Of a DNA stretch of 64,000 nucleotides, positions 1 through 64,000 are shown one piece after another. The stretch lies in the NCBI GenBank assembly GCA_963758525.1, contig CAVWVQ010000001.1, positions 256,001-320,000 of the forward strand. The letters run 5' to 3'. How positions within the stretch are numbered: position 1 is the stretch's first letter; each line of letters begins with the position of its first letter. The notes under the pieces are model-generated. The model was not told the origin of the DNA, made no database searches, and saw only the letters and a list, made by a program, of their open reading frames with translations. The DNA is from an uncultured Phycisphaerales bacterium (GTDB taxonomy: Bacteria > Planctomycetota > Phycisphaerae > Tepidisphaerales > Tepidisphaeraceae). Made by a program: the position numbers and the translations under genes.

Positions 1-1900
<1,900 letters not shown>

Positions 1901-2003
1901 GATCGTTGTCTTTCCTATTGTGACCGGTCAAATGCCGATCCTGATTCCACTGGTAACTCTTGAACATTTATCGTGCACACTTCGCGACCCGATCGGCCCG
2001 GAT

Positions 2004-2219
2004 TTACCCGGGCACCGATGGAACGAGCAGCACGTTCAACTTCTCGTCGTCTTCCAATTTCTCTTCCGCCTGGGCGAGCAAGTCATAATAGTCATAGTTT
2101 CGCACTCCCTGCTTATCCGGTTGAACCACAACGTAGTAAGACTCCCCATCGGAGAACACATCAATCACATCCAGGTGATAAGCCTCGCCACGCTTGCTCT
2201 GATCAGTTAGTACTGTCAT
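2004..2219 (-). CDS. Small hypothetical protein (71 aa, MTVLTDQSKRGEAY...)
   Basis: GGAGG Shine-Dalgarno 6 nt before ATG at 2219; acidic ORF; no family recognised. Confidence 0.55.
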   Translation of the reverse strand: MTVLTDQSKRGEAYHLDVIDVFSDGESYYVVVQPDKQGVRNYDYYDLLAQAEEKLEDDEKLNVLLVPSVPG

Positions 2220-2264
2220 ACCGAACCTCCAGTATGCGAAACACTGCGGCGGAGTGCGATACCG

Positions 2265-2296
2265 TACATCATGTCCTCGTCCTCTTCGGTCGCCAG
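2265..2296. repeat. 32-bp direct repeat of the rpoB 3' end (copy 2)
   Basis: tacatcatgtcctcgtcctcttcggtcgccag identical to 2878-2909. Confidence 0.95.
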
Positions 2297-2317
2297 GCCC
2301 AGCCCATGGCCCGTTCA

Positions 2318-2563
2318 TTAGGCCGATCTTTTGCGAGCGCGGCCGCCGGACTGCGGCATCGCTTCCATTAGTTTCCGCAATGCGTTGTTCACCGCTTCGG
2401 CGTCCTTGAAAACCTTCGCGACGTCCGCATCGAGCACGATCTGCCGAATATCACGCGGTTTTGCAAACACATTTCCCGGCCCGCGACCGACAAACACAAA
2501 ATCAGACGTGTCGGCCGGAACGTCATACGCCATCTCCTCGGGCGTAAACTTGACGTAACTCAC
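2318..2563 (-). CDS. BrnA-like antitoxin
   Basis: LDADVAKVFKDAEAVNNALRKL C-terminal motif; directly downstream of BrnT; start uncertain (GTG 2563; frame open to 2638). Confidence 0.75.
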   Translation of the reverse strand: MSYVKFTPEEMAYDVPADTSDFVFVGRGPGNVFAKPRDIRQIVLDADVAKVFKDAEAVNNALRKLMEAMPQSGGRARKRSA

Positions 2564-2564
2564 C

Positions 2565-2855
2565 TTAGTCTTGCCCGGCGTAACGGCGCGTCTCTGCTTT
2601 ATTCGCTCTGCGAGCACTGATGATACGGATCGCTTCATTGCAGTTTCTGTAAATGACCGCCACTAATCGGCCTCGCACGGAGATTCCCAGCAACAGCCAT
2701 CGATCTTCGTCAACCGCGTGTTTTTCGTCATATTCGATCCATTGATTTGGATCGTCGAACGCGCTGCTTGCCTCCTCGAACGTCAGGCCATGCTTTTGGC
2801 GGTTAATTGCCGCCTTCTGCGACTCCCACTCAAATTGAAGATCGCTCAACGGCAC
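2565..2855 (-). CDS. BrnT family toxin (DUF497)
   Basis: FEWE..KA..N..KHGLTFEEA...EDRW.LLG...IRIISARRA signature. Confidence 0.92.
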   Translation of the reverse strand: MPLSDLQFEWESQKAAINRQKHGLTFEEASSAFDDPNQWIEYDEKHAVDEDRWLLLGISVRGRLVAVIYRNCNEAIRIISARRANKAETRRYAGQD

Positions 2856-2876
2856 CTCTCCGGCTGTTTCCCTTCA

Positions 2877-6647
<3,771 letters not shown>

Positions 6648-6884
6648 CAGATTTTCCTTTTCCCGAATACGGAGGAGAGTGAGCCGTTGAGGTCATCCAA
6701 ACGCACATTGGCTGAAAAAAGAGACAAGTCTGACTCAGAGCGTGCCGATATAAAAATGCGGATCGAACACGCCATCAAGTCATCCATCAACGAAAAAAAT
6801 ACAGAACCTCCCCCTCCCGCCGGCGGGGTCGTTCTTTGCGACTGAGATTATTTTTAAGCTGCCTGCACCAATAGAAGCTCTCAA

Positions 6885-6912
6885 AGTTTAGCAATCTGCG
6901 GACCAGAGTCAA
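6885..6912 (-). promoter_or_regulatory. Putative sigma70 promoter for rpoB
   Basis: TTGACT-16 bp-TAAACT with TG extension on the minus strand. Confidence 0.5.
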
Positions 6913-7054
6913 GGGGGAAACTTCTTTCGCTCCCCGCACTCTTCACTTCTTCGCACGCGAAAGGCAACTTCCGCAAAGGGCAAGCAACGCACTGCCCTTT
7001 CGGCGAACTCCAGCATGCGCACGCCGGGCGGTCCCTGGAACGCGGGCCCGGCCA

Positions 7055-7126
7055 GGGTTCAGGGTGTCAGGTTCAGCACGTCTGAATTGCATGAACCCTG
7101 AACCCTGAACCCTGAACCCTGAACCG
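7055..7126. repeat. Heptamer tandem repeats (TGAACCC)n with an inverted partner
   Basis: gggttcagggtgtcaggttcag ... tgaaccctgaaccctgaaccctgaaccctgaacc. Confidence 0.85.
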
Positions 7127-7160
7127 CTGCAAGATCTTTTGAGGCAGGCGATTGTCGTGC

Positions 7161-7556
7161 TTACTTGAGCTCGACAGTCGCGCCCTGATCTTCCAGCTCT
7201 TTCTTGAGCTTGTCGGCGTCGGCCTTGGGAAGGGCTTCCTTGACGGTCTTCGGAGCGCCTTCGACCAAATCCTTGGCTTCCTTCAGACCAAGTCCGGTCG
7301 CCGCGCGAACGACCTTGATGACGTTGATCTTCTTCTCGCCGGCAGCCTTGAGGATGACGTCGAAGTTGGTCTTGACCTCCGGCGCCTCGGCCGCGGCGGC
7401 CGGGCCAGCCGGACCAGCGGCAGCCATCACTGCGCCGGCGGCGGGTTCGATTCCGTGTGCTTCCTTGAGATAGGCAGCCAGATCGACCGCCTGCTTGAGG
7501 GTGAGACCGACGATCTTGTCGCCGAGTTCTTTGATTTCAGTTGCGAATTCTGCCAT
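7161..7556 (-). CDS. rplL: 50S ribosomal protein L7/L12
   Basis: [25 protein letters not shown] motif. Confidence 0.98.
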
Positions 7557-7756
7557 GACTTCTTCTCCGGGACGTGTCGTGTCCCAACCGTGTCGAGTTC
7601 AATCCCGCCCGAGAGCACGCCTCACATCGAGGCGATTTAATCCCGTGAAAGCCGGGAGCAGTCGGAGCCGTCGGATTTTTCTGAATCAGCTTCTTCGGGG
7701 TTCCCGTGAATACACGCTCCCTTCGGGTCGCGGTTCACCGGGAGATATCCTTCTCG

Positions 7757-8425
7757 TTATGTCGTGGGTGGCGCGGCGGGCGCCGTCGGCTCGGCCGCTG
7801 CTGCAGCAGGTTCCGCAGCGGGCGGCGCGACAGGAGCAGCTTCGGGAGCGGCGGCGGCCTCTGGAACCGATGCAGCTTCGGGCGCTGGAGCGGCCGATTC
7901 CTTTTCTTTTGCTTTCTCTTCGACCGTCTTGATGAGCGACGCAATCCGGCCGCCCTGGCTCTTGAGGATCCCGCCCAGCTTTTTGCCCGGCGAGAGAATC
8001 AGGGCCACCAGCGATCCGATCGCCTCTTCCCGCGTCGGCAGCTTGCTGACCTGCTCCACGCCCTTTTCGCCGGTGTAGATCTCACCGTCGAAGAAGATGC
8101 CGCGCAGCTCGAGCGTTTCCAGATTCTTCTTTTCATCGAGCAGGGCGCGGGCAACCGTCGAGATGCTCGCCTTGCCGAAGACGACGGCGCTGGGCCCGTC
8201 CAGGAGTTTATCGAAGCCCCATATCTTGCTCTTCTCGCCGACCGCGCGCTTCGCCAGCGTGTTTTTCACGACGACCATTTTCAGGCCTTTTTCGTGAAGC
8301 CGCCGGCGAATCAAATTGTTCTTGATCGCGTCGATGCCGCGCGGATTGATGACGGCCACACCGTCCACATCCTGGAACTTCGCGGTCATCTCGTTGGTGA
8401 TGCTTTCTTTGACTCTTTTGCTCAT
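7757..8425 (-). CDS. rplJ: 50S ribosomal protein L10 with Ala/Pro/Glu-rich tail
   Basis: VVKNTLAKRA and LPTREE motifs; lies between rplA and rplL. Confidence 0.95.
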   Translation of the reverse strand: MSKRVKESITNEMTAKFQDVDGVAVINPRGIDAIKNNLIRRRLHEKGLKMVVVKNTLAKRAVGEKSKIWGFDKLLDGPSAVVFGKASISTVARALLDEKKNLETLELRGIFFDGEIYTGEKGVEQVSKLPTREEAIGSLVALILSPGKKLGGILKSQGGRIASLIKTVEEKAKEKESAAPAPEAASVPEAAAAPEAAPVAPPAAEPAAAAAEPTAPAAPPTT

Positions 8426-8525
8426 CGGACACTTCCTCGCTCATCAGTCGATCGGGGTCGCTCGTTTGCTCGCGATCGCAGCCCCGGATGTACATCCGGG
8501 GCTTCTTCATTTATCGCTTCTTCAG

Positions 8526-9224
8526 TTATTGCACGGAAAGATAAACAGCGGGCGTCATCGTGCCCTTGAGCACGACCTTCTTAAAGTAGTGCCCCTTGCT
8601 GGTCGGCGGCTTCATTTTGCGAATCTGCGCAACCATCGCGTTGATGTTGTCGGTGAGCTTTTCCTTGGCAAAGCTCATCTTGCCCACGACGCTATGGATG
8701 TTGCCGCCGGTATCGTTGCGGAACTCGATTTTGCCGGCGGAGTATTCCTTGACGGCTGCCGCGACATCGGCCGTCACGGTGCCGGCTTTGGGCGAAGGCA
8801 TCAGCCCCTTGGGCCCCAGGACCTTACCGAGCCGGCCGACGAACCGCATCATGTCGGGCGTGGAAACCGCGACATCGAAGTCCGTGAAATTTTCCTTCTC
8901 AATCGCCTGGACGAGCTCCTGACCACCCGCGCGGATCGCGCCGGCGGCGGTCGCCAGCGGAGCGAGGTGATCGGGGCAGAACGCGACGACGCGCTTGGTC
9001 TTCCCCACGCCGTGCGGCAGGGAGAGCGATCCGCGAATCATCTGATCCGCCTGCTTCGCGTCGATGCCCAGCGAGAAAATCAGCTCAACCGACTGGTCGA
9101 ACTTGGTGGCGTCGAATGTCTTGAGGAGATCGATCCCCTTGTCGATGGAAACCAAGTCCGGAACCGCCTTCTTGGCGGCAGCCTTGTATCGCTTGGAACG
9201 TTCGATGACTACTGACTGGGCCAT
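8526..9224 (-). CDS. rplA: 50S ribosomal protein L1
   Basis: KFDQSVE, LPHGVGK and LGKVLGPKGLMPSPKAGTVT motifs. Confidence 0.98.
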   Translation of the reverse strand: MAQSVVIERSKRYKAAAKKAVPDLVSIDKGIDLLKTFDATKFDQSVELIFSLGIDAKQADQMIRGSLSLPHGVGKTKRVVAFCPDHLAPLATAAGAIRAGGQELVQAIEKENFTDFDVAVSTPDMMRFVGRLGKVLGPKGLMPSPKAGTVTADVAAAVKEYSAGKIEFRNDTGGNIHSVVGKMSFAKEKLTDNINAMVAQIRKMKPPTSKGHYFKKVVLKGTMTPAVYLSVQ

Positions 9225-9315
9225 TTTGCCCCGTCGCTTTCCGGGTCGAAATCAGCTTCGACCAAAGCTCCCACTGTTACTGCCCGTGGTGCGGCAACTG
9301 TTGTACTCCGCGGCG

Positions 9316-9795
9316 TTATGCCGCTCCTGCCTCAGACGCTCTGGCATTCTCGATCCCGGTGCTGATGCGTGTCACCAGAAGCAGATCGATCCATTGAGTC
9401 CGCTCGCCGCCAGTGGCGACGTATATCGTCCGTCCGCCTTGGGTCCGCGACGCGAACTCCGGACCGATCACGCCAATCTTCGAGCCATCGGCAACGTGAA
9501 TCGTAAATGGCTCGAAAGGCCGACGCTTTAGAAACTCGTCAAACTTTTCGACCGTCATCGGTTCGACCACCTCTCGCGCCTCGGCGGGGATCACTTCGTC
9601 AACGTCGGCGAGCAGAATCCGCGTGCGCATCTCGCCGTCCTCGCCGAACACTTCCAGCCATTGCATCCCAGGCGGAAACCATGCCTGGCGGGGAAGCGAA
9701 ATTCGCACCGTCGCGCCAGACCTTAAGCCAACGACGAACGGCAGAAAAGGGTCTCGCCGAAGGCACGATCGAATTCGCTCGCCCGGCGACATCAC
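9316..9795 (-). CDS. Hypothetical protein with two tandem R-x-PF-x-PF domains
   Basis: LRRDPFLPFVVGLRSG and LKRRPFEPFTIHVADG repeats; abuts the rplK stop. Confidence 0.7.
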   Translation of the reverse strand: MMSPGERIRSCLRRDPFLPFVVGLRSGATVRISLPRQAWFPPGMQWLEVFGEDGEMRTRILLADVDEVIPAEAREVVEPMTVEKFDEFLKRRPFEPFTIHVADGSKIGVIGPEFASRTQGGRTIYVATGGERTQWIDLLLVTRISTGIENARASEAGAA

Positions 9796-10224
9796 TCATC
9801 CTTCAACCGTGATTCCCATCGACCGCGCGGTTCCCGCAATCACGCGGGCAGCCTTCTCTTCGTCGAAGGCGTTGATCTCCTTGCCCTTCTCCTTGGCGAT
9901 CGCCTTGCACTGAGCCATGGTGATCTTGCCGATCTTATTTTTGTTTGGCTCGCCGCTGCCCTTCTCGGCCTTGACCAGATCCTTGAGCATGACGCTGGCC
10001 GGGGGGCTCTTCAGCTCGAAGCTGAACGTGCGGTCCTTATAGACGGTCACGAGCACGCCGATCACTTTGCCCTTGAGATGGGCCGAGGCGGCGTTGAACT
10101 GCTGGATAAACTGGCCGGGGTTCACGCCGTGCTGGCCAAGAGCCGGTCCGATCGGCGGCGCGGGGGTCGCAGTGCCACCGGGCGCCTGCAGCTTAAACTG
10201 AACTGTGATTTCCTTCTTCGCCAT
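9796..10224 (-). CDS. rplK: 50S ribosomal protein L11
   Basis: ATPAPPIGPALGQHGVN and IAGTARSMGI motifs; ATG at 10224. Confidence 0.98.
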   Translation of the reverse strand: MAKKEITVQFKLQAPGGTATPAPPIGPALGQHGVNPGQFIQQFNAASAHLKGKVIGVLVTVYKDRTFSFELKSPPASVMLKDLVKAEKGSGEPNKNKIGKITMAQCKAIAKEKGKEINAFDEEKAARVIAGTARSMGITVEG

Positions 10225-10342
10225 GGGACCGTCTGCCTCTCTGCTGTGCGGACGCTTGCTCCGCTCTAAAAAGTCACGGCGAGCAAACTCGCCGGCTAAA
10301 TGTTCTGCGGAACGAAGCCGCAACGGCCACGCCGCAGTTGAG

Positions 10343-10639
10343 CTATTCCACCTCTGTATCGATCACTCGGGCGCTGGCTTGCCGTCGCTCGCTAGATCCG
10401 CCTGTCACTTGCACTTCACTGCCGGCCGGCCGGGTCAACTGCTTCAAAAAGCTGTAGATCGGCGCCGCCAACAGTAAAAGGGCGAGGATACTAATCAGAA
10501 ACATCGCAATTGACAAGGCCGCGACAATCAAACCCGGAATCGCGGCAACAAAAACCAGCAGCCGCGCCCATCCCGGCAGCCCCACGACTCCGCCGCGAAC
10601 GCCGTCAATCCTGCCAACATATGCCGAAAAGCGCGACAC
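10343..10639 (-). CDS. Small hypothetical membrane protein
   Basis: 98 aa with a long hydrophobic segment. Confidence 0.6.
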   Translation of the reverse strand: MSRFSAYVGRIDGVRGGVVGLPGWARLLVFVAAIPGLIVAALSIAMFLISILALLLLAAPIYSFLKQLTRPAGSEVQVTGGSSERRQASARVIDTEVE

Positions 10640-10700
10640 GTCATCCTTTCAGCCTCCGTCTTACGCCTCAATGCAGGGCACTCAGAACCGTATGCGAATC

Positions 10701-11474
10701 CTACAGCGCCGCGGCAATTAATGATTTCGCCCATTCCTGGTCGGCATCGCTCAGTTGCAGATCGCACGGTTGATCGTAGCGAATTCGCCGCCGGTACCGC
10801 CCCGCCTCATACGCGTGGGAAACGGCCGCTTCCAACTCCAGGCCAACATCTGCGTCACCTTCCGCAAGCGGGATGTTCACAACCGGCAATGCATCGCGCA
10901 GTGTCGTTTGATACAGCTCGAATCGATTACGTCGCGGCCAGCGGCTCACGCACGTTATGTAGTCAAACGGTTGAAACTCTTCCAGCCGCCACTGCGGAAT
11001 GCTCAGGCTCCGGCTGCCGCTTCGCAAGAGATCAATTTCCACCAGATGACAGTCGCGAGCCAGCAACTCCTCCTGTTTCCGGAGGTAAGACGCCTGTCCT
11101 GGCCCGGGTCGTTTGTTGGTGGGGCTGAGGACTTCGATGGCACATACCAACTTTAGCTGGTCGTATGAATCGAGCACCTCGACGCGCCCCTCGCTCAACT
11201 CCAACTCTTCAACCTCAACTATGACTGCGCTGCCACCGTGGTGGAGCGAGCGCGGCGACAGTGGGCCAGGCTCCTTCGTGCGCGTTACCCAGACATCCGG
11301 CACACGTCGTTGCGGGCCTTCAATGAACACGCGCTCTTCAATCGATGTCACGTAGCGGGGATCGAGCTTTGGCTGAAGATGCTCGGCGATCGCGTTGATC
11401 AGCCGTGCGTGAAAGCCCTCCCAAAGGACGGGATGCTCCAGGGATGGATCCATGCCAGGAAAGGGGCTCTTCAC
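10701..11474 (-). CDS. DUF4058 family protein (Uma2-like PD-(D/E)XK fold)
   Basis: SPFPGMDP.LE...W..FH, IEVLSPTNK and HLVEIDLLR motifs. Confidence 0.9.
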   Translation of the reverse strand: MKSPFPGMDPSLEHPVLWEGFHARLINAIAEHLQPKLDPRYVTSIEERVFIEGPQRRVPDVWVTRTKEPGPLSPRSLHHGGSAVIVEVEELELSEGRVEVLDSYDQLKLVCAIEVLSPTNKRPGPGQASYLRKQEELLARDCHLVEIDLLRSGSRSLSIPQWRLEEFQPFDYITCVSRWPRRNRFELYQTTLRDALPVVNIPLAEGDADVGLELEAAVSHAYEAGRYRRRIRYDQPCDLQLSDADQEWAKSLIAAAL

Positions 11475-11495
11475 CCGCTCATTGTACCAGCAGGA

Positions 11496-12037
11496 TCACA
11501 TTCTTTCGATCTGCCAGTATTCGAGCTCCAGCGGCGTCGGGCGGCCGAAGATCGTGGTGATGATCCGCACCATTCCCTTGTCGGAAATGACCTCGTCAAC
11601 GTCGCCCTCGAAGTTGATGAATGCTCCGTTGGTGACTTTGATCCGCTCGCCCTTCTTGAACTGTGCCTCGAAACGCGGGCCTTCATCCGGGCGCTCGGCT
11701 TCCTCGAGCATCTTGGCCTGGTCCTTGGGGGACATCGGCGTGGGCTTCCCGTTGGACCCGATGAAGTCCCCGACTCCGTCGGTTTCCTTGATCAGGAACC
11801 AGACTTTTTCCGGGATGGTCCCGTTTTTGTCCAACTCCAGCTCGATAAACACGTAGCCGGGGTAAAGCTTGCGTTCGGTGTCGCGGCGCTTGCCGTCCTT
11901 CATGGAGCGGACCCGCTCGGTGGGCACCAGGATCCGGTTGACGACACCTTCGAGCCCTTCGATCTTGACCTTGCGCACAGCGCCTCCCGGACACGGTCCT
12001 CTTTATTGCTCGCCACTCTCAAAACGAAAAATTGCAT
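11496..12037 (-). CDS. nusG: Transcription termination/antitermination factor NusG (1-nt frameshift near 11979, likely sequencing error)
   Basis: MQFFVLRVASNKEDRVREAL then shifted frame RKVKIEG...LYPGYVFIE...IFGRPTPLEL. Confidence 0.95.
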
Positions 12038-12061
12038 GATGTTGCTCAGCCTTGGGACCGA

Positions 12062-12643
12062 TCAGCTGCCAAACGGGCCGGCCTTCAGGACGCCGATGAT
12101 GTGAAAAAGGTAATGGAACAGAATATCAACCACGAACAAAAAGACGGCCACCGAGAACATGAAGATGATGACGATCTTCGTCGACGCGATCAGATCGCGC
12201 CGGCTCGTCCAATTCACCTTCTTCATCTCACTGTCGGTCGCGATCAGGAACTCCACGTTGTCGGGCTTGTTGGTGATCCAGAATCCCAACAATGAAAAAC
12301 CCACCAGAAAAACTGCGGCGGAAATCAGGGCGATCCGGAAATGCAGCGTCTCAGAGGCCCTTGAAACCGCTTCCGCATCCGCCGGGGACAATGTCGAGAG
12401 ATACGCCTGCGATGGCGACGGCAGCAGGCTCGGCAGATTGACGAAGATGTTGTACGCCGTGAACAGGGCGAGCAGCCCGATTCCGATTGCCGTCCCCATC
12501 CGCGTCCAATAGCCATGGCCCTTCTTCTGGATGGTGAAGAAGCCGTCGGCGCCAGGCTTGCGCCTGAAGCCCTCATCCTGTTTGGGGACCTCCGCTTCGG
12601 CCATCGCCTTGCTCTCTTGTTCTGTTTTGGTCACTGAGGCCAT
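12062..12643 (-). CDS. secE: Preprotein translocase subunit SecE (three-TM type)
   Basis: EFLIATDSEMKKVNWTSR motif; lies between tRNA-Trp and nusG. Confidence 0.93.
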   Translation of the reverse strand: MASVTKTEQESKAMAEAEVPKQDEGFRRKPGADGFFTIQKKGHGYWTRMGTAIGIGLLALFTAYNIFVNLPSLLPSPSQAYLSTLSPADAEAVSRASETLHFRIALISAAVFLVGFSLLGFWITNKPDNVEFLIATDSEMKKVNWTSRRDLIASTKIVIIFMFSVAVFLFVVDILFHYLFHIIGVLKAGPFGS

Positions 12644-12707
12644 GAGCTCCGCCGATCACCTCGGAAGCACCGATGCGACGATTTCGCGCGCCGAGCCTTT
12701 TCGCTCA

Positions 12708-12780
12708 CACGCCAGGAGGGAATCGAACCCCCAACCTGCCGCTTTGGAGACGGCCGCTCTGCCAATTGAGCTACTGGCGT
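12708..12780 (-). tRNA. tRNA-Trp(CCA)
   Basis: ACGCCAG/CTGGCGT acceptor stem, anticodon arm GCCGT-CTCCAAA-GCGGC, GGTTCGATTCC T-loop; CCA end not encoded. Confidence 0.97.
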
Positions 12781-12787
12781 AGGGGAG

Positions 12788-12958
12788 GAAGGCACGAAGG
12801 CACGGAGGCACGAAGGCACGAAGGTAGAAAACCGCCGTGCCTCCGTTAGTCCTGCTATGCCATCCTGCCTTTCTTCCAGTCAATATCGCCAGAGGCCCGC
12901 CGCACTCGGCACGATGCACTTCACTTCGTGCCTTCGTGCCTTGGTGCCTTCGTGCCTC
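12788..12958. repeat. Inverted pair of octamer tandem arrays (GAAGGCAC)n / (GTGCCTTC)n
   Basis: Arrays at about 12788-12824 and 12924-12958. Confidence 0.85.
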
Positions 12959-12963
12959 TCTTA

Positions 12964-13128
12964 TTACTTTCTCTTGACCTTGTGCATCGTATGGCGGCGC
13001 AGCCGTGGGGAGTATTTCTTCACTTCCACTTTCTGCGGCCCGCCAGCGACCTTGATCTCCGTGCGATAGTTGAGGTCGCCCGTCTCGGTGCACTGCAGCC
13101 AGACCATTTCTCGGCTCTCTTTAGCCAT
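12964..13128 (-). CDS. rpmG: 50S ribosomal protein L33 (zinc-lacking type)
   Basis: MAKESREMVWLQCTETGDLNYRTEIKVAGGPQKVEVKKYSPRLRRHTMHKVKRK; below the ORF-track length cutoff; canonical position between tuf and tRNA-Trp. Confidence 0.93.
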   Translation of the reverse strand: MAKESREMVWLQCTETGDLNYRTEIKVAGGPQKVEVKKYSPRLRRHTMHKVKRK

Positions 13129-13136
13129 GGAACACC

Positions 13137-14336
13137 TTACTCAAGGATCTTGACGACCACACCCGAGCCGACGGTCTTGCCGCCTTCACGAACGGCAAAT
13201 CGCAGCTTCTCTTCCATGGCGATCGGCGACTGCAGCTCGACCTCCATGGTGACGTTGTCGCCCGGCATGACCATTTCCGCGCCGCCCAGCAGCTTGGCAG
13301 AACCCGTCACGTCGGTGGTGCGGAAGTAAAACTGCGGACGATACCCGGTGAAGAACGGGGTATGACGCCCGCCCTCTTCCTTGGTCAGCACATAGACTTC
13401 CGCCTGGAACTTCTTGTGCGGCGTGATCGACTTGGGAAGCGCCAGCACCTGCCCGCGCTCCAGATCTTCCTTTTCAATGCCGCGGAGCAGCAACCCGGCG
13501 TTGTCGCCGGCGATGCCCTCGTCCATGCTCTTGTTGAACTGCTCGATGTCGGTGACCGTCGTGCTGCGCGTGTCCTTGAGGCCGACGATTTCGATGGTGT
13601 CGCCCTTGCGGATCTTGCCGCGCTCGATACGGCCGGTGCCGACCGTGCCGCGACCCTTGATGCTGAAGACGTCTTCGATCGGCATCAGGAACGGCTTGTC
13701 GATTTCGCGCTGCGGGATCGGAACGTACGCGTCCAGCGCCTTGATGAGTTCATCAATGCACTTGTTGGCCGTGTCGTCGGTGGGGTTCTGCACCGCCGGG
13801 AGCGACGAGCCGCGGATCACCGGCGTGTCATCGCCCGGGAATCCGTACTTGGTCAGCAGCTCGCGGATTTCCATGTCCACCAGCTCCAGCAACTCCGGAT
13901 CATCGACCAGATCGATCTTATTGAGGAAGACGACGATCTTCGGCACGCCCACCTGGCGAGCCAGGAGAATGTGCTCGCGCGTCTGCGGCATCGGGCCGTC
14001 GGCGGCGGAGACCACCAGAATCGCGCCGTCCATCTGGGCGGCGCCGGTGATCATGTTCTTGATGTAGTCGGCATGGCCCGGACAGTCGACGTGAGCGTAG
14101 TGCCGGCTCTCCGACTCATACTCCACATGCGCAGCCGCGATCGTCACGGTCTTGGTCGCGTCACGCTCGGTGCCGCCCTTGGCAATGTCCTTGTAGGCCT
14201 TTGCGGTCACGGACGTGAACTTCGCCGCCGAGCGGGCGCTCAGCGCCGCCGTCAGCGTGGTCTTGCCGTGGTCGATGTGACCAATGGTGCCGACGTTCAC
14301 GTGCGGCTTTTTCCGTTCGAATACTCCCTTTGCCAT
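13137..14336 (-). CDS. tuf: Elongation factor Tu
   Basis: [16 protein letters not shown] and NKID motifs. Confidence 0.99.
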
Positions 14337-14485
14337 GGTTGCTAACCTCCAGAAATCATTTGCTGTGACAATCAACCGGCGACTTGTGATCGAGTCCGCG
14401 ACCCGGCGTGCATCAGAAATCGCAATTCAGAAATCGTTTCGTATCCACCTGACTGCTTGCCTGCCTGTGTCTGTCCAGGTGCTCA

Positions 14486-14557
14486 AGCTGGCACAGGGGC
14501 TTGAACCCTGGACCTCCACCTTACCAAGGTGGCGCTCTACCACTGAGCTATGCCAGC
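14486..14557 (-). tRNA. tRNA-Thr(GGT)
   Basis: GCTGGCA/TGCCAGC acceptor stem, CCACC-TTGGTAA-GGTGG anticodon arm; upstream of tuf. Confidence 0.97.
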
Positions 14558-14646
14558 GATAACGCTCTGTCATCGGCGACACGACTCGACTTCAACGGCG
14601 GAATCAACACCGCGTCCGTGCGCACCGGAAGCGTTGAAGGGGGAGA

Positions 14647-14674
14647 AGTATAAGTGGCACTCAGGCAATGTCAA
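14647..14674 (-). promoter_or_regulatory. Sigma70 promoter of the tRNA-Thr-tuf operon
   Basis: TTGACA-16 bp-TATACT. Confidence 0.7.
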
Positions 14675-14745
14675 TTCAGTCAGCCGGCTCATTTTAGCAC
14701 GGCCGCGCACGAATTTCCGCAGAGTGACTTCTTGCCTCCTCCCCT

Positions 14746-14888
14746 GGGTGTGGCGCTCGAAAGTGGCGATCGGCTCCGAGTAGGGCGGGATTCATCCCGC
14801 CGATTTGTTGGCCGGCTGAGAAAACGGCGGGATGAATCCCGCCCTACGATCGCAAAATCTGCAATCGCCACAAATAAAAGTTACACCC
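14746..14888. mobile_element. 143-bp MITE, copy 1 (8-bp TSD CCTCCCCT)
   Basis: Identical to 28294-28436; ends GGGTGT-N11-GTGGCGAT inverted; internal GTAG-type REP pair; flanks duplicated. Confidence 0.92.
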
Positions 14889-14998
14889 CCTCCCCTCGTA
14901 CCCGGGGGGAGGACTGAGGTGGGGGGAATCGTTCATTTGACGCGGCCCACTGAACGGACGAACCCCCACCCCAACCCTCCAGTAATAGGGGAGGGGGC
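14889..14998. repeat. REP-like palindromic element (CCCCAACCCTC...GGGAGGGG family)
   Basis: cctcccctcgtacccggggggagg...ccccaccccaaccctcc...ggggaggggg; related element at about 38509-38550. Confidence 0.6.
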
Positions 14999-15145
14999 AA
15001 GAGCGGGATATCGCCGCGAACAGGTTTCACCGAGACTTCGCGCCACTTCGCGCTCGACCGAGTCCCGGCCGCTCGACGTGGTGAAATCAGAAATCGCCGG
15101 CTATTATTCGAACGCGTTCGACGGATCTAACAGAGCGAGCTGCTT

Positions 15146-15568
15146 ATGCGTTTTTCCGTTTTCATCCTGTTTCCCGTCGCGGCGCTCCTCACGGGCGGGT
15201 GCGTGACAGCGCATTACCGGTACGCCATCGAAGTGCCGGGGGCTGATGCGGCAACGCCCGCGACGGTGGAGCTTCGCTGGAAGGGCGGAAGCCGAGCCTT
15301 TACCGTCAAGTCGAATGAGTGTGTGGCGACGCGGTTCACGGAGCTCATGCAGCCGGCGGGATGCGTCTTTGCGGATATTCCGCGCGGGCTCAGCGTGCGC
15401 GTGACGCGCGACGGGTATCAGCCGTGGGAGCACGATTACCAGTATGTGGACGAAGACTTCCGCACGAAAAAGTGGGACAGTTTCGTCCGGCAGGACGTGA
15501 TTCAGTTGGAGTCGATCTACAGCAAGGGGGACTCCAAGCAGATTGATGGCACGCCGGTTTATCGGTGA
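15146..15568 (+). CDS. Putative lipoprotein
   Basis: Hydrophobic N-terminus with LLTGGC lipobox-like motif. Confidence 0.65.
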   Translation: MRFSVFILFPVAALLTGGCVTAHYRYAIEVPGADAATPATVELRWKGGSRAFTVKSNECVATRFTELMQPAGCVFADIPRGLSVRVTRDGYQPWEHDYQYVDEDFRTKKWDSFVRQDVIQLESIYSKGDSKQIDGTPVYR

Positions 15569-15633
15569 GCGTTGCCCGTCACGACTGCACGCGCCGACGA
15601 CGGAGCGGGAAAGACCGCGATCAAACTCGGAGG

Positions 15634-18600
15634 CTACACGTTGGGAGTTTGCGCCTGGCGCGTGCTGAGCGATGCCTGCAGGCGCGCGAGCCAGTCTTTG
15701 TTCAAGAGCGCATAGGGCCGGAACTTCTCCATGGTGCCCTGTTCTTCGCTGTAAGCAAGGGCGCGGTAGGCGCCGAGCTTGTTGCCGGCGGGGCTGTCGA
15801 TCAGGGCGCCCGAATCGTTGGCACTCATCTGGAACAGCACGCGGTGATCGAACTCGCGCATGATGCCGCGCTCGAATGTCCGGTCGATCGACACCGGCGT
15901 ATCGACCCAGATCAGGACATGCATCCCGTAAGTCGGGCCTTCGCGAATCACGTCGCTGAAAATTTTGTCTGGCGCGGCGGGCTTGTCGGGATCGGCGGCA
16001 GAGAAGCTGAAACCTGCGTCTTCGGTCTTTCGTAGAACGCGATAGCGCTGCAGCCCGTAGACGATTACGAAAACAAACGGGGCGGCGGTGAGGCCTTCAT
16101 CCTGCCGGCGCTTCAGTTCGACGCCAAGCTCGTTCATCGCTTCCCCGGCAAGGCGATACTCTACAAGCTTTATCTGGTGCGGCAGGGCTTCCTTCACTTT
16201 GGCGAAGACCTGCGCCAGCGGGGAATCAGCGGGGGTTCCATCAAAGATGACGAAACTTGCGGCCGAGGGCGGAAGCTGCAGCGTGAGGCTTGCGATGGAC
16301 GCGGCCATCAGGGCCATCGATCCCTCTTCGGCCTGACCGACGAGCATGGCGTTGGAGCCGCTTTGACGTCGGAAGGTGAGGGCGGTGGGATCCTTGATGG
16401 CAACCGGATCGCCCAGCCACGCCAGGGGGACGTTACCGGTTGGCGGCCAGACGGGGGAGGCGATGAGGGACTCCATCACGCGATTTTTGGTGATGTCGGC
16501 CGGGGCGTTTCCTTCGAAGACCAGCGGCTCGGGCTGCGAGACGCCCGCCTTTTTCGAAAGAGCCTGCACCTTGTCGAGGTAGCTATCCTTCTTTTCATCG
16601 GAGAGATAGGCGATTTGAAAAGGACTGTTGTTTTCGACGAGCCCGCCGGCGTCGTTGTAGATCGCTTCGCCGGGACGCGTGAGAAGCCGCGCGGCGGAGT
16701 TGTTGTCGCCGAGAATCAGTTGCGAGTCGGCTTCGGAGAGCTGCAGCGCGATGCGAACCGCCATCTGCCCCAGCGTGCTGCGGGAGAGCCCGCCCGCGCC
16801 GCCGATGGTTTGCGATCCGAGCAGGACGTGCATTCCGAAGGCACGGCCCTGCCGCACCAGGCGTTCGATGAGCAGATTCGAATCCTGCGAGAGCTTGTCA
16901 TCTTCGGAGAAGAATTCCTGGAATTCGTCCACCATCAGCAGCGTTCGCGGCATTTTTTCGGAGTCGGGTGTCTTGCGATAGGAGCTGAGGTCCTGCACTC
17001 CGGCTTTGCGAAAAAGATTGCCGCGGCGAGTCAGTTCCGCGTCGAGGCGCTGCAGCACGCTGATGCCAAACTCGCGGTCGCTCTCCACGGCGATCACCCG
17101 CGCATGGGGCAGTTCGTGGGTGGCGTACGTTTTGAACTCGACGCCCTTCTTGAAGTCGATCAGGTAAAACTCGACCTCGTCGGGGTTGTACCACATCGCG
17201 AGGTTGGTGATCATCGCGTGCAGCAGCGTTGATTTGCCCGAGCCGGTCTTGCCCGCGATCAGCGCGTGCTGGGCGACGCCTTTGCCCAGGCGAAGCATCT
17301 GCAGGCGGGTTGCGCCCATGCGCCCGATGGGAACCCGCAGCTCGTCGCGGGTGCTGAGCGTCCAGAATTCCTCGGGCTTGGGCGCGATGGTCTCAAACGC
17401 GAGCTCGACGCGCTTCGATTCCTTGGCGAGCTTGCCCACTTCATTGAGGATCTTGGTGAGAAACTCTTCGCTGGGGGGCGGATCGAGCGTCAGCGGGAAC
17501 TGGCTGAAGACCTCGTCCTTCCAGATAAACCGCGCCGGCGTTCCCGCCGGCGCCTCCGGCGCTTGGGCGCCTCGACGATGCTGATGCTCCGCGACTCCAC
17601 GTCGTCCATGTGCGTCCCGGCGGGCAATGCCACGCGCATGTCGCGCATCATGAGGATGAAGACGCCGCAGCGGGCCCCGCTGCTGGCGATGCTGTTGAGC
17701 CGGCGATAACTCTCCCCCTCGAACCGCACGGGAAAATCCGCGATCACCAGATACCGATACGGCTCGGCAAGCTCGCCGGCCTGCGCGTTGTATTCGTCGA
17801 TCGTTTCGTATTCGTTTCGCAGGTATTTCTGAATGACCGTTTCCATGTGCTCGGTCAGATCGCCCAGCCGCTGCTCGATCTGCTCGGCATCGGTCCAGAT
17901 GCGGGTGCCGACCAGCGCCTCGTCGTAATCGGCAAGATGCATGAAGCCCGCGAAATTTTCGCCCAGCCCCACAGGATCGATGATGGTGAACTGCACGCGA
18001 CCCGGCGGCACCGTGGTCAGCAGGCGCACCATCACCATCTGCAGCGCCCGCACGGCTTCGTCACGCCCGCCGCGCGATGCTTCGATCAGCAGCGATGCGT
18101 GATTGGGATACGTGAGCAGCGCCGGCAGAATGAACGACTCGGGCAGCGGCAGCGTGAACTGCGAATCGCGCGGCAACGTGTCGATGATCTTCTTCGGATC
18201 GACGTGCAGTTCGCCAAAGCGGACGGCCGGAGGAAAAAGCCTGGGGGCTTTCCAGTTTTGCCAGATCCGATCGTCCCAGCCGGGAAAGCTGGGCGTGCCT
18301 TGCGATTCACCCATGGGGGCGTTGATGCGCGTCAGGCCCTGCGACCACTTCTCTTCCAAAGCTTTGCGAGCATCGGCGAATTGCTGCTGCGACTTGCAGA
18401 CCTGCTCGTCATACCTGGCCTTGTGCGCCGCGATTTCCTGCCGCTGGCGCTCGGCAAGATCGGCGGTTTCCTGCTCGATGGTCTTGCGCGCCTCGGCGCG
18501 GGCCCGTTGGATGTTCCCGCTGATTCGGGCAAGCTTCGCCTGCACCTGCGAATCAATCGACGCGATGTCCGCCGCCCGCTGCTTTTCCGTGTTCGCCAAA

Positions 18601-19605
18601 ACCGGGGCAATCTTCTCCTTGGCTTTGGCGACCTCGGCATTGCGCTTTTGCGTGGCCTCTTCGAGGTTCCGGCTCTGCTCGGCGTTGATCCGCTCGAGCC
18701 GCAAGGCGGCGGCCTTCTGGGCGACCGCCTTGGCATTGAGAAATTCCAGATATGTTTTGCGCGACTGCTTGCTCCCAAGCGAGAACATGAGAAATCCGAG
18801 TATCGCGCCCAGGACGATCGCGATGGCAATTGCCGTACACGCCCCGGTGATGTCGTCGTAGAGATATCCGCCGATCCCGGCAAGGACCAGGAACAACCCC
18901 AGCGCGAGGTAGGGCCACGCACCGACGAAAAAGCTCGGCAGTGTTAGCTTGCGCAAATCCGCAACATATTGCTCGGTGACTACCGCCGCGTGCGTGAATA
19001 CCGTTTCCACATCCCCCGGCACCGGCGGGTCAACTTCCGGGGCCTCGGGAACCTTGTGGTGGTATCGTTCCAGCAGCGCCTCGGGCGCGACTTTCCATCT
19101 CCGCGAGCGTGTCCAGGAGCTTGTCGTTCTCCGCCTTGGCCTTCTTCAGATTGGCCTTGACCTGATTCTGGCTGACCTCGAAAACGCTGTCAGCCAGCCA
19201 GATGTCCTGGTTGAGCTTTTCCTTGATCTTGCGGACGATCGGATCGTGACCCGCCTGCACTTTCTGACGGGAGTTCTCCTCCGCATTCCGCAGCGCCGCG
19301 GAGTCTGACTGGTGCTTTGCCTCGACCGCGCCGAGGCTGGCCTGATGCTGCTGCGCAAGCTCGCTGGTTTCTGCCTGCTGACGCTGCTGGATCTGGTTGA
19401 GGCCCTTGTCGAACTGTCTTTTGGCAGTCTCCAGCTCGGTCTGACGCCGGCGAGCGATCTCCGATTCTTCCGCCGCACATTGCGTCGCCAGCTCAACCAG
19501 CTCCCGCAGCGCCTCGCGCTGGCGATCGCGATGCGTGGGGGCTTCGCCTTCCGGAGAGCCGTTGGTTTCCATTTCATTGCGAACTTGAGTCGTCATGTTC
19601 ATCAT
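15634..19605 (-). CDS. FtsK/SpoIIIE (EccC/EssC-like) ATPase, about 1320 aa, split by two frameshifts (~19083, ~17565)
   Basis: Coiled coil, two TM helices, coiled coil, degenerate ATPase domain (IIDPVGLGENF), intact ATPase domain (GKTGSGKS, LIDFKKGVEF, LLMVDEFQ, RQGRAFGMH), third degenerate domain. Confidence 0.9.
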
Positions 19606-19826
19606 CCTGCGTCGTCGCTGCAGTCCCGCCGCACGGTGGTCAGGATCTGGGCCATCGTGTCCATCGCGGAAGTGGCGGCGCGAACATCCATTTCCAACGC
19701 GACCAGAAATCGCTTCTCAAAATTCTGACTCACCGAATCGTCCCAATCCCCCTTGGTTTCCGCCCAGCACGCCAACAGCTCTTTCGTGGCCTTGGCAAGT
19801 TGCCCGCGTCCTTCGTAAACACCCAT
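19602..19826 (-). CDS. Small WXG100-like helical protein (WDD motif)
   Basis: 74 aa, helix-W-x-D-helix; overlaps the FtsK start. Confidence 0.7.
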   Translation of the reverse strand: MGVYEGRGQLAKATKELLACWAETKGDWDDSVSQNFEKRFLVALEMDVRAATSAMDTMAQILTTVRRDCSDDAG

Positions 19827-19915
19827 GAGACACCGTCCTCACTCGTTCATCTTTGTGGTGCGGGCTTCCAGCCTGCATCAGGGACTAGCAGGCAGAAAGC
19901 CTCCATCATAAATAC

Positions 19916-21061
19916 TCATTGCCCGCCGGGAGAAGGAACCAGAACTTGAGCATGGGCCGCCTCCCCGGAAGTTGTGCCCTCGGCCGTGGGCGCGGCGCTA
20001 TCGGTCGCTTGCGCCGGCGCTGCTCCCGCCGGCGCGGCCGGCTTCCAAAGGTCCTCGTCGCGCGGGCCGAGGACGGCGACCACGCCGCCTCCGTCGAGCA
20101 CCACGAGAAATCCCTTTGGGAAAGCGAGCACGTCGGCAAGGTCGGGCCGTGGCGTAAGCAAATCCGACACGTTTAAACCGCCGCCGGCCGCAAAAATCCC
20201 ATCATCGGCGCGGCCCAGATACCAGCCGCTGTCTCCCGGAAACGCGATATCGAGTCGTTCGAGATAAATCCGGCTGGCAGTGTCGAGGTCCTTCGCCACC
20301 ACAATCTTGGCCTGCGGATCGGCAGGAGTTACTTCCGTCGACAGCTTGCGCAGTGAGTCCAGCTCAACGTTGGACAGACGCGCAGCCCGCAGTTGCACGG
20401 CCGAAGGATTGGAAGACGCGGCGCTGCGGCCCGCGCCGTCGGGAGTGCGGGAGCGCAGATGTGCCCATTGGCTGCGCCCTGCGCCGGCGTCGCCGCCGCC
20501 GCGAGACATCGACAGCTCGGCGCCGATGGCCGAACTCACGAGCCTTTCGCTGTCACCGACGCCCGCGACGCTCGGCGCGGAGACCGCGGCATACGCCTCG
20601 AGCATCGCGATGATCCGGCTCAACTGCGCCCCGGCCGTCGGCACTTCCGATTGCAGCGCCGTCGCAAGCCGTTGCGCCTGGCCCTTGTAGAGCAGAATGT
20701 CCTTGGGAAGCTTGCGGCTGTGCGACATCACCAGCTTGCATTTTTCCTCCCCCTGCGCGAGCCGCCTCAAGGCAACCACCAACGCCTTCTCTTCGTCCAC
20801 CGCCGATCCCGGGCGTCCGTCGGCGCCCTTGAAAAGCTTCTTCATCCGCACGGCTTCCTTGGCGCGCGTGACCTCTTCCTGCCGCTTGCGCATCTGAAAC
20901 GTCCAGTAGCTTTGCTGATCGCGCTCGAGCCATCCCATAATGCGCGACATCTCCCCCTCGGCGTCGGCCAGCGCCACGTCCGCCGTCTCGGCAAATTTAT
21001 AGAGTGCTGTCCGAAATGCCCGAAGGGCATCAAACGAACCCACTTTCGCGCCAACGGCCAT
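19916..21061 (-). CDS. Helical-bundle protein with C-terminal Imm33/DUF2185-like domain
   Basis: N-terminal ~160 aa helical region ending LEAY; C-terminal GDSGWYLG...RPDLADVLAFPKGF. Confidence 0.7.
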   Translation of the reverse strand: MAVGAKVGSFDALRAFRTALYKFAETADVALADAEGEMSRIMGWLERDQQSYWTFQMRKRQEEVTRAKEAVRMKKLFKGADGRPGSAVDEEKALVVALRRLAQGEEKCKLVMSHSRKLPKDILLYKGQAQRLATALQSEVPTAGAQLSRIIAMLEAYAAVSAPSVAGVGDSERLVSSAIGAELSMSRGGGDAGAGRSQWAHLRSRTPDGAGRSAASSNPSAVQLRAARLSNVELDSLRKLSTEVTPADPQAKIVVAKDLDTASRIYLERLDIAFPGDSGWYLGRADDGIFAAGGGLNVSDLLTPRPDLADVLAFPKGFLVVLDGGGVVAVLGPRDEDLWKPAAPAGAAPAQATDSAAPTAEGTTSGEAAHAQVLVPSPGGQ

Positions 21062-21069
21062 AATCTGCC

Positions 21070-21342
21070 CTACCGCTGCTTAAGGTAATCTTCGATCAAC
21101 CCGGCCTTCTTGGCGAGGCTTGACGCATGCTGGTGCGACGCCTCGATAAAGGTCCCCAGAGTCTTCATCGTCTGGTCGAAGAACTCGGAAAACTTCCGCT
21201 GCTCCTGGTCGCGCCATGTGCTCTCGAGCGAGCGCATGCGGGAGTTGAGCCCGCCGACCAGCGACTGCAACTCGGTGTTGAAACGATTCAGATCCTGCGC
21301 GAAACGCCGAAGCTCCGCCGGATCGACATGCGCTTTGCCCAT
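21070..21342 (-). CDS. WXG100/ESAT-6-like protein (WRD motif)
   Basis: 90 aa; VDPAELRRFA...WRDQEQRKF...IEDYL; GGAG RBS. Confidence 0.88.
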   Translation of the reverse strand: MGKAHVDPAELRRFAQDLNRFNTELQSLVGGLNSRMRSLESTWRDQEQRKFSEFFDQTMKTLGTFIEASHQHASSLAKKAGLIEDYLKQR

Positions 21343-21398
21343 AACCACTCCAATCGTTCAGCCGCCAACGAGCGAACCGCCATCGCGGGTGCTCCATA

Positions 21399-21426
21399 AG
21401 TATACCCATGCAGGCTCGCTTGCGAA
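21399..21426 (-). promoter_or_regulatory. Possible promoter of the WXG100 operon
   Basis: TTCGCA-16 bp-TATACT on the minus strand. Confidence 0.35.
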
Positions 21427-21552
21427 GGTAAATTGAATGTCGGAACAGGATAATCTTTGCGACAGCCCTGGGTATGAGCAGCTTCCATGAGGTTGCGCCT
21501 GCCATCTGGTGGCATGCGTCACATGTGGACGTCTCGTTTTAAAGCAGAAATG

Positions 21553-21658
21553 TCCAAGGCCCAATGGCCAACAGAGCACCAGACCCCAAGGCCCAAGGTC
21601 GGCTCTCCCTTTGGTCATGGCGGCTTGGGATTTTGTTGGCCATTGGGCATTGGGCATT
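21553..21658. repeat. Heptamer tandem repeats (CCCAAGG/CCCAATG) with inverted partner
   Basis: ccaaggcccaatggccaa...ttggccattgggcattgggcatt. Confidence 0.7.
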
Positions 21659-21728
21659 TCTTCGTCTTCGTCGTCTGGTAACCCCGGCAGTTTCTTTGCA
21701 GAGTCGTTCGCGATTATGATCCCCCGCA

Positions 21729-22696
21729 ATGACCCAGGGGCCCCAGCCGAGCGAATTGCTTGCACTTGACGGCATCTACGTTGCGTTTCCGAATCTGGTG
21801 GCCGTGCGGAATGTGTCATTCGCTCTGCATGGGGGCGAACTGCTGGGATTGATTGGCGCCAACGGGGCGGGCAAGACGACGCTGCTGCGTGCCGCTGCGG
21901 CGATTCAGCCGGTCGCGCGCGGAGCGGTCCGCGTTCTCGGCGAGCGTCTGGTCACCGCCGACAGCGAATTGCGACATCACCTGGGTTTCACGCCCGACAC
22001 CCCGCCGCTGTACGAGGCGCTGACCGTGCGCGATTTCCTCATGTTCATCGCCATGGGGTACAACCTCTCCACCGCCGAGGCGAACGAACGGATCGACTTC
22101 TGGCTGGAAAAAGTCTGGCTCACGGAGAAGGCGGGGCAGAAGATTTCCGGACTGTCGCGCGGCATGCGCCAACGCGTCGGGCTGGCGCGCACCCTACTCC
22201 CCAATCCGCACGTCGTTCTGCTCGACGAGCCGGCGGCGGGACTCGATCCGGCCGGTCGCGTGCAATTCCGCGAATTGCTCCGCACGCTGCGCGAGCAGGG
22301 CAAGGCAATTATCGTTTCTTCGCACATTCTTTCGGACATGGCCGAGTATTGCACGCATATCGCGATCATGGCGAAGGGGTCGCTGGTGCAGTACGGGACC
22401 ATCAGTGAAATTACCGGCGCGCTCACGGCCGACAGCGGCGCGCGACGGCGTCGATATTTCCTTCAGCTTGCCTGTGGCGCGCCCGGGCGCGGGATATTTT
22501 GGCGGCGATGGAGGGCGTGGATCAAATCGACGCCAATCATCAATCGATCAGCTTTGACTTCAGCGCCGAGCCCCCGAAAGCGGCGGCGCTGCTGGGGCAA
22601 TTGATTGCCAGGGGGATGCCGATCGCGGCGTTCGCGCCTGCGTCGCATGATCTGGAAGCCGCGTATCTGCGAGCCGGCGTCGCACAGGTGGATTGA
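21729..22696 (+). CDS. ABC transporter ATP-binding protein (frameshift ~22485)
   Basis: GANGAGKTT, LSRGMRQR and LLDEP motifs; C-terminus continues in ORF 22499-22696. Confidence 0.9.
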
Positions 22697-22714
22697 TCAG
22701 TCCGGGAGGTGTCC

Positions 22715-24166
22715 ATGTCACAGATGCTGGTGATCGACAATGCGATCGGGTGGGCTCATCTGCGTTTGCGGGGAGGATGGCGCAACCTGCTGGCCGTCGG
22801 CGGCGTTGCCGCGGCGCTCGCGGCGGCGCTGTGGCTGCTGGTCCCGCGCATCTTTGGCATATCGCAATGGAACTTTGCCACCGTCATGCTCAATGGAACG
22901 CTCGGGCTGGAAATACTTCTGTGGGTCATCCTGATCCCCCACCGCATTGGCGCGGCCGTCAAGGCAGACGTTGCCTCGCGGATGATGGAGTCGCATCGGC
23001 TCATGCCGATCACCGCAGTCGAGGCGATCGTCGGCTATCTGCTGGGGCCGCCCAGCGTGCTGCTGGCAACCGCGCTGGTGGCCGCCGCCGCGGGCGCGTT
23101 CGCGGCCGCGTCGCTGGGAATCGCAGTCGATCGTTATCTGCTGGCACTCTTTCTGATCGCATCCCTGGGAGGTCTGGTCGCAGTCGTCTCGCTCTTCTGC
23201 TCGTTCGTCGGAAAAATCGGCGCTGCGGTTGGCCTGATTATTTTCGTCCCGATGCTGTTTGCTCATCAGGTGATCGGGACGGTGCTTCCGCCGCTGGTGG
23301 TGCTCAGCGGGCCGTTCATGCGCAAGACCGTCTTCTCGATGCAGGCTGGCTCCGACCTGCTGCGTCCTTACGTCATCTGCGAAATCGCGCAGTTCTCCAT
23401 CGGCGCTCTCTTTTTCGCGGCCGCCGCCCGGCGCTACCGGCGGCCCGAGCGAGCCGGATTCACGCCGCTGATGGGACTGTTGCTGCTGCTCATCTGGCTG
23501 GCCATCTCATGGACGGGAATCGTGCACTGGTCGGAATTCGCCTGGCGACGCATGTATTTTGAGGAGGCCGACGCCATCGCCCAGTGGCTGGCCTGCGGCA
23601 TCTCAGGATTGATGCTCGCCCTGCTTCCGCTGGCCGCGACGGCACGACTCGAAAACGCCGCCGCTCTCGCGCGCAGGCTTCAAACCGCCGCCCCATCCCG
23701 GCGAACGGTCCCCGGCCCGCTGCTCGCGCTCCTCGCGGCGGCGGCAATCGCCGCCCTCCCGGTCTTGTGCTTGCACATCACTGCCTCCGACCGGCGCGTT
23801 CCAATGACATTCCTCATCTTCGCGGCATTCCTGCTGCAGATGTACTTTCTCCTTCGCATCACCACCCGTCTCGGTTCCGGTTCGATTCTGCTGACTGTTT
23901 GGGTTCTCATCGTCCTTGCCGGCCCGGTCATCGCGGGATTGATCGCCATCGCAATGGCCGACAATTCCCCCCGGCTCGACGAAGCCCTTCCCGGAGCGCT
24001 GTGCGCCGGCAGCCCACTCGGCGCATTGATCCAGCTATGGACCGGCGGGACCGCAAATCGGCAGCCTGGCATCGCTTTTCTGATTGCGCTGACCGTCGCA
24101 GCCGCGGGTTTGTTCCTGGGGAGTCTGCGAAAGAAACGGACGACCGCCCAAGCGCACGCAGCATAA
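22715..24166 (+). CDS. ABC-2-type permease / multi-TM membrane protein
   Basis: Many TM segments; follows the ABC ATPase. Confidence 0.8.
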   Translation: MSQMLVIDNAIGWAHLRLRGGWRNLLAVGGVAAALAAALWLLVPRIFGISQWNFATVMLNGTLGLEILLWVILIPHRIGAAVKADVASRMMESHRLMPITAVEAIVGYLLGPPSVLLATALVAAAAGAFAAASLGIAVDRYLLALFLIASLGGLVAVVSLFCSFVGKIGAAVGLIIFVPMLFAHQVIGTVLPPLVVLSGPFMRKTVFSMQAGSDLLRPYVICEIAQFSIGALFFAAAARRYRRPERAGFTPLMGLLLLLIWLAISWTGIVHWSEFAWRRMYFEEADAIAQWLACGISGLMLALLPLAATARLENAAALARRLQTAAPSRRTVPGPLLALLAAAAIAALPVLCLHITASDRRVPMTFLIFAAFLLQMYFLLRITTRLGSGSILLTVWVLIVLAGPVIAGLIAIAMADNSPRLDEALPGALCAGSPLGALIQLWTGGTANRQPGIAFLIALTVAAAGLFLGSLRKKRTTAQAHAA

Positions 24167-24249
24167 AGGTCCTTAGGTATATTCCGCCCGCGTCCCAATC
24201 CCGCTAAGCATTGGCCCCCGGCACTCTCCGATCGTATATTCCCCCACCT

Positions 24250-25343
24250 ATGGCACTGGAAGTCGGTATCGTCGGACTGCCCAACGTGGGCAAAAGCACC
24301 ATCTTTAACGCGCTCACCGCGGCCGGTGCGCTGGCGGCAAATTATCCGTTTGCAACCATCGAGCCCAACGTCGGCGTCGTGCCCGTCCCGGATGCACGAT
24401 TGAGCATCATCAACGAATTTCAGAAAACAGAGAAGATCATCCCGGCCGCGCTGCGCGTGGTGGATATTGCCGGCATCGTCCGCGGCGCCAGCACCGGGGA
24501 AGGACTGGGCAACAAGTTTCTCTCCCACATTCGCGAGGTCGATGCCGTTCTGCATGTCGTGCGCTGCTTCGCCGGCGGCGACGTCATTCATGTGGAAGGT
24601 TCCGTCGAGCCGATCCGCGACATCGAAACGATTGACACGGAGCTGATGCTCGCCGATCTGGAAACGGTGGAATCATCGCTGGATAAAGTGATCCGGCTCG
24701 CCAAGAGCGGAGACAAGGACGCGATCGTTCGCGCCGATATTCTCAAGCGGCGCAGTCGAGCCTCAATGCCGGCACGCCCGTTCGCGAACTCGAATTTTCT
24801 CCTGAAGAACGAAAGCTGCTTCGGCCGTTGGGTCTGATCACGGCAAAGAAAGTGCTGTACGTGGCGAATGTCGACGAGACAGATCTTCACGGTCAGGGGC
24901 CGCTCGTCGCCGCGGTCCGCGAACGAGCCGCCAAGGAAGGCGGCGGCGTGGTCCCGGTCTGCGGCAAGCTCGAGAGCGAGCTGGCCGAGCTGGACGCCGC
25001 CGATCGCGCCGAGATGCTCTCCAGCATGGGGCTGACGGAGCCCGCGCTGGCGGCGCTGGCCCGGGAGGCGTACCGCCTTCTCGGTTTGCACAGCTATTTC
25101 ACCGCCGGCCCCAAGGAAATCCGCGCCTGGACCATTCCGATCGGCGCCACCGCGCCGCAAGCCGCCGGCGTCATCCACACCGATTTTGAGCGCGGGTTCA
25201 TCCGCGCCGAAATCTACACGCTCGACGATCTGCGGCAATACAAGACCGAGGCGGCGATCAAAGCCGCCGGGAAGCTGCGGGCGGAAGGGAAGAGCTATGT
25301 GATGAAGGACGGGGATATCACGCATTTCCTTTTCAATGTCTGA
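24250..25343 (+). CDS. ychF: Ribosome-binding ATPase YchF (frameshift ~24755)
   Basis: [33 protein letters not shown] and [13 protein letters not shown] motifs. Confidence 0.96.
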
Positions 25344-25413
25344 TGGAGATGGGGCAAGGAGTCAGAAGCCAGAAGTCAGAAGCAAGAAGGACAAAGGAAA
25401 GCCTTCTGTTGAT

Positions 25414-25487
25414 CGCAGCCGGCAGGATTCGAACCTGCGACCGGCGGATTAGAAATCCGCTGCTCTATCCAACTGAGCTACGGCTGC
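25414..25487 (-). tRNA. tRNA-Arg(TCT)
   Basis: GCAGCCG/CGGCTGC acceptor stem, GCGGA-TTTCTAA-TCCGC anticodon arm. Confidence 0.96.
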
Positions 25488-25597
25488 CGCGGGCCGGATT
25501 GTATTGAAATGGCAATACAGAGCCAGAAGCGCCAACTCGCCTGAGCTTCTGCGAGCACCACGCATCCGATCCAATTCTTGCTCCTGACTTCTCCCAG

Positions 25598-27853
25598 CTA
25601 GAACGTCACCTTAAACCCTCCATACACCGCGAACCCTGGCTCGCCGAAGCCGTCGACTTCCTCGTAGTGCTGATTGAACAGATTATCCATCCGTAGCGTG
25701 AGCGTCGCATAATCGGTAACGCGGTAGGCGGTCGCCAGGTTGACCACGACGTACCCCGGCACGTTGGTATTGGCGAACGTCGTCGGGTTGATATCCGGCC
25801 GTTCACTTTCATAGACGACGCCGACGGTGATCTGCCCCTTGCGCGAGTAATCCCAACTTACCTGCGCCGACGCGGCATTGGGCGGACGACGAAGCAGCTT
25901 GGTGTCGGTGTCGGTGTCACGCGCGTCGGTATAGGTATAGTTGATGCTCGCGCTGACCGTCTCCCATGGCCGGGCCGTCAGCCCCAGTTCGACGCCCTGG
26001 CTTTCGGCATGGCCGATGTTGTCTTCCTTGAACGTGGCGTTGTTGAAGTCGATCAGATCCCGGTAGCGATTGTAAAAGTACGTCGCGCTGGCCGTCAGTC
26101 GATCGTGCAGAAAGCTCTGCTCGACGCCGCCGTCGAATCCGTCGCTCTTTTCGGGCTTGAGATTCGGAGACCCGAATGAGGAATACAGATCCGACAGTGT
26201 CGGCACTTTGAAGCCGGTGCCGTAGCTTCCGCGGATCGTGGTATGGGTCGGCAAAATGTAAGCGCCGGTGAACCGCCAGGTGAGATCTTCGCCGCCGATC
26301 CTGAAGTCGTCGTAGCGTACGCCGCCGGTGAGGAACAAGCTTTTGTTGAAGCTGACGGCATCCTGCAGATAGACCGCTGTCTGATCGTTGGTCTTGTGCG
26401 GCGTCGTCGTCGCATTGAGATTCTCCTGACCGAGCACCAGGCCCGCCGTGAGAATCTGGTTTTCCGACACCTCAACGTCGTTCTGCCAATCGAGCTTCGC
26501 AAGGCCTCCATTGAGATGGCTGGGAAAGCTGCGCTCGGTGTCCTGCCGATCGTAATAGGTGTAGGAGAGTTTGTAAGTCTCGATCAATTTGCCGTCCAGC
26601 AGCTTCAGATGCGGCTGGATTCCGAAGAAGGCTTCGTTGTTGCGAAGCTGTGCCCCGATCTCGTCTCCGCCCGGCCCGCCGCCTTTGTCGATGTCGATGT
26701 CGCCGTACTGGTAGCGGGCGATGAAATCGACATCCAGCTCGGGGCTGATGTTCCACCCGAATTTCTCCGCAACGGAGCTGATGCCGTAACCGTCGGACTC
26801 AGGATTATCGAACTTGCTGTCGGCCGCGGAGATCCCCTGCGAGTTCTGCTGTGAGAGACTCAACGAATAATTGATCGTTTTGTTGCCTCCGCTGATGCCG
26901 ACTCCTTCCCGATAGGTGTTGAAAGATCCGTCTTCGGAATAGAAATATCCGCTCGGCGGCCCCTCGCCGCGTTTGCTCACGATGTTAATGACGCCGCCGA
27001 CGGCGTTGGAGCCCCAGAGCGTGCTCTGAGGGCCGCGGATGACTTCGATGCGATCGATATCGTCGACGGTAAGCGTGGAAAAATCGAAGGCGCGGGACGG
27101 CGAGGTCGGATCATTTGCTTCGATGCCATCGATCAGCACGAGCGTGTGATCCGAGTTGGCTCCGCGCGTGAAGACCGATGTGATCTGCCCCGGCCCGCCC
27201 GACCGCGTCACGTTCACGCTCGGCACATACCGCAGCGCATCAGACACCAGCGGCACCTGCTCGCGGTCGAGGTCTTCGCTTGTGATGACACTGACCGAGC
27301 TTCCCACTTCCGACGCCGGCGTAGGAACGCGGTTGGCCGTGACGACGACGGGAGCCACTTCTACCGTGGACGCCGGGGCGGTTGTTGGAGCGTCGTCGGC
27401 TAAGCCCCGCCGTCCGGTGAGGGTTGAGAGCAGGACGAATGTGAGAAGTGCTGGAAGAAGAGACGATTGAGGATTGCAAATTGCAAATTGCAAATTGCAA
27501 ATTCGGGGGAAAGTCGTCCAGCGCGGCCAAGGCGTAAAGGGAGAAGAGCCGCGAAGGCGCGAAGGCGCGAAGACAGCCGCGAAGGAAGAGCGGAAAAATC
27601 GCGTGCTTCCCCTCCTTTCTCGAAAATTTTCAATTTGCAATCCCCAATTTGCAATTTCCAATTCTCCCTCCCCGCCGCGCGATCGCAGCCCACCTGCTGC
27701 TCCAGGCTCCCCGCTTCCTGCTTCCGACTTCTGACTTCTTGCTTCCGGCTTCTCCCCTTCGTGTCTGTATTTCCCTAATCGCATTGCCATTCCCTTCAGC
27801 CCCAATCGCGTGGGGCAAAAGACGATCGGCCTCGCGGTGTGCTCATCGAGCAC
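25598..27853 (-). CDS. btuB: TonB-dependent cobalamin receptor (BtuB-like); true start uncertain
   Basis: VVVTANR TonB box, plug motif IDRIEVIRGPQSTLWGSNA, C-terminal Phe; downstream of a cobalamin riboswitch. Confidence 0.88.
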   Translation of the reverse strand: MLDEHTARPIVFCPTRLGLKGMAMRLGKYRHEGEKPEARSQKSEAGSGEPGAAGGLRSRGGEGELEIANWGLQIENFRERRGSTRFFRSSFAAVFAPSRLRGSSPFTPWPRWTTFPRICNLQFAICNPQSSLLPALLTFVLLSTLTGRRGLADDAPTTAPASTVEVAPVVVTANRVPTPASEVGSSVSVITSEDLDREQVPLVSDALRYVPSVNVTRSGGPGQITSVFTRGANSDHTLVLIDGIEANDPTSPSRAFDFSTLTVDDIDRIEVIRGPQSTLWGSNAVGGVINIVSKRGEGPPSGYFYSEDGSFNTYREGVGISGGNKTINYSLSLSQQNSQGISAADSKFDNPESDGYGISSVAEKFGWNISPELDVDFIARYQYGDIDIDKGGGPGGDEIGAQLRNNEAFFGIQPHLKLLDGKLIETYKLSYTYYDRQDTERSFPSHLNGGLAKLDWQNDVEVSENQILTAGLVLGQENLNATTTPHKTNDQTAVYLQDAVSFNKSLFLTGGVRYDDFRIGGEDLTWRFTGAYILPTHTTIRGSYGTGFKVPTLSDLYSSFGSPNLKPEKSDGFDGGVEQSFLHDRLTASATYFYNRYRDLIDFNNATFKEDNIGHAESQGVELGLTARPWETVSASINYTYTDARDTDTDTKLLRRPPNAASAQVSWDYSRKGQITVGVVYESERPDINPTTFANTNVPGYVVVNLATAYRVTDYATLTLRMDNLFNQHYEEVDGFGEPGFAVYGGFKVTF

Positions 27854-28004
27854 AGGGCAAGGCCGAAGGGCAAGCGATCAGCATGGCAGGCGGCGGGCGA
27901 ACGGCCCCGCGCAAATGCCAGAAGGTGGCTGTGGCCCCGGCCGTCCCGAGTCGCGAGGACGAATCCGAAACGAGCGGGCGCACAGTGCGCCGGTGCTCAA
28001 AAGC

Positions 28005-28215
28005 CCACAGGCCGGTCTTCTGGCTCAGGGAGGTGGTCTGCGTTTTCTCAACGCCGACCGTCGCCAGCCGCCTTCCGAAAAGGCCCTGTCCCAACGGACA
28101 AAGGCCAAATCGTGGCGTCTGACTGGCTCAAACCTCTCCATTACAGCGGCGCGTCCGCGGCGGAATTTCACCGCCTTCCCATCACAAGGTCTGCCTTTAA
28201 ACAGACCCCGAAGGC
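28005..28215 (-). promoter_or_regulatory. Cobalamin riboswitch
   Basis: GGGAAGGCGGTGAAATTCCGCCGCGGACGCGCCGCTGTAA...GCCAC...GGAAGG...AGCCAGAAGACCGGCC (B12 box). Confidence 0.92.
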
Positions 28216-28293
28216 TTCGCAGCCGCCCGAGGGCATCGGTACAGTAGCTATGTCGATTCGGATTGCAATCAAACGAAGATTCGAGTCCGTCCC

Positions 28294-28436
28294 GGGTGTG
28301 GCGCTCGAAAGTGGCGATCGGCTCCGAGTAGGGCGGGATTCATCCCGCCGATTTGTTGGCCGGCTGAGAAAACGGCGGGATGAATCCCGCCCTACGATCG
28401 CAAAATCTGCAATCGCCACAAATAAAAGTTACACCC
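28294..28436. mobile_element. 143-bp MITE, copy 2 (8-bp TSD TCCGTCCC)
   Basis: Identical to 14746-14888 but with a different 8-bp target duplication. Confidence 0.92.
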
Positions 28437-28611
28437 TCCGTCCCCCCTTCTCCGAGCGTGCTCGCGATGATTCATTCCTTCCCGCGTGCGCAGCACTCCG
28501 CAACCCGCGAGCCCTGTCGCTTTCCCATTACCCGCATTGACACAAATCCCCCATTTTCATACCCTTTCTTCAAGAGAGTCCCATCCTTCGGCGTACATCA
28601 TCGAGGTTCCT

Positions 28612-29604
28612 GTGGAAAAGCGTCATTTCCCGCTCTTTGTCTGGTACGGCGTCACCTCGATCTTCGCACTCATCATCTTTGGGATCGGAATTTACCTGGC
28701 GGCAATGCCGCCGCATAACTGGGGGATGCTCTCCGCAGGGGCGGCCAGTCTCGTAGCATTGGGAGTGACCTGGCCAATTGCCCGCATTCTCTCTTCGGCC
28801 AAGGTGTTGGATACGGCCGGCACCGAAGAGTTGCTCCAGCCGCTGACGGATCGGATCGATCAGATGTCGATCTTGCTGAACCTCATGAGCGAACAGCAAT
28901 TGCTCAGCGACCGGGCGAAGGTGGTTGCGTTTCGTGAGAAGGACCGCGAGGCCCTGCGGCGTGCGATCAACGAGGAAATGGCCAAGGGGGATTACGAAGC
29001 CGCCTTCGCGCTGGCCGACGACGTCGAACGGACATTCGGCTACCGCGCCGAAGCCGAGCGGCTCCGCAACGAAATCCGCAACAAGCGCCAGGAAGGCGTC
29101 CGCAAACAGATCAACGAAGTCGTGGCGATCATCGACCGCCACACGCGCATCGAACAGTGGAACGGCGCCATGCGTGAAGCCGAGCGGCTCATGGGCATGT
29201 TCCCCGACAACGAGCAGGTCAAGAACCTCCCGCACGAAATCGATGCCCGCCGCCAAGCGCACAAAAAGCAGCTCTTGCAAAGCTGGCAGGAAGCCGTCGC
29301 CCGTCACGATGTGGACGGGAGCATTGAAATTCTCCGTCAGCTCGATCCCTATTTGACCCCCGCCGAGGCCGAGGGAATGCAGGAGACCGCCCGCGGCGTG
29401 TTTAAGGAAAAGCTGAACAACCTGGGCGCGCAGTTCTCCAATTCCATCCGCGATCACAAGTGGCTCGACGCCATCAAAACCGGCGAGCAGATCATGCGCG
29501 ACTTCCCCAACTCGCGTGCTTCGCAGGAAGTCAAAGAAAAGATGGATGCGTTACGCCAGCGGTCCGCAGAACCCGCTTCGACCGCCGCTGCCGTGACGGC
29601 ATAG
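28612..29604 (+). CDS. Hypothetical membrane-anchored helical/coiled-coil protein
   Basis: Two N-terminal TM helices then helical repeats; GAGG RBS before GTG. Confidence 0.8.
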   Translation: MEKRHFPLFVWYGVTSIFALIIFGIGIYLAAMPPHNWGMLSAGAASLVALGVTWPIARILSSAKVLDTAGTEELLQPLTDRIDQMSILLNLMSEQQLLSDRAKVVAFREKDREALRRAINEEMAKGDYEAAFALADDVERTFGYRAEAERLRNEIRNKRQEGVRKQINEVVAIIDRHTRIEQWNGAMREAERLMGMFPDNEQVKNLPHEIDARRQAHKKQLLQSWQEAVARHDVDGSIEILRQLDPYLTPAEAEGMQETARGVFKEKLNNLGAQFSNSIRDHKWLDAIKTGEQIMRDFPNSRASQEVKEKMDALRQRSAEPASTAAAVTA

Positions 29605-29609
29605 AACTG

Positions 29610-29822
29610 ATGGTAGCCCCAGGAGCCACATCACAGCCCCCGAACATACCGCCGGCAAGCGCACCGGTGCGCATCGCCGGCTACGGCCCGGTGCGGTTCA
29701 CCGTGAAAGACACGCTCTGCATGGTGGCTCAGGGAATTCTTCCAGAAGATTCCACGATCGAACTACTCGATGGATCGCTGGTCTACCGCGATCGCTTTGG
29801 GCTGTGTGGAGGGGAGAGGTGA
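29610..29822 (+). pseudogene. Uma2-family endonuclease N-terminal fragment
   Basis: RFTV....MVAQGILPEDSTIELLDG then early stop. Confidence 0.65.
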
Positions 29823-29941
29823 GGTTTGGCCCGTTCTGCCAGTGGGAAAACCAAACAGGTCTATCTGTGGCCGCCACGCTCGTGGAAATGTGCCGCTGAG
29901 CGGTGCAACGGGTTGGCTTGGGCGGGTGCTATACTTTCCGC

Positions 29942-31041
29942 GTGAACGACGCGATCGTCATCGGCGCGGGCCCGGCGGGAAGTCTCAGCGCGCTGCTGCT
30001 GGCGCGAGCGGGTTGGCAAGTCACCATTCTCGAACAGCATGCATTCCCGCGCGACAAAGTGTGCGGGGAATGCTTGAGCGCGCGCGGGACCGATGTCTTG
30101 CGTCGGGTCGGACTCGCCGACGCCCTGCAGGCGATGCGGCCGATTGCGCTGGCCGGTGTCGCATTGCACGCGAGTAATGGACGGTCCGCCGCGCTGTCGC
30201 TGCCGCGGCCGATGACGGGGGTTTCGCGGCAACTGCTCGACGGCTTCCTGCTGGACGCGGCCGCGCGGGCGGGAGCGACGGTTCGCCATCGCGTGCGGTG
30301 CGAGCGCATTGAGCCTGCTGCGCGCCCCGCCGTTCGCGTGCGCGACCTTTCCAACAATGAGGTTCAGACGCTGGCGGCCTCGCACGTGATCCTCGCCGAT
30401 GGGAAAGGCTCGCTGCTGGGGAAGCCTCCGCCGCATACCGGCGACTTTGGGATTAAATCGCATTATGAAGGGATCGACGGACCGCGCGACGCCATCGAGA
30501 TGTTTGGATGCGCGGATTGCTATGGCGGCATCGCTGCCATCGAAAAGGATCGCTGGAACGTTTCGTTCTCCGTGCCGCGGACGCGCCTTGCGAGCGCCCG
30601 CAACGGGATCGATGTTCTGTTCGCGCAGCTCGTCGCGGAAAACCCGACGCTGCGCCGGCGCGTTGCCGCGCGCGGCGAGTCTCGCCCTGGGCGGCCTCGC
30701 CTGTCGCACGATTTGGCTCGCAACCGCCGATTGCCGCGAATCTGATTCGCGTCGGCAACGGCGCCGCGGCCATGGAGCCGATCTGCGGCGAGGGAATGGG
30801 CAACGCGCTGTGCAGCGCGGAGATTGCCGTTGAGGCGCTGCTGAATCCAAAGGGAGGAGCAAACCGCGATGGCCTTTCGCTGGACGCGCTGTCGCGCAGC
30901 GTAATCTGGTCTCTCCGAAGCGCTGCCTGCCGCGCGGGGGGCATTGTTGCAGCGTCGCCATCCGCATCCCGAGTGGCGCTGTCCGGGCTGCAACACTTCA
31001 GGCTCGGCGCCGTCATGCTCTGGGTTGTCGGCAAGAACTAG
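29942..31041 (+). CDS. FAD-dependent oxidoreductase (geranylgeranyl-reductase-like; frameshift ~30690)
   Basis: IGAGPAGS, FPRDKVCGE and VGNGAAAMEPICGEG motifs. Confidence 0.85.
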
Positions 31042-31122
31042 CCGTCCGGCTTGCATTCTTCGCGGCAATGTTGACCCTTCCCAAACGGATTGGTTTGACC
31101 CACAAGCAAGGAAGCGGGCAGG

Positions 31123-33002
31123 TTGATGTTCAGGAAACGCCTTCGGTTGATGATGCTGACGTTCGGGCTCCTCATCGGAGCGGTCATCGTGCACGGGGAT
31201 AACGCGCCCTCTGATCCCAGCGATGTCATTCTTAAATATCTGGGAGACACCATCGATTGGTATCGGCGGGTGACGTCGTTCGCCCAGGCGCCGGTGAATA
31301 CCGACGAGGTGCTCTTCCGCGACACGGTGGCGCAGGGAGCGTTGCAGACACTGAAGCTCGGGTTCACCTTCGCGCACGCCGATGCCGGTCTGCTGGCGGC
31401 CACCCGGAAGGCTTCGCCCATGACCGCGCCCACCACCAACGGGAGTTCCCTGCACAATGTTCAGCAGGCGGTCGATGCAGCGGCCGCGCGCGTGGCGCAG
31501 TTCCAATCTGAGTTGAACGAGATCGATCAGCAGTGGCAAACCGCGCCGCCGACCTCGCAGCCCGCGCTGCACTCCCGAAGAGAGAAAGTCTCGGCGGAGC
31601 TGGAACTGGCGATCCTTCGCCAGCACGTGCTGCAGGGATTTGCGGCCTTTTCAAGCGACCAGGGCGCTCGGGCGCCGGCACGCTCTGGCAGAAAGTGGAC
31701 GACTTGCAGCGCGCCGTGCCGGAGTCTTCCGGCGATGGCGCGGCCACCCCGCCGCTCTCCGCCACGCAGCAGACCATCGTTCCCGAATCGCTGGGCGTGC
31801 TCGGGCTTGTCGGGCAGCTTTTCACGCTTTCGCATCGCATGAGCGAAGTGAATCGCCTGATCGAGGAGACCGAGACGCTTGCCGACCGCAACAAAGCGCT
31901 GCGCGACCCGCTGCGAACGAGCCTGCTGGACGCGGTGCATCGCAGCGAGACGCTGATGAAGTCGCGCGATTCGGAAGATCCCAAGGTGCTCGATGCCGAA
32001 CGGCAGGAAATCGAAACGCTCACCGCCCGCTACAAGCTTCTCTCCGCCGCGGTCGTCCCGCTGGGCGAGCAGAGCTTTGTCATCGACGCGGCCCGCGACA
32101 ATCTGCGCAGCTGGCACGAAACGCTGGCCCGCGACTACTCGGCGTATCTTCGGTACATCATTCTCCGGCTTGGAGCGATGGCGACCGCCCTCCTGGTGCT
32201 GATGGGCATCTCCAAGGCCTGGCGGAGCGTCACCTTCCGCTACATGACCGACATCCGCCGGCGCAGACAATTTCTCGTCGTCCGCCGGCTCGTCGTCGGA
32301 GCCTTCATCATCATCATTCTGATCGGCGGCGTCGTCACCGAGTTCGGATCGCTTGCAACCTATGCCGGTCTGCTGACCGCCGGCATCGCGGTCGCGCTCC
32401 AGACCATCATTCTCTCCGGCGTCGCGCATTTCTTTCTGATCGGCCGCTATGGAGTGCGCGTGGGCGATCGCGTCACCATCACGGGGATCACCGGCGACGT
32501 CATCGAGATCGGGCTCTTCCGCCTGTACCTCATGGAACTGAGCGGTTCGCACGTCTGCCTGCAGCCAACAGGGCGCGTTGCCGTCTTTTCCAACTCGGTG
32601 CTCTTCCAGCCCTCGGCTTTTTATAAGCAGCTTCCCGGCGCGGATTATTCCTGGCGGGAAGTGGCGATGACGCTCTCGCCCGACAGCGATCATAAGCTCG
32701 CCGAGACGCAATTGATGAAGGCGGTTCAAGGCGTCTATCAGGAGTATCAGGCCACGATCGAAGAGCAGCACACGCGCGTGAGCAATGCGCTGCACTTTCA
32801 GATTCCAGTCCCGCATCCGGAGGGACGGCTTCAGTTTGTGGAAGGCGGGCTCGAGTTTGTCGTTCGTTATCCGGTCGAGCTGCGGCGTTCGGCAGAGATT
32901 GACGACAAGGTCACGCGGGCGCTGCTGCACGCCATCGAGGTCGAACCGAACCTGAAGCTTGTCGCTTCCGGCACGCCGACGATTCAGGCCGTCGAAGCGT
33001 AA
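31123..33002 (+). CDS. MscS-family mechanosensitive channel with periplasmic helical domain (frameshift ~31665)
   Basis: AGLLTAGIAVALQ...VRVGDRV...GDVIEIGL. Confidence 0.88.
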
Positions 33003-33964
33003 GACAACGTGCCGATCTGACGCGATGGGACCAGTGCGCCGCGCGCACGGACGCTTTGCAGATCCTTGCCGATCTGTTCGCGCAGCGCGTCGACGCTCGA
33101 GTATTTGCGCTGCTCGCGCAACCAGTCCGTGCAGTCCAAATGAAGTTCCCGGCCGTAGAGGTCGCCGGAAAACCCCAGCAGATGCGCCTCGATCTGGCGG
33201 GTGTTCCCGTCGAAGGTCGGTAATGTTCCCACGCTGATTGCTGCCGGATAATCCGTTCCGTCGACGACAGCACGCCCGGCATACACGCCATCTGCCGGCA
33301 CGAGCTGCTCGGTCACCTTGAGATTCGCCGTCGGCGTGCCGATCGTGCGCCCGCGTTGGTGCCCCGCGACAACCTCTCCGCGCAACTGATATGGACGTCC
33401 AAGGCAGATCGCCGCCTCGCGGACCCGTCCCAGCCCGAGCAGCCAGCGAATCAGCGAGCTGCTGACGGTGACGATGGAGCAATTGAGCAACACCGCCTGC
33501 ACCGGCGGCGCGACGTGCAGTTGCACGCTGCTCCCCTGGGCCCAGCTGCGCAGAGCATCCATGTTTCCCCCGCGGCCTTTGCCAAACGTGAACGACTCCC
33601 CTTCGATCAAGTGGGCCGGCCGCACATCTGTCACGATCATCTTCCAGAACTCCTCGGCGGTGAGACCCAGCACCTCCCGCGTCGGCGGCAGCAGCACCAG
33701 CGTATCCACCCCCGCCTCCTCCAGAATAGCCTGTTTCACCGGCAACGGCGTCAGCCGCGGCGGAGTCTCGGCCGGCCGCAACACCGTGAGCGGATGCGGC
33801 TCAAACGTCACGATCGCCACTCCCCCCGGCGAAGATGCCCGCAATCGATCTGCCATCGCCAGCAGGCTCCGGTGCCCGCGGTGAATCCCGTCGAAGTTGC
33901 CGATCGAAACGGCGGCGCCCTTTGCGAGCTGGCGGAAGCCGTCAAAGCCATGGCCGATGCGCAT
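32984..33964 (-). CDS. ribF: Bifunctional riboflavin kinase/FAD synthetase
   Basis: IGNFDGIHRGH, TFEPHP, GRTIGTPTAN and IEAHLL motifs. Confidence 0.96.
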   Translation of the reverse strand: MRIGHGFDGFRQLAKGAAVSIGNFDGIHRGHRSLLAMADRLRASSPGGVAIVTFEPHPLTVLRPAETPPRLTPLPVKQAILEEAGVDTLVLLPPTREVLGLTAEEFWKMIVTDVRPAHLIEGESFTFGKGRGGNMDALRSWAQGSSVQLHVAPPVQAVLLNCSIVTVSSSLIRWLLGLGRVREAAICLGRPYQLRGEVVAGHQRGRTIGTPTANLKVTEQLVPADGVYAGRAVVDGTDYPAAISVGTLPTFDGNTRQIEAHLLGFSGDLYGRELHLDCTDWLREQRKYSSVDALREQIGKDLQSVRARGALVPSRQIGTLSYASTA

Positions 33965-34047
33965 ACGGCATTTATAGGGTTTGATCCGTGAAACGTGAAA
34001 CGCGAGGGGACTCCGTATTTGATGGCGCATCGCGTATTGTGTTGCCG

Positions 34048-35202
34048 ATGCTGGGTCTGATTCTCTGCTGCGTCGGCGCGGTATTTAACGTGTTGACCGA
34101 CGCGTCTCGCAAAAAGGTGCTGGACCATCAGTTTGATGCGGCGCTGATCAGCCTGTGGTGCAAGCTGGTGGCGTTCGCCTGTTACCTGGCGCTGGCAGCC
34201 GTGCTGATCGCGCGCGGCATCAGGATGCAAATGCCCGCCATCGGCGGCACGCTCGGCATCCCGCCCGCGATCGCGTTTCTTCTGTATCTCCTCCTCAACG
34301 CGCTGTTGGAGGGGACTGCCATCCTTCTCAACTACCGGGCGCTCCAAGTCGCGCCGCTTTCCCTCTGCGTACCGTTTTTGGCCCTGACCCCGCTCTTTCT
34401 GCTGCCGATCGGCAGCATCTTTCTGCACGAAGCAATCACCGTCGGGATGGTGATTGGTGTATTGATGGTCGTGATCGGCTCGCTGGTGATCAACCGTCAG
34501 TTAGTCGCGAACGGCTGGCTCGAACCGCTCAAGAACATCTTTCGCGAACGCGGCAGCCGATACATGCTGATCGTCGCGTTCCTCCTCGCATGCACCTCGG
34601 CACTCGATAAATGGTTCGTCAACAGCTCCAGCGATACCCTGTTTGCTTCCCGCTTCTCCCGCTCGCTCACGCTCTCGATGGGCAAGTGCGTGATGCTCTC
34701 GATCTTCTTCACCAGCCTGGTCGTCGTCCGAAGCAGCGGCCGAAGACCATGGCGTGAATCCGCCGCGGCCGCGGGATCCGCGGCCGGTATCGACTGGGCT
34801 CGCGTGTGGCGGGTGGTTCCCGCCTGGCTGCTGGCGGCGGGACTTTTTGAGGCGGTGGTGATGGTGCTGCAACTCACCGCCCTGCAGTTCACCGTCGCGG
34901 CAATCGTCATCAGCATCAAACGCTCCGGCATTCTGCTTGCCTGCGCGCTCGGATGGTTCCTTTTCAACGAACGCGGCATCGTCGACCGCGTGATCGGATC
35001 ATTTGTAATGATGTCCGGCGTGTTGATTTTCTTCCTCACCAAGCCGGACGGCGCCGGCCACACCACCATCAGCGGCGCCGGAGCAATGGGTGTCGCGGCC
35101 ATTGCGCTGCTCGGCATGTGCGTGGCGCTCTATCTCACGCGCGACTTTCATAAGACGACCGCTCCCGCAGAGTTAATTTCGGAAGTTGAACTGGAGACGT
35201 AA
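34048..35202 (+). CDS. DMT/EamA family transporter
   Basis: About 10 TM segments; RALQVAPLSLCVPFLALTP. Confidence 0.85.
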   Translation: MLGLILCCVGAVFNVLTDASRKKVLDHQFDAALISLWCKLVAFACYLALAAVLIARGIRMQMPAIGGTLGIPPAIAFLLYLLLNALLEGTAILLNYRALQVAPLSLCVPFLALTPLFLLPIGSIFLHEAITVGMVIGVLMVVIGSLVINRQLVANGWLEPLKNIFRERGSRYMLIVAFLLACTSALDKWFVNSSSDTLFASRFSRSLTLSMGKCVMLSIFFTSLVVVRSSGRRPWRESAAAAGSAAGIDWARVWRVVPAWLLAAGLFEAVVMVLQLTALQFTVAAIVISIKRSGILLACALGWFLFNERGIVDRVIGSFVMMSGVLIFFLTKPDGAGHTTISGAGAMGVAAIALLGMCVALYLTRDFHKTTAPAELISEVELET

Positions 35203-35393
35203 TGCGCGCTTCGGGGGAAATTTTGGTGCTTGCTGCGCACGCATGGGGCCTGCTGCCGAGCACGCCCCGCATGCGCGCACGACGGAATCTCGTCTTCACG
35301 CGCGTCCCTCGCTCTTCCGTCTCCGCAATTTCACCTTCTGCGCGGCGGCAGATTCGGATATCGTTTCGCCTGTTCGATTCTACAGGAGACGAT

Positions 35394-36173
35394 ATGAAGC
35401 TTTGGATGGTTGCGATGTGTGGCATTCTGTTGACGGGATCAGCACAGGCGGCATTGAAGACCGAAGTGGTGAAGTACAAAGTCGGCGACGTCGAGTGCCA
35501 GGGATTTCTCGCGTATGACGATCAGGCCGGGAAGCGGCCCGGAATTCTCGTCGCGCCCGAATGGTGGGGACTGACGGATTATGCAAAGCATCGAGCCGAG
35601 CAACTGGCTGGTCTGGGATACGTTGCGTTGGCGATGGACCCGTATGGAGACGGAAAGACCACCGACGATCCGAAGGAGGCCGGGAAGCTGGCGGGCGCGT
35701 TGAAGGCTGATCTTCCCAAGCTCCGCGAGCGAGCCAAGGCGGCGCTGGACCTCCTGAGCAGGCAGGAGACGGTTGATCCGGAAAAGCTCGGCGCAATCGG
35801 TTATTGCTTCGGCGGAACAACCGTGCTGGAGCTCGCGCGCTCGGGAGCCGATTTGAAAGGTCTGGTGAGTTTTCACGGGGGCCTGGCGACGCCAAACCCG
35901 AAGGATGCCCAGAACATCAAGGGACGGATTCTGATCTGCCATGGGGCGGATGACAAGTTCGTCTCCGCATCCGAAATCGCCGAGTTCCAGCAGTCCATGC
36001 GCGACGCCAAGGTCGATTGGCAGATGAACGAGTACGGCGGCGCCGTCCACGCGTTCACCAACCCGGACGCCGACAAGCACGGCATTCCTAACATCGCCTA
36101 CAACGAGAAAGCGGATCATCGTTCGTGGCAGGCGATGAAGGACTTTTTCCACGAGGTTTTTGATGGGAAGTGA
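35394..36173 (+). CDS. Dienelactone hydrolase family protein (secreted)
   Basis: EWWG, GYCFGG and HAFT motifs; signal peptide. Confidence 0.93.
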   Translation: MKLWMVAMCGILLTGSAQAALKTEVVKYKVGDVECQGFLAYDDQAGKRPGILVAPEWWGLTDYAKHRAEQLAGLGYVALAMDPYGDGKTTDDPKEAGKLAGALKADLPKLRERAKAALDLLSRQETVDPEKLGAIGYCFGGTTVLELARSGADLKGLVSFHGGLATPNPKDAQNIKGRILICHGADDKFVSASEIAEFQQSMRDAKVDWQMNEYGGAVHAFTNPDADKHGIPNIAYNEKADHRSWQAMKDFFHEVFDGK

Positions 36174-36175
36174 AA

Positions 36176-36292
36176 CTGGTGATTGGTGAAGCTGGTGATT
36201 GGTGATTGGAACGTGACAGATGCGTCAAAGTGAAGACGTGAAACGTGAAACGTGAAGACCTCAAACGTGAGGACGTGAAACGTCAAGCGTGA
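36176..36292. repeat. Heptamer tandem repeats (GGTGATT)n and (ACGTGAA)n
   Basis: Visible tandem units downstream of the hydrolase gene. Confidence 0.8.
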
Positions 36293-36445
36293 AGGTTCGT
36301 ATCGCGTAGTGCGTACCTTCGCAAAGGTTAGCCGCGACGCGCAGCGGAGCGTGTATTTCTCGGGTCTTTGAGGGCATCGGGGGACCATTCAACGGTATTT
36401 TAGCGGAATGGGGCAACATTCGCGGGTTCCAGGTCGTATTTCGAG

Positions 36446-38479
36446 ATGACCGACTGTCATTCTCTCATGCGACCTTGTTGTAAATCATTTGCGGGTTCGG
36501 CTGCACGGATCATCAGGAATTGCGCACTGGGCTTGATCGTCGCGCGCTCCGCCGGCGCGGGTTCGGTAAGCACGTACGATCATTGGGCTTTCAAGCCGCC
36601 AACGTTACCGGCGATTCCGTCGGTGCAGAATGTCGCCTGGATCGCAAATCCGATCGATCATTTTGTGCTCGCGAAGCTCGAATCGGCGGGACTGGCGCCG
36701 GCGCCGCCGGCGGACAAGCGGACGCTGATCCGGCGGGCGACGTTTGATCTGATTGGTCTGCCGCCGACGGCCGAAGAAGTGAACGCGTTTGTCGCGGACA
36801 GCTCGCCGGACGCGTTTGACAAAGTGGTGGATCGGTTGCTCGCGTCGCCTCACTATGGAGAGCGATGGGGCCGCCATTGGCTGGACGTCGCGCGGTACGC
36901 GGATAGCAAGGGATACGTCTTTCAGGAGGAGCGAAAGTATCCCTGGGCCTATACGTATCGTGACTGGGTCATCCGGTCCCTCAATGCCGATCTTCCCTAC
37001 GATCAATTTCTCCTTCAGCAAATTGCCGCGGATCGGCTCGCGACCGGGCCGGACAAGAGCTCGCTGGCGGCGATGGGATTTCTGACGCTGGGCCGGCGTT
37101 TTTTGAATCGCGAGCCGGACATCATCGACGATCGGATCGATGTTGTGTGCCGCGGAACGATGGCGCTGACCGTCGGCTGCGCGCGCTGTCACGATCACAA
37201 ATTCGATCCGATCCCCACGGCGGACTACTACTCGCTCTATGCGATTTTCAGCAACAGCCCGGAGGACAAGAACGCTCCAATCCTGGGAACTCCCGATCAA
37301 AGCCCGGCAGCGCTCGAGTATTTCCAAGAACGAACCAAACGTCAGGCCGCGGTCGATCAGTTCATCGATCAGCAGCGAAAATCGCTTGCCGCGAAGGGCG
37401 TCGCCGGCGGTCTGCCGTTGCCGCGGCTCAAACAACTGCTGGATCGAAAGACCATGGAAGAATTGCGGCGGCTGGAAAAGGCCGTCGACGAGCTGGACGC
37501 GACCAACCCGGCGGCCCCGCCGCGGGCGATGTGCTTAACCGACTCCGCCACGGTGCATCCGCAGCACATTTTTCTGCGCGGCAATCCCGACGCGCATGGC
37601 GATGTCGTGCCGGCGGAGTTTCTGAAAGTGCTTTCCGGTCCGGATCGCAAGCCGTTTACGCAGGGAAGCGGCCGGCTGGAGCTTGCGCAGGCGATTGCGT
37701 CAAAGGATAATCCGCTCACCGCGCGGGTGATGGTCAACCGCGTCTGGCTCGAGCATTTTGGCGCGGGAATCGTGCGCACGCCAAGTGATTTTGGAATGCG
37801 ATCTGATCCGCCAACGCATCCCGAGCTGCTCGACTGGCTGGCGATTCAATTCATGAACGACGGCTGGTCGCTCAAGAAACTGCACCGGCTGATCATGCTC
37901 TCCAGCACCTATCGCCAGTCGAGCGACGACAATCCCAGCGCCGAGAGCCGCGATCCGCAGAATCTGCTCGTCTGGCGGATGAACCGCCGCCGGCTCGATT
38001 TTGAAGCAACGCGCAACGCGCTCCTTGCCGCGGGTGGCGACCTCGATGATCAGATGTTCGGGCGCGCGGTCGATATCACCGCCGTTCCGTATTCCCATCG
38101 CCGAACGGTGTACGGCTTCATCGATCGGCAGAACCTTCCCGGTCTGTTTCGCAACTTCGATTTCGCCAGTCCCGACGCGACATGCCCGCGCCGGTTCACG
38201 ACGACCGTCCCGCAGCAGGCGCTGTTTTTCATGAACAGTGACTTTGTGATCGAGCAGGCAAAGTCACTGATCCGCCAGCCGCAAGTCGCGTCGCGACAGA
38301 TTCCCGGCGAACGAATCGTGGCGCTCTATCGGGTATTGTTTGAACGCGCTCCGACAGACGACGAGAAGCAACTTGGGGCCGAATTTGTGGCACACGAGTC
38401 GGATGATCCGGCACTGAGCGCATGGGACAAATATGCGCAAGTCCTCTTGGAATCGAACGAGTTTGTTTTTGTGGATTGA
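36446..38479 (+). CDS. DUF1549/DUF1553 (PSCyt2/PSD1) planctomycete protein
   Basis: HWAF, NPIDHF, YGERWGRHWLD, CARCHDHKFDP, THPELLDWL and SNEFVFVD motifs. Confidence 0.93.
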   Translation: MTDCHSLMRPCCKSFAGSAARIIRNCALGLIVARSAGAGSVSTYDHWAFKPPTLPAIPSVQNVAWIANPIDHFVLAKLESAGLAPAPPADKRTLIRRATFDLIGLPPTAEEVNAFVADSSPDAFDKVVDRLLASPHYGERWGRHWLDVARYADSKGYVFQEERKYPWAYTYRDWVIRSLNADLPYDQFLLQQIAADRLATGPDKSSLAAMGFLTLGRRFLNREPDIIDDRIDVVCRGTMALTVGCARCHDHKFDPIPTADYYSLYAIFSNSPEDKNAPILGTPDQSPAALEYFQERTKRQAAVDQFIDQQRKSLAAKGVAGGLPLPRLKQLLDRKTMEELRRLEKAVDELDATNPAAPPRAMCLTDSATVHPQHIFLRGNPDAHGDVVPAEFLKVLSGPDRKPFTQGSGRLELAQAIASKDNPLTARVMVNRVWLEHFGAGIVRTPSDFGMRSDPPTHPELLDWLAIQFMNDGWSLKKLHRLIMLSSTYRQSSDDNPSAESRDPQNLLVWRMNRRRLDFEATRNALLAAGGDLDDQMFGRAVDITAVPYSHRRTVYGFIDRQNLPGLFRNFDFASPDATCPRRFTTTVPQQALFFMNSDFVIEQAKSLIRQPQVASRQIPGERIVALYRVLFERAPTDDEKQLGAEFVAHESDDPALSAWDKYAQVLLESNEFVFVD

Positions 38480-38590
38480 GAGTTGATTCATGCACCCGCT
38501 CGGAGAAGCCCTCACCCCAACCCTCTCCCGGTGTAGCAGGAGAGGGGGCAAGAGCGGAGGCGCGAGTGTCGAAAGTGGAAGGACGGCGTG

Positions 38591-40039
38591 ATGTTGCATC
38601 ATCGAAACAATCCCAACGATCGATTCTTGAGCCGGCGGGATCTGCTGCAGAAATGCGGCATGGGACTCGGTGCGCTGACACTGGCCAGCGTTCTGGGGGA
38701 AGCGCGCGTGTTGTCGGCGCAGACAGCTTCGGAACTCAATCCGCTCATGGCGCGCCAGCCGCAGTTTCCGGCGCGGGCCAAACGCGTGATTCACCTGTTC
38801 ATGAACGGCGGCCCGTCGCACGTGGATACGTTCGATCCCAAGCCGGCGCTGGCGAAATATGCGGGGCAGGTCCTGCCGATCCCGAACCTCAAGACCGAGC
38901 GCAAAACCGGCGCGGCCTTTCCGTCCGCATTCAAGTTCAAGCGTTGCGGACAGAGCGGCATCGAAGTCAGCGAAATTTTTCCCCGCGTCGGCGCGTGCAT
39001 CGACGACATCTGCGTGATCCGCTCGATGCAGGCGGACGTGCCGAATCATGAGCCGTCGCTCCTGCTGATGAATTGCGGGGAAGCGCGCCAGATCCGCCCG
39101 AGCATGGGATCGTGGATCACGTATGGGCTGGGCAGCGAGAGTCAGAACTTGCCGGGCTTCATTGTCATGTGTCCCGGCGGCTATCCCATTCAGGAGTCGC
39201 AGAATTGGCAATCCGGATTTCTGCCGGGCGCGTACCAGGGAACCTACGTCGACAGTCAGTATACGGACATTCACAAGCTGATCGAAAATGTGCGGAGCCG
39301 GGTCAGCTCGCCCGCCACCCAGCGCCGGCAGCTCGATCTGCTGATGAAGCTCAATCAGGAGCATCTTGCGGCGCGCCAGCACGATGCGCAGCTCGAGTCG
39401 CGTATCCAATCTTTCGAACTGGCATACCGCATGCAATCCGACGCGAGCGACGCCTTTGACGTGAGCCGCGAACCGAAGCACATCCACGAGCTGTATGGGC
39501 CCGGAACCCAGGCCCGGCAGATGCTGATCGCGCGCCGCCTCGTCGAGCGCGGCGTCCGTTGCGTGCAACTTTGGACCGGCGCCGGTCAGCCATGGGACAA
39601 TCACGACGACTTATTTCAGCATCACCGCGAATTGGCACACGATTGCGATCAGGCGATCGCCGCGCTGCTGATCGATCTAAAGCAGCGCGGAATGCTCGAA
39701 GATACGCTGGTCATCTGGGGCGGCGAGTTTGGGCGCACGCCCACGGTCGAGCTGCCAACGCCGGGGGCCAATGCGGGAAAGGTGAACGGCCGCGACCACA
39801 ATCACTACGGATTTACGACCTGGCTTGCCGGAGGAGGCGTCAAAGGCGGCTACGTTCACGGCTCAACCGACGAATTCGGATTTGCCGCCGAGCGCGATCC
39901 GGTGCACGTTCACGATCTCCACGCGACCATCCTGCACCTGCTCGGATTCAACCACGAAAAATTCACCTATCGCTACGCCGGTCGCGATTTCCGGCTGACC
40001 GACGTGCATGGGAATGTGGTGCATGATCTGATTGCGTGA
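38591..40039 (+). CDS. DUF1501 family protein (Tat-exported)
   Basis: SRRDLL, GGPSHVDTFDPKP, WGGEFGRTP and GRDH motifs. Confidence 0.93.
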   Translation: MLHHRNNPNDRFLSRRDLLQKCGMGLGALTLASVLGEARVLSAQTASELNPLMARQPQFPARAKRVIHLFMNGGPSHVDTFDPKPALAKYAGQVLPIPNLKTERKTGAAFPSAFKFKRCGQSGIEVSEIFPRVGACIDDICVIRSMQADVPNHEPSLLLMNCGEARQIRPSMGSWITYGLGSESQNLPGFIVMCPGGYPIQESQNWQSGFLPGAYQGTYVDSQYTDIHKLIENVRSRVSSPATQRRQLDLLMKLNQEHLAARQHDAQLESRIQSFELAYRMQSDASDAFDVSREPKHIHELYGPGTQARQMLIARRLVERGVRCVQLWTGAGQPWDNHDDLFQHHRELAHDCDQAIAALLIDLKQRGMLEDTLVIWGGEFGRTPTVELPTPGANAGKVNGRDHNHYGFTTWLAGGGVKGGYVHGSTDEFGFAAERDPVHVHDLHATILHLLGFNHEKFTYRYAGRDFRLTDVHGNVVHDLIA

Positions 40040-40073
40040 ACGCAATCCTCAAGTTCAAGCAATGTGGCGCCCA

Positions 40074-40151
40074 CTACGTCGAGCGGAACGCAATGCCGTC
40101 ATTAAACCGCAGTGGCAGGAGGATTTCGAACCGACGGAATGCGCTGCTCAT
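40074..40151 (-). pseudogene. Truncated partner gene (MSSAFRRFEILLPLRFNDG...)
   Basis: Overlaps the 3' end of the 73-aa ORF; stops after 25 codons. Confidence 0.45.
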
Positions 40152-40323
40152 ACGTCGCGGGGCCTTCTACTGAGAACGCTATGCCTTCGATAGCGAGCTC
40201 GGCCAAGGCTGACTCGGGCACAACCATCTCTCCGGTCGCCCAACTCTTGATCGGGAAGCGACCCGCGAGATAGCCGAGTGCCTTCTGTTTGTTCGCGTGA
40301 TCTGGAAATCGAATTCGAACCAT
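40102..40323 (-). CDS. Small hypothetical protein (73 aa)
   Basis: ORF track; first gene of a two-gene TA-like pair. Confidence 0.6.
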   Translation of the reverse strand: MVRIRFPDHANKQKALGYLAGRFPIKSWATGEMVVPESALAELAIEGIAFSVEGPATYEQRIPSVRNPPATAV

Positions 40324-40489
40324 AGCACAAGTAAGTGTATTAAATTCCCGTCACGTTCCAATCACCAATCGTCGCAAGGCATCGCTCACAGCTCATACCC
40401 GTCGCGATAATTGTGCGGCAATGACGTTGGGTGTGGAAACCGCCGAGCAGTTCGCCTTGCCTGACGGCCTGCGGCCTTCTTTGCAGCCG

Positions 40490-40518
40490 TTGACTGCGCC
40501 GCGGGCCACTTCTATGAT
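40490..40518 (+). promoter_or_regulatory. Sigma70 promoter of trxA
   Basis: TTGACT-17 bp-TATGAT. Confidence 0.65.
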
Positions 40519-40568
40519 CCCCTCGTCCAGCCAGTCGGCAAAAAACAACGGAAATAGGAGTTTCGATC

Positions 40569-40901
40569 ATGGCTCAAAATGTCACCGAGTTCACCGACCA
40601 GAATTTTGAGTCAGAAGTGCTCAAGAGCTCCGTCCCGGTATTGGTCGATTTCTGGGCCGAGTGGTGCATGCCGTGCCGAATGCTCGCGCCGACGATCGAA
40701 AAGCTGGCAACCGACTATGTCGGGAAGGTGAAGGTCGGGAAACTCGATACCGACGCCAACCGCGACGTCTCCATCAAGTATGGCATCAGCGCCATTCCGA
40801 CCGTCATCCTCTTCAAGGACGGCCAGGTGGCGCAAAAGTTTGTCGGGCTTCGTAACGAGCGCGATTTCAAGGAAGCGCTTGCCGCCGTCGGGGCGCGATA
40901 G
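40569..40901 (+). CDS. trxA: Thioredoxin
   Basis: VLVDFWAEWCMPC and IPT motifs. Confidence 0.95.
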   Translation: MAQNVTEFTDQNFESEVLKSSVPVLVDFWAEWCMPCRMLAPTIEKLATDYVGKVKVGKLDTDANRDVSIKYGISAIPTVILFKDGQVAQKFVGLRNERDFKEALAAVGAR

Positions 40902-40931
40902 GCCCTGGCGGTTCAAGAATGATCCCTCGCA

Positions 40932-41501
40932 TCATCCGCGGGTCCCGGACTGCTTTCTGACCGCAGCGAGCACATTGCAAAACAAAACGCCCTGACCGAT
41001 CGCGTCGTCGACGGCCACGTGATTGTGCTTCAGCTTTTCAAACCACGCCTTGGGCATGTTTCGCTTGGTCGAGTCGCGGTATCCCCTGCCCAGCGCGGCC
41101 ATGGCGAGTGTCTTGATATCCAGGGCAGAGTGCGAAAAGGGACTCGCGCCCGTGAATCGCATCAGATACCAGTACACGAACATGAAGTCGTAAGAGGCGG
41201 GATATCCGACGAAGACCGGCCGACCGGGCAACGCGGCTACCCAGGCGACGTAATCCGCCATGACGATGGACGGATCGCGAGCGTTTTGCCGGGTGGCAGC
41301 CCACGCTTCGGGTTGGCTGCCCCACCATTGCATGGTTTCGGGATGGCCAGTTGCGCCCGGGAGTAACTCAAGGTTCGCGCTAAACACGCAAACCAGCGTC
41401 TTGTCTTCGAGAAACGCCGCCGAGCCGATGCTGAGCATCGAATGCGGCCCGGGGATCGGCCCATCCGCCTCGATATCCGTGCTGACGTAGATTTCAGGCA
41501 A
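40932..41501 (-). CDS. DEDDh 3'-5' exonuclease (Rv2179c-like)
   Basis: STDIEADGP...YDF...HVAVDDA. Confidence 0.85.
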
Positions 41502-41782
41502 AATGCCTCCTTGTGATCGAGCAGTGTATCAGTCCGAGCATTCCCAAATGCTCGCATCGGGCGTCGGCAAATCCAAGCCTTTTAGTGTACCGCTGACTCG
41601 GCGTGGGCGTGAAAACGTCTCCAAATCGGGGCGGGAAACGCACCGGCTCCACGAAATGGCGGTTAGGGGAGTCGACCTTCGACCCGGTTGTGTTTTTGTG
41701 CCTGAAACCGTCTCGTGTGGCCCTCGCGCTGGCGGTGGACGCGGCGGGGCCTATAATTCCCCGGCGATTAACAGGAGATGCG

Positions 41783-43014
41783 TTGGGCGAGCGGTATTTG
41801 CAGCACACATTTGCGAATGGACTTACGATTGTTGGCGAGCGGATGGCAGGGATGCAGTCCGCAGCCATGACGTTTTTGTTGCCAGCGGGGGCGGCGAGCG
41901 ATCCGGTGGATCGTTCGGGCTCGGCAACGGTTTTGGCTGATTTGGTGCTGCGCGCGCCGGAAATCGGGATAATCGTCAATTGACGGACTATCTCGACACG
42001 CTGGGCCTGCAGCGGTCGGCCAGCGTGGGGGTGCAGCACGCGCGGTTTGGATGCGCGGCGTTGGCCCAGAAAGTGATGGAGGGGCTGGACGCGTACGCCG
42101 ACATTGTGCGACGGCCGCACCTTCCCCAATCAGGCTTCGACGCGGCACGCGATCTGGCGCTGCAGGCGCTGGCGGGAGTGGACGATGAGCCGCGGCAGAA
42201 GCTGATGATCAAGCTGCGGGAATGGCATTTCCCGTCGCCCTATGGGCGCAACACAATGGGAGAACGTGCGGAGTTGGAGAAGCTGACGCTCGATTTGAGC
42301 CGGGCGGACTATTCGCAACGATATCACGCGCAGGACACCATTATTTCCATCGCGGGGAACATCGATTTCGAGCGTGTGAAATCCGAGATCGAACGCCTGT
42401 TCGGGGACTGGCAGGGTCCGGCGACGGCGCCGTTGAGACTGTTGCCGCCGCCGGGGCGGGCTCTTCACGTCGATCAGGCCAGCGAACAGACCCATATTGG
42501 CATTGCGTATCCCTCGACGCAGGAAATCGACGCGAACTATTATGCGGCGCGGATGGCGATTGAAGTGCTCAGCGGCGGGATGAGCGGACGGCTGTTCACC
42601 GAGGTGCGCGAGAAGCGCGCCCTGTGCTACTCCGTTTCGGCGGGATACAGCAGCCTGCGGGGAATCGGCAGCATTCTTGCGTACGCGGGGACGAGCAACG
42701 ACCGGGCCCAGGCCACGCTCGACTGCGTCATGGCGGAGTTGCATCGCCTGCACGAGGGGATCACGAGCGAGGAGCTGAACCGCGCCAAGACCGGGCTCAA
42801 GGCCAGCACGATCATGCAAGGCGAATCGACCAGTGCGCGGGCCGGCGCAATTGCGCACGACTTCTACATGCGCGGGCGGATTCGCACGCTCGACGAGATC
42901 AAGTCGTCGATCGATTCCGTGACGGTCGATCAGGTGAACTCATATTTGAGGGCTCATCCGCCCGGACCGTTTACGATCGTTACCGTCGGTCCCAAAGAGC
43001 TGAAGCTTCCGTAA
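41783..43014 (+). CDS. M16 family peptidase, non-catalytic subunit (frameshift ~41960)
   Basis: GGMSGRLFTEVREKRALCY; no HxxEH motif. Confidence 0.85.
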
Positions 43015-43127
43015 TTGAATGTGAGCGAGTACGCCCACATGCCGCAGGATGCTGCCCGTCCGGGCAGCCGCTAAACACGAGGGTTGGGAAGCGCCCGTCC
43101 TCGCACACTCATCGAGAGGATTTATCC

Positions 43128-44380
43128 ATGCTTTCGTTTCATCAGGCCCAACTTTCCAACGGCCTGGACATCATCGCGGAGGAAAACCCCGACTCCTATT
43201 CCACGGCGCTGGGCCTGTTCGTCAAGACCGGGTCGCGCGATGAGGCTGAGGAGATCAACGGCGTTTCGCATTTTCTCGAACACATGATGTTCAAGGGCTC
43301 CAGCAAATACACGTGGGAAGACGTGAACCGGATCTTCGATGAGATCGGAGCCAAGTACAACGCGTTTACCTCGCAGGAGATGACCGCCTACTACGCGAAC
43401 GTGCTGCCGGAGTTCACTGAGAAGGCGATGGAGCATCTGTCGCACCTGCTGCGCCCGGCGATCCGAACCAGCGACTTCGAGACGGAGAAGAATGTCATTC
43501 TCGAGGAAATCGCGATGTACCTGGATGATCCGGGGCATCGGCTGTACGAGAAGCTGATGCAGATCCATTTCGGGCACCACCCGTTGTCGATGAGCATTCT
43601 CGGCGCGCCTGAATCGATCACGCGACTGCAGCGCGATCAGATGGCGCGATACTTCGCGCAGCGATATGGCCCGGGAAATATGGTGCTCGCCGCGACGGGC
43701 CGGCTTGCGTTCGACCAGATCGTCTCGCTGGCGGAAAAGTATTGCGGCTCGTGGCCCCATGTGGATGCGGCGCGCAACAACCGGCGCCGATTTATAAGCC
43801 GCAGCGCAGCGACATGTTCGACACGAAGCTCAACCGCCAATATCTGATGGCGATGATGCCGGGGCCCAGTGCGCAGGACGATCGCCGGTTTGCGGCGCGC
43901 GTGCTGGCCGATGTGATCGGCGACAGCGACGGAAGCCGGCTGTATTGGGCCCTGGTGGACAACGCGATCGCCGAGGATGCGGATTTCGGATTTTATCCGC
44001 ACGACTCGTGCGGCAGCTTCTATCTCGCGCTGACCGCCGGTCCGGAACGGATCGATCAGGCGCTGAAGATCGCCCTGGGCGAATTGGCAAAGGTGAAGCA
44101 CGATCTGAACGATGCCGAAATCGAGCGCGCGAAGAACAAACTGGCGAGCAGCCTGGTGTTGCAGGGGGAAGTGCCGCTGGGGCGCATGCGCTCGATCGGC
44201 GGGCAGTGGATCTACAACAAAGAGTATCGATCACTGGAGCAGGATATGGCCACGCTGCAGGCCGTTGATCGCAAGTCACTGCAGCAGCTGACCAGCGATT
44301 TCCCGTTTGATCCGATGACGATCGTCACGCTGGGGCCGGGAGCGACCGGGAACGGGCAGTCCGCTGATGCCGCTCGCTGA
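43128..44380 (+). CDS. M16 family zinc peptidase, catalytic subunit (frameshift ~43775)
   Basis: GVSHFLEHMMFKG (HxxEH), NAFTS and VILEE motifs. Confidence 0.9.
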
Positions 44381-44406
44381 ATAATCAGCGTGCGGCGCGG
44401 ACCCTG

Positions 44407-44610
44407 CTAATCTGTCCGCCGCCGCGCTTCGGTAATGTCAGCGATCAGTTCCTCATCGCTTACGCCCATCGCTGCAAATTGCCGTCGCAGGGGCGCGAGT
44501 ACGTCATCCATCGATTCCCGCGCCGCGGCGTGGGCCACAAGATGAGCGACATACGCTGATACGTCCTCTCCCGCGGCTGCGGCCCGCTCGGGAAGGCGAA
44601 TTTCCAGTTG
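44407..44610 (-). pseudogene. Antitoxin-like (RHH-type) gene remnant
   Basis: LPERAAAAGEDVSAYV...LAPLRRQF...SDEEL; no clear start. Confidence 0.4.
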
Positions 44611-44736
44611 GGGGGGATTTCGATCGTCAGCATCATTGCCTGGGATTATATCCAAGTGGCGTGAGACCGCACTCCCCCCAAGAGGGATGATCTTTACCGC
44701 ACGACTCCGACCGGCGATCCGTATATCATTCACCAA

Positions 44737-45612
44737 ATGACCGATCGCGTGCCGCGCAAGTTCACGTTCGCCGATCTCCGTACCGCCCGGGCGACGGGCG
44801 CGAAGACTCCGTTCCTCACCTGCTATGACTACACGACCGCCAGGCTGATGCAGGCGGCGGGAGTAAGCGGACTGCTCGTCGGTGATTCGGCGGCGAATGT
44901 GATCCTCGGCCATCCGACCACCCTTCCGGTTTCTCTTTCCTTCATGATCGAAATTACGGCGGCGGTGCGCCGCGGAGCGCCTCTGGCGCTGCTGATGGCG
45001 GACATGCCGTTTGGGTCGTATCAGGGGTCGATCGACCGCGGAGTGCGGGCGGTGGCAAGAATGGTGAAACTTTCCGGCTGCGATTGTGTAAAGATAGAGG
45101 CGGGGCCGAGTCATCTCGGTCTTGTGACGGCATTGGCAGACTCCGGTGTGGCGGTGATCGCTCATTTGGGCTTGCGGCCGCAGTCGATCGGAGTGTTGGG
45201 TGGATATCGCTTTCAAGGTCGAACGGTCGAAGAAGCGTTGGAGATTGTGAAGTTGGCAAAGGGCATGGAACGTGCCGGAGCGGCGGGACTTCTGTTGGAA
45301 GCCGTGCCGCGGGAAGTCGCCGCGGCGGTGATGGAATCGGTCGGGGTTCCGGTGATTGGGTGCGGCGCCGGGCACCCGTGCGACGGAAGCGTTGTCGTGA
45401 CGCACGATGCGATCGGACTCACGGCGCGGCCTCCCAAATTTGCACCTGCAATCGCCGACCTTGCCAAGCCGCTGGAGCAGGCCTTTGCCGACTACGTTCG
45501 ACTGATTGCAAGCGGCCGCTATCCGGAGCCGGAACATCGCTATGAAATGCCGGCCGAGGAGAAGGCGAAATTTCTGGAATATCTGGAGCCCGCGAGCGTT
45601 TCCCGGCCGTAA
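44737..45612 (+). CDS. panB: 3-methyl-2-oxobutanoate hydroxymethyltransferase
   Basis: LTCYD, LLVGDS, ADMPFGSY and AHLGLRPQ motifs. Confidence 0.96.
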   Translation: MTDRVPRKFTFADLRTARATGAKTPFLTCYDYTTARLMQAAGVSGLLVGDSAANVILGHPTTLPVSLSFMIEITAAVRRGAPLALLMADMPFGSYQGSIDRGVRAVARMVKLSGCDCVKIEAGPSHLGLVTALADSGVAVIAHLGLRPQSIGVLGGYRFQGRTVEEALEIVKLAKGMERAGAAGLLLEAVPREVAAAVMESVGVPVIGCGAGHPCDGSVVVTHDAIGLTARPPKFAPAIADLAKPLEQAFADYVRLIASGRYPEPEHRYEMPAEEKAKFLEYLEPASVSRP

Positions 45613-45708
45613 GATGTAGTTTGATGTTTTGACGAAAATGCTTTGAGCGGCCGGCTTGTGCCTGTGGGTTTCGGATTCGTTCATTTATCAGCCATCAATG
45701 GAGACTAT

Positions 45709-47286
45709 ATGAATTCGTTTCGTAAATCGTTGGCAGTCATGGTCCTCAGCGGAGGCACCGTGGGCGGATTGCTTGTTGGGGCCGGGGTGGTGCGGGAGTA
45801 TGCGTTCGCGCGGGCCGAGCAAAAAGTCGAGGCGTCGCGGGAGCAACTTTCCACGGTGACCGATCTGTCCACGGTCTTCCGCGAAGTCGGCAAGGCAGTG
45901 GAGCCGTCGGTCGTGAACATCACGGTGCATAAGAGCATCAAGGGCGTTCGGCGCGAGCTGCCGTTCGACGATGATCTGCTCAAGCGATTCTTCCCCGATC
46001 GCTTCAAGGATCAGCCGGACAAGAACAACAATGACGACAACGGCAACAACGATCAGCCGGATCCCAACGGCGGCGATGACGGCGCGGAGCAGGTCGGCAC
46101 GGGCAGCGGCGTGATCATGGAAGTGGACGGAAAGTACGGGTACATCCTGACCAACAATCACGTTGCCGGCGGGGCGACGGAAATGCTTGTGACCCTTTCG
46201 GACGGCCGACGAATTGAAAACGCCAAAGTGCTGGGGACCGATCCGAAGAGCGATCTGGCCGTGGTCAAGATCGAAGCCGAGCATCTCATCCCCGCACGCT
46301 GGGGCGACAGCAGCACGCTCGAAAAGGGCGACTGGATTCTCGCCTTTGGAAGTCCGTTCGGATACGTCGGGTCGATGACGCATGGCATCGTCAGCGCGCT
46401 CGATCGGCAGGCCGGTATTCTCGGGAGCCAGGGTTACGAAGACTTCATCCAAGTGGATGCGCCGATTAATCCGGGCAACAGCGGCGGGCCGCTGGTGAAC
46501 ATCCACGGCGACGTGGTGGGAATCAATACCGCCATCGCATCGCGCAGCGGCGGGTTCCAGGGAATTGGCTTTGCAATTCCTTCCAACGAAGCCAAGTTCG
46601 TCTACGGCGCTCTCAAGGATAAAGGACATGTCACCCGCGGATGGCTCGGCGTAAGCATCAGCGACGTCGCCAATGACCTTCCCAAGGCGCACAGCTTCGG
46701 CTACCAGGGCACCACGGGCGTGCTCGTGGAACAGACGTTCCCGAACACCCCTGCCACCGGAAAGCTTCAGCCCGGCGATATCATTGAAGAGATCAACGGA
46801 AAGCCCGTCGAGAGCGTCCTGGCGCTGCGAAACAGCGTGGCCGCGAATCCTCCGGGGGCTGAGATGAACTTCAAGATTTTCCGTGATGGCAAGGACTCTG
46901 ACGTGACCATCAAGCTCGGCGAGCAACCCGCCGATCTCGTTGCCTTTGGTCACGGGGCAACGCCCAGCGACAGCGGCGTGGCTCCGTCGAGCACTGCCGA
47001 CGCGCTGGGAATGAAGCTGGTGACGCCCGATCAGCAGGCGGTCACGCAATACAATCTCTCGGAGAAAGAGGGCGCGCTGGTGGTGACCGTGAAGCCGCGC
47101 TCGGCGGCTGACAAAGCCGGGATTCGCCCGGGTGATTTGATCACGCATGTCGCGGGCCAGGTGGTCACCAACGCCAAGCAGGCCGGCGACGCAATTGCCA
47201 AACAGGATGTGACCAAGGGCATCCGCTTCTATGTGACCAACGCTGACGGATCACGATTCGTCTTCGTCGAACCGGAGAAGAAATAA
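45709..47286 (+). CDS. HtrA/DegP-family serine protease with two PDZ domains
   Basis: TNNHV, DLAV and INPGNSGGPL catalytic triad motifs. Confidence 0.95.
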   Translation: MNSFRKSLAVMVLSGGTVGGLLVGAGVVREYAFARAEQKVEASREQLSTVTDLSTVFREVGKAVEPSVVNITVHKSIKGVRRELPFDDDLLKRFFPDRFKDQPDKNNNDDNGNNDQPDPNGGDDGAEQVGTGSGVIMEVDGKYGYILTNNHVAGGATEMLVTLSDGRRIENAKVLGTDPKSDLAVVKIEAEHLIPARWGDSSTLEKGDWILAFGSPFGYVGSMTHGIVSALDRQAGILGSQGYEDFIQVDAPINPGNSGGPLVNIHGDVVGINTAIASRSGGFQGIGFAIPSNEAKFVYGALKDKGHVTRGWLGVSISDVANDLPKAHSFGYQGTTGVLVEQTFPNTPATGKLQPGDIIEEINGKPVESVLALRNSVAANPPGAEMNFKIFRDGKDSDVTIKLGEQPADLVAFGHGATPSDSGVAPSSTADALGMKLVTPDQQAVTQYNLSEKEGALVVTVKPRSAADKAGIRPGDLITHVAGQVVTNAKQAGDAIAKQDVTKGIRFYVTNADGSRFVFVEPEKK

Positions 47287-47319
47287 ACCGTCCAGCCTCT
47301 CATCCTGGTGAGACAACCG

Positions 47320-47356
47320 AAACTCCCGGTCGAAAGACCGGGAGTTTTTGTTTTTT
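47320..47356 (+). terminator. Rho-independent terminator
   Basis: aaactcccggtc-gaaa-gaccgggagttt followed by a T-tract. Confidence 0.85.
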
Positions 47357-47584
47357 ATCGGACACGGCTTGCCGCCTGCATCCCCCTCATGGGTTTACCG
47401 GCCCGTCCCATAGAACCCGCGTTAACAGTTCCTTGCTCGCCACCGGCAAAAACTGCGCAACTCTGCTAAAGCTCCCGCGCACAATGTCGGATACTAACTG
47501 GTCAAACGGCTTCGCCGGCCGTAGGCGAAACGATCAGGCAGCATGTGACCCGTGCGGCCGCTTCGTCCGCCACCCAGGAGAGAA

Positions 47585-48175
47585 ATGCAAATGAACGCGA
47601 CAAAAGTAAAAGACGTGCTGACCACGGGCGAAGTTGCAAAGATTTGCAACGTCGCGCCCCGGACGGTCAGCAAGTGGTTCGACTCGGGCGCCCTGCATGG
47701 ATACCGGATTCCCGGCAGCAAGGACCGCCGGATCCCGCTCAACCAGCTCATCCGCTTCATGAAGCAGCATGGAATGCCGCTCAACGGACTGATGACCGGC
47801 TGCACGCGAGTCATGATCGTCGACGACGAGCAGGACATCGTGGAAGTGCTCGAAAAGATCCTTGAGGACGAAGCGAAATACGAAGTCGAAGTCGCCTGCG
47901 GCGGATTCGCGGCCGGCGTGACCGCCGAGAAGTTCCGCCCGCATGTGATTCTGCTCGACATGCACCTCTCCGACATCGACGCGCCTGAAGTTGCCCGGCA
48001 GGTGAAGAAGAACGCGGATTTGCAGCTCACGAAAGTGATCGCGATGAGCGGGAAGCTCACCGAGCAGGAAGCACAGGGCCTTCTGCAGGGCGGGTTTGAC
48101 GGATTCCTCCGCAAACCATTCCACGTTCGCCAGGTGATCGAGGCGATCGAAGACGCCACGGCGGTCGTTTACTAA
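47585..48175 (+). CDS. Response regulator with N-terminal excisionase-type HTH
   Basis: LTTGEVAKICNVAPRTVSKWFDSG plus REC domain (IVDDE, LLD, KPF). Confidence 0.92.
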   Translation: MQMNATKVKDVLTTGEVAKICNVAPRTVSKWFDSGALHGYRIPGSKDRRIPLNQLIRFMKQHGMPLNGLMTGCTRVMIVDDEQDIVEVLEKILEDEAKYEVEVACGGFAAGVTAEKFRPHVILLDMHLSDIDAPEVARQVKKNADLQLTKVIAMSGKLTEQEAQGLLQGGFDGFLRKPFHVRQVIEAIEDATAVVY

Positions 48176-48208
48176 GCTTTACGAAAATCTCGACGCAAGG
48201 ATGCGCCA

Positions 48209-48240
48209 AGGGTCGTCTCGGAGGGGACGACCCTTTTTTT
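48209..48240 (+). terminator. Rho-independent terminator
   Basis: agggtcgtc...gacgaccc followed by a T-tract, between convergent genes. Confidence 0.8.
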
Positions 48241-48241
48241 G

Positions 48242-49000
48242 TTACTGGGGATTGGTGGTCGGCTGAAAATCCTCGCCGGGCGACGCATCCGAAGGAGAAG
48301 ATGACGGCGAGACGATCCCGCCATTGCGACGCGGCCGATTCTCCCTGCCCCAGTTTTCCGGGCCGTGTTGAATGACTTCCTGAAGCTGCTGACTGATCAC
48401 CGTCTCGCGATTATGCTCGTCGGCGTCCCGCTTGGATTGGAGTTCCGCGGCCCAGGTTTTCATGCGATTGATGCGCGTCTGGCGGTCCTGCTGTACGTTG
48501 TCGAACAGCGCCTGAACCTGCTGCCGCATGGTCGCGCGGAGAGCCGTCTTCTGGCTGCCGCTGGCGGACATGTACTGGCGGTGCAGATCGAACAGGCTGT
48601 CCTCAATGCTCAACCGCTGGAGCTGGACCTGGTAGATCTGGGGAAAATAATCCTGCACTTTGCGCAGCGCCGCGTATCGGCTGTAGATCACCGTCCGCAA
48701 GTGCTGCTTGAGGGGGCCGTCGGGCAGCTCGCTGACCAGCGCCATTCGTTTGGGGCTGTATTGGTTCAGAAATGATGAGGCCAGCTTCCATTCTTCCTCG
48801 GTCGGGCGATGACGGCCGCCGTGGTAAGGCGCATCGGAACCGGCGGGATTAGCCTCCTGAGGAAAATTCGGATCGGAAATGCCCGATGCCGGATCGGCTG
48901 GGTGATCGGGTTGGTCGGCCAATGCGCCAAGCGGCAGCAGGCAGAGAAGCCACGCCGCTCCCCGCAGACCGAATTGACGCGGATGACCAGACTTACTCAT
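48242..49000 (-). CDS. Exported helical hypothetical protein
   Basis: Signal peptide ending ALA-D; overlaps the anti-sigma stop. Confidence 0.7.
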   Translation of the reverse strand: MSKSGHPRQFGLRGAAWLLCLLPLGALADQPDHPADPASGISDPNFPQEANPAGSDAPYHGGRHRPTEEEWKLASSFLNQYSPKRMALVSELPDGPLKQHLRTVIYSRYAALRKVQDYFPQIYQVQLQRLSIEDSLFDLHRQYMSASGSQKTALRATMRQQVQALFDNVQQDRQTRINRMKTWAAELQSKRDADEHNRETVISQQLQEVIQHGPENWGRENRPRRNGGIVSPSSSPSDASPGEDFQPTTNPQ

Positions 49001-49610
49001 TCTTGTCGCTCTCCACGGAAACCTGCGGAGCATCGCCCAACGCAAACAACTGATTGTCTTCCCTCTCGGTGGACGCGCCGAAGGAATTCTCGAGATCCTG
49101 AGCCAACGCAGCATTGTTTTGCTCGGGCTGAGTATCGGGCGGAGAGACTGGGTTTGTGGCGGGGTCAACGACCGGATCGGGGTTGACCGTTCGGACGGCA
49201 AGCGGCTCCAGGCTCTGGTTCCCCACGTTATAGTTGATTACCCAAGTCAGAAACGCCAGGAAAATCGCCGCGGCCGCAATGCCCGGATAGGCCCACCAGG
49301 CCAGGGCAAACCTGTTTCTCGCCGGCTTCGCGTTGCGACGCGCTTCCTCGGCCTGCAGGGCAAGCTGCCTTCGCATCGCCCGGCCCAGGCGGCGCACGAT
49401 CACCGCCTCCGATGTGATCGGCTCGGCTCGATCGAGCGCGGCAACGCGATTCGCAAAGTCCCCGGTCATCTCCCGCAATCGATCCAGCTCGCGCCGCAGG
49501 TTTGCATCGCCGGCGAGCATTTGAGCGACCTCCCCGCGATCCACCGGCGGCAATTCACCCGCCAGGTACATCAGAAGAATGACTTCGTTATTTTCCAGTG
49601 ATTCGAGCAT
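48993..49610 (-). CDS. Putative anti-sigma factor
   Basis: LLMYLAGEL N-terminus, single TM helix, downstream of ECF sigma. Confidence 0.75.
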   Translation of the reverse strand: MLESLENNEVILLMYLAGELPPVDRGEVAQMLAGDANLRRELDRLREMTGDFANRVAALDRAEPITSEAVIVRRLGRAMRRQLALQAEEARRNAKPARNRFALAWWAYPGIAAAAIFLAFLTWVINYNVGNQSLEPLAVRTVNPDPVVDPATNPVSPPDTQPEQNNAALAQDLENSFGASTEREDNQLFALGDAPQVSVESDKNE

Positions 49611-49622
49611 TGAGTCTTCCGA

Positions 49623-50243
49623 TCAAGCATCCATCAGTTGCTTCAGCTTGATCATTGCCTTGTGAACGCGTCCCAGCGCGGTGTTTAAGGGGCAACCAAG
49701 TATTTTCGCAATTTCGACAAACTTCAACTCGCTGTAATACCGCAACATCACAACCTGGCGTTGGTTTTCCGGAAGCTGCGATATCGCCCAGCGCAGCTTT
49801 TGTTCCTGCTCACTTCCTTCCAGTCGATGATCCGAGGCCGGGAATTCATCATCTGTTACCAGACGCAATCCATCTCTGGCATTTTTTTCCCTGCCGCGCG
49901 AACGCCAGAAGTCGTTCGCCTTGTTGGTCGCGATCCGGAACAGCCACGACTTGAAGCCGCCTCCGGAAAGCGACGGGTCAAATTTGTCAGCATGGTCCAA
50001 AACACTCAGCCACGTCTGTTGCAGCAGCTCATCGCCAGCCTGACTGCCTGTCAGTCGCTGCAAATACCGCAGCAGCGGCTGGTAATATCGCTTCACCAGC
50101 GCGTCCCCGGCGGCGGCGTCGCCGTTGCGAAGCCGCTGAAACAACGCCTCGTCGGTGACGACATCCGGCGAGGCGGTTTGGGACACAACCGGCAAGGGCA
50201 TCGAATTTGGTCCAGCCGTCCCACTCATAACGCTCTGCAGCAC
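49623..50243 (-). CDS. ECF RNA polymerase sigma factor
   Basis: FKSWLFRIATNK and LPENQRQVVMLRYY...EIAKILG motifs. Confidence 0.93.
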   Translation of the reverse strand: MLQSVMSGTAGPNSMPLPVVSQTASPDVVTDEALFQRLRNGDAAAGDALVKRYYQPLLRYLQRLTGSQAGDELLQQTWLSVLDHADKFDPSLSGGGFKSWLFRIATNKANDFWRSRGREKNARDGLRLVTDDEFPASDHRLEGSEQEQKLRWAISQLPENQRQVVMLRYYSELKFVEIAKILGCPLNTALGRVHKAMIKLKQLMDA

Positions 50244-50428
50244 CGATTATTTCGCCCGATTCAACGCTTTTCGTCTGAAACGTGGGTTTCATGTCCCCGC
50301 GGGACTACACCAGAGTAGAGGGATCGCCAGCTTGCGACAAATAACGGTGCACACGATCAAACCGCCAGGGTCAGCCTCTCCTCCGCTGCGACCCGTCGCG
50401 GCTCACCCCGACTAACCCTCGGCTAACC

Positions 50429-51905
50429 TCAGAATGACCTCGAATCACGATGCTGCGGATGTCCGCGCCTCAGCATCTCGTCAAACGCGCTACCAACTGT
50501 ATTGATCACCTGCCTCCAATCCCCCGGTTGCTTCTGGCGGAACAACCGCATCGTCGGATACCACGGCGAATCCTCCCGACGCTCCATCCATCGAAAATCC
50601 GCCACCGATGCCAGCAGCACCCACACGGGTTTTCCTATCGCTGCCGCCAAATGTGCGATGGCCGTGTCCACGCAAATCACCAGATCGAGCGAGGCAACGA
50701 TCCGCGCGGTATCGGCAAAATCCCGAATCTGATCGCTCATGTCGATCAGCTTCAACCCTTGCGGCGCCCTGCCCGTTTCGGCAGCCGCCTCTCCAAGCTG
50801 CAGACTGAAGAACGTGACGTCCTCGCGCAAGCGGTGCAAGCTGCCGAAGCGCGATCGAGCGATTTCGATCGCGCGCGTGCGCGGTCGATCCCGACCACGC
50901 CAACCCGACCCTCATCCCTGCTTCCTTCAACTCGCGCGGCTCCGCTGCCAGATAGGGCACACGGCGCGCAATGTCCGTCTCCGATCGCAGTTTCAACGCA
51001 AAGGGCAGACTCATCATCGGCAGATGCACATCGAAATTTTCGTCCGCGTCGACCGTTCCCCCCACCACTTTCATCCGGCTCGACTGCGCTGCGCTGTGCG
51101 CCAGGCGCATCAGCGGCTCAGGGCACTCCACGATCACTTGGCCGACCTTTTCGACGACAGCCGGCACGAATCGAAGCATCTGAAGAGTGTCCCCAAAACC
51201 CTGCTCGGCATGCAACAGGATCGTTTTGCCGCGCAACTCTGATCCATCCCACTGCGGCTGTGCGAATTGCCGCCTTCGATTGCGAAACGTTTCGCAACGC
51301 CAGCGCCATTCATATTCACGATATCCTTCCTCCAGATCTCCGCGCTGGAGCAGCGCGTGAGACAGATTCCCGTGAGCTTCCGCGAAGTTGGGATCGAGCG
51401 CGATCGCCGCGCGGAATTCGGAAATTGCCTCATCAGTCATTCCCTTCGACCGCAGGACGTCGCCAAGGCTGTTGTGCGCCTCTGGAACTCCCGGCCGCAG
51501 GGAGACCGCACGTCGGCAGCAGTTCACCGCCTCGTCGATTTCTCCCGCCGCGACCAGCGCGTGTCCCAGGTTGATCCACGCTTCGGGAAAGTCCGCCAGC
51601 AGTTCCACCGCCCGGCGATAACAGGTGATCGCCTCCACGATCTCACCGCGCGCCTGCAGCGCGTCGCCCAGATGCCCGTAAGCCTCGGGAAACCGCGGCC
51701 GCTGCGCGATCGCCTTTCGCAGCAGCGGGATCGCATCGCCATGCCCGACCTGCACCGCCAGAACTCCCAGCAGATGCAGCGCGTCCGCATCGTTGGGATG
51801 CAGCGAGAGCACCTGCCGATAAATGGCCTCCGCCTGCGGCAGTTCCCCCGCCCGATGATGCGCCTCCGCTGTCTCCAGTGCCTGATGAATAGTCGTGTCG
51901 TCCAT
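50429..51905 (-). CDS. TPR-repeat glycosyltransferase family 9-like protein (frameshift ~50835)
   Basis: TPR repeats, EQGFGD, VGLAWSGS, LDLVICVDTAIAHLA and SPWYPTMRLFRQ motifs. Confidence 0.9.
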
Positions 51906-52304
51906 GCGCTTCCCGGTGCCATGAGCTTACCACGATGCCACCCGCGGGAGGTCTACATCGGCCGGCCTTCTCATTTTCCCCGCGGAACAAATGCCGATCC
52001 GCGCGTATCCTGCCCTTCCCACTCCGGCGTGCTCCGCCAAGCGAACATGACAGCCCCCAACTGTCTTCCTTGCTTCCGTCGCTCTCCTTTACCGCTCATG
52101 CGACATCGCGCGACAGATTTTGCAGCGCCGCATGTCGCATCCGCCGCGCAACTGCTTGCCCTGCCGCGGGATGCTCTCCAGCCTGGCGCGACGCCGCGCG
52201 CAACAGTTGCGCGCCTTTGCTGAAAACGGGGTATCCCCGCACGCTCGCCGCGTACGACGCGCCTCCTTCGCCGCCCTCCAGCCGCGCCAGCCCAAAAGAG
52301 TGAT

Positions 52305-52431
52305 TGCCACGAAACAACACAAACGACACAAAAAAAGAGAGCCTGGGGACGAGAGCAGCTTCCGGTTTCACTCTCTGCTATTGCGCGTCGCCTCTCTCTT
52401 CCCCTTTTTGTGTTTTTGTGTTTTTTGTGGC
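52305..52431. repeat. Inverted ACACAAA-type repeat pair
   Basis: gccacgaaacaacacaaacgacacaaaa / ttttgtgtttttgtgttttttgtggc. Confidence 0.7.
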
Positions 52432-52719
52432 CATTCGCTCATTGATTTCAATGCGCTCGGCCATAGTCTCCGCGGATTGCCAATCGGTGTGCGACTTGCT
52501 GCTGCACCTGCGCCTGTCCCCGCAGATCTGTTGTGATTGCGTCACGGTATCCTTTTCGCTCGCCCCCGTGCGACATTAATTGGCTCCGGTTTCTCCTCTG
52601 CCAACGATTCCGTCTGTTCCAAAGCCGTAGGGTCCGCTCGGCGGCTCTTGGGTACGCCTCGAATCGATGACAGCGTCGAGCCGCCGTGCGGACCATTCCT
52701 CGACTTCCGCGAGAATCCT

Positions 52720-53194
52720 CGCCGGTCGCTGCAGCAGATGGGACGCCGCGCTTATCCGCACGCGAAGGAACTGCTGATCACCGCCGATTCCGGCGGCAGC
52801 AACGGCTCCCGCGTGCATCTGTGGAAATGGCGCCTGCAAAAACTGGCCGATGAGACCGGGCTGCGCATCTCAGTCTGCCACTTCCCGCCCGGGACCAGCA
52901 AGTGGAACAAGATCGAGCACCAGATGTTCTGCCACATCGCCGAAAACTGGCGCGGCCGGCCGCTGGTCAGCCGCGGCGTGATCGTGAACCTGATTGGTCA
53001 TACGACCACGCGGCAGGGACTGCGCGTCAAGGCGGCGCTGGACAAAGCCAGCTACAAACAGAAAATCAAGGTATCCGACGAGCAGATCGCGTCGCTCCGA
53101 TTGACCAGAGACGCCTTTCATGGAGACTGGAACTACAGTCTGGCTCCGCGTGAGTCAACATAGTAATTGTTCAAGTTATTTTGTTACGGTGCCT
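52720..53194 (+). mobile_element. ISAzo13-family IS, 3' remnant
   Basis: LLITADSGGSNG, HFPPGTSKWNKIEH and FHGDWNY motifs; 5' part missing. Confidence 0.88.
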
Positions 53195-53212
53195 TAATCG
53201 TGGAGGTCGAAT

Positions 53213-53542
53213 TTGCTCAGGCTTATGGCGAAAATGTTTCTAAGGCCTTCTGTCATCCTTTTTATACTTCTCTATGCGCGACTGCCTCGAGGCTTTTATG
53301 ATACCGACATAGCTACACCATACAGTTGCGCAGTTTTTGCTGGATTGTGCGTTATTGCGCTTCTATGGTTTGTGGAGATATATCTTTTAATCGCGGTATA
53401 CTGTGATGAGCGCGCTGGAAGACGGAGCCCGTTAGCCTGCAAAAAATGCGGTTACGATTTACGGGAAAGCCTTTCTTACTGCCCAGAATGTGGTGAACCG
53501 AGCACGCTGCGCCCGTCAATGCGGCATCGACCTCGTTCCTAG
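53213..53542 (+). CDS. Small membrane protein with CxxCGYDL-CPECG zinc finger
   Basis: Two TM helices then CKKCGYDLRES..CPECG; AT-rich. Confidence 0.7.
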   Translation: MLRLMAKMFLRPSVILFILLYARLPRGFYDTDIATPYSCAVFAGLCVIALLWFVEIYLLIAVYCDERAGRRSPLACKKCGYDLRESLSYCPECGEPSTLRPSMRHRPRS

Positions 53543-54462
53543 GCTCTGTCTGACGGATCGAGAACCCTCAGGTATTTCAGCATGATAGCGAGTTTGGCGA
53601 AGCTCAAGAAGTTAAGAGCCAGCTTCTCATAGCGTGTTCCCAGCCGACGACATTCCTTGAGCCATCCGATAGCACACTCGATGCGGCTTCGTTTGCGGTA
53701 GCTGCTTTTATCGAATCGCTCGCCCTTTGGTCGTGGCTGATTGGATTTGCGCGGGATGACGGCTTCGATCCCGCAATCGGCCAGGAACTGGCGAACGGTT
53801 TCGTAGCTGTACCCTTTGTCGCCCGCGATCTTCCCCGGCCAGCCGATGTGCAGGGGCGCTGCACCGCGTGCATCACCTTGTGGAGCTGCGTGGATTCGTG
53901 CGTTTGCCCCGCGGTAACGGTGACGGCGAGCACAAGGCCCTTTCCGTCAGTAACCACGTGGAACTTTGATCCCCATCCGCCGCGCGAGCGGCCCAGCGCG
54001 TGGTCGGCCGGTTCGAAGTCGAGGCCGCGCCCCCTTTGCGCGCCCCGGCGGCAGCGCGAGAAGCACGCACATTGGAGCCGTCGACGAGCCAGAGATCCCA
54101 ATCGATCTTGCCCTCCTTGTTGAGTCGAATCCGCAGTGCTTTGAGGATGCGATCGAAGAAGCCTTCGCGCCGCCAGCGGTTGAAGCGATCATAGACGCTC
54201 TTCCATTTCCCGTAGCGTTCGGGCATGTCTCGCCATGGAGCTCCGGAGCGAAGAATCCAGAGCATCCCATTGAGCGTGATGCGGTGGTCGTTCCATCGTC
54301 CGCCACGTTTTTGTACGGGGAAAAGTGCCTTGATCAGGTTCCAGTGATCATCCGTGAGTTCGTAGTGCGCCATCTGTCCTCCATGTGGAGAACATCATGA
54401 CGATCATAGAAGAACGCGCAATACCTAACGAGCGCCGAACATTCGATCCGTCAGACAGAGCC
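53542..54462 (-). mobile_element. IS5-family element (two-ORF type, extra frameshifts)
   Basis: 20-bp perfect TIR GGCTCTGTCTGACGGATCGA with TA flanks; LTDDHW, GAPWRDMPERYG, LGRSRGG and GDKGY motifs. Confidence 0.92.
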
Positions 54463-54464
54463 TA

Positions 54465-55694
54465 GTGGCCCCGCTACGAAGTCGTGCAAGAAATTGAGGC
54501 CACGTGTTCGGCGTACCATCGTCTCATCCGCTCGTTGGTCCAGGTCCACTGGAACGGATGAGCATACCGCCGATTGTACTCGTCGGACGCGGCAGTTACA
54601 TGGTCGATGAAATGCTGGCGATCTTCCCAGGAGCCGCGGCGAAGGTAGTGCAAGCCGAAGTTGTCGACCAGCAACTCCGCTTGGTTGAGCCATGAGGCGT
54701 GAGCGGGGGTAAAGCGGGGCCGCCACCAGTGATGACACTGGGCCCAATACGCGGCGGTCTCGCCCGAGGTATGACTGGGATCTCCGTCCTGAATCAAGAA
54801 CACTCCGTGAAGACCGCGATGGCGGCTGCGGAACCTTCGCAGTTGTTCGATGTAATGTTCGGCATCCTTCTTTGCCACCACGGCGGACTCCATCCGTCCG
54901 CTATGGAGGATCAGGAACAGGAGCAGATTGACGGTCCCATGCCGGGTGTACTCAAACTCCTGCTGCTCAATCGAGCCGGGAATGGCTGGCCGGATCGGCT
55001 TTCGTTCCAGGACCTGGTGGTTGGGGACTTCGTCAACCGCGACGGTCCAGACGCCCAGGTGGGCCAAATGGGCCGCTTGGGCATAGCACCAGAGCACTTT
55101 TTCCGCACGCTGCTTAAACAATGGATCGAGTCGGGCGGTTCGCCAGTACCGGGTGCGATGCGGTTGCAAGTTCACGTCCTGCAGGATTCGCCGGACCATA
55201 CTGGGGCTGATGGTGTCGACGATTCCGTCGACGACGGCCTGATGAGCCAGGTCGGCGCTGGTCCAATGAGTCATGTGCAACCCCTCGGCAATCGGCTCCA
55301 GGCAGGCCAACTCGACAATCCGCGCCCTTTGGAGGGGGGAAAGCTGCTGGGGCCGGCCCGAGCGAGGCTGGTCCGCCAACAGTTGATCAATGCCGCTGCG
55401 CTCATACCGCCGGCAGAGTCGCCAGATGGTTGAAGGGTCGCAATGGAGGTCGGATGCGATGGTCGCAATGCATTGGCCGCCCGCGACTGCCAGGACCGCG
55501 CGGGCATGCTGCACTTGGAAGAAAGGCCGGCTCCGACTTCGGGAAACGCACTCGAGTGCCCGAACATCGTCTGCGGAAAGAATCAGCGGACAAGGCCTTC
55601 GACCGCGCATGGAAAATCCTCCGTGAATAACAAAAAGAATCCATTTACTATCTTAGCACTGCTAATTTCTTGCAGGACTTCGTAGCAGGGCCAC
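54465..55694 (-). mobile_element. IS630-family element (transposase 54474-55610)
   Basis: ~31-bp TIR GTGGCCC(C/T)GCTACGAAGTC(G/C)TGCAAGAAATT with TA TSD; EYTRHGT and TPAHASWLNQAE motifs. Confidence 0.93.
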
Positions 55695-55713
55695 TAGGAA
55701 ACTTCTAACGGGA

Positions 55714-56102
55714 TTGCGCCAAGTTAAGCTCGCGAGAGGAGGATGTCATGCAAAGCTGAAGCATTACTGAAACCTCTCTGTAGAACCTTGCGGGTGCGAA
55801 ACCCGTCCGGCACAGCCTAGCCAGCAGCCGGTAGCGAGTCTTGCGTGGGGCGCGGGCAACTGCGTGCTGCGAAGCGTAGACAGCGAGTCGTCAAGCCATG
55901 CGATTGAGCCCCGAAAGGACAGTTGAAGAAGCCACGGCCGTTCCCGTATCCGTGGCCGCGCCGGATGGAGCGCCAGAGGCGGGTTCCGCCCGATTCTTCC
56001 GGGGTCGTTGGAGCATGTGCATAGCGACGGAGGGTTCTGCGAGAACTTGGGAGATCCTGTCACCTCCACGGAATAAATGGCGGCGTGTGCAGCAGGCAGC
56101 AG
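55714..56102 (+). ncRNA. Group II intron 5' fragment (domain I; IIB-like), truncated, no RT in window
   Basis: TTGCG 5' end; AGCGTAGACAG, ATTGAGCCCCGAAA and GAACTTGGGAGATCCT motifs; EBS1 TCCCGT (55942-55947) in the loop of stem GCCACGG/CCGTGGC pairs with exon end ACGGGA (55708-55713). Confidence 0.82.
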
Positions 56103-56797
56103 GAAGGCTGTTAAGGACATCCAACTTTCTTGGCGATGCTCACGTTCTCAATCGCGGCAACGGCCGGCTGGAGATCTTCCGCAAGGCGGGAGACTTCCTG
56201 GCGTTTTGCGATCTGATGGTCGACGCCAAGGAACGGGCGGAGATCGAAGTCTTCGGCTTCTGCCTGATGTCCAACCACTGGCACATGGTGGTGCGGCCGC
56301 GGCGGGATCAGGACCTGGCGAGGTACTTCTCCTGGCTGACCAATACGCACGTGAAGCGGTACCGTGCTCATTACCGTCGGACCAGCGGCCATCTGTATCA
56401 GGGCCGCTACAAGAGCTTCGTTGTCCAGGAAGATGGGCATTTGCTGACACTGCTGCGTTATGTGGAAGCCAATCCATTGCGGGCGAAGATGGTGGAGCGG
56501 GCGCAGGACTGGCACTGGTCGAGCCTGGGCTGCCAGAAAGAGCTGGCGAGACAACTGCTCGACGATTGGCCGATCGACCGCCCGCGGAACTGGACGGCGC
56601 TGGTGAACGAGCCGATGGATCCGGCCGCCGTGAAACGGGTGGCACTTAGCTTCGAGCGTGGCCGGCCGCTGGGAAGCGATCCCTGGACCCTGAAAATGGC
56701 GGGCCGGATGGGGCTGCAGTACACTCTGAATCCGAGAGGCAGGCCGAAGATCCCGGAAAAAGGCAAATAAAACGGTGGATGTCACCTTAACAGCTTC
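56103..56797 (+). mobile_element. HUH/Y1 (RAYT-like) transposase unit 1, 5'-deleted
   Basis: NHWH and RYVEANP motifs; right end GGATGTCACCTTAACAGCTTC; degenerate left end; start region deleted. Confidence 0.88.
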
Positions 56798-57261
56798 CCA
56801 ACAGGCGCCTTCGAGAGTGGGACGCCGATAAAATCGGATTCAGAAACACACTGAGCGGACATTTTAACATCGGTCCGATCTTAACCCATTGGACACTGTT
56901 GGCGTACACCAGCGCCCAAGCGGCGAACTGCGCGGCCCTAGCCGCAGCAATCTGCCCAGATGGCCAAAAGCCGAAGGCGATCGATCTTGCTGCCGTGCCG
57001 GCGCTGTCTGCGGCGATTTACGCCGCTTTTCAGTCGCGTCAAGCATCGTCGTCGCTGCCAAGCATGACGGATTTTGCACTGGCTCCAGACATATACCCCG
57101 GCGGTTCGTCGGGTGAGTCATCTGGCGGGCCGACGGACTGGAATTCCATAGGGGAGGCAGCCGCCACGGGGGCGGTCGGCGCGACAGCAGTCGGTGCAGG
57201 ATTCGCACTGGGGGCCGCGCTTGAGGAAGCGGCCCCCTTCTTGGTGCTCTTGTTGCTGTAG
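56798..57261 (+). pseudogene. Startless C-terminal gene fragment (putative Rhs toxin tip)
   Basis: Frame open from the transposase end; Gly/Ala-rich hydrophobic C-terminus. Confidence 0.5.
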
Positions 57262-57290
57262 CAACACACTTGTGGACGTTTTGTGAGGTC

Positions 57291-58340
57291 GTGGAAATGG
57301 AATTGTCACTCCTGTGGAGGCATTCAACCGGTGGTTGGGTAAATTCCTCACCCGCCGTCGTAGACGGTAAAGTCTTCGTGCAAAGCGACGATGGCAATCT
57401 CTACTGCATATTTCTTTGCAGCGGGAGACTTCATTGGAAAGCGTTCACGGGAAACAAGGGTGGAATGTCTTCACCGGCGGTTGCGGCTGGGCGAGTTTAT
57501 ATCGGAAGTTCGCGGGGGACCCTCGATTGCTTCAGTGCCGATGCTGGAGACCTCCTCTGGAGCTGCACGACGGGCGGTAGTATCGCGTCCTCTCCGTTGA
57601 TCGTTGATAAACGCGCGTATATTGGTTCTGAAGACGGTTACGTCTATTGTGTAGAGGCTGGCACTGGCGCACGCGTCTGGCGGGCGCAGACCGGTGGTGA
57701 GGTGAACTCAAGCCCCGCTAAGGGAAACGGCTGCGTGTTCATCGGCAGCGATGACTACTCTCTGTACTGTCTTTGCGCATACTCCGGTGCCACAATTTGG
57801 GCTCGGCAGTGCAAGTGGTGGGTGACAGCAACGCCTGCCGTTAGTGAAGAACATGTATTTATCACCTCACTTTATGACCTCGAGTGCGTTCGCGCGCTCG
57901 ACGGCACCCTGGTGTGGGGAGCCAAAGCCGAGTGCGAAATTGCCTCTTCGGTCGCGGTGGGCCGGTCACATGTTTATGCGGGTGCCCTTGACGGGCGTTT
58001 CTACGCGTTTGACCGCGTCACCGGAAGAGCCGCTTGGAGGCGCGGGAGCGGACGGCTTGACGACATGATTCAGTCGTCCGCCTCCGTCGCAGGGGGGCAC
58101 GTACTGTATGGAGGCCATGACGGTGCGCTGTACTGCTTAAGCGCGGATGATGGCGCAGTGGAGGCGCAGTATCAAATTGGCGGCGGTATAGTTTCCTCTC
58201 CAGCCATCTCGGGGGATAAGGTTGTCATCGGAAGCGATGACGGGGATGTCTACTGTCTTCAAACAGAGATACAGGCGGCGGAAGATTGGTGCTGCTTTCG
58301 TGGCAACAGCGAAAGAACAGGGCAAGGCCAAAACGAATAG
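57291..58340 (+). CDS. PQQ-like beta-propeller protein (no signal peptide)
   Basis: About 8 repeats of SSPAV...VYIGS.DG.LYCL...G...W. Confidence 0.9.
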   Translation: MEMELSLLWRHSTGGWVNSSPAVVDGKVFVQSDDGNLYCIFLCSGRLHWKAFTGNKGGMSSPAVAAGRVYIGSSRGTLDCFSADAGDLLWSCTTGGSIASSPLIVDKRAYIGSEDGYVYCVEAGTGARVWRAQTGGEVNSSPAKGNGCVFIGSDDYSLYCLCAYSGATIWARQCKWWVTATPAVSEEHVFITSLYDLECVRALDGTLVWGAKAECEIASSVAVGRSHVYAGALDGRFYAFDRVTGRAAWRRGSGRLDDMIQSSASVAGGHVLYGGHDGALYCLSADDGAVEAQYQIGGGIVSSPAISGDKVVIGSDDGDVYCLQTEIQAAEDWCCFRGNSERTGQGQNE

Positions 58341-58360
58341 CGGGCCGAAAGGGGAGAACC

Positions 58361-59035
58361 AGGTGACATCCATCTTTCCTGACGATGCTCATCCGCTGAA
58401 TATATCATGCGGCCAGGCCCCGCACTTCTCGAGCCGCGATCGGCGGTCTGGTGTATCACGTTCTCAATCGCGGCAATGGCCGGCTGGAGATCTTCCGCAA
58501 GCCGGGAGACTTCCTGGCGTTTTGCGATCTGATGGTCGACGCCAAAGAAGAGGCCGAGATCGAAGTCTTCGGCTTCTGCCTGATGTCCAACCACTGGCAC
58601 ATGGTGGTGCGGCCGCGTCGGGATCAGGACCTGGCGAGGTACTTCTCCTGGCTGACCAATACGCACGTGAAGCGGTACCGTGCTCATTATCGGCGGACCA
58701 GCGGCCATCTCTATCAGGGTCGCGCAGGACTGGCACTGGTCGAGCCTGGGCTGCCAGAAAGAGCTGGCGAGACAACTGCTCGACGATTGGCCGATCGACC
58801 GCCCGCGGAACTGGACGGCGCTGGTGAACGAGCCGATGGATCCGGCCGCCGTGAAACGGGTGGCACTCAGCTTCGAGCGTGGCCGGCCGCTGGGAAGCGA
58901 TCCCTGGACCCTGAAAATGGCGGGCCGGATGGGGCTGCAATACACTCTGAATCCGAGAGGCAGGCCGAAGATGCCGGAAAAAGGCAAATAAAAACGGTGG
59001 ATGTCACCTTAACAGCTTCTCACCTTAACAGCTTC
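58361..59035 (+). mobile_element. HUH/Y1 (RAYT-like) transposase unit 2, pseudogene
   Basis: Start codon position is AGG; 95-bp deletion relative to unit 3 removes the catalytic Tyr; right end has a 16-bp tandem duplication TCACCTTAACAGCTTC. Confidence 0.88.
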
Positions 59036-59230
59036 CCCAATTGAAGGGATCACTTGGGATGGCAGGCAAGTCGTAATCCGGCAATCGCAAATCAAGGCCG
59101 TGGGATTACTTGAGGCCGTACCTGCGGCCGACGCGGAGTTCCTAAATGCCGAATACGTGGTTGAGGCTTTCAAGAGCTGTCCAACGAGTTTAAGACCGTC
59201 GTCAGAGTTGCTCCCGTTGGCGGATTTTAG
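59036..59230 (+). pseudogene. C-terminal fragment of a putative endonuclease toxin
   Basis: IEGITWDGRQVVIRQSQIKAVGLLEAVP...; with a 1-nt shift ends ELSNEFKTVVRVAPVGGF*; startless, abuts the element end. Confidence 0.45.
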
Positions 59231-59240
59231 CAGGCGTAAT

Positions 59241-59699
59241 ATGGAACCACCGTTTTTGAATATTTTGCGCCATCGGGCGAAAGGTGATTTTGCAATCATG
59301 AATTGGGTGCGTGATCCTAAATTTGGCTATTTTGTTGAATGGGGACAGCCAATATTCCTTCCGGCTGAATCGATGCAGTTCGATGGAATTCATGTTGTCG
59401 TCTCAAATCTGGGCTCATTCGCGGCTCGTGATCCTGCAGCGAATCCGGGGAATAGCGCGAGCCGGCTCGAAAAGATTCGATTCAATCGGGAACACGATGT
59501 GGTGCAGGTGGAACTAGTTTCGCCATTATCGCTGACGCTAAAGCCGCTTCATCGGGACGGCGGCGGTCGCTACGTGGGCGAAGCGGGCACGGCGTCCGAT
59601 AAATCGATCCGATTGCCATGTGAACCCGAGCATTTCTTCCGCGTGTTGCAAGATCGCTTCGATATCGCTAAGGAGCCAAATGCACGGAAGCGACGGTAG
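59241..59699 (+). CDS. Putative immunity protein (CdiI-like)
   Basis: 152 aa, immediately after the toxin-tip stop; LTLKPLHRDGGGRYVG...IRLP...FFRVLQDRF pattern; AT-rich. Confidence 0.5.
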   Translation: MEPPFLNILRHRAKGDFAIMNWVRDPKFGYFVEWGQPIFLPAESMQFDGIHVVVSNLGSFAARDPAANPGNSASRLEKIRFNREHDVVQVELVSPLSLTLKPLHRDGGGRYVGEAGTASDKSIRLPCEPEHFFRVLQDRFDIAKEPNARKRR

Positions 59700-59807
59700 G
59701 CGCCAGTGGTCTTGTTTCCGGCTGTCCGAAGTGGCGATGAATAACGCATAGTGGCCTGGGCTTGCCGACATCCGTCTCAACACTGCGCACTGATCGCGAG
59801 CGTCGCG

Positions 59808-60008
59808 ATGCAGACGACCACATTCGCCAACTACACCAACGGCAAGCCGGGCGACGTCACCGATCCGTTTGGCAACGTTACGCACAATCACTATGACAGC
59901 ACCACCGGCGATTTGCTTTCCACCACCACACAATACGGTACCGTCAGCGCCGAGATGACGTACTTCACCTACAGCGACGGCACCGGCGCAACCGCGAGCC
60001 TTCCCAAA
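59808..60008 (+). pseudogene. Rhs/YD-repeat internal fragment
   Basis: VTDPFGNVTHNHYDSTTGDLLS...TYFTY; cut at the unit-3 left end. Confidence 0.75.
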
Positions 60009-60771
60009 GAAGCTGTTAAGGTGACATCCATCTTTGATTGACAGACTTTTTGCCGGAGTTATGATCCAACTATGCCCCGCACGTCCCGCGCAGCTGTCGG
60101 CGGTCTTGTCTACCACGTTCTCAATCGCGGCAACGGCCGGCTGGAGATCTTCCGCAAGCCGGGAGACTTCCTGGCGTTTTGCGATCTGATGGTCGACGCC
60201 AAGGAAGAGGCCGAGATCGAAGTCTTCGGCTTCTGCCTGATGTCCAACCACTGGCACATGGTGGTGCGGCCGCGTCGGGATCAGGACCTGGCGAGGTACT
60301 TCTCCTGGCTGACCAATACGCACGCGAAGCGGTACCGTGCTCATTATCGGCGGACCAGCGGCCATCTCTATCAGGGTCGCTACAAGAGCTTCGTTGTCCA
60401 GGAAGATGGGCATTTGCTGACACTGCTGCGTTATGTGGAAGCCAATCCATTGCGGGCGAAGATGGTGGAGCGGGCGCAGGACTGGCACTGGTCGAGCCTG
60501 GGCTGCCAGAAGGAGCTGGCGAGACAACTGCTCGACGATTGGCCGATCGACCGCCCGCGGAACTGGACGGCGCTGGTGAACGAGCCGATGGATCCGGCCG
60601 CCGTGAAACGGGTGGCACTTAGCTTCGAGCGTGGCCGGCCGCTGGGAAGCGATCCCTGGACCCTGAAAATGGCGGGCCGGATGGGGCTGCAGTACACTCT
60701 GAATCCGAGAGGCAGGCCGAAGATGCCGGAAAAAGGCAGATAAAAACGGTGAATGTCACCTTAACAGCTTC
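60009..60771 (+). mobile_element. HUH/Y1 (RAYT-like) transposase unit 3, intact (CDS 60072-60743)
   Basis: YHVLNRGN, MSNHWH, GHLYQGRYKS and RYVEANP motifs; inverted ends GAAGCTGTTAAGGTGACAT. Confidence 0.93.
60038..60065 (+). promoter_or_regulatory. Promoter of transposase unit 3 (probably leaderless mRNA)
   Basis: TTGACA-16 bp-TATGAT, with ATG 6 nt downstream. Confidence 0.65.
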
Positions 60772-60853
60772 CTGGCGAGGAATATGAGCCTGGCCCGTGA
60801 ATGACATTCGGTATGCGCAAAATGGTTAGTCGTTTGCTGCTCGACACGCAGAA

Positions 60854-61444
60854 ATGATCGCCGTGAGGGATACTATCGCGGTGTTGGACTCCGAATTGCA
60901 AACGGAAAGTGGAGAGGTGGCACGCTGGTGTCTCGCCTGTTGTGCAGTCTCGACGCTTGTTCTGCTATGGGTTGTAAGCTATTCCTATCGTTTCAGTGTT
61001 TCCTTCAATCGCTCGGGGAATTTTGCCCGTCGAGTCGAGACGAATTATGATCGCCTTAGCTGCAATCGCGGCAGGATCCTTTGGTGCCGCCAGTGGGCAC
61101 AGCCTTTCGATCCAGATCCGCACACTGCCTTTGGGTCGCTTAACTTCGAACTGATGCACCTCAAACCAGGTCTTTCAGCAGCGTTATTGCCCTCATCTTC
61201 AGATGCTACTGGACGGATCGCTGTGTTCGGGTTCGCGCATTATCGATTTCACGAGGATGGACCAAATGCGCCGTATGGCACCCGGTCCAGGACTGATGAG
61301 TGGCAATGCCCTATAGCGCTATTCGTCGTTGTCGGCTGCCTCCCGGTTGCCGCAATGATACGACGGTTTATTCGCCAGCGACGTCGAGCGGGGCGCGGGT
61401 TTGCGATTGTGCGTCAGCGGGCGCCCAAAACTAGCCGCCTATGA
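60854..61444 (+). CDS. Hypothetical two-TM membrane protein
   Basis: N- and C-terminal TM helices, basic tail RRRAGRGF; AT-rich. Confidence 0.6.
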   Translation: MIAVRDTIAVLDSELQTESGEVARWCLACCAVSTLVLLWVVSYSYRFSVSFNRSGNFARRVETNYDRLSCNRGRILWCRQWAQPFDPDPHTAFGSLNFELMHLKPGLSAALLPSSSDATGRIAVFGFAHYRFHEDGPNAPYGTRSRTDEWQCPIALFVVVGCLPVAAMIRRFIRQRRRAGRGFAIVRQRAPKTSRL

Positions 61445-61675
61445 GCGCTTCAAAACCAGCCACGGCACCCGCCCGGGTTCCGGTGGCATCCGAGGCAAAA
61501 CCAGCCAGCGCGCCCGCCGGGATTTTCGCTCCGCAAGTGAACTCACATGCGTCGGAGCCGAGAGGGGAAACCGTCGGGTTATCGGGCGACGTGAGGAAAG
61601 GGGGACGTGAGGAACGGGGGTGAGGGTGAGGTTGCGGTGCGAGAACAGCAGGGTTTTTTTTTGCCCGAAGGCTCG

Positions 61676-62554
61676 TCATATGCGGCTACGACGGACAAGC
61701 AAGCCAAAAGAGCCGAGCCCCAGCAACGCCAGCGAAGCAGGCTCGGGGAGGTCGGGGTCAGCGTTGTATGCCATCCCGCTGGCGGCTGTGAAGCTGAAGC
61801 CGTCGGTCATTGGGGTCACCGTGAAAAAACCGGTGTCTAAGTCGTCCATCGTGATGCCTCCACCGGTGCCCTCATGGAGATCGACGCTATAGTTTCGAAT
61901 CTGCAAGAGGTCGCCCAATACCACGGACGTACCCGACTCCAGCGTGAGGTCCACCGTCATCGTGGCGTCTTCGGGAGAATCTGAATTAAAGTTGTTGTAC
62001 GCGTCTGGATAATGATCAAGTTCGGCGACCTTGCCGATATACGGTCCCCCAAACGCAACGGACCCATTTTCGAAAAGACTCAGTGAGTTGACATAATCGG
62101 CGTAGCCATATTCCACGTATTGGTCTGACCCGTACAGCCTGGCCGACCCGTCGAAGTTAAGTGTCACCTGGAAGTCGCCACTCTGGTTGGCGGGACCAGA
62201 GATATGGAACGTGTCGAACGCGTATAAGTCAGCCCCGTTACCTCCTCCTCCAAGGTTGGGAAGCCAAGTGGTCGCCGACGAGGCGTGCAGCGCGCCATCA
62301 TTTATTGTGCCGGAGAACTGGCTGATCGTCCCGCTATTTGAAGTTAGGTTAAAGCTGTCCGAGTAAGAAAGCTGTGGCAAATTTGAAACGTTGACGCCGG
62401 GGGCCGAATCGCCGCCGACACCTCCCTGGTCAGCAAACGATATTCCGTAGAGAGGGGCCGCTCGGGCCGCTAACGGCTTCATCCACATCGCAAAGACACC
62501 AACGCCGCACAGCAGCGCGAGCGCATGCGGCGCTCTCCATCGCAGTGTAGACAT
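61676..62554 (-). CDS. PEP-CTERM sorting-domain protein
   Basis: Signal peptide; C-terminus LPEPASLALLGLGSFGLLVRRSRI. Confidence 0.9.
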   Translation of the reverse strand: MSTLRWRAPHALALLCGVGVFAMWMKPLAARAAPLYGISFADQGGVGGDSAPGVNVSNLPQLSYSDSFNLTSNSGTISQFSGTINDGALHASSATTWLPNLGGGGNGADLYAFDTFHISGPANQSGDFQVTLNFDGSARLYGSDQYVEYGYADYVNSLSLFENGSVAFGGPYIGKVAELDHYPDAYNNFNSDSPEDATMTVDLTLESGTSVVLGDLLQIRNYSVDLHEGTGGGITMDDLDTGFFTVTPMTDGFSFTAASGMAYNADPDLPEPASLALLGLGSFGLLVRRSRI

Positions 62555-62814
62555 TCTCTCCTCCGTATCCCTGGGCCCGATCTGCAGAACTTAGCACCAA
62601 TTCATATTTTTTTGAAAGCAGGCAACCGGCAGCCCATTGGCCCAGTACCATGCAAACCGAACAGCATCGAAATTGTTTTACAAGTTCGTCCAGAACGAGT
62701 CAAGATATGCTCAGCTCGCTGGGCGTGGGGACAATTTGGAGGGGGTGCGTTGACCGGTGATGTCCGACACATGCCCCAAATCCCCAGCGGCAATCGGCGG
62801 TCTGACAATTGAAA

Positions 62815-63408
62815 CTACCCTTGCGACCCCCTCCGGTGGCTGAACCCGGCGTAGATGAGCATGTTTCGCATCAACTCCGTGGCGCTCTTGGGCGAGTAGC
62901 CGTCTACTCCGTCCACTTTCTGCCCGACCATCCCCTCGGTGAGGTCTTCGCGGCTGTAGAAGACCTCGACACGCCCGCCATGCTGGATTGCGCGAATGCG
63001 CGGTGTCCGAACACTCCCCTCAAGGACGGAGCGGGCATAGGGACGATAGCTCACGTCCAGAATGGCCATCTTGGGGAGGTTGAATATCGGGTGGTCCGGC
63101 TGCAGCGTTTCGACAAGTCCTTTTTCCGCGTCGGCCCCAAGCGAAGTCCTCAGCTCCGCCTCGATGGAGTCGGCAAAGTCGCTGCTACCGCCGGCGGCGT
63201 CGATGATCAGCGTTCCGCCGCGGCTGATCCACTCGAGAAGCGCGGCCCGCTGATCGTCGGTCAGCTTAATTTTGGTCGTCCCGGTGAGATGGGCGACTTT
63301 GTAAGGGCCAAGAGAGCCGGCATCGAATTCTGCCGGAGTTGCGGTTAATGCGATCTTGGCCTCGTTGTGGAGAACAGCGGTCATCCGGTTCCATGCGCCA
63401 GGCTCAGG
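62815..63408 (-). pseudogene. DUF4159-like C-terminal fragment truncated at the unit-4 end
   Basis: PEPGAW...HLTGT...GGTLIIDAAGGSSDF...SREDLT. Confidence 0.65.
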
Positions 63409-63909
63409 AATCGCCTAACGGGACAGGTCCAATTCTTTTGCCTTTTGCTCGCTCGCCTGCCGCGCGGCCGCAACGGGCCGAGCCCCAACTGTCTCTCGGT
63501 CTTGGGGGTCCATGCGGGCGAACCGTACGGACGATTATGCCGGATCGCGTGGAAAACCGCACCCATCTCCGCGTTGGTCTGCGGCTGGTTGACCCATTCG
63601 ACCCAATCGCGACGCCGTCGGACCGGCCAGCGGCAGAGGGGAATGCGCGGCACGTCGTCGGTCGCCGGGCGCATCGACTGGCCAAGGCTGGACCATCGCC
63701 AGTCCTCTGCCCGCGTGACGATGTTGGCCCGCAGCGGATTGCGCTCAACGTATCGCACCAACGTGGAGAAGTGCGCATCGTCCTGGACGGGGAAGGACTT
63801 GTAGCGGCCCTGATAGACTGATCCATATCCCACCCGATGGCGATGTTCCACCCATCGCCGAACATGTGTGATGGTGAGCCGTTGCAAGTTTCGTCCGGTT
63901 AGAAGTTTT
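63408..63909 (-). mobile_element. HUH/Y1 (RAYT-like) transposase unit 4 (divergent, 5'-deleted)
   Basis: YQGRYKSFPVQ, RYVERNP and WRWSS motifs; ends GAATCGCCTAACGGGACAG and (minus strand) AAAACTTCTAACCGGAC. Confidence 0.85.
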
Positions 63910-64000
63910 CGCGGCGCATCGGATAGCGCAGGACTCTACGTGGTTTTGGAAATCGGTTTCGCCTGCGGCGACACGGCGGGCATGCCCACCGGCTAAACGA

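Follow-up and report, generated by a model that had tools for sequence, protein, structure and literature searches.

The cassette described here raises the question of whether a WXG100 protein and an EccC-like ATPase can form a working machine in a bacterium with an outer membrane. It lies in a window (the whole stretch of DNA that was analysed) of 64,000 nucleotides. An earlier note, made from the sequence alone, took it for a minimal WXG100 plus EccC-like system in a diderm planctomycete. Our results support that description, and a TonB-dependent receptor is present, in keeping with the outer membrane that had been proposed. The WXG and three-domain ATPase family, planctomycetes included, was already published in 2012 (PMC3482391), where the architecture with a solo WXG protein is given in footnote 6 of Table 1.

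Layout of the cassette and the interrupted ATPase gene

The cassette consists of four co-oriented minus-strand genes, encoding proteins A, B and C and an EccC-like membrane ATPase. The features are as follows.

21399..21426, minus strand: sigma-70-like promoter match 5' of gene A (consensus match only)
21070..21342, minus strand: gene A, WXG100 protein of 90 aa with W-R-D replacing W-x-G (PF06013)
19916..21061, minus strand: gene B, helical carrier of 381 aa with a linker and an Imm33-like tail (alignments, PF24719)
19602..19826, minus strand: gene C, 74 aa, W-x6-W-x-D, likely a shortened WXG100 paralogue (weak cross-matches)
15634..19602, minus strand: ATPase gene as a whole, in three frames with breaks at ~19,080 and ~17,563
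19080..19602, minus strand: ATPase piece 1, N-terminal long helix (tblastn of intact relatives; AlphaFold model of relative G001)
17563..19080, minus strand: ATPase piece 2, past the first frameshift; membrane hairpin of two helices, the second long helix and D0, a degenerate domain of FtsK fold
15634..17563, minus strand: ATPase piece 3, past the second frameshift; active domain D1 and degenerate domain D2 (PF01580, EccC D1 match)

The four co-oriented genes, the 90-aa WXG100 protein with its WRD motif and the 74-aa protein with W-D-D (gene C) are as first described. A promoter search of the region returned 2 sites, against 0.8 ± 0.9 in shuffled sequences, which is not significant.

Conversely, the single ATPase open reading frame of ~1320 aa listed earlier is absent from the window; two frameshifts spread the gene over three frames. 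Comparison with other sequences indicates that both are likely to be assembly errors. Intact relatives at 88–89% identity are known, and ychF is likewise split in this assembly. Should the ATPase instead be a true pseudogene, the module would be decaying in this organism. We consider this very unlikely. Two frameshifts within one gene would fit, and no read or contig spans the second break (the two DNA read runs contain only 5–7% of words). Against this, 25 of the 170 tested loci in the assembly are frameshifted, a rate of ~0.44 per 1000 codons, such that ~0.6 would be expected in a gene this long. The aligned pieces contain no premature stop and are 71–88% identical to intact relatives throughout. 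Furthermore, a 151-nt short-read contig is free of substitutions but is one base short at 19082, at the first break (single contig, depth 2.3). A programmed frameshift, suggested by a GC hairpin at 17553–17532, was rejected because close relatives are in frame.

Domains of the ATPase and of proteins A, B and C

The ATPase had been credited with two transmembrane segments and three FtsK-like domains, the middle one alone having intact Walker motifs. This agrees with our data. Of 81 full-length relatives, 77 show two hydrophobic peaks close to the N-terminus and the other 4 a single one, and predicted models contain three RecA/FtsK-fold domains. Exactly one GxxGxGK[ST] motif, always in the middle domain, is present in each of the 70 aligned relatives, and the Walker B DE is invariant in the same rows. 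The window motifs are GKTGSGKS and LMVDEF. Profile searches, which the earlier note had proposed, gave 104 bits with PF01580 for the third ATPase piece.

The best alignment of the active domain is with EccC ATPase 1 (4nh0 residues 302–492). Hence, the contrast with the active domain of EccC that had been implied fails: on sequence grounds, activity of the middle domain only is no inversion relative to EccC, which itself starts with a degenerate domain. Since EssC and EccC are described as having four domains, D0–D3 (PMC10765036), the D1 match makes the window ATPase an apparent EccC minus one domain. EccC outranks FtsK by sequence (4nh0, E 1e-36; FtsK, E 9e-13) and EccC/EssC do so by fold (E 7e-33 and 3e-16 respectively). 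No equivalog profile reached its cut-off; the intact ATPase of G001, a relative of the same genus, scored 125 bits with TIGR03924 (EccC, cut-off 509), and the values for TIGR03928 (EssC) and NF007615 (FtsK) were 88 bits (cut-off 778) and 30.5 bits (cut-off 1566).

The predicted topology is EccC-like: hairpin, stalk, degenerate D0, active D1 and degenerate D2. The N-terminal model aligns over its full length with YukB (9qks), ESX-3 (6umm) and EccC5 (7np7), with Z about 12. Two helices, of 156 and 185 residues, bracket the hairpin in the AlphaFold model of G001, giving a predicted stalk of ~23–25 nm. The N-terminus is modelled as one long helix, with no FHA domains. The long helices resemble chemoreceptor and dynein stalks weakly, at Z 9–10, the background range for helical proteins. 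D0 matches intact FtsK-type domains at Z 18–19 (TcpA and FtsK at the top) but the EccC5 DUF domain at Z 12.8; its correspondence to the D0 of EccC is thus positional. Neither the long helices on either side of the hairpin nor the Imm33-like tail of B figured in the earlier note.

Gene A scored 48 bits with PF06013 (cut-off 27.3) and 39.9 bits with TIGR03930, just under the cut-off of 44.85. Its top PDB sequence matches are 3fx7 (E 3.5e-11) and 2gts (E 1.5e-10), both Helicobacter pylori HP0062, which shares WRD. The D of W-R-D is invariant in 63 rows, and no second copy of gene A was found in the genome. Gene C had no match in Pfam. The top three PDB matches of its profile, EsxA twice and 4lws, are weak (E 0.09–0.17). 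The profile also matches gene A of three genomes (E 2e-5 to 3e-4), and hhalign of C with A is weak (probability 7%). Taken together, gene C is likely to be a shortened WXG100 paralogue.

Protein B starts with a conserved helical domain (about aa 1–165); a linker of low complexity and an Imm33-like domain (aa 237–330) follow. The tail scored 38.4 bits with PF24719 (cut-off 27) and is the only match in the genome. In PMC3482391, Imm33 is listed among families predicted to confer immunity to HNH-type nucleases. Neither Pfam nor alignments revealed a toxin or nuclease domain in B, and its profile returned nothing meaningful from the PDB. Of 13 long B proteins scored with PF24719, 11 exceeded the cut-off. 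When longer forms were sought, among candidates sharing most words, all 12 were Imm33-tailed, including that of the window. The tail is absent from 46 of 80 scored relatives and changes state 10 times on an unrooted tree, where gain and loss are not separable.

Some relatives, homologous to the N-terminal domain of B, carry other tails. Homologues at E 2.9e-39, 1.7e-28 and 4.5e-8 end in PD-(D/E)xK-like, PD-(D/E)xK-like and HExxH motifs respectively, as read by eye, with weak Pfam backing for one. A by-eye reading of a ParB-like tail in the second carrier of genome G302 was discarded, having zero Pfam support. In some relatives the B slot can precede an immunity gene. The window cassette has no adjacent gene for a cognate nuclease toxin of the Imm33-like tail, and the loci examined contain no stand-alone copy of that tail behind a toxin-bearing B.

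The earlier note recognised no type VII partner genes nearby. For EccB, EccD, mycosin (MycP), EssA, EssB/YukC and EsaA this stands genome-wide: no profile gave a match over its cut-off in the genome (91% complete), and the controls rang. The best mycosin-like match reached 50.7 bits (cut-off 278.75). The EccE profile had no match in the genome and was equally silent on its controls. One EsaB/YukD-like match exceeded the cut-off, on contig C3, by eye in a separate ubiquitin-like operon. This gene was rejected as a fifth component; of the 39 genomes with the module only 10 have it, and it also occurs in 21 module-free genomes.

Distribution and comparison with known systems

A synteny check across Planctomycetota, as suggested earlier, placed A, B, C and the ATPase (scored by D0) in one and the same set of 39 genomes among the 301 sampled; they were not found in the other 262. 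A and the ATPase are linked in 25 of the 39, unlinked in 13 and uncalled in 1. All four genes are retained by 13 genomes of family f18 in which the operon is dispersed, three of these being single-contig genomes. The ATPase tree mostly tracks family labels and places the 13 scattered f18 rows in a single clade (support 100). The module is single-copy in Planctomycetota and the closest named relatives of the cassette are Tepidisphaerales. Neighbours vary between loci, with no conserved fifth gene across 20 clustered loci, and plasmid-borne distant relatives exist. As far as sequences speak, the planctomycete module is an inherited unit and not a mobile one. In phage collections nearly all matches were single-domain FtsK, with one longer match per collection.

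The closest published description is that of solo-WXG systems with three-domain, YueA-like ATPases in diderm phyla (PMC3482391). The cassette shares the three HerA/FtsK domains, of which the middle one alone is active, and a WXG gene that stands alone and is linked to that of the ATPase. That account terms the solo-WXG systems 'mobile versions of T7SS', whereas the planctomycete module is single-copy, follows taxonomy and has outlasted break-up of its operon. The passage concerned is silent on genes B and C, the long stalk and the Imm33-like tail.

Anchorless relatives of CoCoNuT type belong to the same ATPase family (E 8e-120), with a central domain alone active and an N-terminal coiled coil. 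Like the cassette described here, they have two WXG100-type proteins and a helical carrier. They differ in that their ATPase has no membrane helices, their carrier includes a fused D-ExK nuclease and is followed by a small gene, and they lie in defence loci. Compared with the EssC-like extension of CoCoNuT/TerY-P, the window ATPase has a membrane hairpin, B is free of nuclease domains, and the cassette shows no VWA-flanked defence context or conserved neighbours. HP0062, the closest solved structure to gene A, belongs to the H. pylori HP0062–HP0066 'WXG100 secretion system', as that locus is called in PMC4978471. A Helicobacter plasmid cassette has the order WXG, WHH nuclease, SMI1/KNR4, 77-aa protein and an ATPase of the same family as that of the window (E 4e-81). 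Unlike the window ATPase, this one is anchorless, at 823 aa, and is accompanied by the WHH nuclease and the SMI1/KNR4 gene. Toxin-bearing relatives in Caballeronia, Deinococcus and Helicobacter all have an ATPase without the hairpin; hence, the family is apparently workable without its own membrane anchor. B matches carriers of the anchorless class weakly (E 2e-5 and 2e-4 at two loci; Caballeronia 0.3, Helicobacter 1.0).

EccC (T7SSa) and EssC/YukB (T7SSb) share with the window ATPase the membrane hairpin, a stalk and a degenerate first domain followed by an active D1-like domain. The window ATPase differs in having three ATPase-fold domains rather than four, a far longer predicted stalk and no FHA domains. 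Its WXG100 protein has W-x-D in place of W-x-G, EccB, EccD, MycP, EssA, EssB and EsaA were not found in the genome, and its host, unlike those of T7SSa and T7SSb, has a TonB-type outer membrane. T7SS with LXG–Lap complexes have in common with the cassette a WXG100 partner, and a helical carrier accompanied by two small helical proteins. For LXG toxins, two such proteins complete a three-part export signal (PMC10801868).

Candidate functions of the module

In other bacteria, related cassettes bear toxin-like domains, where that of the window has an immunity-like one; hence, the module is likely to be a toxin-free export or stress machine. The explanation we favour, with evenly balanced confidence, is a T7SS-like exporter that has no toxin and whose substrate is a helical bundle of A, B and C. 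The N-terminal domain of B, with A and C, would form a three-part targeting rod like LXG–Lap–Lap. The ATPase would assemble as a hexamer, bind the predicted bundle, read the substrate through D2, hydrolyse ATP at D1 and push the bundle through the inner membrane. The bundle would emerge in the periplasm, as the genes are not accompanied by one for an outer-membrane partner. The Imm33-like tail would be a dispensable relic or an accessory, apparently at the immunity-gene position of armed cassettes. Export is supported by the exact four-gene co-occurrence, retention after operon break-up and the taxonomy-like ATPase tree. The rank of EccC/EssC over FtsK and the N-terminal alignments to YukB, ESX-3 and EccC5 point the same way, as do the toxin-like tails on B homologues, the Helicobacter plasmid order, the LXG three-part signal and the Imm33 listing. 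Several observations count against it. No T7SSa or T7SSb accessory membrane subunit was found, and a stalk of ~24 nm would keep the ATPase distant from the membrane. One B gene and no toxin make it hard to see what cargo would be useful, and a domain directed against nucleases is expected to work in the cytoplasm. The toxin-bearing relatives are anchorless, with weak homology of their carriers to B, the direction of Imm33 tail change is unreadable from an unrooted count, and D0 scores FtsK-type domains above the EccC5 DUF domain.

The ATPase might instead remodel or dismantle the A-B-C bundle inside the cell, as a cytoplasmic conflict or stress sentinel with no export. In armed relatives, disassembly would free the nuclease for abortive defence; the toxin-free planctomycete form would be tethered to the membrane as a sensor or trap whose Imm33-like tail captures nuclease toxins entering the cell. 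We think this unlikely. Anchorless relatives do lie in CoCoNuT-type defence loci, as described in PMC11090510, and have a nuclease-like carrier with a small downstream gene. The tail is well conserved where present and the distribution is patchy. However, the planctomycete module has no effector or conserved neighbour, PADLOC matches are generic ATPase or coiled-coil hits, and over half of scored relatives lack the tail. Most defence systems do not show a single-copy, taxonomy-following pattern, as the module does. A membrane-shaping machine, in which long paired helices and small hairpins would be an ATP-recycled scaffold on the inner membrane, is rather improbable. The length of the helices beside the hairpin, their likeness to chemoreceptor and dynein stalks, the lack of a toxin and the retention of dispersed genes would suit it; conversely, that likeness is at background level, most planctomycete genomes sampled appear to lack the module, and B homologues are cargo carriers. 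It is highly unlikely that the ATPase is a DNA translocase of FtsK/HerA type or a conjugative coupling protein and that the small genes are unrelated neighbours. Such an ATPase would match the automatic names ('DNA segregation ATPase FtsK/SpoIIIE') and the best fold matches of D0. Nevertheless, the FtsK equivalog score is low, a separate FtsK-like match lies on C3, and the ATPase co-occurs exactly with three small helical genes. The earlier note had itself allowed for grouping with FtsK/HerA without linkage; instead, EccC/EssC rank first and the genes are tightly linked.

A further step from the exporter reading is possible, if doubtful: a polymorphic toxin-delivery cassette may have been domesticated in Planctomycetota. 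The toxin tip would have been lost, leaving four proteins as an obligate, vertically inherited machine that persisted when its operon fell apart, and Phycisphaerae would have fused a former immunity domain to the empty carrier. If so, the module would rank as the smallest type VII-like apparatus and as the first of its kind in an LPS-type diderm, its motor lying ~24 nm below the membrane. It would reveal the role of WXG100 and EccC where both accessory subunits and toxins are absent. According to PMC10765036, the function of Gram-negative WXG100-FtsK loci has yet to be confirmed and their export is an open question; the module is a four-protein test system for this in cultured, non-pathogenic hosts. 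Export by the module would mean that a single EccC-like protein suffices for type VII-like transport; absence of export would mean that the WXG/EccC pair also serves a second purpose, unrelated to secretion. Natural contrasts are on offer, in ATPases with and without an anchor and in carriers that are armed, empty or immunity-tailed. Fontivita pretiosa has all four genes, and the ATPase is present in Humisphaera borealis.

Gene layout and the interrupted ATPase gene

The module comprises four genes, which the earlier note had described as co-oriented. This is borne out; all lie on the minus strand.

Genes of the module in the window
21342-21070, minus strand: gene A, 90 aa, above the Pfam WXG100 cut-off
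21061-19916, minus strand: gene B, 381 aa, Imm33-like domain at residues 237-330
19826-19602, minus strand: gene C, 74 aa, no Pfam match
19602 to 15634, minus strand: EccC-like ATPase, pieces of which match FtsK_SpoIIIE

The Pfam result agrees with the note's reading of gene A as a WXG100 protein. Its case for an outer membrane, built on a BtuB-like receptor, is confirmed by a TonB-dependent receptor nearby. Each module gene is single-copy in the genome. Relatives are encoded by at least 550 stretches of the genome collection and, among the best named matches listed, are mostly from Tepidisphaerales and other Phycisphaerae.

The ATPase had been proposed to be a single protein of ~1320 aa. This length holds for intact relatives (1316-1324 aa); the window gene is broken into three pieces, at ~19,080 and ~17,563. 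Along the full length of the gene, intact relatives are 71-88% identical; over the last piece, the value is 88-89%. A base is missing at 19082 in one 151-nt short-read contig without substitutions (a single contig of depth 2.3; reads cover the first break only). When relatives' long ORFs were compared with the genome, the frame shifted at 25 of 170 loci, or ~0.44 times per 1000 codons; this count is rough, may include antisense shadows, and two of its rows are the ATPase gene itself. Most likely, both breaks are assembly errors, and true decay of the ATPase in this strain is highly improbable. The gene is also split in other long-contig MAGs (L028, L056, L060, L081 and L125). The splits are at other positions and hence fit sequencing indels, not a conserved recoding site.

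Two further genes in the window fit the assembly indel rate: ychF is in two ORFs (24211-25343) and the ABC ATPase adjoining the cassette shifts frame (21729-22700). A perfect 9-bp all-GC hairpin lies just past the second ATPase frameshift (17532-17553); it falls in a loop whose length differs among relatives. Separately, a near-identical intergenic stretch of ~150 bases, seen as matching spurious translations, occurs twice in opposite orientations (14654-14917 and ~28168-28420). It is possibly a dispersed REP-like element.

Domains, fold and stalk of the ATPase

The middle domain had been singled out as the only one with intact Walker motifs, and all 70 aligned relatives concur. Each has exactly one Walker A motif, in the middle domain, and none in the first or third; the Walker B DE is invariant. 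Two membrane segments were also expected, and 77 of 81 full-length relatives have two hydrophobic peaks.

AlphaFold models were made for a same-genus relative with an intact ATPase (mean pLDDT 86.5 and 92.8). In these, a helix of 156 residues precedes a membrane hairpin, and one of 185 residues, which takes in the second membrane segment, follows it; three domains have the RecA/FtsK fold. With a rise of 0.15 nm per residue, the two helices on either side of the hairpin would extend over ~23-25 nm. Weak matches suggest that these helices may pair antiparallel (model pTM 0.62). The whole N-terminal model aligns with membrane-complex chains of YukB, ESX-3 and EccC5 (Z ~12).

The earlier note had allowed that the ATPase might group with FtsK. 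Instead, EccC and EssC rank above FtsK, both by fold and by sequence, and the best sequence alignment of the active domain is to EccC ATPase 1. A role as DNA translocase is rated very improbable. The first domain scores Z 18-19 against TcpA, FtsK and EccC domains, compared with 12.8 against the EccC5 DUF domain; by position, it would be equivalent to D0. Because EssC and EccC are described as carrying four domains, D0-D3 (PMC10765036), the module ATPase has the same layout as EccC minus one domain.

Retention of the four genes

A strong ATPase match is present in 20 of 23 same-family genomes; elsewhere in the class, 2 of 16 genomes have one. The synteny check proposed earlier covered 18 regions, 12 of which have A, B, C and ATPase in order; of the other six, three are cut off by a contig edge and three contain, of the four genes, just the ATPase. 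Genome G004 is excluded from both counts, and none of the conclusions depends on it. No further neighbour gene recurs widely around the relatives' cassettes.

Across 301 evenly sampled Planctomycetota genomes, the A, D0, B and C profiles match the same 39 (B and C each give two extra partial matches, weaker than E 1e-4). Genes A and ATPase are adjacent in 25 of the 39, unlinked in 13 and undetermined in one. All 13 unlinked cases belong to one family (f18), in which the operon is broken up, in several arrangements, in 13 of 14 module-bearing genomes (L133-L159) with all four genes kept. In single-contig genome G157 the genes are at 0.71, 2.66, 1.94 and 0.24 Mb, and none is lost. The four genes are an obligate unit. 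The FastTree ATPase tree largely matches family labels and groups the 13 f18 rows with scattered genes as a single clade; its deep nodes are unsure, given long outgroup branches, and kin are not independent. One MAG titled Bacillota (L051) has an ATPase nested among Tepidisphaerales, possibly through a mis-binned contig or label error.

No EccB, EccD, EssB, EsaA, EssA or mycosin profile gave an over-cut-off match in the genome, in line with the earlier failure to recognise such genes nearby. With the EccE profile, not even the controls gave a match. The genome has a YukD-like gene, yet such genes do not travel with the module; they match in 31 of the 301 genomes (10 of the 39 with the module and 21 others). 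The gene (within locus L333, C3:2133970-2139231) encodes an 89-aa ubiquitin-fold protein with a terminal glycine, upstream of genes that by eye look FHA- and E2-type. It is probably part of a bacterial ubiquitin-like operon unconnected with the module.

The carrier protein and possible function

Residues 1-165 of B are conserved, and its start resembles A (hhalign probability 25%). Of 90 B matches in genome loci (duplicate records included), 53 terminate in a short tail of low complexity and the other 37 are long; 11 of 13 scanned long proteins pass the Imm33-like cut-off. Of 80 scored tree rows, 34 have the Imm33-like tail, all of them in a Phycisphaerae-dominated clade, with 10 changes. The 40 metagenome homologues comprise 26 short, 10 Imm33-tailed, one overlap artefact and three with other tails. 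By eye, PD-(D/E)xK-like motifs are seen in two of these three (E 2.9e-39 and 1.7e-28 with the B profile) and HExxH in the third (E 4.5e-8); Pfam weakly supports one of the three.

A more distant group of members of the same ATPase family lacks the membrane anchor (E 4e-81 to 8e-120). Their gene order is WXG, carrier, small gene, ~77-aa protein, ATPase. The carriers are weakly homologous to B, and mainly their position suggests equivalence. A Helicobacter plasmid encodes a carrier with a terminal WHH nuclease, followed by SMI1/KNR4; metagenome locus L176 also encodes a carrier with a WHH nuclease. A Caballeronia plasmid has the cassette inside a VWA/CARF/PP2C/kinase locus. In B, the Imm33-like domain occupies the position that the immunity gene has in such armed cassettes. 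PMC3482391 includes Imm33 among the families predicted to confer immunity to HNH-type toxins. B may be an empty cargo carrier, with loss of the toxin and fusion of an Imm33-like domain.

PMC3482391 describes lineages, planctomycetes included, with solo WXG domains and an ATPase of three HerA/FtsK domains, the middle alone active, and terms them "mobile versions of T7SS". The cassette is a real member of this family, noted computationally since 2012. The anchorless, nuclease-bearing form is described in PMC11090510, and PMC4978471 names HP0062/HP0066. Such loci lack functional confirmation according to PMC10765036, and the new T7SS subtypes in PMC11217815 are from Gram-positive phyla only. Searches of open-access full texts turned up neither an experimental study nor any description of a toxin-free, Imm33-tailed or scattered form. 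The inherited, toxin-free form that strictly retains all four genes and has an immunity-like tail appears to be new.

The module is outside T7SSa and T7SSb. It likely works like their core. LXG toxins pair with two Lap partners (PMC10801868); by analogy, A, C and the B N-terminal domain would form one helical rod, which the ATPase would bind and move across the inner membrane using D1. We give this model an even chance. The armed relatives without an anchor, the length of the stalk and the absence of a useful cargo leave room for two other roles. Of these, a cytoplasmic sentinel is unlikely and a membrane scaffold decidedly doubtful.

Two further loci were observed. One planctomycete has a second, divergent cassette (L131; G302:C3:228000-247900), ordered ATPase, two WXG genes, carrier, C, then VWA and DnaJ-TPR genes. 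By eye, its carrier shows a motif resembling ParB. Upstream are PLD and sigma-54-type ATPase genes, and the cassette looks like the armed, conflict-island form. On an IMG/VR contig called viral (L245, 4100-9535), the gene for an anchorless ATPase of the family (1249 aa) comes after a 77-aa gene and one for a helical carrier of 442 aa, whose tail may be toxin-like.
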